This document shows positions 1 to 64,000 of a stretch of 64,000 nucleotides of DNA, one piece after another; within the stretch, counting starts at the first letter, position 1, and the number at the start of each line of letters is the position of its first letter. The position numbers and the translations under genes are program-made. The notes below the pieces were generated by a model, which ran no database searches, was not told the DNA's origin, and saw only the letters and a program-made list of their open reading frames with translations. This stretch comes from an uncultured Candidatus Babeliaceae bacterium (GTDB lineage Bacteria; Babelota; Babeliae; Babelales; Babelaceae), in contig OY969927.1 in assembly GCA_963704655.1 (NCBI GenBank), positions 224,001-288,000 of the forward strand, in the 5' to 3' direction.

Positions 1-2
1 AC

Positions 3-950
3 GGCAAGGTTGTTGGGGTTAATACTTCTGGTTTTGCCGCGGCATCAGCTCAAAATGTTAATTACATTATTCCAAGTAATGAAGTTACTCAGTTTTTAAA
101 ACATGCAGAACAGATGCATTGCGGTGGCGATGATAATAAAGACATTACTTTTTTGCGTAAACCATTTTTAGGTGTTCATTTTAATCCAGCAAGTGAAAGC
201 TTAACAACGTTCTTGAAAAATCCGCTTCCAGGTGGTTTATATGTTGTTGAAACCTATAAAAACAGCCCGCTACAAAAAGCAGGCGTTAAAGCTGGTGATA
301 TGATTTATGATATCGATGGTCATAGATTAGATGTTTTTGGTGAAATGAATGCACCGTGGTGCGAAGACAAAGTATCTATTGTCGATTATGTTTCGCGACT
401 TATGTTGGGAGATAAGATACATGTTACGGTATATCGTAATGGTAAGCCGGTTAAGCTATCATTTGTTTTTGAACAATGCGAACTTCCTGCAGTTCGTCAA
501 AAATTCCCGCCGTATGAAAAGATAGATTATGAATTGTTTGGCGGTATGGTCTTTATGGATCTTGCTCTCGATCATATTGCGCATCTTATTCAATCTGCAC
601 CATATCTTTCAAAATATATGGACTTTAAAAATCAGTTGGAGCCTGCTATAGTTCTTGCACATGTGTTGCCAGATTCTGTTGCATTGCGTTCACATGTATT
701 AATGCGTGGACAGATTATTAAAGAAATTAATGGCGTTGAAGTTAAAAATCTTGCCGACGTGCGAAGCGCATTAAGAAAAAGCATCGGATCTGATCATGTC
801 ACGATTAAAACATCAGAAAATATGTTTGTCGCGTTACCATTTAAAAAGATGCTTGAAGATGAAGACAAGCTCTCACGCATGCTGTTTTATACTATAACAC
901 CATTTGTTCAAGAGCTTATGAAAGACCAGCGTGTACATAATGGTAAATAG
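3..950 (+). CDS. HtrA/Deg-family serine protease with PDZ domains (5'-truncated by window edge)
   Basis: The frame is open from base 3 (GKVVGVNT...QNVNYIIP, end of a trypsin-like domain). PDZ segments follow (GLYVVETYKNSPLQKAGVKAGDMIYDIDG; IIKEINGVEVKNL). The track start at 114 is internal. Confidence 0.85.
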   Translation, partial: GKVVGVNTSGFAAASAQNVNYIIPSNEVTQFLKHAEQMHCGGDDNKDITFLRKPFLGVHFNPASESLTTFLKNPLPGGLYVVETYKNSPLQKAGVKAGDMIYDIDGHRLDVFGEMNAPWCEDKVSIVDYVSRLMLGDKIHVTVYRNGKPVKLSFVFEQCELPAVRQKFPPYEKIDYELFGGMVFMDLALDHIAHLIQSAPYLSKYMDFKNQLEPAIVLAHVLPDSVALRSHVLMRGQIIKEINGVEVKNLADVRSALRKSIGSDHVTIKTSENMFVALPFKKMLEDEDKLSRMLFYTITPFVQELMKDQRVHNGK

Positions 951-970
951 TCTGGTTATTGTAAATAGAG

Positions 971-1006
971 CCCGCTCGTGGTGAGCGAAGTCGAATCCAT
1001 AGCGGG
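971..1006. repeat. Palindromic repeat, family A (CCGCTC..TGAGC..GTCGAA..GCGG)
   Basis: cccgctcgtggtgagcgaagtcgaatccatagcggg; related copies at 1462, 2823, 14583, 31293, 33990, 35457 and 35508. Confidence 0.8.
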
Positions 1007-1020
1007 ATAAAGTAATAATT

Positions 1021-1854
1021 ATGGTTAAAACTCGTTTAGATAAAATTGTGGGGCAGCGCTACCCGGCGCTCTCGCGATCTAAAATACAAGAACTTATTAC
1101 ACAAGGTGCCGTTACGGTGAACGGCACCATTATTACCCGATCAAATTTTTTGGTTCTTGATAGTGCAATTATCGAACTTGATACAACTTTTCTTAAATAT
1201 GTTTCTCGCGCAGGCTTAAAGCTAGAATACGCATTACAGTATTTTAACATCTCTGTTAAAGATTTAATCTGCCTTGATGCGGGGTTATCAACCGGCGGGT
1301 TCACAGACTGTTTATTACAGCATGGCGCACATAAAGTTTACGGTGTTGATGTTGGCACTGCGCAGGTTGACCAAAAAATCGCGCAAGACCCCCGCGTGGT
1401 TATCATGGAAAACACCGATATTCGTAATATTATTCCACCAATAGGCGGGAACTCCCCTCATCCGCTCACCCTGAGCGAAGTCGACGTGTCCGGCGAAGCC
1501 TTGGCGAAGACGGAAGGGTCAAAGCGGCTTCCAGAACTAGTTGATATAATCACACTCGATCTTTCATTTATCTCCATAACTAAAGTAATAGAACATGTAG
1601 CTGACTTAATAAAACCGGGCGGGATATTAATTACGCTGATTAAACCGCAATTTGAAGTGGGACGTGAAGCCGCACAAGCTGCATCTGGGGTTATTAAAGA
1701 CAGCGATCTTCAACAGGTCACGGTGCAAAGCGTTATTAAAAGTATAGAATCAGCGGGCTTTGACTATAAAAACCTCACCGAATCACCGATTCTTGGCGGG
1801 TCGGGAAATAAAGAATTTTTAGCATATTGGTGCGCTAAGCGCACTGCTTTGTAA
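1021..1854 (+). CDS. tlyA: TlyA-family rRNA 2'-O-methyltransferase (S4 + FtsJ domains) with an in-frame repeat insertion
   Basis: RLDK S4 domain, YVSRAGLKL, LDAGLSTGGFTDCLLQHGA, DLSFIS, LIKPQFE, SPILGGSGNKEFL. Confidence 0.95.
   Translation: MVKTRLDKIVGQRYPALSRSKIQELITQGAVTVNGTIITRSNFLVLDSAIIELDTTFLKYVSRAGLKLEYALQYFNISVKDLICLDAGLSTGGFTDCLLQHGAHKVYGVDVGTAQVDQKIAQDPRVVIMENTDIRNIIPPIGGNSPHPLTLSEVDVSGEALAKTEGSKRLPELVDIITLDLSFISITKVIEHVADLIKPGGILITLIKPQFEVGREAAQAASGVIKDSDLQQVTVQSVIKSIESAGFDYKNLTESPILGGSGNKEFLAYWCAKRTAL
1462..1527. repeat. Family A palindrome with a nested 30-bp family B hairpin, in frame inside tlyA
   Basis: ccgctcaccctgagcgaagtcga[cgtgtccggcgaagccttggcgaagacgga]agggtcaaagcgg, 66 bp. 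Confidence 0.8.
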
Positions 1855-1881
1855 AAAAATTATAAAATAGTAAGTATATAT

Positions 1882-1972
1882 GCGCCCTACTTCGCTCTTG
1901 AAGAGCTCCGAAGGGCAGGCCTGTAGCTTTCCGGACTTCAAAATAGTGAGTTTTACTCACCATCCGTAGGTT
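1882..1972 (+). pseudogene. Broken 5' copy of tRNA-Arg(TCG) interrupted by two hairpin insertions
   Basis: GCG[B hairpin]CCTGTAGCT..CCGGACTTC[C hairpin]..TCCGTAGGTT matches pieces of the intact tRNA at 2023 in the same order. Confidence 0.7.
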
Positions 1973-2022
1973 ATCGAAAAAATAACTTTTATTTGCTAAA
2001 ATTGATACAATATATATTAAAT

Positions 2023-2099
2023 GCGCCTGTAGCTCAATTGGATAGAGTGCCGGACTTCGAATCCGTAGGTTGCAGGTTCGAGCCCTGCCAGGCGCACCA
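2023..2099 (+). tRNA. tRNA-Arg(TCG)
   Basis: Cloverleaf: acceptor GCGCCTG/CAGGCGC, anticodon loop CT-TCG-AA, T-arm GCAGG-TTCGAGC-CCTGC, encoded CCA. Confidence 0.95.
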
Positions 2100-2182
2100 T
2101 CTTTCGCTTATCCGGGGCTTCCGCCTTGGCAAGCTACAGATGGCAGGCCAGTTTTAAAAAATAAAATATTAGTGAGTAATTC

Positions 2183-2440
2183 ATGATAGAAGAAAGAAAA
2201 CTCAAGATAGCTGAAGCTCTTAAGGACAAGGGCGTGAAATTGCCATGTCCTCGCTGTGGTGGATTAAATTTTGAAGTCGTAGATCAAACGGTGCTATCAA
2301 TTAATGATAATTTAAATGTTATAAAATTAGGTGGTCCGTCTGTACCCGCAGCTTTAGTAGCTTGCTCACATTGTGGATTTATTACATTCCATTCATTGGG
2401 AGTTTTAAATTTAATGCCCAAAGATGAGAATATACAATGA
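2183..2440 (+). CDS. Small zinc-ribbon protein
   Basis: CPRC...CSHC motifs, 85 aa; overlaps the next ORF by ATGA. Confidence 0.75.
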   Translation: MIEERKLKIAEALKDKGVKLPCPRCGGLNFEVVDQTVLSINDNLNVIKLGGPSVPAALVACSHCGFITFHSLGVLNLMPKDENIQ

Positions 2441-2721
2441 ATTCCAAAGAGCCTGAAATTCATATTAATACTGCAGGTCCTGCTAACAAAAAAAGTAAGT
2501 TTGATCCTTCTATGCATCCTGGGGTTTTGGGTAAATTTTTTGGTGCTATCGAAAATGCGACTACTAGTATTAGCGGTTTAGTCGTTATTCTATTGATTGT
2601 AATTGCAACTTTAATTACATTTGTAGAAACAAAAGTTGATGCTACTGATTATTGGAAAAGTATTGTGTTGCCGACTGTTACAGCGCTGTTCGGATATCTT
2701 TTTGGAAAGCGTCCTAAGTAA
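2437..2721 (+). CDS. Small membrane protein (two predicted TM helices)
   Basis: Hydrophobic ISGLVVILLIVIATLITFV and IVLPTVTALFGYLFG; coupled to the upstream ORF. Confidence 0.7.
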   Translation: MNSKEPEIHINTAGPANKKSKFDPSMHPGVLGKFFGAIENATTSISGLVVILLIVIATLITFVETKVDATDYWKSIVLPTVTALFGYLFGKRPK

Positions 2722-2722
2722 A

Positions 2723-2820
2723 TAGATTGCAGGCCTGTCCTCTGTAGCGTGGTGCGTGAAACGCACTATTTCGCGTAAGGGGATTCGAGCCCTGCCAGGC
2801 GCACCATCTTGCGCTTATCC
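2723..2820 (+). repeat. Duplicated 3' part of tRNA-Arg(TCG), att-like, with a B/C hairpin inserted at the T-loop
   Basis: 2784-2820 matches 2077-2113 with one mismatch in 37 bp; the upstream TAGATTGCAGG matches tRNA TAGGTTGCAGG, with an insert at 2734-2783 between them. Confidence 0.85.
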
Positions 2821-2822
2821 AT

Positions 2823-2870
2823 GCCGCTCACCCTGAGTGTTTTGCGAAAGCAAAATGTTTCGAAGGGCGG
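2823..2870. repeat. Family A palindrome
   Basis: gccgctcaccctgagtgttttgcgaaagcaaaatgtttcgaagggcgg. Confidence 0.75.
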
Positions 2871-2935
2871 GACCCATGGTTAGGAATGAAAAATCTAAGT
2901 TCCAAGCCTAAATTCACGAAAAATTGAAGGTCTTT

Positions 2936-3940
2936 ATGGAAAAATTTACTCAAAAAATTATGATTCTATTGGCATCAATTGCCTGTCTTGTATATGCAAC
3001 AGCTGCGCCGTTACATGCAGTGGATGAAGCATCTCTTAAGAGCTTAGAAAGCAACGCTTGGAAACATGCTTATGCGGATCGAAAACATCTAGCGCTTGCA
3101 ATATTCAAAAAAGCAGCGCGTCTTGGTAGTTGGCAAGCTGCACAATTTTTGGCAAATGAGTATAATGAAGAGCATTTATTGAGTGAGTCAGATGCTGACC
3201 ACGCAGGTAAAAAATTTGCCGAATTGGCAAACACTCATGAGAAGCGATTAGATGAAAAATATCCTTTTGTTTCGTCCACACCTGTTAGCAGAAGGCATCT
3301 TCTAGAAGATCGCATTCAAAAATTGAGAGCAATACAGATTGCCCGTATAACACCATGGTACAAGGAGGTCTTGGAAGAATTTCCCAGGGCACAACAGCCA
3401 GAAACAAGTGCATTATATATTTTTAATACACTTGTTGGGTCATCTGATTCGGGCGCTGGAAAATGTAGGCGAGGGCATTTGTTTGAGATAGCCGTACCCC
3501 ACGCTTCTAGAGAAACTTTACAAGAGATATTTAAAAAAATGAAAGAGCGTCATAAGAGGTGGACTGGACATTATTCATCGTCTTTTAAAGATCACATTAA
3601 AGTGAGTCGAAGTGTAATGCGGGGATTGGATTTAGCAGCTAGAAAGAACGATGCTATTGATGAACTTAAAGATGTTTATGGAGGGGCATTTTTTTACCTT
3701 TACTATGATTGGATTTTGGGTCGCGACCAGCTGAGCGATTTTGGAGCAACCCATGATGACTTTGACGAGGAGGACATGGTTTGTGCGTTCCAGGAGTTGT
3801 ATTGTAATTATGCAAAACTAGATAAGCAAGACGCACAAGATACTATGTTTGGTATTTTGGGTTTTTATATGAAAGAAAAAGATCACAGAATTAGTGAACC
3901 TGTTTCAAAGATATTTAAATTTGTTAAAAATGGAATGTGA
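2936..3940 (+). CDS. Secreted hypothetical protein with one Sel1/TPR-like segment
   Basis: Signal-peptide-like N-terminus; ALAIFKKAARLGSWQAAQFLA resembles a Sel1 repeat; ATG 2936 preferred over TTG 2924. Confidence 0.7.
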   Translation: MEKFTQKIMILLASIACLVYATAAPLHAVDEASLKSLESNAWKHAYADRKHLALAIFKKAARLGSWQAAQFLANEYNEEHLLSESDADHAGKKFAELANTHEKRLDEKYPFVSSTPVSRRHLLEDRIQKLRAIQIARITPWYKEVLEEFPRAQQPETSALYIFNTLVGSSDSGAGKCRRGHLFEIAVPHASRETLQEIFKKMKERHKRWTGHYSSSFKDHIKVSRSVMRGLDLAARKNDAIDELKDVYGGAFFYLYYDWILGRDQLSDFGATHDDFDEEDMVCAFQELYCNYAKLDKQDAQDTMFGILGFYMKEKDHRISEPVSKIFKFVKNGM

Positions 3941-4010
3941 AATTTCATTATATGCATGCGATACTGAAAAACCCAAAAAGAATTTTTCATAAAAATTGTC
4001 TAATAACAAC

Positions 4011-4083
4011 CAAGTTGATATTATCGTAAGTAAAGTTGCAAAATAGTGCGCGAGCGCACCAGATAGACCGATAAGGCGCACCA
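4011..4083 (+). repeat. Cassette boundary repeat ending in GCACCA
   Basis: 4012-4083 versus 7058-7129: 72 bp with 5 mismatches by eye; shorter versions at 5252 and 6412. Confidence 0.85.
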
Positions 4084-4118
4084 AGTTTCAAGGACGATTT
4101 TTTATAGGTTAGGGATCG

Positions 4119-4694
4119 ATGATGCAAAACATTTTCATTTTATTAGCGCTTTTGCTATGCGAATTATATTCATACGCACAACCAAATGATCGAGGGGATA
4201 GTTCGTTGCATTTGGCTGTTATGGGAAGTGGGCCAGAAGCAGTAAGAGTTGTTGCAGAATTGATTGATAATGGTGCGGACATTGAAGCGCGAAACAATTT
4301 TGGTCAAACGCCCCTATTTTACGCAAGTTTATTCTGGGAAATGGATGACTCAAAATTACAAATAATTACTAATCTTTTATTAAAGGGGGCATCGTTACAA
4401 ACAAAAATCAAAGATGAAACTTGTTTTGAGGCTCTTAAGAAAGTTTATTTATTTAAGAGCGAAGGGCAAGTTGCGGAGCTTTTATCATTCTTCAATCGAG
4501 GTGAAAAGGATTTACAAATATTTCTCTCTTTTTTAAACGAACAGAAAGAACCAGCAATAAGAAAAGATGCATATAGAGAAATTATATTGAAATATCATCC
4601 TGATAGAGAGGTAAAGTATAGAGAATTACGCAATTTTATAACCCAAAAAATAATTAATTCCTATCGGCAAGCTACAGAGGGCGATCCAGTTTAA
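4119..4694 (+). CDS. Secreted ankyrin-repeat protein with a C-terminal J-domain-like segment
   Basis: Signal peptide; GDSSLHLAV and GADIEARNNFGQTPLFYA ankyrin motifs; AYREIILKYHPDR (HPD motif). Confidence 0.8.
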   Translation: MMQNIFILLALLLCELYSYAQPNDRGDSSLHLAVMGSGPEAVRVVAELIDNGADIEARNNFGQTPLFYASLFWEMDDSKLQIITNLLLKGASLQTKIKDETCFEALKKVYLFKSEGQVAELLSFFNRGEKDLQIFLSFLNEQKEPAIRKDAYREIILKYHPDREVKYRELRNFITQKIINSYRQATEGDPV

Positions 4695-4712
4695 CAAACA
4701 GGATGATTTTTT

Positions 4713-5150
4713 ATGTATAAAAGTTACATCTTCGTTCTTGCAATATGCACATTCTCATATTTATTTGCAACGGATCAAACAATTAATTTAAGGCTGCTGC
4801 TTGACGGTAAAGTTCGGGGTGCGAATATGATTGAGGCGATTTGTAAGGCTTCGTCTCACTCCCCATTGGCTGCCGCAGTGAGTGAAAAGAAAACTGTTGC
4901 AGTTGCCATAAGGCTGCGAAACAATGCATTAGATATTCGTTGTTTTGACACAGCCACGCCACCAGAATATATAAGCCTTATTGGAGAATATTGTTCCGCG
5001 TACCGCTCACTTTATCTAAATAAAGATATGATTACGTTGCGCTCATCAAATTTTGATTCAGAGAATCAGCTCGTTATTATTGGTTTAGCAAATAATGGCA
5101 AAGAACTACGCCAAGTTTATTCTGAAGAAAAATATGCTGTTCAAGATTAA
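4713..5150 (+). CDS. Secreted hypothetical protein
   Basis: 145-aa ORF with a signal-peptide-like N-terminus and AGGA upstream. Confidence 0.7.
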   Translation: MYKSYIFVLAICTFSYLFATDQTINLRLLLDGKVRGANMIEAICKASSHSPLAAAVSEKKTVAVAIRLRNNALDIRCFDTATPPEYISLIGEYCSAYRSLYLNKDMITLRSSNFDSENQLVIIGLANNGKELRQVYSEEKYAVQD

Positions 5151-5251
5151 TCATTTATTTCTGGGCCCTCTTAATATTCGAACTTCTATAAAATTATTTT
5201 TATAAATCTTGGTAGTATGGGTTATGAATATAACAATTGCCTGATAGCGAA

Positions 5252-5370
5252 CAAGTTGATATTCTTGTAAAAGAAGTTACTAAGATAGCCCGATAGGTAG
5301 CACCATATTGCGCTCTTTTAGAGCTACCTTCTTGCACTAAAGTTGCAAAGGACAGGCAGATGGCAGGCCA
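5252..5370 (+). repeat. Cassette boundary repeat plus CCA-anchored B hairpin with a nested 30-bp B copy
   Basis: caagttgatatt..aagttactaagatagcccgataggtagcacca, then ccatat..[5327-5356]..agatggcaggcca. Confidence 0.75.
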
Positions 5371-5582
5371 TCCTCTTGTTTTCCAATCAAGTTACGAAAA
5401 TTTTGCACGAATAGAGAGGAACCAGGTGTCAGAATGGCAATTTACCTACATGGGGAATATTCTTGAGTACATGCATATTGGAAAATCAACAAATTTTTGT
5501 TCTTTACTCCTTGTTTATATAATCCAATTGTTATAAACTTTATAAGTTCATTTTTGTATAAACCCTTTATTCTAGGTTAAAC

Positions 5583-6245
5583 ATGAAAAAACTTATGTTC
5601 TTAATGACATTCGTAATGGTATCAAACTCTCTGGTAGGAATGGCGTATCTTACCCTTGCCACAGGAGAGCCAGTGAGCCTTGAACAACCAGATGGTACTG
5701 AATTTTCAGCGGTTGACATCTCACTCATGTTTGAATCCCATGCAAAACGTGTGTATGAAAATTTTCATGTTGACGCTGCGGTGCTAAGAAATACAAAATT
5801 TTTGGTGTCTTCTCATAAAGACTTCGCCCAGGTAGAGAAAGTTGACGATGGGAGAGCTTGGTTTTTTAAGCAAGCTGGGGAACTCGTACGATTGGTGAGA
5901 GGAAAAGATGGTTCTAATTATGTGGTACTTTCGCCAGCGATGTTAACTTGGTATGATGCGGGTCATTTTAATCATAATAATAGTACCGTGAGCTATAATG
6001 CATTCTATCTTTTTGAATTGTTGTCTGTTGCGCGAGGATGTACATTTGCCGATGAAGAGTTTGGCGGGCCAGATTATCTGGCAAAAAGATATAAGTTTGC
6101 AGTAGAAAGGTTTTCTTCTGAAGGCCTTAAGGGATTGCAAGAAAGCTTTGAGAGTAGCAAGGAGATAGTTTCTGGTTATCAGGGCGTGCCTGAACTGCTT
6201 GCTCAAGAGCTGGCAAAGCGCAGGATGTCAGCCGATAAAGAATAA
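5583..6245 (+). CDS. Secreted hypothetical protein
   Basis: 220-aa ORF; MKKLMFLMTFVMVSNSLVG signal-like N-terminus. Confidence 0.75.
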   Translation: MKKLMFLMTFVMVSNSLVGMAYLTLATGEPVSLEQPDGTEFSAVDISLMFESHAKRVYENFHVDAAVLRNTKFLVSSHKDFAQVEKVDDGRAWFFKQAGELVRLVRGKDGSNYVVLSPAMLTWYDAGHFNHNNSTVSYNAFYLFELLSVARGCTFADEEFGGPDYLAKRYKFAVERFSSEGLKGLQESFESSKEIVSGYQGVPELLAQELAKRRMSADKE

Positions 6246-6411
6246 AGGGAATTATTATGGATCATCTACCATTGTACCTATAAAAAACCATTTAAACTTC
6301 AGCTTTTTCATATTTTTTAAATCTATGCCACAGATGAACGTAACGAGCTTAAGGTATTCGGTATGGCTGCGAGCAGCTGACGGATAGCGTAGATTGTGCT
6401 ACTATCTATAG

Positions 6412-6475
6412 AGAAGTTGCGACAATAGCCCGATAGAGTGCACCATACTTCGCCAAGGCTTCGTATGGCGAGCCA
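6412..6475 (+). repeat. Cassette boundary repeat plus CCA-anchored B hairpin
   Basis: agaagttgcgacaatagcccgatagagtgca-ccatacttcgccaaggcttcgtatggcgagcca. Confidence 0.75.
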
Positions 6476-6542
6476 GCCTTTTTACGGAATGACAGGCAAA
6501 TCATAGTTCTTTGTTTTTTTGAAAATTCTGAGGAAAATAATT

Positions 6543-6917
6543 ATGAAACAATTTTTTCTTTTTCTTGCGATTATGCCAATTGCATTGCTAGCCATGGAGC
6601 CAAATAATCATGCCTCTCTCGGACTAGTTGAGCATTTTGCTATAATGCTCAGTGCAGGTAGTCAATACACCGAGCGCACATTGGATAATTTAAAATCAAA
6701 ACGCTTGGAAAGTCTCGCTGAGATGAAACAAAAGCAAGCAATACCAAAAATTATAAATCAATTAGAAACATGTGCTGAAAATGATAAGCTAAAAAGCCGG
6801 GTGCAATGCCAAGTAGTTTATGATTGGTTCATTTCAGAGCTTCGAGCCCAAGGATATTTTACAAATGTACCTGTGGGTGGGGAATTTACTCAAAAAGTAA
6901 TGGAAGCCATTGAATAA
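6543..6917 (+). CDS. Secreted hypothetical protein
   Basis: MKQFFLFLAIMPIALLAME signal peptide; GAGGA upstream of ATG 6543. Confidence 0.7.
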   Translation: MKQFFLFLAIMPIALLAMEPNNHASLGLVEHFAIMLSAGSQYTERTLDNLKSKRLESLAEMKQKQAIPKIINQLETCAENDKLKSRVQCQVVYDWFISELRAQGYFTNVPVGGEFTQKVMEAIE

Positions 6918-7057
6918 TTTGCTTAGATTTACTTACCCTTATTAATAAAAATTGGCGAGAGCCAGAGTACAAACTTCAAAAACGTGGGCTAAATTTAAAG
7001 TTTTTTTCAAGCTTGAATGGCTTTTAAGCCGTTAATAGAAATTGTTTAATTGCAAGT

Positions 7058-7164
7058 AAGTTGATATTATCATAAGTAAAGTTGCAAAATAGTGCGCGAG
7101 CGCACCAGATAACCCGATAGGGTGCACCAGTCATTTCCTTTCAGGGGAAATGCCTGGCAGGCCA
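7058..7164 (+). repeat. Cassette boundary repeat plus CCA-anchored hairpin
   Basis: Near-copy of 4012-4083, followed by ccagtcatttcc..ggaaatgcctggcaggcca. Confidence 0.85.
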
Positions 7165-7208
7165 GTCTCTTTAATCAACAAATTTTATATAAAAAAATTG
7201 AAAATTAC

Positions 7209-7256
7209 GCGCCCGTAGCTTCCACCTTCGTTAAAACTATGGTGGACAGGCAGTTG
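7209..7256 (+). pseudogene. 5' fragment of tRNA-Arg(CCT) interrupted by a 30-bp B element
   Basis: GCGCCCGTAGCT[tccaccttcgttaaaactatggtggacagg]CAGT; removing the insert restores GCGCCCGTAGCTCAGT. Confidence 0.7.
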
Positions 7257-7293
7257 TTTAAAATAAAATCTTGAATACTATAGTATTTATAGC

Positions 7294-7370
7294 GCGCCCG
7301 TAGCTCAGTAGGATAGAGCGACAGTTTCCTAAACTGTAGGCCACTGGTTCGAGCCCTGCCAGGCGCACCA
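7294..7370 (+). tRNA. Chimeric tRNA-Arg(CCT) with the 3' end of tRNA-Arg(TCG); possibly a pseudo-tRNA
   Basis: The 5' part matches the tRNA at 9352-9428 except two D-loop bases; the part after GGTTCGA is identical to the TCG tRNA. The T-stem has two mismatches and the acceptor stem one. Confidence 0.8.
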
Positions 7371-7458
7371 GGCTTCGCTCTTACGAGCTTCGCCTGGCAT
7401 GCCAATTTCTTAAATGACTTTTTTTGGAACAGTAAACTTGAGATAATTAAAGCGAAGA

Positions 7459-7519
7459 CTGTCCGGCGTAGCTTCTTTTTTATATAAATTTTTTATGAAC
7501 TATTCAGCGAAGCCTGGAC
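7459..7519. repeat. Family B hairpin with an AT-rich loop just upstream of the GIY-YIG gene
   Basis: ctgtccggcgtagc...gcgaagcctggac; an oppositely oriented B-like hairpin lies at 7368-7404. Confidence 0.7.
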
Positions 7520-7545
7520 TAATTTAAAAAAATAAAGTGATTTCT

Positions 7546-16393: not shown

Positions 16394-17446
16394 CTATTCT
16401 ATAATTTCCAGGCCTGGTAAAACTTGATCACTTAGGTAGGCAAGTGTTGATCCACCGCCCGTTGAAAGATAGATATTTTTTTTGTTAATATTCCAAAGTT
16501 GTGCGGCAAGAGTAGTATCACCTCCAGCAATTACTATTGCAGCTTGTGTATGCATAAAAAGTTCAAATAATTTCTGGGTATATTCCGTTGTTGCTGGCTG
16601 CTCCAGCAAGCCCATCATTCCGTTATAAATAATCGTCTCCATGCTGATAATAATGTGCTGCCATGTCAAAAAAGTTTCCAGTCCAATACTTATTTTTTTG
16701 TTTTCATACAAAAGATAATCTGTAGGTATAAGAACCGTAATTCCTGCTTTTTGCGCATCGCGAATAAAACTTTCGGTTTCTGGCAATTCGTTCAGGCCTG
16801 GGCATAATGCAATATGCGTCGCCTTATCAAAAAAATTATATAAAACTTGTAGCTTTTCAAGACCTTTACCTCCACCAACAATAACCATGTAAGGTTTTTT
16901 TGGAGAATCTTTTATTGGTTGTAAATGTTCTAACTCATGTTGAACTGTAAGCCCGATTGATCTATCTTCGGGCTTGAAAAGTTGCGCTGCTGTGATAATT
17001 GAAGTCTCTTCTCGTGCAAGAACACCAAAACCATCCTCGATAAAAAACGTGCAGTTTTGTGAAATTTTTTTTGCAAATTCTAAGTTGGCCCACTCTTCCT
17101 GTGGATAAAATCTTAAATTTTCAAGTAACAGAATATCCACATCTTTTTGAAGAGCATTTTTAAGGTTTTCGACGTTGCTCCACATGCAGGAAAATCCGGC
17201 CCTCATAAAATGGTCTGTAAGTTGCTCTGTTGAATATTCAGGGTCATAACCTCGGGGTCTGCCTATATGTGTTGCAAGTGTTACGTGGGCACCATGTTCT
17301 TTGAGATAATAAAGTGTTGGTAGTAAACGCTGAAATTTTAAGCTTTTAACAAACAATGCTGGCTCTAGATTGGTATTTAAATCTGCTCGTAAAAAAACTC
17401 TTTTTCCCACTAAATCCCAATTAAGCATGCGTAAAGGGGTATTCAC
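16394..17446 (-). CDS. pgk: Phosphoglycerate kinase (short, divergent)
   Basis: GKRVFLRADLN, THIGRP, LLENLRF, AGGDT, LSTGGGSTL, LPGL. Confidence 0.9.
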   Translation of the reverse strand: MNTPLRMLNWDLVGKRVFLRADLNTNLEPALFVKSLKFQRLLPTLYYLKEHGAHVTLATHIGRPRGYDPEYSTEQLTDHFMRAGFSCMWSNVENLKNALQKDVDILLLENLRFYPQEEWANLEFAKKISQNCTFFIEDGFGVLAREETSIITAAQLFKPEDRSIGLTVQHELEHLQPIKDSPKKPYMVIVGGGKGLEKLQVLYNFFDKATHIALCPGLNELPETESFIRDAQKAGITVLIPTDYLLYENKKISIGLETFLTWQHIIISMETIIYNGMMGLLEQPATTEYTQKLFELFMHTQAAIVIAGGDTTLAAQLWNINKKNIYLSTGGGSTLAYLSDQVLPGLEIIE

Positions 17447-18675
17447 TATTCAGCTCCAAATTTTAAAAGGTGCGCTACTGAAAATGTATGTATTCTGCGT
17501 GCGGGAATATATGATGCGATAAATCCAAGAAGCATCATAGTGCAAAAAACCGTCGCAATAAGTGGCATATCAAGAGCTGCGGGTAAATGGTCAACATAAT
17601 AAGCATCAGGGAGTGTAATTATAGGGTATCGTTCAAGGAGCCAACTTGCGCATGCCGCAAGAATAATTCCTATAATAGTTGCTGCAAGTGTAATAAAAAG
17701 GCCTATGAACATAAAAAGCATACTGATATCGCGATCAAGCATCCCCATGGTTTTTAAAATAACAATTTCCATTTTTTTCTGCGTGATATACATAAAAATA
17801 AGCGCCATACAATTCATTGCAGCAATTAAAGCGCATAGTGCTAAAATAATAAAGGCCGCATATTTTTCAAGTGCAAGCGCAGCAACAAGCGCTGGATAAA
17901 GGTCCTTCCATGTGTATACTTCAAGCCCGTTAAAACGCGCTGTTAATCTTTGTGCACAGCTTTCGATATCGACTTCAGCGTTACATTTCAGCGTTAGTTG
18001 TGAAACTTCTATATTTTTAAAAAGTGTTTTAAAAAAATCTAAATTGCAAAAAACTACTGCGGTATCAAACTCGTCTATGCCCGTTTTAAATGTTCCACCT
18101 ACTCTTGCTTGTGCCTGCTCTAGAGTGATTTTTCTTTTTTGAGGCTCTTCGGGAATATAAAGTGCGGTTATATCCTGTCCGGGCTTGATATTTAAAAGTT
18201 TTGCTGCTGTGACACCCAGTAATAGACGATTGTCGGTTAATTGTTCTGCTGGGTTGTCAGGTTGTGTGAGTGTTGAAAAAAGAGTGCTGACTTTTTTTTC
18301 ACAGAGCGGCTCAATGCCGATACATACGCATAATGGTGAAAGAGTATCCTGGGTATCAGATTTTAATAAAATATTACTGATAGCTTGCGGTGCCGATGCG
18401 ATAATTTCATGCGGAAATTCTTTTTCTATAACTGCTGCAAGCCGTTTATAATCTAATGCCCCCGTGGGACTTTTAATAATAATATCAGCATGAATACCTT
18501 GTAATTTTTTTGCGGTTTCTTTTTGAAAGCCGTTCATTACAGCTACAACAAGGGTAAGCGCAAAAGTGCTTATGGTAAGTGCAGTAAAGCAAAGTTTGAT
18601 CATTAAGGAGATATTTTTTTGTCCTGATGCACTGGTGATATGGGCAAGTGCGAGGCGTACAATAACGTCGATCAT
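17446..18675 (-). CDS. LolC/E-like (FtsX/MacB-type) ABC transporter permease
   Basis: VVAVMNGFQ, TWKDLYPAL..AL.LEK, EIVILKTMG, YYVDHLP, YIPARR. Confidence 0.9.
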   Translation of the reverse strand: MIDVIVRLALAHITSASGQKNISLMIKLCFTALTISTFALTLVVAVMNGFQKETAKKLQGIHADIIIKSPTGALDYKRLAAVIEKEFPHEIIASAPQAISNILLKSDTQDTLSPLCVCIGIEPLCEKKVSTLFSTLTQPDNPAEQLTDNRLLLGVTAAKLLNIKPGQDITALYIPEEPQKRKITLEQAQARVGGTFKTGIDEFDTAVVFCNLDFFKTLFKNIEVSQLTLKCNAEVDIESCAQRLTARFNGLEVYTWKDLYPALVAALALEKYAAFIILALCALIAAMNCMALIFMYITQKKMEIVILKTMGMLDRDISMLFMFIGLFITLAATIIGIILAACASWLLERYPIITLPDAYYVDHLPAALDMPLIATVFCTMMLLGFIASYIPARRIHTFSVAHLLKFGAE

Positions 18676-18772
18676 GTGCGAACTTTCTTTGATAAATATG
18701 AGTCTCTCTTGTGCAAGTATAACGGCTTTTTTTAGATTAAGGGAGAGTTTATATCTAAAGGCGCATAATTTT

Positions 18773-19240
18773 ATGGAATATAATAAAAAAATAGTTATTG
18801 CAACAGATCATCGTGGCTTTGCATTAAAAGAATATCTTAAAACCCTGCAAACAGTTTCTTGTGATACGAATAGTTTTTCTATTTCATGGATTGATGTTGG
18901 TGCATTTACCCCCGAGCGGTCAGATTATCCAATTTTTGCCCAGTACGCTATTCAAAAAATGCATGAAGATGCCGTTGATGGCATTGTTTTATTGTGCGGT
19001 AGTGGTAATGGCATGGCAATAGCTGCAAATAGATTTAAAGGAGTTTTTGCATGTGTGGCATGGAACCCTCAGGTGGCGACTCAGGCAAAAGAGGATGATA
19101 ATTGTAATGTGCTTGTTATTCCAGCAGATTATGTAACACAAAAGGAGATTATTTTCATAATCTCCTTTTGGCTAAATGCTCAATTTAAAGGTGGTCGTTA
19201 CGCTGAACGCCTTGAATGTATTGATAGTAATCTAAGCTAG
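18773..19240 (-). other. Note only: no minus-strand gene supported here; the locus is occupied by plus-strand rpiB
   Basis: No minus-strand ORF in the track over this interval. Confidence 0.05.
18773..19240 (+). CDS. rpiB: Ribose-5-phosphate isomerase B
   Basis: IATDHRGFALK, SDYP, LCGSGNGMAIAANRFKG, FKGGRYAERL; start ATG 18773 (the track start overlaps the divergent gene). Confidence 0.93.
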   Translation: MEYNKKIVIATDHRGFALKEYLKTLQTVSCDTNSFSISWIDVGAFTPERSDYPIFAQYAIQKMHEDAVDGIVLLCGSGNGMAIAANRFKGVFACVAWNPQVATQAKEDDNCNVLVIPADYVTQKEIIFIISFWLNAQFKGGRYAERLECIDSNLS

Positions 19241-20539
19241 TGGCACAAGTTCAAACTTATGAAATTCCAACATCACGGGATCAATAACCGTATGATCTTG
19301 TGTTGTTGCGCATATTAAAAGTGGGAAATTGCTTTCTTGTGATAAATATCTTGTAAGTCTATTAATAATATCAGCATATACTTCTGGTTCAACATCTTTT
19401 TGTGTATAGATCCAGTCAATATTAGTGATAATTAAGACCGTTGGTCCGAACTCTAAGCATTCTTCTAATACTTTATCAAGTTTTCTGTTCACTAATGACG
19501 AACCATGTATTTCATAGGTGAGCCATTTTGCAGATGAACCAAGCGCTTGTAATTTTTTGGTCATTTCTCCTGCAACAGCGAAAGCCATTTTGCGAGTATC
19601 TGCAAGCGATCCTTCAAATAAATAGCCGCGAGCCATTTTTAAATCTGCTGCACGATATTTATCTACATTTATGCAGAAATCCATAACAGGTGTCATAAGT
19701 AATTTGGTATCTTCGTAGCCTTTAATCGTATCAAAAGATTCTTTTGAAGGTTTTGCTGGGTAACCAGATTTGCGGGCCTTACCTATTATCTCTGCGTATG
19801 ATTTATTCCAGCTTTCGGTTACATACTTATTGATTTTTTCAGCACTACCGACAATGTTTGGAGAAAATATTCCTGCAAGAACGGCTTTAACAATTTGCGA
19901 ATCAGCCTCTTTTAAGATAGATTCCACAAGTTTATTTTCGCTTTTAGGGTCATACTCATGAGTTAATCTTTTGAGCAAGTTGACTATTTGGGGAATCACG
20001 AAGAAGTACATTACTCCAGCGAAAGCCAATGGTTTTGCCAGCTCTATATACGTTATTAACTGTGTTCGTTGTAGAAATTCTTGACCATAATAATCTAGTG
20101 CACCAAGAATGGTAAGCTGGAACTTAAAGTAACTTAACACTAAGTTATTAAGCTTTTCTTGCAATACCTGTGTATCTGGAAGAGATATCCCTTTTTCAGA
20201 AGTTTCATAATTTTGAATACATGCGGTTACACGAGCCGGAACATTCATGCATGATTCGTTAATGCATGTTTGGAAGGTATCGATGACACACTCTAAAGCA
20301 TCTGGGTGAAGATTTATGAACGCATTTAGCTGATCCAACGCCATAATAGTGCTTTTATGTGGAACTTCAGGGTCTATAACTAAAGGCAAACGTTCTTTGC
20401 AATGTTTAATGAGACCTGTTACAAAAGCTTGCTGTTGTTTATGTACAGCATCTATGGTTGCCTGCGATTGTGCGTAGGCTTGTTGTGAGTTAAAAGTTAT
20501 TAAGCAACACAACAGCGCAGATAAAAATAGTCGTTTCAT
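19232..20539 (-). CDS. Exported/membrane protein with a degenerate AAA+ domain
   Basis: Signal peptide; SFDTIKGYED..K, RGYLFEG (Walker A lost), PTVLIITNID, LICATT. Confidence 0.7.
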   Translation of the reverse strand: MKRLFLSALLCCLITFNSQQAYAQSQATIDAVHKQQQAFVTGLIKHCKERLPLVIDPEVPHKSTIMALDQLNAFINLHPDALECVIDTFQTCINESCMNVPARVTACIQNYETSEKGISLPDTQVLQEKLNNLVLSYFKFQLTILGALDYYGQEFLQRTQLITYIELAKPLAFAGVMYFFVIPQIVNLLKRLTHEYDPKSENKLVESILKEADSQIVKAVLAGIFSPNIVGSAEKINKYVTESWNKSYAEIIGKARKSGYPAKPSKESFDTIKGYEDTKLLMTPVMDFCINVDKYRAADLKMARGYLFEGSLADTRKMAFAVAGEMTKKLQALGSSAKWLTYEIHGSSLVNRKLDKVLEECLEFGPTVLIITNIDWIYTQKDVEPEVYADIINRLTRYLSQESNFPLLICATTQDHTVIDPVMLEFHKFELVPLA

Positions 20540-20584
20540 AAATCTTCCTTAAAGAGATACAGATACAGTGTTAATTTTTGATTG

Positions 20585-22921
20585 TTATTGTACTATGTTA
20601 TCGATCTCTTTACCAGTAATACAGCGCTCTTTTAAAAGTTCTGCCACAAGTTTTTCAATAAGTGGCTTATGCTCGTTTAATAATGCGAACACTTCCGCTT
20701 CAAAGCGTTGTAATAGTTTTTCGGTTTCTTCAAATACGCGATTTTGCTGTTCTTGTGGTATTGATTTAAGTGTTAACCCTTTAAGTATTAACTTCTGTGC
20801 CCATTCAAATGCTGCTTTATAATCTTGTGCTGTGTAGTCGATATGGTAGGTTCCAAGAATTATTTTTTGAGCACAAATACCTGCAAGGTAACGTTTACAG
20901 AGTTTTTCAATCTCTTGCGCGTCTGAATATGGAATTTCTTCACGGTTAGATGTTGAGATAATTGTTCCATAGCGCAAAGGCATAACTTCAGTATCTTTCT
21001 TTTCTGAAAGCCAGAAATGATCCTCTTCGATTCTGCCATCTACTTTTGAGATAGTTGCAAGATGAATTGTTTCATGGATCTCAAGTTTTTTATGTGCCAC
21101 AATCTTACCCGCTTGGTCAATTGCCGCGATTTGAGCTTCGTCTTTGGTGAGTTCGGCTGTTGAACCAATACCATGAACAATGCTGTTTATAGCGCGTTGT
21201 AAATGTACTTGGCTTACACCTTGACCATTGGCGCGTGCTTCAAAGCGAGCATCTTTAACGATCTGTTGTAAGTGGCCATAATCACAATCTTTGGTTTGCA
21301 ATACGATGCTTTTTAGATCAACGGTTTGTGGGTTGATACCATATTTTTCAAAATTTGTTGCAAAGAATTGCGCACGTTCACGAATGCCAGGTTTTTTGAA
21401 TCTGATGACTTTACCAAAACGTTCATGTTTAAAGAGTTCTGGCGCTAATAGCTCAGGGTGATTTGTTGCGCCGATAATAAATACCTGTTTTAATGGGTCT
21501 TTGATTTTATGTAATTCAGTAAGTTGTGTTAAAAACTCATTAAGAAGTTCTTTATTACCCGTTTTTTGTAATCCAAGAAGATGTATCTCGTCGATAAATA
21601 AAATACAAGGCGCATTGTCTAAAGCGTAACTTATGACTTCTTTTAATGATGCGATGCTGGTGATCATAAGGTAGTTAACTTCAATGAACTTAATCTTAAG
21701 ATTAGAGCCCATACTATTATAAAGTTCATTAATGGTTGCAGCCATTGCTTTGGCAACTGCAGTTTTACCGGTTCTTGATGGTCCGATTAAAAGACAGCAT
21801 TTTGCAATTTCATTGTCTGAGCGAATATAGAGTTCAGGATCACGTAGATAATCTAAAATTTTATTAATTTCACGTTTTTGATCTTCTAGACCAATAAGTG
21901 ATTCATCATCCAAAGTTGGAGTGTTATCTAGCGATGTTGCAAGGCCCTCGCGGCGAATATGTTTTATTCCTTTTAATGAATCATAATAATCACTGATCAT
22001 GCTGCGGCCATCTGAATATTTTTTAAAGAGCCAGCTTGCATTTCGTTGAAAGAACGATTTAGCAGTGGTTCCAATATACGCGTCATAAGCTTCTTTGGTG
22101 ATAACTGCAGTGATACTGCCACCAACAATCCCAGAAGCATAACCTTGCTTAAAGCCTGGAATTACGCTTATAGAGTTACAGACGTCTAAGATTTTATTAC
22201 TTGCAGTAGCGATTGCAGCCCCGTGGTCATATAAAGAGAATACAATTCCAGTAATACCTATAATGCCCGCCATGTGCCACTTATAGTTATTATAAAAGTT
22301 TTCTGTAGCGCGAACTGCTATATTAAATGGGGTTAAACCTAAAGATGTACTGTTTTTCTCAAGGTCAAATAAGCGTTCGTCATTTTTAATGAGAACTTTA
22401 AGAATATAATCAAATGAATCGGAATAGTTTTTATCTGGTACTAAAAGATCATCTATGCTTGGAATATCAAGAAGTGTTATGTCAGTTTCAATAGCAAGCG
22501 AAAGACGATCGATAATGTTTTTTAAAATAACCGTGACCTTAGCAAGGGTATCCTGTTCTGCGGTTAAAACACTCATGCCTTGCAGCTGATGCGCGATGCT
22601 GATATAAGCAGATAATTTTTTAAGGGTTTCATTTTTGTCACCAGATACTTTAATAAGCCCTTTTTGAATGCCAGCCAGAACTTGTTGTAAAATTGCTGTT
22701 ATAAAGCCTATTTGCTTTGAGCACTCTTTTTGAACTTGCTGGGAAATTGCAATTATTTGTTCTTTTGCAAGTATGGCTTGTTCAAGCGCCGCTTGGTTAA
22801 GTTCGGCTTGGGTTGCGGCCTGCGTTTGAAGCTGCTCTGTTGCAACAGGCTCGGCGTTTAAAGAGATAGACTGAAGCGAAATGGCCGCAAAAGCCACTAG
22901 TAGTAGTTTTTTAAGGTTCAT
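20585..22921 (-). CDS. FtsH-like AAA+ ATPase with a degenerate M41 protease domain
   Basis: GPSRTGKT, PCILFIDEI, IIGATNHP; the C-terminus follows the M41 pattern but has IDQAGK in place of HEAGH. Confidence 0.85.
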   Translation of the reverse strand: MNLKKLLLVAFAAISLQSISLNAEPVATEQLQTQAATQAELNQAALEQAILAKEQIIAISQQVQKECSKQIGFITAILQQVLAGIQKGLIKVSGDKNETLKKLSAYISIAHQLQGMSVLTAEQDTLAKVTVILKNIIDRLSLAIETDITLLDIPSIDDLLVPDKNYSDSFDYILKVLIKNDERLFDLEKNSTSLGLTPFNIAVRATENFYNNYKWHMAGIIGITGIVFSLYDHGAAIATASNKILDVCNSISVIPGFKQGYASGIVGGSITAVITKEAYDAYIGTTAKSFFQRNASWLFKKYSDGRSMISDYYDSLKGIKHIRREGLATSLDNTPTLDDESLIGLEDQKREINKILDYLRDPELYIRSDNEIAKCCLLIGPSRTGKTAVAKAMAATINELYNSMGSNLKIKFIEVNYLMITSIASLKEVISYALDNAPCILFIDEIHLLGLQKTGNKELLNEFLTQLTELHKIKDPLKQVFIIGATNHPELLAPELFKHERFGKVIRFKKPGIRERAQFFATNFEKYGINPQTVDLKSIVLQTKDCDYGHLQQIVKDARFEARANGQGVSQVHLQRAINSIVHGIGSTAELTKDEAQIAAIDQAGKIVAHKKLEIHETIHLATISKVDGRIEEDHFWLSEKKDTEVMPLRYGTIISTSNREEIPYSDAQEIEKLCKRYLAGICAQKIILGTYHIDYTAQDYKAAFEWAQKLILKGLTLKSIPQEQQNRVFEETEKLLQRFEAEVFALLNEHKPLIEKLVAELLKERCITGKEIDNIVQ

Positions 22922-23178
22922 TTTTATATCCTTATTAAGATATGTTATTTACAATATACAATATTAAATCAAGTATACAGAAATGCCCAAAAATTGAAAG
23001 TTTAGCGGCAAATATTTCGCTTAAGTATAACGAATTTTGCTTTTTATTTCCAAATTGAAAATATATTAAATAGCTTGCTTGAGATTGTTATATCAAGATA
23101 TTTTATTTACTCTATCATTTTAAGTATACTGAAATACGCAAAATTTAAAAAAATTGGTACCGTAAACAAGGCTTTATT

Positions 23179-24636
23179 ATGAATCTTTTTTCACGTTTTT
23201 TACTCTGGACTGCAGGTATTGTTGGTGTTTGTGCGGGTGGGTACTATGGGTACCGTTTGCTTGGTGATAAAACAAATAAACAGTCTCAGGGCTTTGACTG
23301 GAAAGCTGTTGAAGCGAAAAAGAATATTATTCCTGTTGCTATTATAGGTTCCGGTCCGGCTGGGCTCAGTGCCGCGCTGTATACTTCGCGCGCGCATTTA
23401 CATACGGTGGTATTCCAAGGTCCGCAAGCTGGTGGGCAACTTATGAGCACTAGTGAAGTTGAAAATTGGCCGGGGATTGGAAAAAAACACGGGCCAGAGA
23501 TTATGAAAGCTGTTTCTGATCAAGCGCAGCATTTTGGGGCCGTTCTTCTTAACGATACGATAAAAAAAGTAAATTTTTCCGTTTGGCCGTATGAACTTAC
23601 TACTGCTGAAGATACTATTGTATATGCATTATCGGTAATTATTTCTACCGGTGCTTCACCCGAGCGGCTTAAAGATGTTCCTGGTGAAGTTGAACACTGG
23701 GGCAAAGGGGTTACTGGGTGTGCTATTTGTGATGCAGCGTTTTATAAAGATAAAGATGTCGTTGTTGTCGGCGGTGGTGACTCGGCCGCAGAACAAGCAT
23801 TACAGCTTACTGCCTATGCGCGCCATATAACTATCTTGGTGCGTGGGGAAAAAATGCGTGCGTCTGCTGCTATGCAAGATCGTCTTAAAAAGTTTGATTA
23901 TATTAAAATTCGTTCCAAATGCTCCATTACTGAAATTGAAGGTGATGGGCAACAGGTTACCGGTATTAAGTTAAAGACAGCTCAGGGCTCTGAGCATATG
24001 GCTATCGATGGGGTCTTTCTTGCTATAGGTCACAAACCTAATACTGGGCTTTTTAAGGACCAGATCGCTTTTACGCCTGCTGGATATATTCTGCACCAAT
24101 GCAGAACGCAGGAAACATCCAAAGAGGGTGTTTTTGCTGCAGGTGATGTTTCTGATGAACGCTATCGTCAAGCAGCTGTTGCAAGTGGCGATGGGGTTAA
24201 GGCGGCTCTTGATGCAGAACGCTTTTTACAGCAGATCGGTTTTGATGAGATCTATGCCAAAAAGATTGAACGCAAGCTGTATGACCCCGTTGTAACTTCG
24301 CAGTCTGTTGAGATTCAGTCTATTGAGTCTATGGAACAGTTTAAAAAAATAGTTTTAGAAAGTAATGTCCCGGTAATTGTCGATTTTTATACTAAATTCT
24401 GTTCCTCATGTTTGCAGATGATGCCATTTGTTCAGGCGGTTGCTGCGCAGATGAAAGATCGTTTATTATGTGTTAAAGTTGATATAGAAAAGGTGCCGGA
24501 ACTTAAAGAACGGTATTCGGTTTCAACGGTTCCGTTCTTTGTAGTTATTAAAAAGGGGTTAGTCGTTGGTCGTTATAATGATGTAATGACTAAACGTGAA
24601 TTTTTTGATTTTGCAACCCGTTTTGTAAACGAGTAA
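23179..24636 (+). CDS. trxB: Thioredoxin reductase fused to a C-terminal thioredoxin domain, with an N-terminal membrane anchor
   Basis: IIGSGPAG, GGQL, VENWPG, CAICD, VFAAGDV, YRQA; then VIVDFYTKFCSSC and STVP. Confidence 0.92.
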   Translation: MNLFSRFLLWTAGIVGVCAGGYYGYRLLGDKTNKQSQGFDWKAVEAKKNIIPVAIIGSGPAGLSAALYTSRAHLHTVVFQGPQAGGQLMSTSEVENWPGIGKKHGPEIMKAVSDQAQHFGAVLLNDTIKKVNFSVWPYELTTAEDTIVYALSVIISTGASPERLKDVPGEVEHWGKGVTGCAICDAAFYKDKDVVVVGGGDSAAEQALQLTAYARHITILVRGEKMRASAAMQDRLKKFDYIKIRSKCSITEIEGDGQQVTGIKLKTAQGSEHMAIDGVFLAIGHKPNTGLFKDQIAFTPAGYILHQCRTQETSKEGVFAAGDVSDERYRQAAVASGDGVKAALDAERFLQQIGFDEIYAKKIERKLYDPVVTSQSVEIQSIESMEQFKKIVLESNVPVIVDFYTKFCSSCLQMMPFVQAVAAQMKDRLLCVKVDIEKVPELKERYSVSTVPFFVVIKKGLVVGRYNDVMTKREFFDFATRFVNE

Positions 24637-24638
24637 CT

Positions 24639-25628
24639 ATGTTAAAAAAAATATTAGTTTTTATTATATCTTTTTCTATTTCTCTGAATGCGCAAGATAA
24701 CTATTTTCCTTTAGTTATTATTGGTGGGGGCGTAGCGGGGTATTCTTCTGCAATTTATGGTGGGAACGCACGGATTCCCACTGCCGTATTTGTTGGCCCG
24801 CGTGCCGGTGGTCAGCTTGCTGTTGCAGGTGTTGTTGAAAATATGCCAGGCGTTTTACCGCAATACGGCTATGCCATTACCGAGCAGCTTGAAAAGCAGG
24901 CAAAAACATTTGGTGCTCAGATTTTCTATGAAACAATTGCGTCTATTGCTGAAAGTATAGAATCCGGTCATCGATTTATCCTTACAACTTCTGAAGGCAC
25001 GCTCTATTATGCCGATGCTATAATTGTTGCAACCGGTTCGCGCCCACGTATGTTGGGGATCCCCGGTGAGTCTGAATTTTGGGGCAAAGGGGTATCAACA
25101 TGTGCCATCTGTGATTGCGCCCTTGCGCAAGACAAAGATGTCGTGATTGTTGGCGGTGGCGATTCTGCCATTGAAGAGGCGTTACAGTTAGCGCCCTATG
25201 CACGCAGTATCACCTTGTTATTACGTAGTAATGGTTTTCGCGCAAGCCCTCGTATGCAAGAAAAACTTTTATCGTTCAAGCATATTTCGTATCGTTATGA
25301 TATTGAAGTGCTAGAGATTTTTGGTGAAGAAAATGGCATGCGTGGCGTAAAAATTTATAATAAAGCCACTGAAGAACAAGAAATTTTCCATGCGCAGGGT
25401 ATTTTTCTTGCAATTGGGCAGATTCCAGAAACAGATTTTATTCGTGATCTGGTTCGCTGTGATAAATATGGGTACATTGTCTTACTTGACCGTCAAAAAA
25501 CTTCAGTTGAAGGCATTTTTGCTGCTGGTGATGTTACAGACAGCCGGTATCGTCAGGCGATTGTTGCAAGCGGCGATGCTGCTAAAGCGGCACTTGATGC
25601 AGTAGCATTCTTGCGTGGCATAGATTAG
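24639..25628 (+). CDS. trxB: Second thioredoxin reductase with a signal-peptide-like N-terminus
   Basis: IIGGGVAG, GKGVSTCAICD, GGGDSA, IFAAGDV, YRQA. Confidence 0.9.
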   Translation: MLKKILVFIISFSISLNAQDNYFPLVIIGGGVAGYSSAIYGGNARIPTAVFVGPRAGGQLAVAGVVENMPGVLPQYGYAITEQLEKQAKTFGAQIFYETIASIAESIESGHRFILTTSEGTLYYADAIIVATGSRPRMLGIPGESEFWGKGVSTCAICDCALAQDKDVVIVGGGDSAIEEALQLAPYARSITLLLRSNGFRASPRMQEKLLSFKHISYRYDIEVLEIFGEENGMRGVKIYNKATEEQEIFHAQGIFLAIGQIPETDFIRDLVRCDKYGYIVLLDRQKTSVEGIFAAGDVTDSRYRQAIVASGDAAKAALDAVAFLRGID

Positions 25629-25656
25629 TAATTTTTATTATTACAACAGAAGGGCA

Positions 25657-26166
25657 ATGGATATGAATAAACAATACCGCATATATGCAACCGTGATTTT
25701 TTTAACTTTTTCACCCTGTCTATTTAGTGCAGATAACTCTGATAATCGTTATATGCAGCTTGCAGAGTCGTATCTTAACAGTACTATAGTTGTTGTGCCG
25801 CATGAAACAGATATTACTATGTCTGACGAAGAATACGACAACTTACTTATTGCTGCAGGTCATGATTATGATCATGCTCGAGAATATCTTGAGCGTTATA
25901 AGACCTTGGGTCTATTAAGAAAAACGCCTCATATAGTTCTTCCTGAACATACTGGAAAAAAAGAATATCTTTTGCAAGATCTTTTGAAAGCAACGCAAGA
26001 CACTCAGCAGCAAGAATTCATCGTGAAAGCGGTAGTAGCACACAATTTAGAACGAAGAAAGATGTTGACGTATATCCCTAACAAAAGGGGGCTTAGGGTC
26101 CAGCCTTTAATATGGGATGATTCGAAAAATGAAATAGCTGCTATTTTCAAGTACTTTCAGCCTTAA
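25657..26166 (+). CDS. Secreted hypothetical protein (paralog of 26645..27199)
   Basis: Signal peptide; shares YL...V.VP...D..M..E.(Y/F) and PL..DDS motifs with the 26645 ORF. Confidence 0.75.
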   Translation: MDMNKQYRIYATVIFLTFSPCLFSADNSDNRYMQLAESYLNSTIVVVPHETDITMSDEEYDNLLIAAGHDYDHAREYLERYKTLGLLRKTPHIVLPEHTGKKEYLLQDLLKATQDTQQQEFIVKAVVAHNLERRKMLTYIPNKRGLRVQPLIWDDSKNEIAAIFKYFQP

Positions 26167-26242
26167 ATAGAAAAATAAGAGTATTTTTTTGCTATTTCTT
26201 ATTATCAAACTCACGTTAATAATAGTAAATGTAATTCAAAAA

Positions 26243-26419
26243 TTACTTGCCGTTGAGTAAGTACGTCAGAATTTTTACACTTGCTTCTGGGCACGCGCTA
26301 AAAAGCTTGCTCCATGCAAAAATTGCTGAATCCCTTTTGTCTTTGTTAGGGAGCTCATCTTGCTTTGCGTTTAATGTTATCGATGGTAATAATGCAAGAA
26401 TAATAAATAATTTTTTCAT
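26243..26419 (-). CDS. Small secreted protein, 58 aa (not in the ORF track)
   Basis: AAGGAG RBS; MKKLFIILALLPSITLNAKQDELPNK...LLNGK*. Confidence 0.65.
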   Translation of the reverse strand: MKKLFIILALLPSITLNAKQDELPNKDKRDSAIFAWSKLFSACPEASVKILTYLLNGK

Positions 26420-26644
26420 ACTGCTCCTTATGTATAATTTTTTAATAAGCTTGTAGTCAGTATATCAACGTAATAAAAAAAATATTATAAATTTTATAGG
26501 CTCCAGGATTTCTTAAACTAAGAAGTTTTGGCGTTTTCGCTGTCCTGGTGCGGATAATGTGATGTTTTTGTAGAAAAAAAATTCTTGAACGGGTATCATA
26601 TTTGAAGATATATATTTAATTACTCTTTTTTAGGTTCAAAAAAA

Positions 26645-27199
26645 ATGCTTATGAAAAACATAAAAATAGCGCTGTTACTTGGTATGACTCTTGTACAAAA
26701 TTCTGTACGAGCAGGTGGTGGTCATAGTAAACCTTCTGATAATAATGATGAGATGTTTTTGCAGACCACCGCAGTGAAATATTTAGAAGGATTTGTGACA
26801 CTTGTACCAAAAGATTTTGATGAGAATATGCCAGAAGAAGATTTTAATACGTTTGTTACTAAAATGACCCGTGAAAATGATGATAAAGATAATGTAAAGA
26901 ATTATTTTGCTGAGTGGCGAAAGACTGATGTGCTCTATTCAGAATGTCATATACACGAAAGTGTTGAAACTATAATAAAAGATGTTCCGCTTAAAAAATT
27001 ATTAGCAACAGTTTCAGATGATAAAGTTAAAAAAGAGATCATTAGTAAAGTTCTGGACCATAGTATCAAAAGAACTGCTGTGATTATGGAAACTCCGCGC
27101 GGGCCACAAGGCACACCTGCCAATAAAGCTCCTCTGGTTCCTGATGATTCTTCTAAGAAAATGATTGAACTTATACTTGAACTGAGTAAAAGCAAGTAA
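26645..27199 (+). CDS. Secreted hypothetical protein
   Basis: MKNIKIALLLGMTLVQNSVRA signal peptide. Confidence 0.75.
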   Translation: MLMKNIKIALLLGMTLVQNSVRAGGGHSKPSDNNDEMFLQTTAVKYLEGFVTLVPKDFDENMPEEDFNTFVTKMTRENDDKDNVKNYFAEWRKTDVLYSECHIHESVETIIKDVPLKKLLATVSDDKVKKEIISKVLDHSIKRTAVIMETPRGPQGTPANKAPLVPDDSSKKMIELILELSKSK

Positions 27200-29797
27200 C
27201 TATCCCTGTTCAACAACTTTTACGCTGCTTCCCTGTGCGGTTTTGTTAACCACAAAATGTACCGGGAAGTGGTCCTTCATATACGGCAAATGTGAAACGA
27301 TAATTATCTTTGCAAAATCATCCTGAATTTTATAAATCGCTTCCATAATATGAGCAAGGCCCTCTTCGTCTTGCGAACCAAAGCCTTCGTCAATAATAAG
27401 CGTTTGCAGCGTAGTGCCCGCACGGCGCGCAAGAAGTTTTGACAATGCAATACGTAACGCAAAATCAATTCTAAATGCTTCACCACCTGAAAAAAGTTCA
27501 TAGGCGCGGATGCCGGTCGCGTCAGAGATGTGAATATCCAATGTCTCTTTGCTTTTGCCACTTTTTAAATCACGTAACGATTCAATAAATAAATGTGCCT
27601 GGCCGTCAGTAAGTTTTTCAAGTAACATGTTTGCCTCTTGCTCAATTTCTGGCAGCGCCTGTTCTATAAGTAATGCTTGAATGCCATCTTTGCCAACTGC
27701 TTGTGCGATGCTTTGGTAAATCTCCTGTTCATAGCTAAACTCTTTAATCGATGCGCTTAAGCGGGTAAACTCTTTTTCCTGTAACTCTAAGCGGGCAAGT
27801 TGCTCTTTGTATGAGCCGATCTCGCGCAACAGAGTGTTTAATGTTTCTGCCTGTTGTTGCGTGGTGCTGCGTAATTTTTGTAATTCTGTATCTAGCGAGC
27901 TTTGTTGTGCAATTTTTTCTCGTGTAGTTTCTATCTTAAGAGTAAGCTCGCGCTGTTCACGCTTCATGCTTTTTAAGTGTGCTACGGTAATATGCACAAC
28001 TTTTTTTATCTGTTGCAATAACGGATTAATGTTTTCTGGTGAAACCTGTGCCTCAAGTTTGCTGAGCTTTAATTGGCTCGTAAGCTCGAGCTTACGTTCA
28101 GGCGAAATTTCTGGCAAAAGATTAAGCTGGCTCTTAATTTTTTCTAATTCTGCACAATACTTTCGATACGTAGCATCATGCGTGAGCAACGTCTGTTGTG
28201 TTGCAAGTGCCTGCTTGTCCAGCATTAAGCTGCTCAGTGTTATGCTTTCAGCATCTTTTTGTGCAATAATTTCTGCATGTTCTTTGCGTAATTCGGCAAT
28301 CTGCTTTTCAGTGTGCGCAACTTCTTTGAGCGTTTCAAGAACGGTATGCATAGTGATAATAGTCTGCTTGAGTGCGGGCAAAAGTTTGGTAAAACGCGCA
28401 AGTTGATGCTGTGCCCGTGCGCGTTCTTTGTGCTGCGTATTGCACAGAGTAATTTTTTTGTCCGGTAAAAGTTCCTGCGTACAGGTTGGGCAATGTGCAA
28501 TACCCGCGGTACTTAATGCTTTTAAACTATAATCGTAATCCTGAACTTTGGTGAGTAAATTATTTTTTTGGGTTACAAATTTTTGATATACTTCGCGGTA
28601 TTTTTCATATTTTTCTAGAGTAACCTGTGGTGGCTGTGCGCTCTTTGGTATACTTAAACGCGCTATTTTTTCAGCAAGTTCGGTTGCTCGTTTTTGATGC
28701 ATTGAAATACGCAACGTTACCTGTTGCACCTGCATATCGATAGCATGTGTTTTTTGCGTGTGGGCAGCCTGCAACGTTGCAGTGAGTGTTTGGAGCTTTT
28801 GAGATATTTGTAAAACGTGTTGCTGCAATTCAAAGCGCTGTAACTCATTTTTCTGAAGTAATTCAAGCTCTTTTTCTAACAACTCATGATTTTGAAGATC
28901 TTTGTTGCCATGGTTAATTTTTTTTGAAAGGATCTTTTTAAATTCTGCGCGAGAGTTTCGTAATTCTTGTAAACTTTGTTGTATACGGCTATGTAGTTTT
29001 TGTGCAGACTCAGTAGCTTGCTGAAAAAGTTGCTTATCATGCATATGCTGCTGAAAGTTTACTTCAGCTGCTTGTAATTTTTTTTGTAACTCGTGCAGGT
29101 TTTCTTGTAACGTTTTTTCTTGTTCAAGTGCAGCAGCAAGCGCTTGAGTGAGTGTCTCTTTTTGCGTTATTTCGCATGATAACCGTTGATGAATCGGCAG
29201 TAATGTATCACGTTGCGTTGCCAATAGGCGGCTTTTTTCAATAGCTTTTTTTTTAATAAGTTCAAATTGGGTGATCCCTAAAATTGAACTTAAAATCTCT
29301 TTACGCTCTTTAGGTGATTTTTTTGAAAATTCATTTGAGGCCCCTTGTCGCAAAAACACCGAGTTAATAAAACTTTCATGATCAAGGCCAATAGCAGCGA
29401 TAATTTTTTCTTGCGTTGCGCGCAATGTTTTATCTGTGAGTCCGCGAATTGCGCCCGTCTGTGGATCCACAATTCCAAAATCAAGCGCGGTCTGTACTTT
29501 GGTGCTGCTGATATTAAGTTCGCGCCGCACACGATATATCTCACCATTACAAAGAAATTCTAAACTTACCATCATTTGCGTTTGGCCAAGCCGGACAAGG
29601 TTTTCATCGGCACGCGCGCCACTTTGTGCCTTGCGAGCATAACCCCATAACACCCACGTAAGGGCATCAAGAAGTGCAGATTTACCGTGACCATTTTTTC
29701 CGGATAAACAGATAAGATTATAAGGCTCAAAGTCTATATACTGCGTTGTCTGGCCGTAACTGAGAAAATTTTTTACTGCTAATTTTAAAGGTACCAT
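27200..29797 (-). CDS. sbcC: SbcC/Rad50-like SMC ATPase
   Basis: KNFLSY, GKNGHGKS, coiled coil with CPTC hook, FSGGE, LIIDEGFGSQD, IVSH. Confidence 0.92.
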   Translation of the reverse strand: MVPLKLAVKNFLSYGQTTQYIDFEPYNLICLSGKNGHGKSALLDALTWVLWGYARKAQSGARADENLVRLGQTQMMVSLEFLCNGEIYRVRRELNISSTKVQTALDFGIVDPQTGAIRGLTDKTLRATQEKIIAAIGLDHESFINSVFLRQGASNEFSKKSPKERKEILSSILGITQFELIKKKAIEKSRLLATQRDTLLPIHQRLSCEITQKETLTQALAAALEQEKTLQENLHELQKKLQAAEVNFQQHMHDKQLFQQATESAQKLHSRIQQSLQELRNSRAEFKKILSKKINHGNKDLQNHELLEKELELLQKNELQRFELQQHVLQISQKLQTLTATLQAAHTQKTHAIDMQVQQVTLRISMHQKRATELAEKIARLSIPKSAQPPQVTLEKYEKYREVYQKFVTQKNNLLTKVQDYDYSLKALSTAGIAHCPTCTQELLPDKKITLCNTQHKERARAQHQLARFTKLLPALKQTIITMHTVLETLKEVAHTEKQIAELRKEHAEIIAQKDAESITLSSLMLDKQALATQQTLLTHDATYRKYCAELEKIKSQLNLLPEISPERKLELTSQLKLSKLEAQVSPENINPLLQQIKKVVHITVAHLKSMKREQRELTLKIETTREKIAQQSSLDTELQKLRSTTQQQAETLNTLLREIGSYKEQLARLELQEKEFTRLSASIKEFSYEQEIYQSIAQAVGKDGIQALLIEQALPEIEQEANMLLEKLTDGQAHLFIESLRDLKSGKSKETLDIHISDATGIRAYELFSGGEAFRIDFALRIALSKLLARRAGTTLQTLIIDEGFGSQDEEGLAHIMEAIYKIQDDFAKIIIVSHLPYMKDHFPVHFVVNKTAQGSSVKVVEQG

Positions 29798-29881
29798 ACG
29801 CGCATTGTATCATGATCTTGCAATTTTTTAAATGATAAGCTACAACTTATCAACTCAATTTAATAAAAAGGGAGAATAGTA

Positions 29882-31360
29882 ATGATATTAGCCGCACATG
29901 CTTTCCGGCATTATGACATTCGCGGAAAAGTTGATCAGGATATTTTTATACAAGAAATGTATCGGCTGGGCCGCGCATTAGCAGAATATGTTCTACAACA
30001 AAATCCCCAAGCAAAAACTATTATTATTGGCCGAGATGGGCGCACTCATTCACCAGAGATTCAAAAAAATATCGTGCAAGCATTATTTGATGTTGGTTTC
30101 ACCGTGCATGATACCGGCATTTGTCCAACACCAGTTGTTTATTTTGCGGCCCATACGCATGCTTACGATGCAGCAATTATGATAACTGCATCGCATAATG
30201 GTCCAGAATATAACGGTCTTAAATTGTGTTTAGGGAAAAACTCTATCTGGGGTGGTGAGATCCAAAAAATTAAAGAACTTTATCTAATATCTATAGAGTC
30301 TGGTTTTTCGAACATGCGTGTGGTGAATAATAGTGCATCATATATGCGTGTTGCTATGCAGCAAGAGTACGCAGAATATATGGCGCATGAGTTTGTCGAT
30401 TTAAAAGATTTTAGTAAGCCGATAGTGGCAGACTGCGGTAACGGCGCTGTCGGTTCTGTCTTGCGTGATGTTATTGAAGCGGTTGGTTTGCATGATGTTA
30501 CGATTTTATGCGAAGTTGTTGATGGCACCTATCCAAACCATATCGCAAATCCAGTAGAGATAGAAAATATGCACCATGTTATTGAGAAAGTGCACGAAAC
30601 AAAGCCTTTTATAGCAGTTGGCTTTGATGGTGATGGCGACAGAATGGCAGCAGTAACACCCGATGGCACACTTCTTTCTGGTGATATTCTGCTTGCTCTT
30701 TTTGCGCAAGATATTTTGCTTGATAATCAACATGCTAAAATTGTATATGATGGTAAATGTTCGTTGGTAGTAGCAGATATTATCACAAAATATGGCGGTG
30801 TTCCGCTGCGTAGTCCATCGGGACATTCAATTATTAAAACTGCTATGCGTACGCATAATGCACTTTTTGGCGGTGAGCTGAGTTGCCATTTTTTCTTTGC
30901 CGATAGATATTTTGGTTATGATGACGGTATTTATGCCTTTTTACGCCTGGTGAGATTATTAAAAAATAGCCAGAAAGATCTTACTGAGTTAGTAAATCAG
31001 TTTCCGCAAACGTATAGCACACCAGAAATACGTATTGTTTGCAGTGATGCAGAAAAAGATGGTGTTATTGAAAAACTCAAAGAGTTACTAAGCTTACAAG
31101 ATAGATACACGTTATCATTTGAAGATGGCGTTCGTTTAGAAGATGATCTTAGTTGGGGGCTAATTCGTGTATCAAATACTCAGCCTGCTATTTGTATACG
31201 GTGCGAATCGCTTACTATCAAAGGGTTGCAAGATATAAAAAAAATAATCTACGATATGTTACTTACGGTTTTAACAAGTTCGTTACCAACGGCCGCTCAT
31301 CCTGAGCTTGTCGAAGGGTTAGCGGTTTTAAATTCATATAGTATGAAAGAACTTACATGA
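29882..31360 (+). CDS. Phosphomannomutase/phosphoglucomutase
   Basis: FRHYDIRG, MITASHN, FDGDGDR, GGELSCH, RVSNTQP. Confidence 0.95.
   Translation: MILAAHAFRHYDIRGKVDQDIFIQEMYRLGRALAEYVLQQNPQAKTIIIGRDGRTHSPEIQKNIVQALFDVGFTVHDTGICPTPVVYFAAHTHAYDAAIMITASHNGPEYNGLKLCLGKNSIWGGEIQKIKELYLISIESGFSNMRVVNNSASYMRVAMQQEYAEYMAHEFVDLKDFSKPIVADCGNGAVGSVLRDVIEAVGLHDVTILCEVVDGTYPNHIANPVEIENMHHVIEKVHETKPFIAVGFDGDGDRMAAVTPDGTLLSGDILLALFAQDILLDNQHAKIVYDGKCSLVVADIITKYGGVPLRSPSGHSIIKTAMRTHNALFGGELSCHFFFADRYFGYDDGIYAFLRLVRLLKNSQKDLTELVNQFPQTYSTPEIRIVCSDAEKDGVIEKLKELLSLQDRYTLSFEDGVRLEDDLSWGLIRVSNTQPAICIRCESLTIKGLQDIKKIIYDMLLTVLTSSLPTAAHPELVEGLAVLNSYSMKELT
31293..31325. repeat. Family A palindrome (33 bp) in frame in the pmm/pgm C-terminus
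   Basis: ccgctcatcctgagcttgtcgaagggttagcgg, read as AHPELVEGLA. Confidence 0.8.
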
Positions 31361-32361
31361 AACGAGTTGCTCTTAATGGCTTTGGGCGCATCGGTAAAAA
31401 CTTTTTACGTGCCTATTTACAAGATACTCAAGCGCATGCACAATACGAACTTGTTGCTATCAATATCGGACCAGCTGATATTGATGCTGTTGCGTATATG
31501 ATTACGTACGATTCTTTACTCGGCATCTATTCATGCCCCGTTTTAGTTGAAAATAATATCTTATTGGTTGGTAATTTTAAGATAGCTTTACTGCAAGAGA
31601 CTGATGCCGTAAAACTACCTTGGGCTAAATTGGATATTGATTATGTTGTTGATGCAACGGGTCATTATACTCATGCAGCTGATGCACGCAAGCATATACA
31701 GGCTGGCGCAAAAAAGGTGATAATTACTGCCCCAGCGCAAGGTGAAGATATTACTCTTGTTATGGGTGTTAATGATCAACTGTATCAAGCAGATAAGCAT
31801 ACAATTATCTCATTAGGCAGTTGTACAACCAATGCATTGGTGCCATTGCTGCATGTTATGAAAACGCATTGTACTATTACACAAACGATTGCTTCTACGG
31901 TGCATGCGTATACAAATTCGCAGGAGCTGCTTGATGTTGATGCTCATAGTAAAGATCTGCGTAGATCCCGTGCTGCAGGTATTAATATTATACCAAGTTC
32001 TACAGGTGCAGCTATTTCAGTTACGGCCGTTTTGCCTGAATTTAAAAATAGACTTGCAGCCAATGCGCTGCGTGTTCCGGTGCCGATAGTTTCCCTTGCA
32101 GATGTTACCTTATTACTTGAAAAGCCGGTAACCGTTCACGATGTGAATGGCTGGTTTGCCGATGCGGCACAAAGTTCATTAAAAAATGTACTGTCTGTAA
32201 CAAATGTGCCATTGGTTTCAAGTGATTTCCAGGGTAACAGCAGCTCAGTTATTTTTGATGCTACTATGACATTAGTCAGTGGGCCCCTTGTGCGTATATA
32301 TGGCTGGTATGATAATGAATGGGGTTATAGCAACCGGATCAATGATTTTTTAAAAAAATAG
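31357..32361 (+). CDS. gap: Glyceraldehyde-3-phosphate dehydrogenase type I
   Basis: NGFGRIG, SCTTNAL, NIIPSSTGAA, LRVP, WYDNEWGYS. Confidence 0.95.
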   Translation: MKRVALNGFGRIGKNFLRAYLQDTQAHAQYELVAINIGPADIDAVAYMITYDSLLGIYSCPVLVENNILLVGNFKIALLQETDAVKLPWAKLDIDYVVDATGHYTHAADARKHIQAGAKKVIITAPAQGEDITLVMGVNDQLYQADKHTIISLGSCTTNALVPLLHVMKTHCTITQTIASTVHAYTNSQELLDVDAHSKDLRRSRAAGINIIPSSTGAAISVTAVLPEFKNRLAANALRVPVPIVSLADVTLLLEKPVTVHDVNGWFADAAQSSLKNVLSVTNVPLVSSDFQGNSSSVIFDATMTLVSGPLVRIYGWYDNEWGYSNRINDFLKK

Positions 32362-32376
32362 CGATTCGCTTTTGTC

Positions 32377-32419
32377 GTGTCACCCTGAACTTGATTCAGG
32401 GTCCACCTGTTAAGTTATA
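32377..32419 (+). repeat. Left arm of a 43-bp inverted repeat (REP-like, family D)
   Basis: gtgtcaccctgaacttgattcagggtccacctgttaagttata equals the reverse complement of 34037-34079 with 5 mismatches. Confidence 0.85.
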
Positions 32420-32616
32420 ATCCCCTAATATATTGACTTATTTAAACAAAAGTATAAAATCTAGTTAAACATATAAGTTAGAAATTAGTTCCCTGGAATG
32501 CAACTAAAAGTAAAAAATATATGTTGTTCCCTTGGAAAGGAACCCTAGCACACTGGTATGTGGCAAAAGAAGTTAAAAACAGAGTTTTTAAAAACATTTT
32601 GTATGAAAGATTTAAT

Positions 32617-33168
32617 ATGGTAAACCATATCTCCGAGGTTGAGAATCAAACGAATAATCTAATTGATAAAGCATTAGATGGCCTTAATTTAGAAGCAAAG
32701 TCACTCTTTGTGCTTCTAGATAACATTTCCTCAAATTTCCTTAAAGTTGAAAAAAGCTTAAAAGATTTAAAAGCTAATTTTCCATTTAGAGAGCCAATCA
32801 AAAAAAATACCACAAGCCCGAAAATACCAAGAGATGATCATAGATCTTCAAATTTCTTAAATTTGGAATATTATGTGACTGAGCAAGTTCATTATTTAGC
32901 ATGGGAAGCGGATGATGAGCCTAAGAATTATCGCTTATTTCTTATTTGTGAAGAAAGTGAGATAGTTGGTTGTACTGGTGTTGGAGAATGTTGTAAATTT
33001 AGTGAGGTTTTTACAAAGAAATGTATCTTTAAAAAAACTCTGGTTGGATCAGATTTACAGACTAAATTAGAATACGCTAAATATTTGACTCAGTTTATTT
33101 ACGCATTTAAAAATTATTTAAAAAATTATCGTACATCGATTGAAGAGAACGACAATCTACCGTTTTAG
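32617..33168 (+). CDS. Hypothetical protein
   Basis: AT-rich ORF; start uncertain (32521 or 32617). Confidence 0.65.
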   Translation: MVNHISEVENQTNNLIDKALDGLNLEAKSLFVLLDNISSNFLKVEKSLKDLKANFPFREPIKKNTTSPKIPRDDHRSSNFLNLEYYVTEQVHYLAWEADDEPKNYRLFLICEESEIVGCTGVGECCKFSEVFTKKCIFKKTLVGSDLQTKLEYAKYLTQFIYAFKNYLKNYRTSIEENDNLPF

Positions 33169-33260
33169 TAGTTTGTTCTAAAGGTAATTGTTAGTTCTTA
33201 TCTCTGATAAGGACTTTCGGTTTAATTCTCAATTTTTAAATAATTTTTTATAGCGAGATA

Positions 33261-33980
33261 TTGATGCATTCAAAAAATATTTTACCACAAATGAGCTGGA
33301 AAAAAGTGAATCTTTTTCAGCAGTGTCGTCGTTGTTTTTATAAAGAGCATGTATTGCAAATGAAAAGGCCCGGTATTGATGCTGATTCCTTCTCACTAAA
33401 TAATGCAGTTGATGTTCTTTGGAAAAATGAATTTGATGTTTACCGTGCAAAACAAATTGCGCACCCCATTATGCTTGCACATAAGATAAATGCTGTCCCA
33501 TTTAATCATGAGCTTGTATTTATGTGGCGAGATTATAAAGCTGGTGGCATCAGATTCGTCGATCAGGTTAACGGCTTAGAGCTTTATGGAATTATTGATG
33601 ATATTTGGATTAATGAAAGTAAAGAGCTCATTATTGTTGATTATAAGGCAACAGCAAAACATAAGCAGTTTATGACATGGCCAAATAAGAACAAATGGGA
33701 TGATAGCAATAAGCGGCAAATGGCTTTTTATGCAGCTCTTCTTAAAAGAAGTGGGCATAAAATATATAATAAAGGTTATTTTGTTTATAGTACAGCGCTT
33801 AAAGATAAGCCTCTTTTTAATCAAAAACTAGAATTTGAAAGCTGTATCAAAGATTGCCCAATAGATGATTCTTGGATGGATTCTACTATGCGAGATTTAC
33901 GGTATTGCCTAGATCAGCCGACAGCTCCAGAAGCATCAAAAGACTGTGAATTTTGTAAATATGAGCTTAATCAGCATTAA
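33261..33980 (+). CDS. PD-(D/E)XK nuclease (RecB/Cas4-like superfamily)
   Basis: QCRRCFY, GIIDDIW, IIVDYKAT, QMAFYA, CEFC; start uncertain. Confidence 0.85.
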   Translation: MMHSKNILPQMSWKKVNLFQQCRRCFYKEHVLQMKRPGIDADSFSLNNAVDVLWKNEFDVYRAKQIAHPIMLAHKINAVPFNHELVFMWRDYKAGGIRFVDQVNGLELYGIIDDIWINESKELIIVDYKATAKHKQFMTWPNKNKWDDSNKRQMAFYAALLKRSGHKIYNKGYFVYSTALKDKPLFNQKLEFESCIKDCPIDDSWMDSTMRDLRYCLDQPTAPEASKDCEFCKYELNQH

Positions 33981-33989
33981 TATAGCTTG

Positions 33990-34034
33990 CCCTTCGATAT
34001 GCCGCTCTCATAGAGCGGCACTCAGGGTGCACGG
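33990..34034. repeat. Family A palindrome, reverse orientation
   Basis: cccttcgatatgccgctctcatagagcggcactcagggtgcacgg. Confidence 0.7.
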
Positions 34035-34036
34035 AG

Positions 34037-34079
34037 TATAACTTAATAGATGGATCCTGAAACAAGTTCAGGATGACAC
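34037..34079 (-). repeat. Right arm of the 43-bp inverted repeat
   Basis: tataacttaatagatggatcctgaaacaagttcaggatgacac. Confidence 0.85.
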
Positions 34080-34171
34080 CTTTGCGGCATAATTTCATTT
34101 TTTTTAAAATTGCTAGATGCACGGTTAGACAAGAATAAGAAAATACGGTACTCTATCTCTTAGTGTTGGGA

Positions 34172-34248
34172 GGGCCCATAGCTCAGTCGGTCAGAGCAGT
34201 CGGCTCATAACCGAAAGGTCCCAGGTTCAAGTCCTGGTGGGCCCACCA
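34172..34248 (+). tRNA. tRNA with CAT anticodon, probably tRNA-Ile2 (lysidine)
   Basis: GGGCCCA/TGGGCCC acceptor, CT-CAT-AA loop, encoded CCA; lacks initiator features (no C1 mismatch, no 3 G-C anticodon pairs). Confidence 0.9.
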
Positions 34249-34268
34249 GTAACAAGAAAGATAAATAC

Positions 34269-34973
34269 ATGAGTACAGATCCATTTTACAACTTTCTCGC
34301 GTTAGTCACACAAGATACTCATGCTGTTGCAACTCGCAAAAAAATAGCGCAACTTTCCCAAAAACAAGAAGCACTTAAAAGCACTCTTAAAAAATTGCAA
34401 GATGATCTAGCCGATGCACAAGCACAAGCACATAGTGCAAAAAAAAGTCTTGATGCTCAAGAGCTTGAAATTAAAGTCCTCAAGGATCGCCAACGGTCAT
34501 TAAAAAGTAAATTAGAGGCCTCAAGCTCACCAAAAGAGTATTTTTCATTAGAGACGGAGTTGAAAAATATCGCGTTAGATATCGATGCGCAAGAAAATAA
34601 ACTTTTTGAACTCTTTGAAAATTATGAAACTCTAGAAAAAAATATGGGTGAAGTTGATTTTCAGGTAGTTACTGCACGTGCGCAGATTGTACAAGAAGTT
34701 GCCGATATCGACCAACAGATTAAACAATTACAGCAGCAGGGGCAAGAGTATATTCAGAGCTATGATGAATTAAAATCTCAGGTAAACCCCGAGATGCTTG
34801 AAAAGTTTCTTACTATGAAGCAGTCACTGGAAAACCCTGTGGTGCCGGTTGAAAAGAATGCCTGTTCAGCCTGTGGACATACAATTAACGTGCAAGATCT
34901 GGTGAGTATACGTAAACACAAACTTGTTGCATGTCAAAACTGTTTTAGACTTTTATATACTATTGCACCATGA
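34269..34973 (+). CDS. Coiled-coil protein with a C4 zinc ribbon (CT398/DUF164-like)
   Basis: Long coiled coil, then CSAC...CQNCFRLLY; adjacent to RNase HI. Confidence 0.85.
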   Translation: MSTDPFYNFLALVTQDTHAVATRKKIAQLSQKQEALKSTLKKLQDDLADAQAQAHSAKKSLDAQELEIKVLKDRQRSLKSKLEASSSPKEYFSLETELKNIALDIDAQENKLFELFENYETLEKNMGEVDFQVVTARAQIVQEVADIDQQIKQLQQQGQEYIQSYDELKSQVNPEMLEKFLTMKQSLENPVVPVEKNACSACGHTINVQDLVSIRKHKLVACQNCFRLLYTIAP

Positions 34974-35455
34974 CCCAATTATCACTTTTTCAACAAGATA
35001 CTACAACAGAGAAATCTCTTATAACATTGTATATTGACGGGGCATCGCGCGGCAACCCGGGCCCATCATCTGTTGGCTGTGTTATTAAACGTGCAGATGT
35101 GGTTATTGAAGAGCATGGGTACTATTTGGGTAAGAAAACAAATAACCAGGCCGAATACTCTGCATTACTTATCGGGCTACATTTTGTAGCGCAGATTATT
35201 AAGCATCAAGATGAGCTTCTTGTTATTTCAGATTCTGAGCTTTTGGTAAAGCAGCTTAATGGTCACTATCGTGTTAAAGACCCAATTTTACAAAAATTAT
35301 TCGCTCGTGCAAAACATATGCTTAAAGACATTGATCATCGTATCACGCATGTCTTGCGTGCGCATAATAGTCATGCAGATATGCTTGCAAATAAAGCGCT
35401 TGACCAGAAAATTAAGCTTCCAGAAGATTTGGCGCCGTTGGTTCACGATGTATAA
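34970..35455 (+). CDS. rnhA: Ribonuclease HI
   Basis: YIDGASRGNPG, TNNQAEY, SDSELLVKQ, RAHNSHADMLAN. Confidence 0.92.
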   Translation: MTQLSLFQQDTTTEKSLITLYIDGASRGNPGPSSVGCVIKRADVVIEEHGYYLGKKTNNQAEYSALLIGLHFVAQIIKHQDELLVISDSELLVKQLNGHYRVKDPILQKLFARAKHMLKDIDHRITHVLRAHNSHADMLANKALDQKIKLPEDLAPLVHDV

Positions 35456-36725
35456 TCCTTCGATACAAATTCCTGCGGAATTCACTCAGGATGCACGGTT
35501 TGTGCAGGCCGCTCGTGGTGAGCCCTTCGACAATGCTCAGGATAAACTCCATCGAGTCGTCGCCTGTCCGCCGAAGCCTTGGCGTAGGCTGGAAGTCCAT
35601 GCGGCTCTTAAGCGAATTTCTTTTTACATTATGTTATCGATAACCAGTATATCAGTGTATGGCACATGCCATGTGCGAGTATTGTTAGCTGAAGGCGATG
35701 CAACGGAAACTCACGAGTGGCAATTTGTTACTCAGAAAAAAAGTTTTCTCTGTGCACTTTCTGGTGGCGCATTATTATGCAATGGTAAAAAATTAGATAA
35801 AACTGCTTTGCGCATAAGCTCAACCGATAATCGCTGTAGCTATCTTGATAATGTATACGCTGGCGATATCGCTTTAATTATCTCTGGTGGTCGCTGGTAT
35901 ATTATAAATAATATTGCCCTTGAAGATTATGTATACTCTGTTATTCGTTCAGAAGGGTGGCCCGGCTGGCCACTTGAGGTGAATAAAGTATTTGCTGTTA
36001 TGGTGCGCACGTATGCGGTGCATAAGATGATGCTCACAAAAAATAGTGCGCTCAAGCGCACCAAAAAGCAGCTTTTTGATATTAAAGCAACCAATATTCA
36101 TCAAACATATAAAGGCGTGCATGATTATGAGCATCTGCATCAAGCGGTTAAAGAAACAGAAGGTCTTATACTTTCATATAACAAACAACCGATAGTTGCA
36201 ATGTACGATTCATGTTGTGGCGGTGTTATTCCTGCGCACTTAACGGGTTTTGATTTTAAGTCTAATCCGTATTTAGCTCGTTCATATCCGTGCACCTACT
36301 GTACCGAGTGTAAACTTTATCGATGGAAAGTGGTCTATCCGCAAGATCTTTTAATAAATCTTTTACAAAGTGAGCTTCCAGCACTTAAAAGTATTAAAGA
36401 TATCCGGGTGGTGCATGCAGACAAAGCGGGTAAAGTTATTGAGGTTCACGTAAAATCAGGAAGAGCGCATAAAAAAATTTCAGGCGGCTTGATGTATCGA
36501 CTCTGTAAAGATGTTAAAAGTTTTTGTTATACTATCAAAAAAGAGGGTGACAACTTTCTTTTTGAAGGGAAAGGCTTTGGTCATCATGTCGGTGTATGTC
36601 AGTGGGGTGTTCGGAATATGGTTAAACAAGGCTTTTTGTGCAAAGCGATTCTTGATTATTATTACCCAGGAACTGAGCTTATGAAATTAGTCACTATGCA
36701 TCAGGAGTCTGATATTCATGCCTGA
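35448..36725 (+). CDS. SpoIID/LytB-domain protein
   Basis: LEDYVYSVIRSE, VRTYA, HQTYKG, YDSCCGG, GKGFGHHVGVCQWG, ILDYYYPG; start uncertain because the N-terminus is repeat-derived. Confidence 0.88.
   Translation: MYNPSIQIPAEFTQDARFVQAARGEPFDNAQDKLHRVVACPPKPWRRLEVHAALKRISFYIMLSITSISVYGTCHVRVLLAEGDATETHEWQFVTQKKSFLCALSGGALLCNGKKLDKTALRISSTDNRCSYLDNVYAGDIALIISGGRWYIINNIALEDYVYSVIRSEGWPGWPLEVNKVFAVMVRTYAVHKMMLTKNSALKRTKKQLFDIKATNIHQTYKGVHDYEHLHQAVKETEGLILSYNKQPIVAMYDSCCGGVIPAHLTGFDFKSNPYLARSYPCTYCTECKLYRWKVVYPQDLLINLLQSELPALKSIKDIRVVHADKAGKVIEVHVKSGRAHKKISGGLMYRLCKDVKSFCYTIKKEGDNFLFEGKGFGHHVGVCQWGVRNMVKQGFLCKAILDYYYPGTELMKLVTMHQESDIHA
35457..35606. repeat. Cluster of family A and B palindromes inside the 5' end of the SpoIID ORF
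   Basis: ccttcgatac..ctcaggatgcacgg; ccgctcgtggtgagc[ccttcgacaatgctcagg..]..[cctgtccgccgaagccttggcgtaggctgga]..ccatgcgg. Confidence 0.8.
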
Positions 36726-37164
36726 ACATAAAACGCACTTATTTGTTGGTTTTTTAGTGTATGTTGCTGTATTATATCTTGTGCTTTTTTTTGGGCCAAT
36801 TTCATGGGAACGCAAAATTGAGCTGTTGATGTACACGCTTATCGGTGCCCTTTTTCCTGACATTGACACAAAAAGTAAAATTCAGCGTGTTATGTATATC
36901 ATGTTTTTTATTCTTCTGCTTTTATTAGCGTATACCAAGCAGTATATCGCAGCAACGGCTACGGGCATCTTGGCCTGTTTGCCTTTAATGGTGCACCACC
37001 GTGGTATTTTTCATTCGATACTCTTTTTAACTTTCTTGGGCGCAACTGCGGTTTTTTGTACTAAACTTTATTATCCTGCATATACCATTATTATGCTCTA
37101 TAATGTTATCTTTTTTCTTGCCGGTGTCTTTTCACATCTTTTTGCCGACCGTCGTCTTTCTTGA
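36718..37164 (+). CDS. Membrane-bound metal-dependent hydrolase (YdjM-like)
   Basis: HKTH, PDID, HRGIFHS, SHLFAD. Confidence 0.85.
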   Translation: MPEHKTHLFVGFLVYVAVLYLVLFFGPISWERKIELLMYTLIGALFPDIDTKSKIQRVMYIMFFILLLLLAYTKQYIAATATGILACLPLMVHHRGIFHSILFLTFLGATAVFCTKLYYPAYTIIMLYNVIFFLAGVFSHLFADRRLS

Positions 37165-37229
37165 CGTTATTATTATTTACGTGTTAATAACAACTACAAT
37201 ACCTATTTTAAAAAAGAGAGTTAGTAGTT
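37161..37229 (+). promoter_or_regulatory. Conserved leader/promoter of the fibre genes
   Basis: TTGAC..TTATT..TG(T/C)TAA..ACTACAAT..AAAGAGAG..TATG is repeated at 42188 and 47226, more weakly at 59385. Confidence 0.6.
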
Positions 37230-40200
37230 ATGAAGCAGTATCTTTATGCAGCAATCGCTGCAGCCATGTTATGTTTAGTATCTGTGAATGCGCACATAAA
37301 CTCCTTAGATAAGGCTTTTGAGGCTCTGCATGGGCTTGAAGATGCTCTTGAAAACAACAATCAAAGTGGTCTATCAAGTGATCTTGTTATTTTAGTGCTG
37401 CATGATCTTGCCTGTTATCTTGAACAGGATAGTGCGCTTTCTATAGATGAACATGCGGCTCTTGCAAAAAGAGTTTATCAGCTTGCAAAAAATCTTAATC
37501 TATTAACGCGTGCGCCCCGTTTTGATGCACCAGTAATACCACAAACAGGTATACTTGAAGAAAACTATTATAGAACTCGTGATCTATATTTGCGTAATCT
37601 TTTAATAACCGGATCGCTTATTTTAAATGGTCAGCAAATTGGCGGTAATGTACCAAGTGGATTGTATGTATTAAAAGCTGGTGACATTATGACCGGTGAT
37701 TTAACTATGGCAAACCAGCAGGGTATTGTCTTTGAGGACCTTACTTATACCGGTTCTGTAATTCTCACTGCACCAGCACTGGTAACAACGTCATATACGC
37801 TTGAGCTGCCAAGTCAACCAGGTGCGGCCGGGACAATTTTAGCAACAGATGGTGGCAACCCTGCTATACTTTCATGGGAATTACCCGTTTCACTTTTTAC
37901 GGCAACGGTTCAACTTTATGGTGATGTTATTGGTTCAACATCTGCTGACACCATTAATACTATTTGTGGTCAACAGGCTTGCGCAATTGTCACTACGGTA
38001 ACCAGTGCATCAAGTGGCAATGTATGTGGTACGCTTGTTAAGCGTGATGCAAATTGTAACTTTTCTGCAAACCTCATTACGGCTACGGCTACCAATGCGC
38101 TTATAACACAAACGGCATTATATGCGCAAAGCGCTGGCTCAGCTAACTTTGCCTTTACCTCTTCAAGTGCGTTATATTCAACAACGGCACAATATGCAAC
38201 AAACGCATTACTTTCGGTAACATCCCAATATGCAGCACAGGCAGGTACAGTAAACTTTGCCTTTACGTCTTCAAGTGCGTTATATTCAACAACAGTGCAA
38301 TATGCAACAAATGCATTACTTTCGGTAACATCACAGTATGCACAACAAGCTAGCTCAGCTAATTTTGCCTTTACGTCTTCAAGTGCGTTATATTCAACAA
38401 CAGTGCAATATGCAACAAATGCATTACTTTCGGTAACATCACAATATGCGCAAAATGCAGGTTCAGTTAACTTTGCCTTTACGTCATCTAGTGCGTTATA
38501 TTCAACAACAGCGCAGTATGCAACAAATGCATTACTTTCAGTAACCTCCCAATACGCACCACAAGCAGGTTCAGTGAACTTTGCCTTTACGTCTTCAAGT
38601 GCTTTATATTCTACAACGGCACAATATGCAACAAACGCATTACTTTCGGTAACGTCACAATATGCAACAAACGCAGGTTCAGTTAACTTTGCCTTTACGT
38701 CATCAAGTGCATTATTTTCAACAACAGCGCAATATGCAACCAATGTATTACTTTCAGTAACAACGCAGTATGCTCAAAATGTAAATTCGGCTAACTTTGT
38801 CTTTACGTCTTCTAGCGCGTTATATTCTACAACGGCCCAATATGTAACCAATGCATTACTTTCAGTAACGTCACAATATGCAGCACAAGCAGGCTCAGCT
38901 AATTTTGCCTTTACCTCATCTAGTGCGTTATATTCTACAACGGCCCAATATGCAACAAATGCATTGTTTTCAGTAACCTCCCAATACGCACCACAAGCAG
39001 GTTCAGTGAACTTTGCCTTTACGTCTTCAAGTGCTTTATATTCAACAACGGCACAATATGCAACAAACGCATTACTTTCGGTAACGTCACAATATGCAAC
39101 AAACGCAGGTTCAGTTAACTTTGCCTTTACGTCATCAAGTGCGTTATTTTCAACAACAGCACAATATGCAACAAATGCATTACTTTCAGTAACGTCACAA
39201 TACGCAACAACCGCAGGTACAGTGAACTTTGCCTTTACCTCATCTAGTGCGTTATATTCTACAACGGCCCAATATGCAACAAATGCATTACTTTCAGTAA
39301 CATCACAATATGTGCCATGTGCTGATTCTGCGAACTTTGCCTTTACCTCATCAAGCGCATTATTTTCAACAACGGCCCAATATGTAACAAATGCATTACT
39401 TTCAGTAACATCACAATATGTGCCATGTGCAGATTCAGCTAACTTTGCGTTTACCTCATCAAGCGCATTATTTTCAACAACGGCCCAATATGCAACAAAT
39501 GCATTACTTTCGGTAACGTCGCAATATGCGCCATGTGCAGATTCAGCAAACTTTGCCTTTACATCTTCTAGCGCGTTATATTCAACAACAGCAGTGTATG
39601 CAACAAATGCGTTACTTTCGGTAACCTCACAATATGCAGCACAAGCAGGCTCAGCTAACTTTGCCTTTACGTCATCAAGTGCGCTCTATTCAACAACGGC
39701 TGTGTATGCAACAAATGCATTACTTTCGGTAACATCAGAGTATTTCACCGGGCAATTATATGGTGATGTTATGGGGACACAAACTGCAACTCAAATTGTC
39801 ACCATCTGCGGCGTGCCTGCATGTAATTTAGTACAGGCATTTTCTATGGTACTTTCAGCAACATCATGTGATAGTCCATTAACTCTTATTTTACGAGATA
39901 CCACAGGTAGCTTTGAAGCCACAACTATAACATTAATGGGTAATAGTCTTATTAACTATAGTGAATATGGAGATTGCGATACGGGCCAAAATTTTATTTT
40001 TGCACCACTTAATTACAATACGATTATCGGTATAAATGCTAATAATAATAGTCCATCTGTAGGTTCAGGAAACACGGTCTATGGATTTAACGCACTTGCA
40101 AATAATAGTATGGCAGATGACAACACCGCAATCGGAGCAGATGCTCTTGCTAATACTATCAGTGGGCAATTGACAGCGGTTGGTTCAGGCGCATTATCCA

Positions 40201-42191
40201 GTATTACTTCAGGTACTCAAAATGTTGCTGTTGGCTATTACGCACTTAATGAAGATACTACCGACAACAATAATACTGCTTTAGGGTATCTGGCTATGAT
40301 TTACAGTAGTGGTGGTTCAAATAATACTGCCTGTGGAGCTTATGCATTACAGTATAATAGCGGGCATGATTCTATAGCATTTGGGAATTCCGTATTGCAA
40401 AATAACCAAACCGGTAACAGCATCGGTATCGGAAATTATGCTTTAGAAAGCGCTGGAAGTAATGTTTCAGATCTCATAGGCATTGGGTATCAAGCTTTAA
40501 ATCAGGTGTCTTCGTCAGGGTCATATCCACAGGGGGATGTTGCTATTGGGTCCAATGCTTTAGCCTCTCAGTATTATAGCGCGGGTTCTGTTGCCATAGG
40601 CTATTATAGTTTACGTACGCCCGTTTATGCACAAACCTTTTCCGGAAGCAATATAGCAATTGGCTATCAAACACTGTATAGTAGTGGCTCTACTAGTGAT
40701 AATATTGCACTTGGATCAAATGCTTTATATTCAAACGTTCTTGGCGAAACGCAAATCGCCATTGGGCACCAAGCGTTAGAAAATTTTACAGGTGAAAGTA
40801 TTGGAAATCCTTATGGTAATATAGCGATTGGTTATAATGCGTTACAAGCAAATCTAACGCGTTATATCATTGGGGTAGGTTCTGGTGCATTAGCACAAAA
40901 TACTACCGGCTATCAAAACGTTGGCATTGGTTATTATGCGTTAAACTTAAATACCACCGGAACTTCGAATGTTGCCTGTGGGTATCAAGCGCTTAATAAC
41001 TCTGCTAACTCTTGCAACAGCGCTTTTGGCGCATCAGCATTATCAATAGCATCAGGTTCCAGCAGACTAAACACTGCTGTTGGCTGCAATGCTTTAGGCA
41101 ACTTACAGACGGGTGCGAATAATGTCGCGCTTGGTTACTCAGCAGGGTTAAATTTAATCAGTGGTTCAGGAAATATCTATATTGGTGCAAATATACAGCC
41201 AGTAGGGACATCAGAAAATAATACCATACGGGTTGGTAATATTACCGGTACGCCAATATCAGTCGGAACAACGGTTGTTTCTGATATACAAAATAAAATC
41301 GGTGTTGCCACATCATCGCAAAACTTTAAAAACAATGTTCTGCCTATAACAACTGAGTCAAATAATATCTATGAGCTTAATCCGGTATTATTTACCTATA
41401 AAGATGATCCGCTCAATACCATTCAATATGGTTTTATCGCAGAAGAAGTTGCTACCATCTATCCAGGAACCGTGCCACTTGATCAAAATGGTATGCCCTT
41501 ATCAGTTGATTATCTGCAATTTGTGGCGCTGCTTACGAGTGAGATGCAAAAAGTGCATACTGTTTTACCCTATACAAGCACGTGTAATGTCGTTGTGGGC
41601 GCGCAGTCATTGCCAGAATTAACAAGTGGCACTTCAAATACCATAATTGGTGCTCAGGCAGGCTCAAATATCATCACGGGGTCACAAAATATCTATCTTG
41701 GTTGTGCAGTTACGGGCTCAGGAGATGAAAGCAATGTGATAAGAATCGGGGTGCAAGAGATGCAAACAGCTGCTTATGGTGCGGGCGTGTATAATCAAGC
41801 ATGCGTGCCAACAAATTTGCCGGTTATGATAGATGACACCGGAAAACTTGGTACCGTTTCGTCATCACGGCGTTATAAACATACTATTCAAGATATGGGC
41901 AGCATAACTGATAATATCTATGCATTACGTCCTGTTACTTTCAATAATCTTGAATATGGGCTTGTTGCTGATGAAGTTGAAGCGATCTTTCCAGGAATGG
42001 TTATTAAAAATAATGCTGGCTTGCCAGAAGCGGTTCAATATCAGTATGTGCCTATGATGATGCTTAATGAAAGAAAAAAAGATCATGCCCATATTAAGCG
42101 GCTAAAGGATACCGTCAAAAAACTTGCCAACAGGCTTGCTGAATTGCAGGAAAAATGTGATGCGCTATGCAAAAAAGCGCATCTTACTTGA
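37230..42191 (+). CDS. Giant secreted fibre protein 1 (15 x 36-aa repeats, 14-aa NxAxG head repeats, two S74 chaperone domains)
   Basis: Signal peptide; NTAIG..AL repeats; SSQNFK..YGFIAEEV and SSRRYK..YGLVADEV. Confidence 0.88.
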   Translation: MKQYLYAAIAAAMLCLVSVNAHINSLDKAFEALHGLEDALENNNQSGLSSDLVILVLHDLACYLEQDSALSIDEHAALAKRVYQLAKNLNLLTRAPRFDAPVIPQTGILEENYYRTRDLYLRNLLITGSLILNGQQIGGNVPSGLYVLKAGDIMTGDLTMANQQGIVFEDLTYTGSVILTAPALVTTSYTLELPSQPGAAGTILATDGGNPAILSWELPVSLFTATVQLYGDVIGSTSADTINTICGQQACAIVTTVTSASSGNVCGTLVKRDANCNFSANLITATATNALITQTALYAQSAGSANFAFTSSSALYSTTAQYATNALLSVTSQYAAQAGTVNFAFTSSSALYSTTVQYATNALLSVTSQYAQQASSANFAFTSSSALYSTTVQYATNALLSVTSQYAQNAGSVNFAFTSSSALYSTTAQYATNALLSVTSQYAPQAGSVNFAFTSSSALYSTTAQYATNALLSVTSQYATNAGSVNFAFTSSSALFSTTAQYATNVLLSVTTQYAQNVNSANFVFTSSSALYSTTAQYVTNALLSVTSQYAAQAGSANFAFTSSSALYSTTAQYATNALFSVTSQYAPQAGSVNFAFTSSSALYSTTAQYATNALLSVTSQYATNAGSVNFAFTSSSALFSTTAQYATNALLSVTSQYATTAGTVNFAFTSSSALYSTTAQYATNALLSVTSQYVPCADSANFAFTSSSALFSTTAQYVTNALLSVTSQYVPCADSANFAFTSSSALFSTTAQYATNALLSVTSQYAPCADSANFAFTSSSALYSTTAVYATNALLSVTSQYAAQAGSANFAFTSSSALYSTTAVYATNALLSVTSEYFTGQLYGDVMGTQTATQIVTICGVPACNLVQAFSMVLSATSCDSPLTLILRDTTGSFEATTITLMGNSLINYSEYGDCDTGQNFIFAPLNYNTIIGINANNNSPSVGSGNTVYGFNALANNSMADDNTAIGADALANTISGQLTAVGSGALSSITSGTQNVAVGYYALNEDTTDNNNTALGYLAMIYSSGGSNNTACGAYALQYNSGHDSIAFGNSVLQNNQTGNSIGIGNYALESAGSNVSDLIGIGYQALNQVSSSGSYPQGDVAIGSNALASQYYSAGSVAIGYYSLRTPVYAQTFSGSNIAIGYQTLYSSGSTSDNIALGSNALYSNVLGETQIAIGHQALENFTGESIGNPYGNIAIGYNALQANLTRYIIGVGSGALAQNTTGYQNVGIGYYALNLNTTGTSNVACGYQALNNSANSCNSAFGASALSIASGSSRLNTAVGCNALGNLQTGANNVALGYSAGLNLISGSGNIYIGANIQPVGTSENNTIRVGNITGTPISVGTTVVSDIQNKIGVATSSQNFKNNVLPITTESNNIYELNPVLFTYKDDPLNTIQYGFIAEEVATIYPGTVPLDQNGMPLSVDYLQFVALLTSEMQKVHTVLPYTSTCNVVVGAQSLPELTSGTSNTIIGAQAGSNIITGSQNIYLGCAVTGSGDESNVIRIGVQEMQTAAYGAGVYNQACVPTNLPVMIDDTGKLGTVSSSRRYKHTIQDMGSITDNIYALRPVTFNNLEYGLVADEVEAIFPGMVIKNNAGLPEAVQYQYVPMMMLNERKKDHAHIKRLKDTVKKLANRLAELQEKCDALCKKAHLT
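38121..39740 (+). repeat. Coding tandem repeat, 15 x 108 bp
   Basis: YAxxAGSANFAFTSSSALYSTTAQYATNALLSVTSQ counted 15 times. Confidence 0.95.
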
Positions 42192-42259
42192 CGTTATTAT
42201 TATTCGCATGCTAATAACAACTACAATATCTATGTTAAAAAAAGAGAGAGTAAGTATCT

Positions 42260-45200
42260 ATGAAGCAGTATTTTTATGCAGCAGTTGCTGCAGCAATGTT
42301 ATACGCACTATCTATGCACGCCCAGATAACATCACCAGATCAAGCCTATGGGGTGTTGCAGGAGCTTGAACTGCTCACGCAGGGTGATCAATATGATGCA
42401 TCACAAGATAATGTTATATTAGTGCTCGATGAGCTTGTGCGTTATCTTGAAAGCGATATACCACTTTCAATGCATGATCGTTTAGCATTGAGTAAAAAGG
42501 TAAGTCAGCTTGCAAAATCTCTTAATCTTCAGACACGCGCGCCTCGTTTTGATGCGCCAGAAATACCACAAACAAGTATACTTGATGAAAATTATTATAG
42601 AACCCGTGATCTATATTTGCGTAATCTTTTAATAACCGGTTCTCTTATTTTAAATGGTCAGCAGGTTGCTGCACATGTTCCAAGTGGGTTGTATGTATTA
42701 AAAGCTGGTGACACCATGACGGGTGATTTAACTATGGCAAGTCAGCATGGCATCGTGTTTGATGATGCTGCAACCGGCTCAGTTACTATCATAGCACCTG
42801 CAACTGTTTCACCCACCTATACACTTGAGTTGCCAACGCAACCGGGTGCAATGGGGACCGTTTTAACAGCAGATGGTAATAACCCAGCACAGCTTTCTTG
42901 GCTGCCAGTTACTGTTGTTACCACAGCAACTATTCAACTTTATGGTGATGTTATTGGCTCATCAACTGCAACCATAGTAAATACTATTTGTGGTCAAAAG
43001 GCATGTAACATTGTTACTACGGTAACTACCGGTACAAGTAACAATGTCTGTGGCACATTGGTAATGCGTGATAGCGACTGTAACTTTTCAGCAAATATCA
43101 TTACGGCAACGGTAACCAACGCGCTTCTTTCACAAACAGCATTATATGCGCCATGCGCAGGTTCTGCTAACTTTGCTTTTACGTCTTCTAGTGCGCTCTA
43201 TTCAACAACGGCAGTGTATGCAACAAACGCATTGCTTTCAGTAACGTCACAATATGCAACGCAAGCGGGTTCTGCTAATTTTGCCTTTACGTCATCAAGT
43301 GCGCTCTATTCAACAACGGCGCAATATGCAACAAATGCTTTACTTTCAGTAACGTCGCAATATGCAACACAAGCGGGTTCTGCTAATTTTGCCTTTACGT
43401 CATCAAGTGCGCTCTATTCAACAACGGCGCAATATGCAACAAATGCTTTACTTTCAGTAACATCACAGTATGCAGCACAAGCAGGTTCAGCAAACTTTGC
43501 CTTTACGTCATCTAGCGCGTTATATTCAACAACAGCGGTCTATGCAACAAATGCATTACTATCAGTAACGTCGCAATATGCAACACAAGCGGGTTCTGCT
43601 AATTTTGCCTTTACGTCATCAAGTGCGCTCTATTCAACAACGGCCCAATATGCAACAAATGCTTTACTTTCGGTAACGTCGCAATATGCAACACAAGCGG
43701 GTTTTGCTAATTTTGCCTTTACGTCATCTAGTGCATTATTTTCAACAACAGCAGTATATGCAACAAATGCATTACTTTCGGTAACGTCGCAGTATGCAAC
43801 GCAAGCAGATTCGGCTAATTTTGCCTTTACTTCTTCTAGTGCATTATTTTCAACAACGGCAGTTTATGCAACAAATGCATTACTTTCGGTGACGGCACAA
43901 TATGCGCCATACGCAGATTCTGCTAACTTTGCCTTTACTTCTTCTAGTGCATTATTTTCAACAACGGCCCAATATGCAACAAATGCATTACTTTCGGTAA
44001 CGTCGCAATATGCAACACAAGCGGGTTTTGCTAATTTTGCCTTTACGTCATCTAGTGCATTATTTTCAACAACAGCAGTATATGCAACAAATGCATTACT
44101 TTCGGTAACGTCGCAGTATGCAACGCAAGCAGATTCGGCTAATTTTGCCTTTACTTCTTCTAGTGCATTATTTTCAACAACGGCAGTTTATGCAACAAAT
44201 GCATTACTTTCGGTGACGGCACAATATGCGCCATACGCAGATTCGGCTAATTTTGCCTTTACGTCATCTAGTGCGTTATATTCAACAACAGCGGTCTATG
44301 CAACAAATGCCTTACTTTCAGTAACGTCACAATATGCGCCATACGCAGATTCTGCTAACTTTGCCTTTACCTCATCAAGCGCATTATTTTCAACAACAGC
44401 CCAATATGCAACAAATGCATTACTTTCGGTAACGGCACAATATGCAGCAACCGCAGGTTCTGCTAACTTTGCCTTTACTTCTTCTAGCGCGTTATATTCA
44501 ACAACTGCGCAATATGCAACTAATGCATTGCTTTCAGTAACGTCGCAATATGCGCAAAACGCAGGTTCTGCTAACTTTGCCTTTACGTCATCGAGCGCGT
44601 TATATTCAACAACAGCGGTCTATGCAACTAACGCATTACTTTCAGTAACGTCGCAATATGCAGCACAAGCAGGCTCAGCTAACTTTGCCTTTACGTCATC
44701 AAGTGCGCTCTATTCAACAACGGCCCAATATGCAACAAATGCATTACTTTCGGTAACTTCGGAGTATTTCACCGGGCAATTATATGGCGATGTTGTGGGA
44801 ACACAAGATGAAACTCAAATTGTCTCTATCTGCGGCGTGCCTGCATGTAATTTAGTACAGACATTTTCTATGGTACTTTCAGCAACATCATGTGATAGTC
44901 CGTTAACTCTTATTTTGCGAGATGACACTGGCAGCTTTGCAGCAACAACTATTACTTTAACGGGCGATAGTCTTATTAATTATAATCCCTATGGTGATTG
45001 TGGCCCTAGTTCTGGTTTTATCTTTTCTCCCATTTATGACAATACGATTATTGGTTTAAATGCTAATAACAACGACCCATTTGCAGGTTCAAATAATACC
45101 GCATATGGTTTTAATGCCCTTGCAAGCAATTATTTGGCAACTGACAACACGGCAATTGGGGTAAATGCACTCAGTAGTAACACTATGATTAGTCAATTGA

Positions 45201-47182
45201 CCGCAGTTGGTTCAGGTGCATTGGCGCAAAATCAATTCGGTTATAACAATGTAGCTGTTGGCTATTTTGCCCTTAATGCAAATTTAGATGATTACAATAA
45301 TACTGCTTTAGGGTATGAGGCTATGAGTAACAGTAGTGGTTCAAATAATACCGCATGTGGGGTGCAAGCATTACAAAATAATACCGGCGGAGATAATATA
45401 GCAATAGGCTTAGAAGTATTGATAAGTAATACTGGTAGCCGCAACATAGGTATTGGAAATTATGCTTTTGGAGAAGCCGTTTGTAATGCATCAGATTGTG
45501 TCGGAATAGGTTATAAAGCTTTAGCAAATCTAACTAACTCTAATTCTCAAGGTGATATTGCTATTGGAACCAATGCTTTAATGAGTCAAATCAATAGCAC
45601 CGGTTCTGTGGCAATTGGTTACCAGGCGTTACAAAACCAAAATACGCTTTACCCGAATGTGGCCATTGGATACCAGGCAATGTATTATAATAACAGTGGT
45701 ATATATAACACCGCAGTTGGCCCCAAAACTTTATATTATAATACTTCTGGAAGCGGGAATGTCGCTATCGGTAATCAAGCATTACAAAATTCCACTTTAA
45801 GTGATAATACCGCAGTTGGAAGTTTTGCATTAGAATTGAATCAAGTGAATCAAAATACTGCAATTGGGTATCAGTCATTAACAATGAATACCTTGGGCGT
45901 TCAAAATGTTGCCGTTGGGTACCAAGCATTGAGCAAAAATACCACGGGCTCATCAAATGTTGCATGTGGGTATCAAGCGCTTGCTAACTCTGTTGGATAT
46001 GGCAACAGCGCTTTTGGCACGTTCGCATTGGGATCATTAGTTTCTGGTTCACAAAACACTGCTGTTGGTGACGGCGCTTTAGGCTCATTGTCCTCGGGTA
46101 AAGGAAATACTGCAATAGGTTATTATGCAGCGTCTAACCAGCCAGGTGGTTCAGGAAACATCTATATTGGTGCAAGTATAGGGGCACAAACAAATGAAAG
46201 TAATACTACACGCATTGGTAATATTCTCAACACGTCAATAACAGGCGGAACAACGGTTGTTATTGATGCACAAAATAAATTAGGATATCTCGCGTCATCG
46301 AAAAATTTAAAAAACAACATTGTGCCTATAACGACAGATTCAAATAATATCTATGGGCTCACTCCAGTATCATTTACCTACAAAAATGACCCGTTAAATA
46401 CCATTCAGTATGGTTTTATTGCTGAAGATGTTTTTACCATTTACCCGGGAACTGTGCCTCTTGATAAAAATGGTTTGCCTTTTTCTGTTCAATACCACCA
46501 ATTTGTACCCTTACTTATCAATGAAATGCAAAAATTACATACTGTTTTACGGTATACAAGCACGTGTAATGTTGCTGTGGGCACACAGGCATTACCAGAC
46601 GTAACCAGTGGTGTTTCAAATACGGTAATCGGTGCACAAGCAGGCTCAAATATTATCACCGGATCACAAAATATCTATCTTGGTTACGGAGTAACCGGAC
46701 CAATAGATGAAAGTAATGTGATAAGAATCGGGGCGCAAGATACGCAAAAATCGGCGTATATTGCTGGTATTTATAATCAAGCATATGGGGCAACTGCCCT
46801 GCCGGTTATGATAGATGAAACGGGAAAACTTGGTACTGTTTCGTCATCGCGCCGTTACAAAAATAATGTTCAGGACATGGGTACTCTCACACAAGATATT
46901 TATAAGCTACGGCCTGTTACCTTCAATTACAAAAATGATACAACAGGTCATCTTGAATATGGTCTGATAGCTGAAGAAGTGGAAGCTATTTATCCAGGAA
47001 TTGTTATTAAAAATAGTGATGGTTTGCCTGAAACGGTTCAATATCAGTATTTGCCTATCATGATGCTTAACGAGCAGCAAAAAGATCATGCCGAGATTAT
47101 CGAATTACATGGTGCAGTTTATGATCTTACGCATAAAATTGCAGAATTAGATGCAAAAATAAATGCATTAATTAACCAGTAA
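42260..47182 (+). CDS. Giant secreted fibre protein 2 (paralog of protein 1, same architecture)
   Basis: Same N-terminus, 15 repeats, head repeats, SSKNLK and SSRRYK S74 domains. Confidence 0.88.
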   Translation: MKQYFYAAVAAAMLYALSMHAQITSPDQAYGVLQELELLTQGDQYDASQDNVILVLDELVRYLESDIPLSMHDRLALSKKVSQLAKSLNLQTRAPRFDAPEIPQTSILDENYYRTRDLYLRNLLITGSLILNGQQVAAHVPSGLYVLKAGDTMTGDLTMASQHGIVFDDAATGSVTIIAPATVSPTYTLELPTQPGAMGTVLTADGNNPAQLSWLPVTVVTTATIQLYGDVIGSSTATIVNTICGQKACNIVTTVTTGTSNNVCGTLVMRDSDCNFSANIITATVTNALLSQTALYAPCAGSANFAFTSSSALYSTTAVYATNALLSVTSQYATQAGSANFAFTSSSALYSTTAQYATNALLSVTSQYATQAGSANFAFTSSSALYSTTAQYATNALLSVTSQYAAQAGSANFAFTSSSALYSTTAVYATNALLSVTSQYATQAGSANFAFTSSSALYSTTAQYATNALLSVTSQYATQAGFANFAFTSSSALFSTTAVYATNALLSVTSQYATQADSANFAFTSSSALFSTTAVYATNALLSVTAQYAPYADSANFAFTSSSALFSTTAQYATNALLSVTSQYATQAGFANFAFTSSSALFSTTAVYATNALLSVTSQYATQADSANFAFTSSSALFSTTAVYATNALLSVTAQYAPYADSANFAFTSSSALYSTTAVYATNALLSVTSQYAPYADSANFAFTSSSALFSTTAQYATNALLSVTAQYAATAGSANFAFTSSSALYSTTAQYATNALLSVTSQYAQNAGSANFAFTSSSALYSTTAVYATNALLSVTSQYAAQAGSANFAFTSSSALYSTTAQYATNALLSVTSEYFTGQLYGDVVGTQDETQIVSICGVPACNLVQTFSMVLSATSCDSPLTLILRDDTGSFAATTITLTGDSLINYNPYGDCGPSSGFIFSPIYDNTIIGLNANNNDPFAGSNNTAYGFNALASNYLATDNTAIGVNALSSNTMISQLTAVGSGALAQNQFGYNNVAVGYFALNANLDDYNNTALGYEAMSNSSGSNNTACGVQALQNNTGGDNIAIGLEVLISNTGSRNIGIGNYAFGEAVCNASDCVGIGYKALANLTNSNSQGDIAIGTNALMSQINSTGSVAIGYQALQNQNTLYPNVAIGYQAMYYNNSGIYNTAVGPKTLYYNTSGSGNVAIGNQALQNSTLSDNTAVGSFALELNQVNQNTAIGYQSLTMNTLGVQNVAVGYQALSKNTTGSSNVACGYQALANSVGYGNSAFGTFALGSLVSGSQNTAVGDGALGSLSSGKGNTAIGYYAASNQPGGSGNIYIGASIGAQTNESNTTRIGNILNTSITGGTTVVIDAQNKLGYLASSKNLKNNIVPITTDSNNIYGLTPVSFTYKNDPLNTIQYGFIAEDVFTIYPGTVPLDKNGLPFSVQYHQFVPLLINEMQKLHTVLRYTSTCNVAVGTQALPDVTSGVSNTVIGAQAGSNIITGSQNIYLGYGVTGPIDESNVIRIGAQDTQKSAYIAGIYNQAYGATALPVMIDETGKLGTVSSSRRYKNNVQDMGTLTQDIYKLRPVTFNYKNDTTGHLEYGLIAEEVEAIYPGIVIKNSDGLPETVQYQYLPIMMLNEQQKDHAEIIELHGAVYDLTHKIAELDAKINALINQ
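43145..44764 (+). repeat. Coding tandem repeat, 15 x 108 bp
   Basis: Same 36-aa unit counted 15 times. Confidence 0.95.
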
Positions 47183-47188
47183 TTTTTT

Positions 47189-47228
47189 CAAGAGAGATAT
47201 GTTTTTTTACTATTATATATCTCTCTTG
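47189..47228. terminator. Inverted repeat, possible terminator after fibre gene 2
   Basis: caagagagatat...atatctctcttg; the right arm overlaps TTGAC of the next leader. Confidence 0.55.
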
Positions 47229-47298
47229 ACTCATTTATTATTTACATGTTAAGAACTACTACAATATCTACATTTTAAAAAAAAGAGAGTTAGTAGTT

Positions 47299-50200
47299 AT
47301 GAAGCAATATCTTTATGCAGCAATCGCTGCAGTTGTATTATTTGTGGCATCTTTACAAGCAGAAATAACCTCATTAGATAAGGCTTATGGGGTTTTACAA
47401 GAGCTTGAAATGTTCGCACAAGGCGATCAACTTGAAGCATCGAGTGATTCTGTTATGTTAGCACTTGATGAACTTATACGTTACCTTGAAAGTGATACAC
47501 TGCTTTCAGCAAATGTTCGTTTGGATATTTCAAAAAAGATTAATGTTCTTGTTAAAAAAATTAATCTGCAGACACGTGCGCCACGTTTAGATGCACCAGA
47601 AATACATGAAACTACAATACTTAATGAAAATTATTACCCAACGCGCGATCTCTATTTACGCAACTTACTCATTACTGGCTCGCTTATTTTAAATGGCCAG
47701 CAGATCGGCGGTGGCGGCAGTGTGCCAAGTAATCTCTATGTATTAAAAGCTGGCGACACCATGACGGGCGATTTAACCATGGCAGATCAGCACGGCATCG
47801 TCTTTGATGATACCAATTCTGGTTCTATAACTATTACTGCACCAGCAGCTGTTTCACCTGCTGGGACAAACTACACATTTGAATTACCCATAAATGCTGG
47901 CGGAAATGGTCAAGTTTTAACTACAGATGGCGGTAACCCAGCAATGCTTTCCTGGCAACCGGTTACTGCAATAGTAACAGCAACTATTCAATTATATGGT
48001 GATGTTGTTGGTTCAACATCTGCAACAAAAGTCGCATTTGTTTGCGGCGTGCCTGCATGTAACATTGTTCAAACCTATTCGACGGTTCTGTCTGCAACCA
48101 GTGCTAACCAGTGCGGCACACTTGTCTTGAGGGACAGCAACTGCAACTTTTCTGCTAATTTAATTACAGCAACGGTGACAAATGCACTTCTTTCACAAAC
48201 AGCGTTATATGCAACAAATTCATTACTTTCTGTAACATCGCAATATGCACAAAACGCAGGTTCGACTAACTTTGCCTTTACATCATCGCTTGCACAATAT
48301 GCATTAACTTCATTAACTTCAACAAGTGCACAATATGCAACAAATTCATTACTTTCTGTAACGTCACAATATGCAGCGAACGCTGGTTCAACTAACTTTG
48401 CTTTTACGTCATCGCTTGCACAATATGCATTAACAGCATTAACATCAACAAGTGCACAATATGCAACAAATGCGCTACTTTCTGTAACATCGCAATATGC
48501 AGCGAACGCTGGTTCAACTAACTTTGCTTTTACGTCATCGCTTGCACAATATGCACTTACTGCATTAACATCAACAAGTGCACAATATGCAACAAATTCA
48601 TTACTATCGGTAACGTCACAATATGCAGCAGTAGCAGGGGCAACTAACTTTGCCTATACATCTTCAAGTGCATTACTTTCTACAAGTGCACAATATGCTA
48701 ATGTTGCTGGATTTACTAACTTTGCCTTAACAGCATCAAGCGCGCTGCTTTCAACAACGGCACAATATGCAGCAGTAGCCGGGGCAACTAACTTTGCCTA
48801 TACATCTTCAAGTGCGTTACTTTCTACAAGTGCACAATATGCTAATGTTGCTGGATTTACTAACTTTGCCTTAACAGCATCAAGCGCGCTGCTTTCAACA
48901 ACGGCACAATATGCAGCAGTAGCCGGGGCAACTAACTTTGCCTATACATCTTCAAGTGCGTTACTTTCCACAAGCGCACAATATGCTAATGTTGCTGGAT
49001 TTACTAACTTTGCCTTAACAGCATCAAGCGCGCTGCTTTCAACAACGGCGCAATACGCAGCAGTAGCAGGGGCAACTAACTTTGCTTATACATCTTCAAG
49101 TGCATTACTTTCTACAAGTGCACAATATGCTAATGTTGCTGGATTTACTAACTTTGCCTTAACAGCATCAAGCGCGCTGCTTTCAACAACGGCACAATAT
49201 GCAGCAGTAGCCGGGGCAACTAACTTTGCCTATACATCTTCAAGTGCGTTACTTTCCACAAGCGCACAATATGCTAATGTTGCTGGATTTACTAACTTTG
49301 CCTTAACAGCATCAAGCGCGCTGCTTTCAACAACGGCGCAATACGCAGCAGTAGCAGGGGCAACTAACTTTGCTTATACATCTTCAAGTGCATTACTTTC
49401 TACAAGTGCACAATATGCTAATGTTGCTGGATTTACTAACTTTGCCTTAACAGCATCAAGCGCGCTGCTTTCAACAACGGCGCAATACGCAGCAGTAGCA
49501 GGGGCAACTAACTTTGCCTACACATCTTCAAGTGCGTTACTTTCCACAAGTGCACAGTACGCTAATGTTGCTGGATTTACTAACTTTGCATTAACTGCAT
49601 CAAGCGCGCTGCTTTCAACAACGGCACAATATGCAGCAGTAGCCGGGACAACTAACTTTGCCTACACATCTTCAAGTGCATTACTTTCTACAAGTGCACA
49701 GTACGCTAATGTTGCTGGATTTACTAACTTTGCATTAACTGCATCAAGCGCGCTGCTTTCAACAACGGCGCAATACGCAGCAGTAGCAGGGGCAACTAAC
49801 TTTGCCTTTACATCATCGCTTGCACAATATGCATTAACAGCATTAACATCAACAAGTGCACAGTATGCAACAAATTCATTACTATCGGTAACATCGCAAT
49901 ATGCAGCGAACGCTGGTTCGACTAACTTTGCTTTTACATCATCGCTTGCACAATATGCATTAACAGCATTAACATCAACAAGTGCACAGTATGCAACAAA
50001 TTCATTACTATCGGTAACATCGCAATATGCAGCAAACGCTGGCTCAACTAACTTTGCCTTTACATCATCGCTTGCACAATATGCATTAACGGCACTGACA
50101 TCAACAAGTGCACAGTATGCAACAAATTCATTACTTTCTGTAACATCGCAATATGCGCAAAACGCGGGCTCAACTAACTTTGCTTTCACGTCATCAGTTG

Positions 50201-53200
50201 CGCAATATGCATTAACTTCATTAACTTCAACAAGTGCACAATATGCAACTAATGCATTGCTTTCTGTAACGGCACAGTATGCAAAAAATGCAGGTTCAAC
50301 AAACTTTGCTTACACATCATCAAGTGCGTTATATTCAACAACGGCACAATACGCACTTACTGCACTGACATCAACAAGTGCGCAATATGCAACAAATGCG
50401 CTACTTTCTGTAACATCGCAATATGCAGCAACCGCTGGTTCAACTAACTTTGCCTACACATCATCAAGCGCGTTATATTCAACAACGGCACAATACGCAC
50501 TTACTGCATTAATATCAACAAGTGCACAATATGCAACTAACGCGTTACTTTCTGTAACTTCACAATATGCAGCTAATGCTGGCTCAACTAACTTTGCTTA
50601 TACGGCATCGAGTGCGTTATATTCAACAACGGCACAATATGCACAGGTAGCAAACAGCGCCAATTATATTTGCGGCGTGCCAGCATGTAATTTAGTAAAT
50701 ACCTATTCACAGGTACTTTCTGGAACAAGTTATGATATTCCATTAAAGCTGGTTCTACGTGATAGCACCGGCAGCTTTGCAGCAACTACGGTTACGTTAA
50801 CTGGCGCATTAAGGCTGCAAAATGCAAATGGTAATCTTACTACGCTTGAAGCTGGTGCGCAAAGTTTTGCTCCAGTCTATACATTAATATTGCCAACAAC
50901 AATTGGTGGTGATAATCAGGTATTAACAACAGACGGTAATAACCCAGCAAATCTTTTTTGGCAGCCTGTTTCTGCAATAACCACATCGACTATTTTGCTC
51001 TATGGCGATGTTACCGGATCTTCTACTGCAAATAGGGTAACAACTATTTGTGGTGTGCCAGCATGTAATCTGGTGAATACCTACTCATTTGTACTTTCCG
51101 GGACAAGTGCAGATATTCCATTAACCTTAGTTTTACGTGATTCAACCGGAAGTTTTGCAGCAACTACGGTTACGTTAACAGGCGCATTACAATTGCAAAA
51201 TGCAAATGGTAATCTTACTGCGTTTCAAGCGGGTGCGCAAAGTTTTGCTCCAGTTTATACATTAATATTGCCAACATCCGTGGGTGGTGATAATCAGGTA
51301 TTAACAACAGACGGTAATAACCCTGCAAACCTTTCATGGCAGCCTGTTACTGCAATAACCACATCGACTATTTTGCTCTATGGCGATGTTACCGGATCTT
51401 CTACTGCAAATAGGGTAACAACTATTTGTGGCGTGCCAGCATGTAATCTGGTGAATACCTACTCATTTGTACTTTCCGGTACAAGTGCAGATATTCCATT
51501 AACATTAGTTTTACGTGATTCAACAGGAAGTTTTTCAGCAACAACTATAACGGCAAGTTCTATTATTGTTGATAATCAAACACTTGTTGTTGACCCTATT
51601 AATCATTTAGTAGGTATTGGCACCAATCAACCAGCATTATATCCACAAGGACGTTTATTGGAACGCATTACGCCTAATATTCCAAGCTTTAGTGGTATTG
51701 CTCCGGGAAGTTGCTCGGGAGATTTTATTAACTCATCGTATATCGCGCAACCAAGTAGTATTATTGGCGTTAATCAAGTGGGGATCATCTCGATTAATGA
51801 CCCAGTAAATCTCAATCTGGTTGCAACGATAAACGGAGGCTTTCCAACACAAACACGTGTAACGGGAACGACATTATATGTTTTAAATTCAGCAGGCTTT
51901 TTATCACCACGTAACTCCATTGCGCGCTATGATGTAAGTAACCCATTGGACCCTGTTTTTGTAAATGAGTTTAACTGTCTACCATTTCCAGGAAATATAG
52001 CCGTGACATCAAGTAATGTTTACGAAACTGATGTGTTGCGTGGATTATTTATCTATGATTCGGAGCTTGATTATCTAGGCAGCACCACGCCATTTTCTGC
52101 ATTTAGTTTAGCTGTTTCAAATGATATTGCATTAGTCGGTACGCTCGAAGGGCAACTTTATGCCTTTAATGTTTCAAATCCAGCAAATATAGTACCATTA
52201 GGGTCATTGCTCTTCACAAACCCTGTTGTTGATATTAACATTCAGGGGATATATGCATTTGTTTCACTTGCTACACACAATGGAATTCCTGGAAGCGTGC
52301 AGATTGTTAATATTTCAAATCCAAATGCATTAACTATTGCTAACGTTCTTACCACGAATCTTTTATCACCTATACAAACGCTGATAAAAAATAATATATT
52401 GTATGTTGTTGACGCTGTTCTGAATACCATTAATGAATATGATATTACCACGATAACCTCACCAGTGTTCCTTACCAGTTATAATAATGGTACACCGCTT
52501 TCATCGATACTTTCAAATAGCCAAAACCTTTATGCAATTCCGACACAGGGATCACTTTTTGCCCTTAACCCAGCTTCAGAATTCTTGTTAACCGTTACCG
52601 GTGATACGCTTATCGGCGGCATCCTTAATTTATTACCAACAGGTAGCGGCAGTGGACAAATCAAGATTGGTGGGGCTACCGTATTACATACCTTTAATGG
52701 TGGCACCTATGTGGGGCCAAATGCTGGGAATTTCTCGACTATCAATGGCATTGGAAATTTAGAAAGTAATAATATAAGTGAAGCACAAAACAGTACCGCT
52801 GTTGGCGCAAACAGTCTTGCAAATATTATCAGTGGATTTAATAACACCGCAATTGGCGCGCAAGCCAGCCAGTACCTGACAAATGGAAATGATAATACTG
52901 CTGTGGGCTTTGCAACATTACTAGAAAATAACTCTGGCTCACAAAATACTGTTGTTGGTTCACGCGCGTTAAGTGGTTCAGACTACTTATGCACCTCAAC
53001 TATTACCGTAAACGATTGCACCGCAGTCGGCTTTAATGCGCTTAATGTAAATAATGCAGATCAAATTACTGCCATCGGATCTGGTGCATTACAAAATAAT
53101 AGCACCGGGCTACAAAATACTGCTCTTGGTTATAATGCACTTCAAGGTAACATTGCAGGCAATACCAATACCGCTGTTGGCCATAACAGTTTAAACAGCG

Positions 53201-56200
53201 CTCAAAATAGCAGTAACAATACCGTAATCGGTGCAGAATCAGGAACATCTTCAAGTCTTGGTTCGTATAATATCTATCTGGGCGATAGCATTAACTTTGG
53301 TGGAGAAGGTAATACCATACGCATCGGCACCCAAGGTGTACAAGCAGCCGCTTACATGGCTGGGGTTACGGGAAACTTACAACCTTCTGCATTGCCAGTT
53401 ACGATCAATAGTAATGGGCTATTGGGTGTAGGGAATCTCATTACTACAAGCGCTATCTATTTCACCGGGCAATTATATGGTGATGTTATTGGCACACAAA
53501 CAGCGACACAGGTTGTTACGGTCTGCGGAGTGCCTGCATGTAGTTTGGTAAATTCGTATTCAAAAATACTTTTAGCTACAAGCTGTGATAATGCATCAAC
53601 ATTAGTGGAACGTGATGAAACGGGCAGCTTTGAAGTAACCACTATTACCTTTACTGGCAACAGTTTAATTAATTATAGTTCTTTAGGTGGCTGTGATACC
53701 GGCCAAGCCTTTGTCTTTGCGCCAACAAATCAAAATACCATTATTGGTCTTGGAGCAGGCAATAATAATATTTTAACGGGCATCAGCAACGTTGCACTTG
53801 GTTATAATGCGCTTATGAGTGCAACAGCGGCTTTTGACAACATCGCCATTGGCGCATTTGCGGGTCAAAGCCTTGTAGGTGGAGTTGATAATATCGCTAT
53901 TGGTACAGACGCATTAGCATCAACCCAACAAGGTTTTTGTAATGTTGCTATAGGAACCTCGGCATTAATGACGGCAACAGATGTTCCTACGCCTAAGGGA
54001 TTGATCCCTTTACAATATAATGTTGCTATCGGGTACCAAGCTCTCATGAATACATTGGCTGGGGAAGCTGCGGTATCCCCATTCCTTCCTAACAAAATCT
54101 TTATTAATACTGCTGTAGGAAGTTTAGCTTTAACCACTAATATATCGGGCAATGTTAATACCGCCATTGGCTACAGCGCATTAACCAATAATATTGTTGG
54201 TAGCAGGAACACCGCAGTTGGGAATTCGGCATTATCAACTGTAATTTCTGGTGATGGCAATACAGCAATAGGTTCTGGTGCAAATGTTTATGACCCGGAT
54301 GCACAAAACAGAACGGCCATAGGTTCAGGCGCTATTGCTTTTGTTGATAACAGCATCATGCTTGGCTCTAGTGCTGTGCAGTATATTATGCCAGGTGGCT
54401 ATAATTTGACGGATCTTGGTTATCCACCATCTAATCTTTTAAATAATGTGCAGGCAACCCAACTTAATCTTTATGATAGCACTGATACAATATATGCGGG
54501 CATTACTGCGCCAGAAAATTATAATTATACCTATACCTTATACATGCCTGTTAGCCAAGGTTTTGCTAACCAAGCGCTTATGACAGACGGTAATAACCCT
54601 GCGCAACTAAGTTGGGGTACCATCGTTACAAATAGCACCCAATCGTGCGATATACCATCGACCCTTGTCTTACGCGATGATACGGGCAGCTTTGCAGCAA
54701 CAACAATTACACTCACGGGAAATAGTCTTATTAATTACAGCTCACTTGGCGCATGCAATACTGGTTCTGGCTTTATCTTTGCACCAACAAACCAAAATAC
54801 TCTTATTGGTCTTGGTGCAGGCAATAGCAATATTCTCACTGGAACCAATAATACCGCCTTTGGGTATAATGCGCTTGCAGCTATAACATCTGGGTATCAC
54901 AATGCCGCTGTGGGTGTGGGGACATTAAGTGCATTGAATTATAATTCTGCCTATAACACCGCATTAGGAAATTTTGCAGGTAAACATTTGCTTAATGGCA
55001 GTTACAATGTGTTATTAGGTTATGGTGCAGGTGCGGGCTTTACCAATGGTAATAACAATATCGCCATTGGATATCAATCTCTCATTCAAACAGCTACTTT
55101 CTGTGACAATATCGCAATCGGGGCTTTGGCCTTATGGAACAATAGCGCAAACCAAAACCTTGCAATCGGTTCGTATGCCCTTGAATATAATACCTCGGGA
55201 ACAGGCAACAGCGCTATTGGTTATACTGCATTAATCAATAGTACAACCGGAAATTATAATACGGCATTTGGTTATCTTGCAGGTTCAAATTCACTTGGTT
55301 CAAATAATATCTATCTTGGTGCGAATGTTACCGGAAACAGTTCTGATAACGGTGTTATTCAGATCGGCAACCAGGGCGTGCAAAATGCTGCATATGTTGC
55401 GGGCATCTATAATAACTTACAAATGGGTGAACCGGTAGTTATTACCAGCAGTGGCCAACTTGGCATAGGCTCATATTCAAATCTTATTAACACCGCAACT
55501 TCATGCGACAATGCACTTACACTTGTGCTGCGCGACAGCACCGGCAGCTTTGCAGCAACAACAATTACACTCACGGGCAATAGTTTAATTAATTACAGTT
55601 CTGTCGGCGGATGCGATACTGGCCAAAGCTTTATTCTTGCACCAACGCAAGGTAATACCATTATCGGTTTAAGTACCGGCACTGCTATAACAACCGGTAC
55701 GAATAATATTTATCTTGGTGCCAATATTAATAAAGGCAATGAAAGTGGTGCTATCCGTATAGGGAACAGCAATCAAACTTCAGCATATGTTGCGGGCATT
55801 TATAATAACTTACAAGTGGGTGAACCGGTAGTTATTACCAGCAGTGGCCAACTCGGCATAGGCTCATATTCAAATCTTATTAACACCGCAACATCATGCG
55901 ACAATATATTGTCGCTGGTTCTGCGTGACAGCACGGGCAGTTTTGCAGCAACAACAATTACACTCACGGGCAACAGTTTAATTAATTACAGTTCTGTCGG
56001 CGGATGCGATACTGGCAAAAGCTTTATTCTTGCACCAACGCAAGGTAATACCATTATCGGTTTAAATACCGGTACTGCTATAACAACCGGTACGAATAAT
56101 ATTTATCTTGGTGCCAATATTAATAAAGGCAATGAAAGTGGAGCTATCCGTATAGGGAACAGCAACCAAACTGCTGCATATGTTGCCGGCATTTACAATA

Positions 56201-59200
56201 ACTTACAAGTTGGTGAACCGGTAGTTATTACCAGCAGTGGTCAACTTGGTGTGGGGTCATCTTTAAATCTTATTAATACTGCAACATCATGTGATTATGC
56301 TTTAACACTTGTGCTGCGTGATAGTACCGGAAGCTTCTCTGCAACTATGGTTACACTAACAGGTAACACCATGGTAAGTTACGGAACCAGCCCATGCGAC
56401 CCAACAGCATTTATCTTTGCACCATTACAACAAAACACACTCATGGGTGTAAATGCTAATAGCAACAGCCCACTTATTGGTTGGAACAACACTGCTTATG
56501 GATACCAAGCATTAACAAACAACTTAACCGGCTCAGATAACGTTGCAGTAGGCAATAACGCATTAAACAGCAGTTCAAACTTTACTGGTGTTCAACGCAG
56601 CATTGCTATCGGTTCACAAAGTATGCCAAATGTTGGCTCATCAACGGTAGATAATATTGCCATTGGTTACCAATCATTGGGCAATTTAGTAAGTGCTTTT
56701 GATACCTCTTACGGTACTCGAAATATTGCACTTGGCAACCAAGTGATGACCAATGCTCAAGGAAACTCTACCTGCATCGGTATCGGCTATCAAGCATTAC
56801 AAAATACTAATTACTCATCAGATAACATTGGCATAGGAACATCGGCATTGTCACAAAACAGTGGCTCAGCCTCAAATGCTCACATTGCTATTGGGTCAAA
56901 TGCGCTTGAAAGTTTTAATAGTACAAATCTTTCAGGTAATATTGCCATCGGTTATGGCGCAGCAAGTGCATTAACAACAAATACAGGAAGTGGCAGCAGC
57001 GATGCATGCATTATGATTGGTTACCAAGCAGGGGCAACAAACCCTGCCAGATCAACTGCATCAATCTATATTGGAAGTAATCTCAATGCGCCTGTTGCTG
57101 CAGAATTTGACACAATCCGCTTAGGTGCTTTTCCCTATAGCATCGCGCCGGCTGGTGTACCAGCGCATAACATTGCTATTGGTAATTCAGCGCTTTCAAG
57201 CCCAAGCCTTGGCGCTGCAAGCAACAATACCGCAATCGGCTACCAAGCGTTACAAAACAATACCGCAAACCAGCTTACTGCTGTTGGTTCTGGCGCATTA
57301 AGTGCAAACACTGGTGGGATTCAAAATACTGCCGTTGGTTATTATGCACTTAATCAGGTAACAACATCAACAGCAAATACCGCAGTTGGTTACCGTGCAT
57401 TACAAAATATTACCACACGTTTTGGTGGGCAAGTTGCGTTAGGAAGTTTAACGTTAACGTCACTTTCTGATGGCGGCCAAGGTAACACCGGTATTGGGTC
57501 AAGTGCATTTACCTTATTAACTACTGGTAGTATTAATACCGGGCTTGGTTTTAATGCGGGAAGTGGTTTAATTACCGGCACAGGAAACATTCTTATTGGC
57601 GCCTATACCGCGCAAGGGTTAACCTCAGGAGCAAATAATATTATCATCGGCCAGGGTGCAGTTGCAGCAGCATCAACAGCAAGTAATAATACTATTATCG
57701 GTACACTTGTAGGTGTTAATAGTACTTCAAGCAATAATGCTGCTGTTGGGTATCAAGCATTGCAAAATGATACCGCAGGAAACCAAGTTGCTGTTGGGTA
57801 CCAAGCAATGCAAAGTAATACAGCCGGTATACAGAATACTGCTGTTGGGTATCAAGCGCTTAATGCGAATACTACTGGAACATCGAATGTCGCGCTTGGC
57901 TATCAAGCTTTAGCAAATGCAAAAACTATTAACAACTTTGATAATATCGCCATCGGCGCGTTTACGCTTTCTGGTGCAAATATTTTAGGAGATAATATCG
58001 CAATTGGTGTTAACGCACTTTCAAATGCAAACTATAACCAAGGCCAGCAAATTGCTATCGGTTCTGGCGCATTAGCGGCAAATACAGGAGGTACTTATAA
58101 TAGTGCAGTTGGTTACCAAACATTAAATGCAAATACCACAGGAGTACAAAATACCGCTGTTGGTTACCAAGCATTGCAAAAAAATACCACTGGCTATGCA
58201 AATACAGCACTTGGTTATTATGCGTTAAATCAAAACACTATAGGTGATACAAATATGGCAATTGGTGGTCTAGCGCTTCAAAATGCGTCAGCTCAAAGTT
58301 ATAATACAGCAATTGGCTATAACACACTTATTGGTGCAAATATTTTAAGCTATAATGTTGCAATTGGTTCTAGTGCGCTTTCATCACCTAACAATACTCA
58401 AGGCCAGCAAACTGCTGTCGGTTATAGTGCATTACTAAATAATACTTCGGGTGCGAATAATACTGCTGTTGGTTTTCAGACATTATATGAAAATCAAACC
58501 GGTAGCGGAAATACTGCACTTGGTTTGCAGGCGTTATTTAAAGGAACTGCTAATTCAGATAATACTGCTGTAGGGTATTATGCTCTTTTTGGAAACAGCG
58601 GTACTCTTACTGCGGGCCAATTAACTGCAGTTGGTTCAGGAGCGTTGTATAATAATTCATCAGGCGGTCAGAATGTGGCAGTTGGCTATTATGCATTAAA
58701 CTCAAATACAACTGGTACGGCTAACGTTGCACTTGGTACTCTTGCCCTTGCAACAAATATCACCGGAACGGCTAACGTTGCACTTGGTTATAATGCTGGA
58801 GCAGGTGCTACTGGAAATGCCAACACTATCATCGGGTCCTCTGCTGGCTCGGGGGTTCTTTCGGGAAATAACATTATTGTTATTGGAAATGGCCTGGTCG
58901 GTGGTGCCACTCCATTTACAACATATATAGCTGGCATTTCTGGGGCAACGGCAAGTGGTGGCGTAGAGGTATATTGTAATACCAGCAGTCAACTTGGAAC
59001 TCTTAATTCTTCTAGACGTTATAAAGAAAATATTAAGGACCTAGGTAATTTTTCAGATAATATCTATAAATTACGTCCAGTACAATTTAATTACATAAGT
59101 GACCAAGAAAAGTGGTTTGAAGCTGGTTTAATAGCAGAAGAAGTAGTCGATATTTACCCTCAAATAATTGTTTATAAGGATGGTGAAATCGAAACGATAC

Positions 59201-59388
59201 GCTATAAACAGTTGTATATAATGATGCTTAATGAACAGCAAAAAGATCATTCGGTATTACATGAATATAAAAAACGCGTAGAAACACTCGAGACACAAAA
59301 TAATGAGTTTACGCAAACCATCACAACAATGCAGCAGCAAATTAATGATCTCCAGGATAAAATGAACAAACTTGGGCTGTTCCCTTGA
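47299..59388 (+). CDS. Giant secreted fibre protein 3 (4029 aa; (A/S)xx repeats, LVIVD repeats, head repeats, one S74 domain)
   Basis: Signal peptide; YDVSNPLDP, FNVSNPAN and VNISNPNA LVIVD-like units at about 51.7-52.6 kb; SSRRYKENI at 59008. Confidence 0.88.
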   Translation: MKQYLYAAIAAVVLFVASLQAEITSLDKAYGVLQELEMFAQGDQLEASSDSVMLALDELIRYLESDTLLSANVRLDISKKINVLVKKINLQTRAPRLDAPEIHETTILNENYYPTRDLYLRNLLITGSLILNGQQIGGGGSVPSNLYVLKAGDTMTGDLTMADQHGIVFDDTNSGSITITAPAAVSPAGTNYTFELPINAGGNGQVLTTDGGNPAMLSWQPVTAIVTATIQLYGDVVGSTSATKVAFVCGVPACNIVQTYSTVLSATSANQCGTLVLRDSNCNFSANLITATVTNALLSQTALYATNSLLSVTSQYAQNAGSTNFAFTSSLAQYALTSLTSTSAQYATNSLLSVTSQYAANAGSTNFAFTSSLAQYALTALTSTSAQYATNALLSVTSQYAANAGSTNFAFTSSLAQYALTALTSTSAQYATNSLLSVTSQYAAVAGATNFAYTSSSALLSTSAQYANVAGFTNFALTASSALLSTTAQYAAVAGATNFAYTSSSALLSTSAQYANVAGFTNFALTASSALLSTTAQYAAVAGATNFAYTSSSALLSTSAQYANVAGFTNFALTASSALLSTTAQYAAVAGATNFAYTSSSALLSTSAQYANVAGFTNFALTASSALLSTTAQYAAVAGATNFAYTSSSALLSTSAQYANVAGFTNFALTASSALLSTTAQYAAVAGATNFAYTSSSALLSTSAQYANVAGFTNFALTASSALLSTTAQYAAVAGATNFAYTSSSALLSTSAQYANVAGFTNFALTASSALLSTTAQYAAVAGTTNFAYTSSSALLSTSAQYANVAGFTNFALTASSALLSTTAQYAAVAGATNFAFTSSLAQYALTALTSTSAQYATNSLLSVTSQYAANAGSTNFAFTSSLAQYALTALTSTSAQYATNSLLSVTSQYAANAGSTNFAFTSSLAQYALTALTSTSAQYATNSLLSVTSQYAQNAGSTNFAFTSSVAQYALTSLTSTSAQYATNALLSVTAQYAKNAGSTNFAYTSSSALYSTTAQYALTALTSTSAQYATNALLSVTSQYAATAGSTNFAYTSSSALYSTTAQYALTALISTSAQYATNALLSVTSQYAANAGSTNFAYTASSALYSTTAQYAQVANSANYICGVPACNLVNTYSQVLSGTSYDIPLKLVLRDSTGSFAATTVTLTGALRLQNANGNLTTLEAGAQSFAPVYTLILPTTIGGDNQVLTTDGNNPANLFWQPVSAITTSTILLYGDVTGSSTANRVTTICGVPACNLVNTYSFVLSGTSADIPLTLVLRDSTGSFAATTVTLTGALQLQNANGNLTAFQAGAQSFAPVYTLILPTSVGGDNQVLTTDGNNPANLSWQPVTAITTSTILLYGDVTGSSTANRVTTICGVPACNLVNTYSFVLSGTSADIPLTLVLRDSTGSFSATTITASSIIVDNQTLVVDPINHLVGIGTNQPALYPQGRLLERITPNIPSFSGIAPGSCSGDFINSSYIAQPSSIIGVNQVGIISINDPVNLNLVATINGGFPTQTRVTGTTLYVLNSAGFLSPRNSIARYDVSNPLDPVFVNEFNCLPFPGNIAVTSSNVYETDVLRGLFIYDSELDYLGSTTPFSAFSLAVSNDIALVGTLEGQLYAFNVSNPANIVPLGSLLFTNPVVDINIQGIYAFVSLATHNGIPGSVQIVNISNPNALTIANVLTTNLLSPIQTLIKNNILYVVDAVLNTINEYDITTITSPVFLTSYNNGTPLSSILSNSQNLYAIPTQGSLFALNPASEFLLTVTGDTLIGGILNLLPTGSGSGQIKIGGATVLHTFNGGTYVGPNAGNFSTINGIGNLESNNISEAQNSTAVGANSLANIISGFNNTAIGAQASQYLTNGNDNTAVGFATLLENNSGSQNTVVGSRALSGSDYLCTSTITVNDCTAVGFNALNVNNADQITAIGSGALQNNSTGLQNTALGYNALQGNIAGNTNTAVGHNSLNSAQNSSNNTVIGAESGTSSSLGSYNIYLGDSINFGGEGNTIRIGTQGVQAAAYMAGVTGNLQPSALPVTINSNGLLGVGNLITTSAIYFTGQLYGDVIGTQTATQVVTVCGVPACSLVNSYSKILLATSCDNASTLVERDETGSFEVTTITFTGNSLINYSSLGGCDTGQAFVFAPTNQNTIIGLGAGNNNILTGISNVALGYNALMSATAAFDNIAIGAFAGQSLVGGVDNIAIGTDALASTQQGFCNVAIGTSALMTATDVPTPKGLIPLQYNVAIGYQALMNTLAGEAAVSPFLPNKIFINTAVGSLALTTNISGNVNTAIGYSALTNNIVGSRNTAVGNSALSTVISGDGNTAIGSGANVYDPDAQNRTAIGSGAIAFVDNSIMLGSSAVQYIMPGGYNLTDLGYPPSNLLNNVQATQLNLYDSTDTIYAGITAPENYNYTYTLYMPVSQGFANQALMTDGNNPAQLSWGTIVTNSTQSCDIPSTLVLRDDTGSFAATTITLTGNSLINYSSLGACNTGSGFIFAPTNQNTLIGLGAGNSNILTGTNNTAFGYNALAAITSGYHNAAVGVGTLSALNYNSAYNTALGNFAGKHLLNGSYNVLLGYGAGAGFTNGNNNIAIGYQSLIQTATFCDNIAIGALALWNNSANQNLAIGSYALEYNTSGTGNSAIGYTALINSTTGNYNTAFGYLAGSNSLGSNNIYLGANVTGNSSDNGVIQIGNQGVQNAAYVAGIYNNLQMGEPVVITSSGQLGIGSYSNLINTATSCDNALTLVLRDSTGSFAATTITLTGNSLINYSSVGGCDTGQSFILAPTQGNTIIGLSTGTAITTGTNNIYLGANINKGNESGAIRIGNSNQTSAYVAGIYNNLQVGEPVVITSSGQLGIGSYSNLINTATSCDNILSLVLRDSTGSFAATTITLTGNSLINYSSVGGCDTGKSFILAPTQGNTIIGLNTGTAITTGTNNIYLGANINKGNESGAIRIGNSNQTAAYVAGIYNNLQVGEPVVITSSGQLGVGSSLNLINTATSCDYALTLVLRDSTGSFSATMVTLTGNTMVSYGTSPCDPTAFIFAPLQQNTLMGVNANSNSPLIGWNNTAYGYQALTNNLTGSDNVAVGNNALNSSSNFTGVQRSIAIGSQSMPNVGSSTVDNIAIGYQSLGNLVSAFDTSYGTRNIALGNQVMTNAQGNSTCIGIGYQALQNTNYSSDNIGIGTSALSQNSGSASNAHIAIGSNALESFNSTNLSGNIAIGYGAASALTTNTGSGSSDACIMIGYQAGATNPARSTASIYIGSNLNAPVAAEFDTIRLGAFPYSIAPAGVPAHNIAIGNSALSSPSLGAASNNTAIGYQALQNNTANQLTAVGSGALSANTGGIQNTAVGYYALNQVTTSTANTAVGYRALQNITTRFGGQVALGSLTLTSLSDGGQGNTGIGSSAFTLLTTGSINTGLGFNAGSGLITGTGNILIGAYTAQGLTSGANNIIIGQGAVAAASTASNNTIIGTLVGVNSTSSNNAAVGYQALQNDTAGNQVAVGYQAMQSNTAGIQNTAVGYQALNANTTGTSNVALGYQALANAKTINNFDNIAIGAFTLSGANILGDNIAIGVNALSNANYNQGQQIAIGSGALAANTGGTYNSAVGYQTLNANTTGVQNTAVGYQALQKNTTGYANTALGYYALNQNTIGDTNMAIGGLALQNASAQSYNTAIGYNTLIGANILSYNVAIGSSALSSPNNTQGQQTAVGYSALLNNTSGANNTAVGFQTLYENQTGSGNTALGLQALFKGTANSDNTAVGYYALFGNSGTLTAGQLTAVGSGALYNNSSGGQNVAVGYYALNSNTTGTANVALGTLALATNITGTANVALGYNAGAGATGNANTIIGSSAGSGVLSGNNIIVIGNGLVGGATPFTTYIAGISGATASGGVEVYCNTSSQLGTLNSSRRYKENIKDLGNFSDNIYKLRPVQFNYISDQEKWFEAGLIAEEVVDIYPQIIVYKDGEIETIRYKQLYIMMLNEQQKDHSVLHEYKKRVETLETQNNEFTQTITTMQQQINDLQDKMNKLGLFP
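48208..50664 (+). repeat. Coding tandem repeats: 126-bp units flanking 8 x 144-bp units (48622-49773)
   Basis: 42-aa YATNSLLSVTSQ..ALTSTSAQ and 48-aa YAAVAGATNFAY..ALLSTTAQ units. Confidence 0.92.
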
Positions 59389-59468
59389 CCTTACAAGAGG
59401 CGCATGTTAGAGAAACTATAAGTAATGAAATCGTTGAAGAAATTGAAATTTTAAAAAAGGATTTGTAT

Positions 59469-62400
59469 ATGAAGCAGATATTGTACACACTTTTGTTTTT
59501 TGGTTACGTAACGGCTAATATGGCAGAGCAGGAAAATGCTCTTGTCCCCCTGTATCGAATTGATGAAGATACCCAAGAAATCGATCTTGAACCATTTGGC
59601 TATTTTGTTATGGGTAACCGGTTTTGCACCACGGCACCCTATTATACCTTATTGTTACCACCAGCAATAGGTTTGCCCAATCAAGTTCTTGGTCTTGAAA
59701 ACAGTACTTCGGGGCAAATGACGTGGTTGACAACTGTGACCAGCTCAAATCAGCTCAATTTGATTTATAGCGCAACTTCATGTGATGTTCCATTGACGCT
59801 CATATTGCGTGACAACAATGGCAGCTTTGTAGCAACCACTATTACGCTTACGGGCGATAGTTTAATCAATTATGGTTCTGGCCCATGCACCGGTCAAAGC
59901 TTTATTCTTGCACCAACGCAAGGTAATACCATTATTGGTTTAAATACCGGCACTGCTATAACAACCGGTACGAATAATATTTATCTTGGTGCCAATATTA
60001 ATAATGGTAATGAAGGCGGCGCTATCCGTATAGGTAAACAAGGCGCGCAAATTGCTGCATATATTGCCGGTATTTATAATAACTTACAAGTTGGTGAACC
60101 GGTAGTTGTTACCAGCAGCGGCCAACTTGGCGTGGGTTCATATTCAAATCTCATTAACACCGCAACATCATGTGACAATGCATTAACACTTGTGCTGCGC
60201 GACAGCACCGGCAGCTTTGCAGCAACTACAATCACACTCACGGGAAACAGTTTAATTAATTACAGCACAATTGGCGGATGCGATAAGGGTGAAGGCTTTA
60301 TCTTTGCGCCAACAAATCAAAATACTCTTATCGGTTTGAATGCGGGGAATAATAATACGCTTACCGGTACAAGTAATATAGCACTTGGTTATGATGCTCT
60401 TGCAAGTATCACCGCAGGTTTTGACAATATCGCCATTGGTGCATTTGCTGGACAAAGTCTTATAGGTGGAGAGGGTGAAAATAGCTCTTATATTTTTAAT
60501 GGCGCAGCAGATAATATCGCTATTGGTGCAGGCGCATTAGCATCAACGCAACAAGGTTTTTCTAATGTTGCTATAGGAACTTCGGCATTGATGACCGGAA
60601 CAGATTTGGTGGTAAATGGTGGCATCTTTGCTGGAACTTATCCGATGCAATATAATGTTGCCATTGGGTATCAAGCGTCGATGAATGCAATTGCTTATCA
60701 GTTTTTTGGAGATTCAATTCTTGACCCACAACCAGAACCAATTATTAATACTGCAATAGGAAGTTTTGCCTTAACAAATAATATATCGGGCAATGTTAAT
60801 ACCGCCGTTGGCAACAGCGCATTAAGCGCTAATGTAATTGGAAGTTTTAATACCGCAGTGGGCGATTCGGCATTAAGTGCAAATGTTGATGCAGGAGATA
60901 ATACAGCGGTTGGTGTTTCGGCACTATTAACGGTTACTTCTGGTGGTAACAATACCGCAATTGGAGCAAACGCAGATGTTAATGATCAGTATGCACAAAA
61001 CAGAACTGTTATAGGCGCAGGGGCTTCTGGTACCGTTGATAACAGTGTCATGCTCGGTAATAGAGATATACAGTATATTATGCCAGGCGGCCTTGATAAC
61101 AGTACAGATCTTGGCTATGCACCAAGTAATCTTTTCAATAATGTGCAGGCAAAACAGCTTAATATTTATGACAGCAGTGATACAAACTATGCTGGCATTA
61201 ATGCGTACCCTTTAGGATATGCGTATACGTACACCTTACAAATGCCTATTAACCAGGGTTCTGAAAATCAGATGCTTTTTACCGATGGTAATAACCCAGC
61301 GCAACTTTATTGGTCAACAGTTCCAACTCCTACACTACTTACCCATGCAACAAGTGCCGATGTTCCAAATACACTCGTATTGCGTGATGGAACAGGGTCT
61401 TTTGATACCTATACCATCTCACTTGATTGCAGTTTAAAGCTCCCAGCAACAACGGCAACCTGTGGACAAATACAGCTTAATAACCAACCATTTATGCATG
61501 CTTATGGCACACAAAATGCCTTTTTAGGAACCAATGCAGGAAATTTTATATCCACAGGAGCATACAATATCGGTATTGGATATCAAGCTCTTTTTAATAA
61601 CACCAATGGGCAATCTAATGTCGCCATTGGCGCAAGTGCGCTTCAGGCAAACACCAGTGGGCAATCTAATGTCGCCATTGGCGTAAGTGCGCTTCAGGCA
61701 AACATCAGTGGTAATGAAAATATTGCCATTGGCGCAAGTGCGCTTCAAACTAACACAAATGGGTTCGCAAATATTGCCATTGGTGCATCTGCACTTTTAA
61801 GTAATACCAATGGCTCAAATAATATTGCATTAGGTTTGGCAGCGCTTTCAAATAATAATGGATATCAAAATATTGCCATTGGCACCGCCAGTCTTGAAAA
61901 TAACAGCAGCGGAAATGATAATATAGCAATTGGCAATACCAGCCTTCTTGCCAATATAACAGGAAGTGAACAAGTTGCTATTGGCTCAAATGCGCTCCAC
62001 AACAATACCACGGGGATAAATAATGTTGCTATTGGTTATCAAACTCTTCAAACAAATACTTCTGGATCAAATAATACAGCTTTAGGGTATGAAGCAAATG
62101 TTGGTAGCAAAAACCTTACTAATGCAACAGCAATTGGTGCACAAGCAATTGTCAATGCAAGCAACACTATTGTTCTTGGCAACAGTAGCGTAACTAATAT
62201 ACTTCCTGGAAACGATAGAACCGTTGATTTTGGTAGCAGCGCCGTTCGCTTAAATACTCTACATGCATTAACTGACCGGTTATATGACACCAATAATAAT
62301 TATGCGGCACTTACAGCGCCAATTGCAAATTATTCTCCAGGGTCTTATACGCTTCAACTTCCACTTTATCAAGGTTCTGCTAATCAAGTATTAAGCACAG

Positions 62401-64000
62401 ACGGTAATACCCCTGCGCAACTTTCATGGGTAACAACACTCACTAATAGTGCACAACTTAATTTGCTCTATACCGCAACTTCATGCGACAACGCATTGGC
62501 ACTTGTGCTGCGCGACAGCACCGGCAGCTTTGCAGCAACAACTATTACGCTCACGGGCAACAGTTTAATTAATTATAGCTCTGTTGGCGGATGCGATACT
62601 GGCCAAAGCTTTATTCTTGCACCAACGCAAGGTAATACCATTATTGGTTTAAATACCGGCACTGCTATAACAACCGGTACGAATAATATTTATCTTGGTG
62701 CCAATATCAATAATGGCAATGAAGGCGGCGCTATCCGTATAGGTAAACAAGGCGCGCAAATTGCTGCATATATTGCCGGTATTTATAATAACTTACAAGT
62801 GGGTGAACCGGTGGTTGTTACTAGCAGCGGCCAACTTGGTGTGGGTTCATACTCAAATCTCATTAACACGGCAACATCATGTGACAATATATTGTCGCTG
62901 GTTCTGCGTGACAGCACGGGCAGCTTTGTAGCAACAACTATTACGCTCACGGGCAACAGTTTGATTAATTATAGCTCTGTTGGCGGATGCGACAGCGGCG
63001 CCGGCTTTGTCTTTGCGCCGACACATCAAAACACTATTATTGGTCTTAATGCAGGTAATAGTAATAACTTAACTGGAACATCAAATGTTGCACTTGGTTA
63101 TCAAGCGCTTGCAAACAATATCACTGGGTATAATAACACTGCACTCGGGTTTGGCACGCTTGCAACCAATACTAATAAGAGCAACAACGTTGCTATCGGT
63201 ACCAACGCAATGGCCTCAGCTAATCCGTTGTTTGGAAACTCTGTTGCAATTGGCTATCAAGCACTTGCTCATGATCTTTCTGGCTACAACGTTGCCGTTG
63301 GCTCACAAGCATTAAGTGCAAATACTAGCGGATATGAAAATACAGCAGTTGGCACATTTGCTTTACAAGACAATAACTCAGGGACAGGAAACAGCGCATT
63401 TGGTGCTTCTGCGTTATCAGCAAATACATCCGGCGGTTCAAATACCGCAATTGGCACTTTGGCACTCAATGCTAATATGATTGGTAATTATAATACTGCA
63501 GTTGGTTCGCAAGCAATGTACGCAACAACAGCTGGTTATTATAATACCGCGCTTGGAATTAATGCGATGAACAGCGCACAGGCTTCTCATGACGTTGCTA
63601 TTGGATATAATTCATTAGGACTAGATAGTGCAGGGTTTAATGTAGCTGTTGGAGAGGCAACTTTATCTAACATAATAACGGGAACTTACAATGTTGCACT
63701 TGGTTATGAAGCTGGCGTAAACGCAGGAACAAGCACTTCAAATAGTATTTATATTGCAAATCAAGGTAATTCAACTGATAGTAACGTTACGTATATCGGT
63801 ACACAAGGAACGCAAACTGCTGCATATGTTGCGGGCATTTACAATAACTTACAAGTGGGTGAACCGGTGGTTGTTACCAGCAGCGGCCAACTTGGCATAG
63901 GTTCGTACTCAAATCTTATTAACACGGCAACATCATGTGACAATGCATTAACACTCGTTCTACGCGACAGCACCGGCAGCTTTGCAGCAACAACCGTCAC
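59469..64000 (+). CDS. Giant secreted fibre protein 4 (3'-truncated by window edge; absent from the ORF track)
   Basis: AAAGGA RBS; MKQILYTLLFFGYVTA...; the same frame reads TLVLRDSTGSF at the window end; shares modules with protein 3. Confidence 0.85.
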   Translation, partial: MKQILYTLLFFGYVTANMAEQENALVPLYRIDEDTQEIDLEPFGYFVMGNRFCTTAPYYTLLLPPAIGLPNQVLGLENSTSGQMTWLTTVTSSNQLNLIYSATSCDVPLTLILRDNNGSFVATTITLTGDSLINYGSGPCTGQSFILAPTQGNTIIGLNTGTAITTGTNNIYLGANINNGNEGGAIRIGKQGAQIAAYIAGIYNNLQVGEPVVVTSSGQLGVGSYSNLINTATSCDNALTLVLRDSTGSFAATTITLTGNSLINYSTIGGCDKGEGFIFAPTNQNTLIGLNAGNNNTLTGTSNIALGYDALASITAGFDNIAIGAFAGQSLIGGEGENSSYIFNGAADNIAIGAGALASTQQGFSNVAIGTSALMTGTDLVVNGGIFAGTYPMQYNVAIGYQASMNAIAYQFFGDSILDPQPEPIINTAIGSFALTNNISGNVNTAVGNSALSANVIGSFNTAVGDSALSANVDAGDNTAVGVSALLTVTSGGNNTAIGANADVNDQYAQNRTVIGAGASGTVDNSVMLGNRDIQYIMPGGLDNSTDLGYAPSNLFNNVQAKQLNIYDSSDTNYAGINAYPLGYAYTYTLQMPINQGSENQMLFTDGNNPAQLYWSTVPTPTLLTHATSADVPNTLVLRDGTGSFDTYTISLDCSLKLPATTATCGQIQLNNQPFMHAYGTQNAFLGTNAGNFISTGAYNIGIGYQALFNNTNGQSNVAIGASALQANTSGQSNVAIGVSALQANISGNENIAIGASALQTNTNGFANIAIGASALLSNTNGSNNIALGLAALSNNNGYQNIAIGTASLENNSSGNDNIAIGNTSLLANITGSEQVAIGSNALHNNTTGINNVAIGYQTLQTNTSGSNNTALGYEANVGSKNLTNATAIGAQAIVNASNTIVLGNSSVTNILPGNDRTVDFGSSAVRLNTLHALTDRLYDTNNNYAALTAPIANYSPGSYTLQLPLYQGSANQVLSTDGNTPAQLSWVTTLTNSAQLNLLYTATSCDNALALVLRDSTGSFAATTITLTGNSLINYSSVGGCDTGQSFILAPTQGNTIIGLNTGTAITTGTNNIYLGANINNGNEGGAIRIGKQGAQIAAYIAGIYNNLQVGEPVVVTSSGQLGVGSYSNLINTATSCDNILSLVLRDSTGSFVATTITLTGNSLINYSSVGGCDSGAGFVFAPTHQNTIIGLNAGNSNNLTGTSNVALGYQALANNITGYNNTALGFGTLATNTNKSNNVAIGTNAMASANPLFGNSVAIGYQALAHDLSGYNVAVGSQALSANTSGYENTAVGTFALQDNNSGTGNSAFGASALSANTSGGSNTAIGTLALNANMIGNYNTAVGSQAMYATTAGYYNTALGINAMNSAQASHDVAIGYNSLGLDSAGFNVAVGEATLSNIITGTYNVALGYEAGVNAGTSTSNSIYIANQGNSTDSNVTYIGTQGTQTAAYVAGIYNNLQVGEPVVVTSSGQLGIGSYSNLINTATSCDNALTLVLRDSTGSFAATTV

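Follow-up and report, generated by a model that had tools for sequence, protein, structure and literature searches.

How can one tRNA gene come to carry the body of one isoacceptor and the 3′ end of another? The question is raised by a tRNA-Arg gene at 7294-7370(+) of the window, by which is meant the whole 64,000-nt stretch analysed here, positions 224001-288000 of the genome G000, itself a single contig of 1,298,077 nt. ARAGORN recognises four tRNA genes there: one for Arg(TCG) at 2023-2099(+), two for Arg(CCT), at 7294-7370(+) and 9352-9428(-), and one for Met at 34172. The first of the two CCT genes is the hybrid. With a probability of roughly 70%, and judging from sequence comparison, it is a non-functional junction pseudogene formed by one crossover between two tRNA-Arg paralogs in direct orientation, at the border of a hypervariable accessory locus beside dnaA.

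A base-by-base comparison assigns the two parts of the gene. Hybrid positions 1-59 equal those of the intact CCT gene (9352-9428) except for two D-loop bases, which read GTAGG in place of GCCGG, and positions 53-77 are completely identical to the TCG gene at 2023-2099. The preliminary description had likewise traced the sequence up to GGTTCGA to the CCT gene, two D-loop bases aside, and the remainder to the TCG gene, and both assignments hold base for base. Over positions 60-77 the hybrid differs from the intact CCT gene at five sites, its last 18 nt (GCCCTGCCAGGCGCACCA) being of TCG type. Since both parents have GGTTCGA at positions 53-59, the passage from CCT to TCG sequence may lie anywhere in 7346-7352. 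When the CCT part is taken as the ancestral-type form, the hybrid has no substitution relative to either parent.

The combination has a structural price. Infernal gives the hybrid 55.2 bits, against 71.5 for the intact CCT gene and 69.9 for the intact TCG gene, so that it passes the Rfam RF00005 gathering score of 29 despite a 16-bit loss. Three of its pairs are non-standard, C6.A67 in the acceptor stem and two of the five T-stem pairs, the same three that had been pointed out on first inspection. The minimum-energy fold of the hybrid alone is not a cloverleaf (z -0.88), whereas that of the intact CCT gene is (z -2.89). Besides the hybrid and the TCG gene the genome has the intact CCT gene and a TCT gene for arginine. 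From its sequence, the hybrid is a genuine but almost certainly dead tRNA gene. That it should be a working RNA, either a tolerated variant of tRNA-Arg(CCT) or a leader or processing signal for the downstream gene, is very improbable: the score above the gathering threshold, the ARAGORN call, a promoter-like site at 7257-7284 and the lack of substitutions would all suit such a role, but the three broken pairs and the non-cloverleaf fold do not, the sequence is absent from all 40 other genomes searched, and the region shows no excess of promoter-like sites (21 observed, 24.2 expected).

An assembly artefact, in which reads from two tRNA genes were joined, is extremely unlikely. Repeats of this kind do break short-read assemblies, and contigs of the relative G001 end at these very tRNAs; G000, however, was assembled as one 1.298-Mb contig, and a 151-nt contig from the public run X2 matches 7285-7435 with no differences and no gaps. 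Given its extent, that contig includes both the CCT-to-TCG join and the join of the TCG-type end to the trailer, and it crosses the two unchanged. It was built independently of the genome, although X2 may or may not be the genome's source sample. A normal CCT 3′ end, which the preliminary description had named as the sign of misassembly in 7250-7420, does not appear in it. Identical short pieces of the region occur in runs X1 and X2 at low depth, with no alternative joint at the hybrid; at most one quarter of the sampled words of the stretch is present in any single public run, and the runs listed for it include no RNA run. One joint in X1, from 2155 to 2732, was set aside, one of its sides being 22 letters only.

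Among the 41 genomes searched the hybrid occurs in G000 only, and its best match elsewhere (94%) is the normal CCT gene of G003. The conservation as a functional tRNA in relatives that the preliminary description had set against a scar is therefore not seen in the 40 other genomes. Neither a 30-mer over the join nor one over the boundary between tRNA and trailer matches any metagenome contig. A 19-mer over the join matched four unrelated genome contigs, none of them a tRNA, and so disclosed no second hybrid. Genome G000 has no orphan CCT 3′ end. The reciprocal TCG/CCT chimera, whose existence in relatives had been suggested at the outset, was found neither in G000 nor in the 6 genus and 41 family genomes: its pattern, with three mismatches allowed, matched none of the six genus genomes, and in the six family genomes that it did match, the hits are by eye tRNAs of normal type whose T stems are self-complementary.

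The 3′ end of the hybrid is one member of a 25-nt perfect direct repeat, GGTTCGAGCCCTGCCAGGCGCACCA, whose copies lie on the same strand, 5,271 nt apart from start to start (Table 1). Elsewhere in the 1.298-Mb genome there is one copy with a single mismatch, at 2782-2806, and none further; as the exact 25-mer occurs just twice genome-wide, the pair is not due to chance. The one-mismatch copy was considered as a clean fragment cut at the T-loop, but by eye it belongs to an entire, decayed TCG copy, of which it is the part that has survived best.

The strain-specific segment between the repeats encodes one ankyrin-repeat protein and six proteins of no Pfam or PHROG family. At the corresponding loci of relatives no homologues of its genes were found. 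For the 220-aa protein the genome contigs searched gave no relative, the 338-aa protein has weak matches only, in 3 of 260 other Babeliales genomes and none of them informative about a donor, and no donor genome with homologous island genes was found. A foreign base composition was rejected, the G+C content of 0.36-0.42 not being distinct from the genome value of 0.38. The two genes between the hybrid and the working CCT gene are each present in none of the five genus relatives. The left flank of the locus has a PDZ protease gene and one for a tlyA-like methyltransferase; to its right lie a thioredoxin-reductase-like gene (trxB) and dnaA. The tlyA-like gene (277 aa) has about 93 extra in-frame nt (window 1426-1542) compared with G003, G001 and G002 (244-256 aa); the extra stretch contains a GC-rich repeat, CCGCTCACCCTGAGCGAAGTCGA, also found at 972-994 and after several tRNAs, and we take this insert to resemble the in-frame palindromic elements of Rickettsia.

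Table 1. Features of the tRNA-Arg locus in the window, order of the locus in related genomes, and further recombinase loci
Feature	Position	Strand	Basis or remarks
Decayed partial tRNA-Arg(TCG) copy upstream of intact gene	1900-1972	+	CTGTAGCT, then anticodon arm with 22-nt hairpin insert; by eye
Intact tRNA-Arg(TCG)	2023-2099	+	ARAGORN, Infernal; last 25 nt (2075-2099) are the left repeat copy
Strain-specific accessory segment	2100-7293	+	Seven ORFs, without recombinase gene
ORFs of accessory segment	2183-2440, 2437-2721, 2924-3940, 4119-4694, 4713-5150, 5583-6245, 6519-6917	+	4119-4694 is the ankyrin gene
Decayed whole tRNA-Arg(TCG) copy	2725-2806	+	5′ piece CTGTAGC, hairpin insert, T-loop-to-CCA part with one mismatch, then type-1 trailer; by eye
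Repeat D2, copy 1	3986-4083	+	Promoter-like stretch; mini tRNA remnant whose end reads GGCGCACCA; then some 10 nt resembling the 3′ end of a serine recombinase gene
Repeat D2, copy 2	7032-7129	+	88% to copy 1; 165 nt upstream of hybrid
Lys/Glu-type trailer hairpin	7130-7171	+	Directly after D2 copy 2
12-nt tRNA-Arg 5′ fragment fused to GC-rich hairpin	7209-7255	+	GCGCCCGTAGCT
Hybrid tRNA-Arg, almost certainly a pseudogene	7294-7370	+	ARAGORN, Infernal, base-by-base comparison, fold
Hybrid, CCT-type body (anticodon CCT)	7294-7345	+
Hybrid, common T-loop GGTTCGA	7346-7352	+
Hybrid, TCG-type 3′ end	7353-7370	+
Right copy of 25-nt repeat GGTTCGAGCCCTGCCAGGCGCACCA	7346-7370	+	Repeat search; X3 joint 2074 to 7346, 25 common letters
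Type-2 tRNA trailer / small inverted-repeat element	7371-7518	+	CCAGGCTTCGC ... GCGAAGCCTGG
Small GIY-YIG nuclease-domain gene, 83 aa	7537-7788	+	PF01541, E 5.1e-18; 167 nt downstream of hybrid
Two strain-specific genes	7819-9299	-	GNAT acetyltransferase 7819-8655; 174-aa orphan 8775-9299; between hybrid and working CCT
Intact working-type tRNA-Arg(CCT)	9352-9428	-	Derived D-loop GCCGG, truncated type-2 trailer; then trxB, dnaA
Layout in G000			Left flank, TCG(+), hybrid(+), CCT(-), right flank
Layout in G003			Left flank, TCG(+), 28 kb, CCT(+), right flank
Layout in G001 and G002			Left flank, CCT(+), ..., TCG(-), right flank
Further serine recombinase loci	L025 4305-5833; L048; L050

A site without the segment is found in a relative. 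One 8,273-nt contig of the public run X3 aligns first to 2021-2074 and resumes at 7346-7788, so that 5,271 nt are left out; 25 letters at the joint match either side. Its right part is 94% identical, with no differences listed over 7346-7531. In this relative a normal TCG gene is followed by the type-2 trailer and the GIY-YIG gene that follow the hybrid in G000. Because the TCG gene of X3 runs into the downstream flank of the hybrid, the 3′ end of the hybrid and this flank belong to the TCG locus. The uninterrupted site is that of a single contig from a metagenome-type run, found at a minimum likeness of 85% in a relative rather than the same strain; its left side is 54 nt of a tRNA that is conserved, and only 22 letters connect it to the upstream gene. 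The preliminary description had seen in the hybrid a scar between two tRNA-Arg genes that probably marks the crossover used in the region. To the extent that a T-loop join lies at an edge of variable DNA, the 25-nt repeats and the X3 contig bear this out.

The CCT part of the hybrid differs from the working CCT gene of G000. It agrees at 59 of 59 positions (1-59) with the CCT gene of G003 and at 58 of 59 with those of G001 and G002. The CCT genes of all three relatives have the D-loop GTAGG, and the working CCT gene of G000 has GCCGG; as the hybrid matches the former, its CCT part is the genus-ancestral form and not a copy of the resident gene. The CCT gene on a 2,155-nt contig of X3 shows one difference over 9343-9428, so at least one of the two D-loop changes is common to X3 and G000.

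In relatives the two genes often stand in tandem. Ten of 19 CCT-centred loci have a TCG (nine) or CCG (one) gene within 900 nt upstream of CCT on the same strand, and in G026 the order is TCG, 1.44 kb, TCG and then CCT. Within the genus the layouts differ (Table 1), and the segment between the two tRNA-Arg genes therefore varies in content and orientation among species. No TCG 3′ copies beyond the tRNAs themselves were found in five genus genomes, and no tRNA is found on L057, a further genus contig with dnaA. Several other observations concern these loci. The dnaA-side accessory segment (2023-9428, compared with L024, L025/L026 and L027/L028) is inverted as a whole, such that the tlyA-like gene neighbours TCG in G000 and CCT in G001 and G002. 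The TCG gene of G002 (L024 4958-5034) has the acceptor pair C6-G67 of the CCT genes where those of G000, G001 and G003 have U6-A67, through either paralogue exchange or a compensatory double change. G026 belongs to another Babeliales family. Upstream of its TCG-CCT pair, at a distance of 1.44 kb, stands a second complete TCG gene (L135 1521-3196); the DNA between its TCG genes holds a 146-aa ORF that runs into the tRNA and whose N-terminus is, by eye only, like that of TnpB/OrfB-type transposon proteins.

The flanks also bear on a short-patch gene conversion, by which some 12-18 nt at the 3′ end of a resident ancestral-type CCT gene at 7294 would have been overwritten from the TCG gene 5.2 kb upstream. 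The resident gene would then have had its own type-2 trailer, and the X3 arrangement would be a later deletion between the repeats. A trailer of the hybrid's type does follow the CCT gene of X3, with 8 differences over 73 nt, a shortened one follows the working CCT gene of G000, and the CCT-type C6-G67 pair in the TCG gene of G002 hints at paralogue exchange. Yet the flank of the hybrid is far closer to the TCG flank of X3, in which no differences are listed over 7346-7531, than to the CCT trailer of X3, the scheme requires two ancestral CCT genes and a subsequent deletion, and the G002 pair could be a plain compensatory substitution. Gene conversion is accordingly an improbable source of the hybrid.

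Small GIY-YIG proteins are common and not necessarily homing enzymes. Were the one here a homing nuclease, break repair could have moved the trailer and the GIY-YIG cassette from a TCG to a CCT gene and dragged the TCG 3′ end along as far as the T-loop. The gene lies close downstream of the hybrid; the same cassette stands directly behind the normal TCG gene in X3, and its homologue in G001 stands behind a decayed tRNA-like end and a similar trailer. Such a co-conversion is nonetheless highly unlikely, as the cassette is single-copy in G000 at the DNA level, the TCG gene here has no cassette with which to act as donor, and the target site and mobility of the cassette are putative. The GIY-YIG gene is wholly overlapped by a longer, family-less ORF on the minus strand (89 aa, 7524-7793), and an ORF list alone would favour the wrong strand.

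In the junction-pseudogene account, a single crossover within the 7-nt GGTTCGA would have joined the 5′ 52 nt of a CCT gene to a TCG 3′ end. The TCG-type 3′ end, the type-2 trailer and the GIY-YIG gene would be the native right side of the TCG locus, and the intact TCG gene (2023), 5.2 kb of orphan genes and the CCT body would form a 5,271-nt block within that locus, between the 25-nt repeats. A donor with the order TCG, accessory DNA, CCT on one strand may have supplied a piece that ran from the TCG 3′ end through the island to the CCT 5′ part; this is the family-ancestral order, which persists in the sister species G003. The right-hand join would then be that of the donor CCT T-loop with the resident TCG T-loop, and the reverse path would be loss of the block through the 25-nt repeats. 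We infer a gain of the block in G000 rather than a loss in the X3 relative, although the evidence fits both directions.

The crossover accounts for the repeats, the uninterrupted site, the ancestral CCT body and the absence of both an orphan CCT 3′ end and a reciprocal hybrid. The working CCT gene on the opposite strand is not explained by the simple route, and a further inversion or an older second copy is therefore needed. Two further points weigh against the account: the lack of any change in 77 nt would be slightly unexpected for an old unconstrained pseudogene, and an ordinary attP would not include 52 nt from a different chromosomal tRNA.

The surroundings of the hybrid are rich in tRNA debris. 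At least seven tRNA-Arg-derived units, all on the + strand, are arrayed across the region. The first copy of the D2 repeat is homologous to sequence adjoining a serine recombinase gene of G001. The arrangement of a 5′ fragment fused to a hairpin at 7209-7255 recurs upstream of the TCG genes of G002 and G001, and 7194-7378 aligns to L024 4857-5042 at 71%. More generally, decayed partial self-copies broken by GC-rich hairpin inserts of about 22-35 nt are seen upstream of tRNA-Arg genes (L028 60-420 on the minus strand, L024 4786-4957, window 1900-1972 and 7209-7255, and G000:C1 at about 839610-839728). A decayed tRNA-Arg copy in G001 has three inserts, one behind position 12, another ahead of the anticodon stem and a third within the anticodon loop, and G002 has two tandem 86-nt units upstream of tRNA-Arg.

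The sequences behind the tRNA genes form families of their own. A conserved trailer of about 50 nt stands behind 16 of the 39 tRNA genes of G000 (e.g., window 2100-2160) and consists of CCA-TCTTGCGCTTATCC, a variable hairpin and GGCAAGCTACAGATGGCAGGCCAG; of 17 AGATGGCRGGCC motifs in the genome, 14 have a tRNA of the same strand no more than 120 nt upstream of them. Its outer stem pairs with the tRNA's own CCA (CCAUCU/AGAUGG), and compensatory changes can be read by eye (CCATCC/GGATGG; GCGT..AAAC; GCGCAT..ATGC). Of two other types, type 2 stands behind the hybrid, tRNA-Cys and tRNA-Met, and type 3 behind tRNA-Lys and tRNA-Glu. In the type-2 trailer of the hybrid the first hairpin pairs with the CCA end, and elements like it follow tRNA-Cys and tRNA-Met in G000 and tRNA-Leu in G001. 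The trailers are absent from G003, and those in window 1-14000 have no Rfam match.

By what enzyme the join was made is a separate question. In its classical form the junction would be an att scar, made by a tyrosine integrase crossing over in the T-loop: the hybrid would be attR, and the attP arm would have held a CCT-like body, acquired for example by aberrant excision from a donor with the T-loop of the neighbouring CCT gene as a pseudo-att site. Such a reading falls within the junction-pseudogene account, from which it differs in the enzyme alone. An intact tDNA and a same-strand 25-nt copy of its 3′ part around accessory DNA, together with the uninterrupted target in one X3 contig, make up the signature of tDNA islands as given in the accessible part of the Islander report, which places attP in the T-stem region in 1,836 of 3,919 islands (PMC4383910). 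An integrase gene on the island, the remaining mark of such elements, is missing here. None of the ORFs of 2100-9351 has a Pfam or PHROG hit to a recombinase, the window contains no PF00589 or PF00239 match, and a tblastn search for remnants with two serine recombinases returned a tRNA-encoded tail only. The only two PF00589 genes of G000, at about 389 kb and 530 kb, lie outside the window. Six genus genomes together have 17 PF00589 matches, of which none is on a contig bearing TCG or CCT; in the genus relatives G001-G003 the contigs with these two genes have no tyrosine recombinase. The other 3′ "fragment", at 2782, is part of a decayed whole copy. A tyrosine-integrase scar is hence possible but unlikely. 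Of the T-loop att site proposed in the preliminary description, the position holds, since the join does lie in the T-loop; its use by an integrase finds no support in 2100-9351.

In this genus it is large serine recombinases that adjoin tRNA genes. In G003 a 505-aa protein with Resolvase, Recombinase and zinc-ribbon domains is encoded by a gene that ends inside tRNA-Arg(TCG). A 64%-identical recombinase of G000 (G000:C1:839729-841305) ends inside tRNA-Arg(TCT), its stop lying 15 nt into the gene. An overlapping tRNA is present at four of five large serine recombinase loci (TCG, TCT twice and Gln). Genes for proteins of about 500 aa end inside opposite-strand tRNAs as follows: Arg-TCT in G000, G005 and G003, Arg-TCG in G003, and Gln in G004. 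The window lacks this edge gene of the serine-recombinase elements, which in G003 adjoins TCG and in G000, at about 840 kb, TCT. The serine recombinase gene of G001 abuts a mini tRNA remnant homologous to the D2 repeats, and because these repeats (3986-4083 and 7032-7129) match the gene-side sequence of G001, the island holds scars of serine-recombinase elements. The conserved overlap of recombinase and tRNA comprises the last 12-15 nt of the tRNA and leaves out the T-loop, and no direct tDNA repeats were found within 9-20 kb at three serine recombinase loci; for these two reasons the normal reaction of the enzymes gives no obvious T-loop join.

No recombinase gene remains at the locus. Conditional on the junction-pseudogene account, short-homology or illegitimate recombination within the array of tRNA-Arg-derived repeats has slightly better than even odds of having made the join, and a site-specific recombinase, since lost, comes close to an even chance without reaching it. 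The single orientation of the array, which includes decayed whole copies, and the TCG gene of G002 with its CCT-type C6-G67 are consistent with recombination that is not site-specific; for ordinary homologous recombination, 7 nt of identity do not suffice. A more specific proposal, that the hybrid is the footprint of a recombinase which treats both tRNA-Arg T-arms as interchangeable sites, is rather improbable. The most plausible recombinase of this kind would be one of the large serine recombinases of the genus, whose genes end in TCG, TCT and Gln genes and which have left scars 165 nt away from the hybrid. If this were true, Babeliales would carry tRNA-targeting serine-recombinase elements, and such elements would shuffle cassettes between tRNA-Arg paralogues beside the replication origin.

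For annotation, the count of tRNA genes is inflated, as ARAGORN gives two tRNA-Arg(CCT) genes of which one is dead. In these reduced genomes of protist-associated Babeliales (Dependentiae), the tRNA-Arg pair by dnaA bounds a fast-turning accessory locus, the content and orientation of which vary between species of one genus and in which the paralogous tRNA genes are themselves substrates of recombination.

Unequal crossing-over and homology-facilitated illegitimate recombination use a few bases common to direct paralogues and yield a hybrid gene together with gain or loss of the intervening DNA. One join at this locus likewise uses few bases common to two direct paralogues. A simple intragenomic unequal crossover fits poorly unless much turnover followed, since the DNA that flanks the hybrid is not duplicated. 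With the large serine recombinase elements of the genus, whose genes end in tRNAs, the locus shares two related scars inside the island; unlike them the window has no such gene, and the island has a 25-nt repeat where three of those loci showed no tDNA repeats. As of 2015, according to the accessible part of the Islander report, serine recombinases were not known to target tRNA genes (PMC4383910).

For Rickettsia peacockii, the part of the report available mentions, without giving its anatomy, a chimeric tRNA gene at one junction of the tra cluster (PMC2791219), and the literature search returned no other paper with the phrase "chimeric tRNA gene". In both cases a hybrid tRNA borders laterally acquired DNA in a small-genome intracellular bacterium. 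In R. peacockii, as far as that part of the account goes, the element is a conjugative tra cluster and IS elements are found at other junctions; neither is seen here (PMC2791219).

The nearest parallel is the tDNA-integrated genomic island as defined by Hudson, Lau and Williams for Islander. Like the islands treated in the accessible part of their report, the locus combines an intact tRNA gene with a direct repeat of its 3′ part from the T-loop/T-stem region onward; accessory DNA separates the two, and a relative has the site uninterrupted (PMC4383910). Unlike those islands it has no integrase gene, its displaced 3′ part is fused to 52 nt of another isoacceptor to give a full-length hybrid, and it holds several further decayed tRNA-Arg units. 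The hybrid resembles the displaced-fragment junction of a tDNA island, but for the missing integrase. It is an ordinary kind of recombination scar and a useful landmark, one that marks with precision where 5.3 kb were gained or lost.
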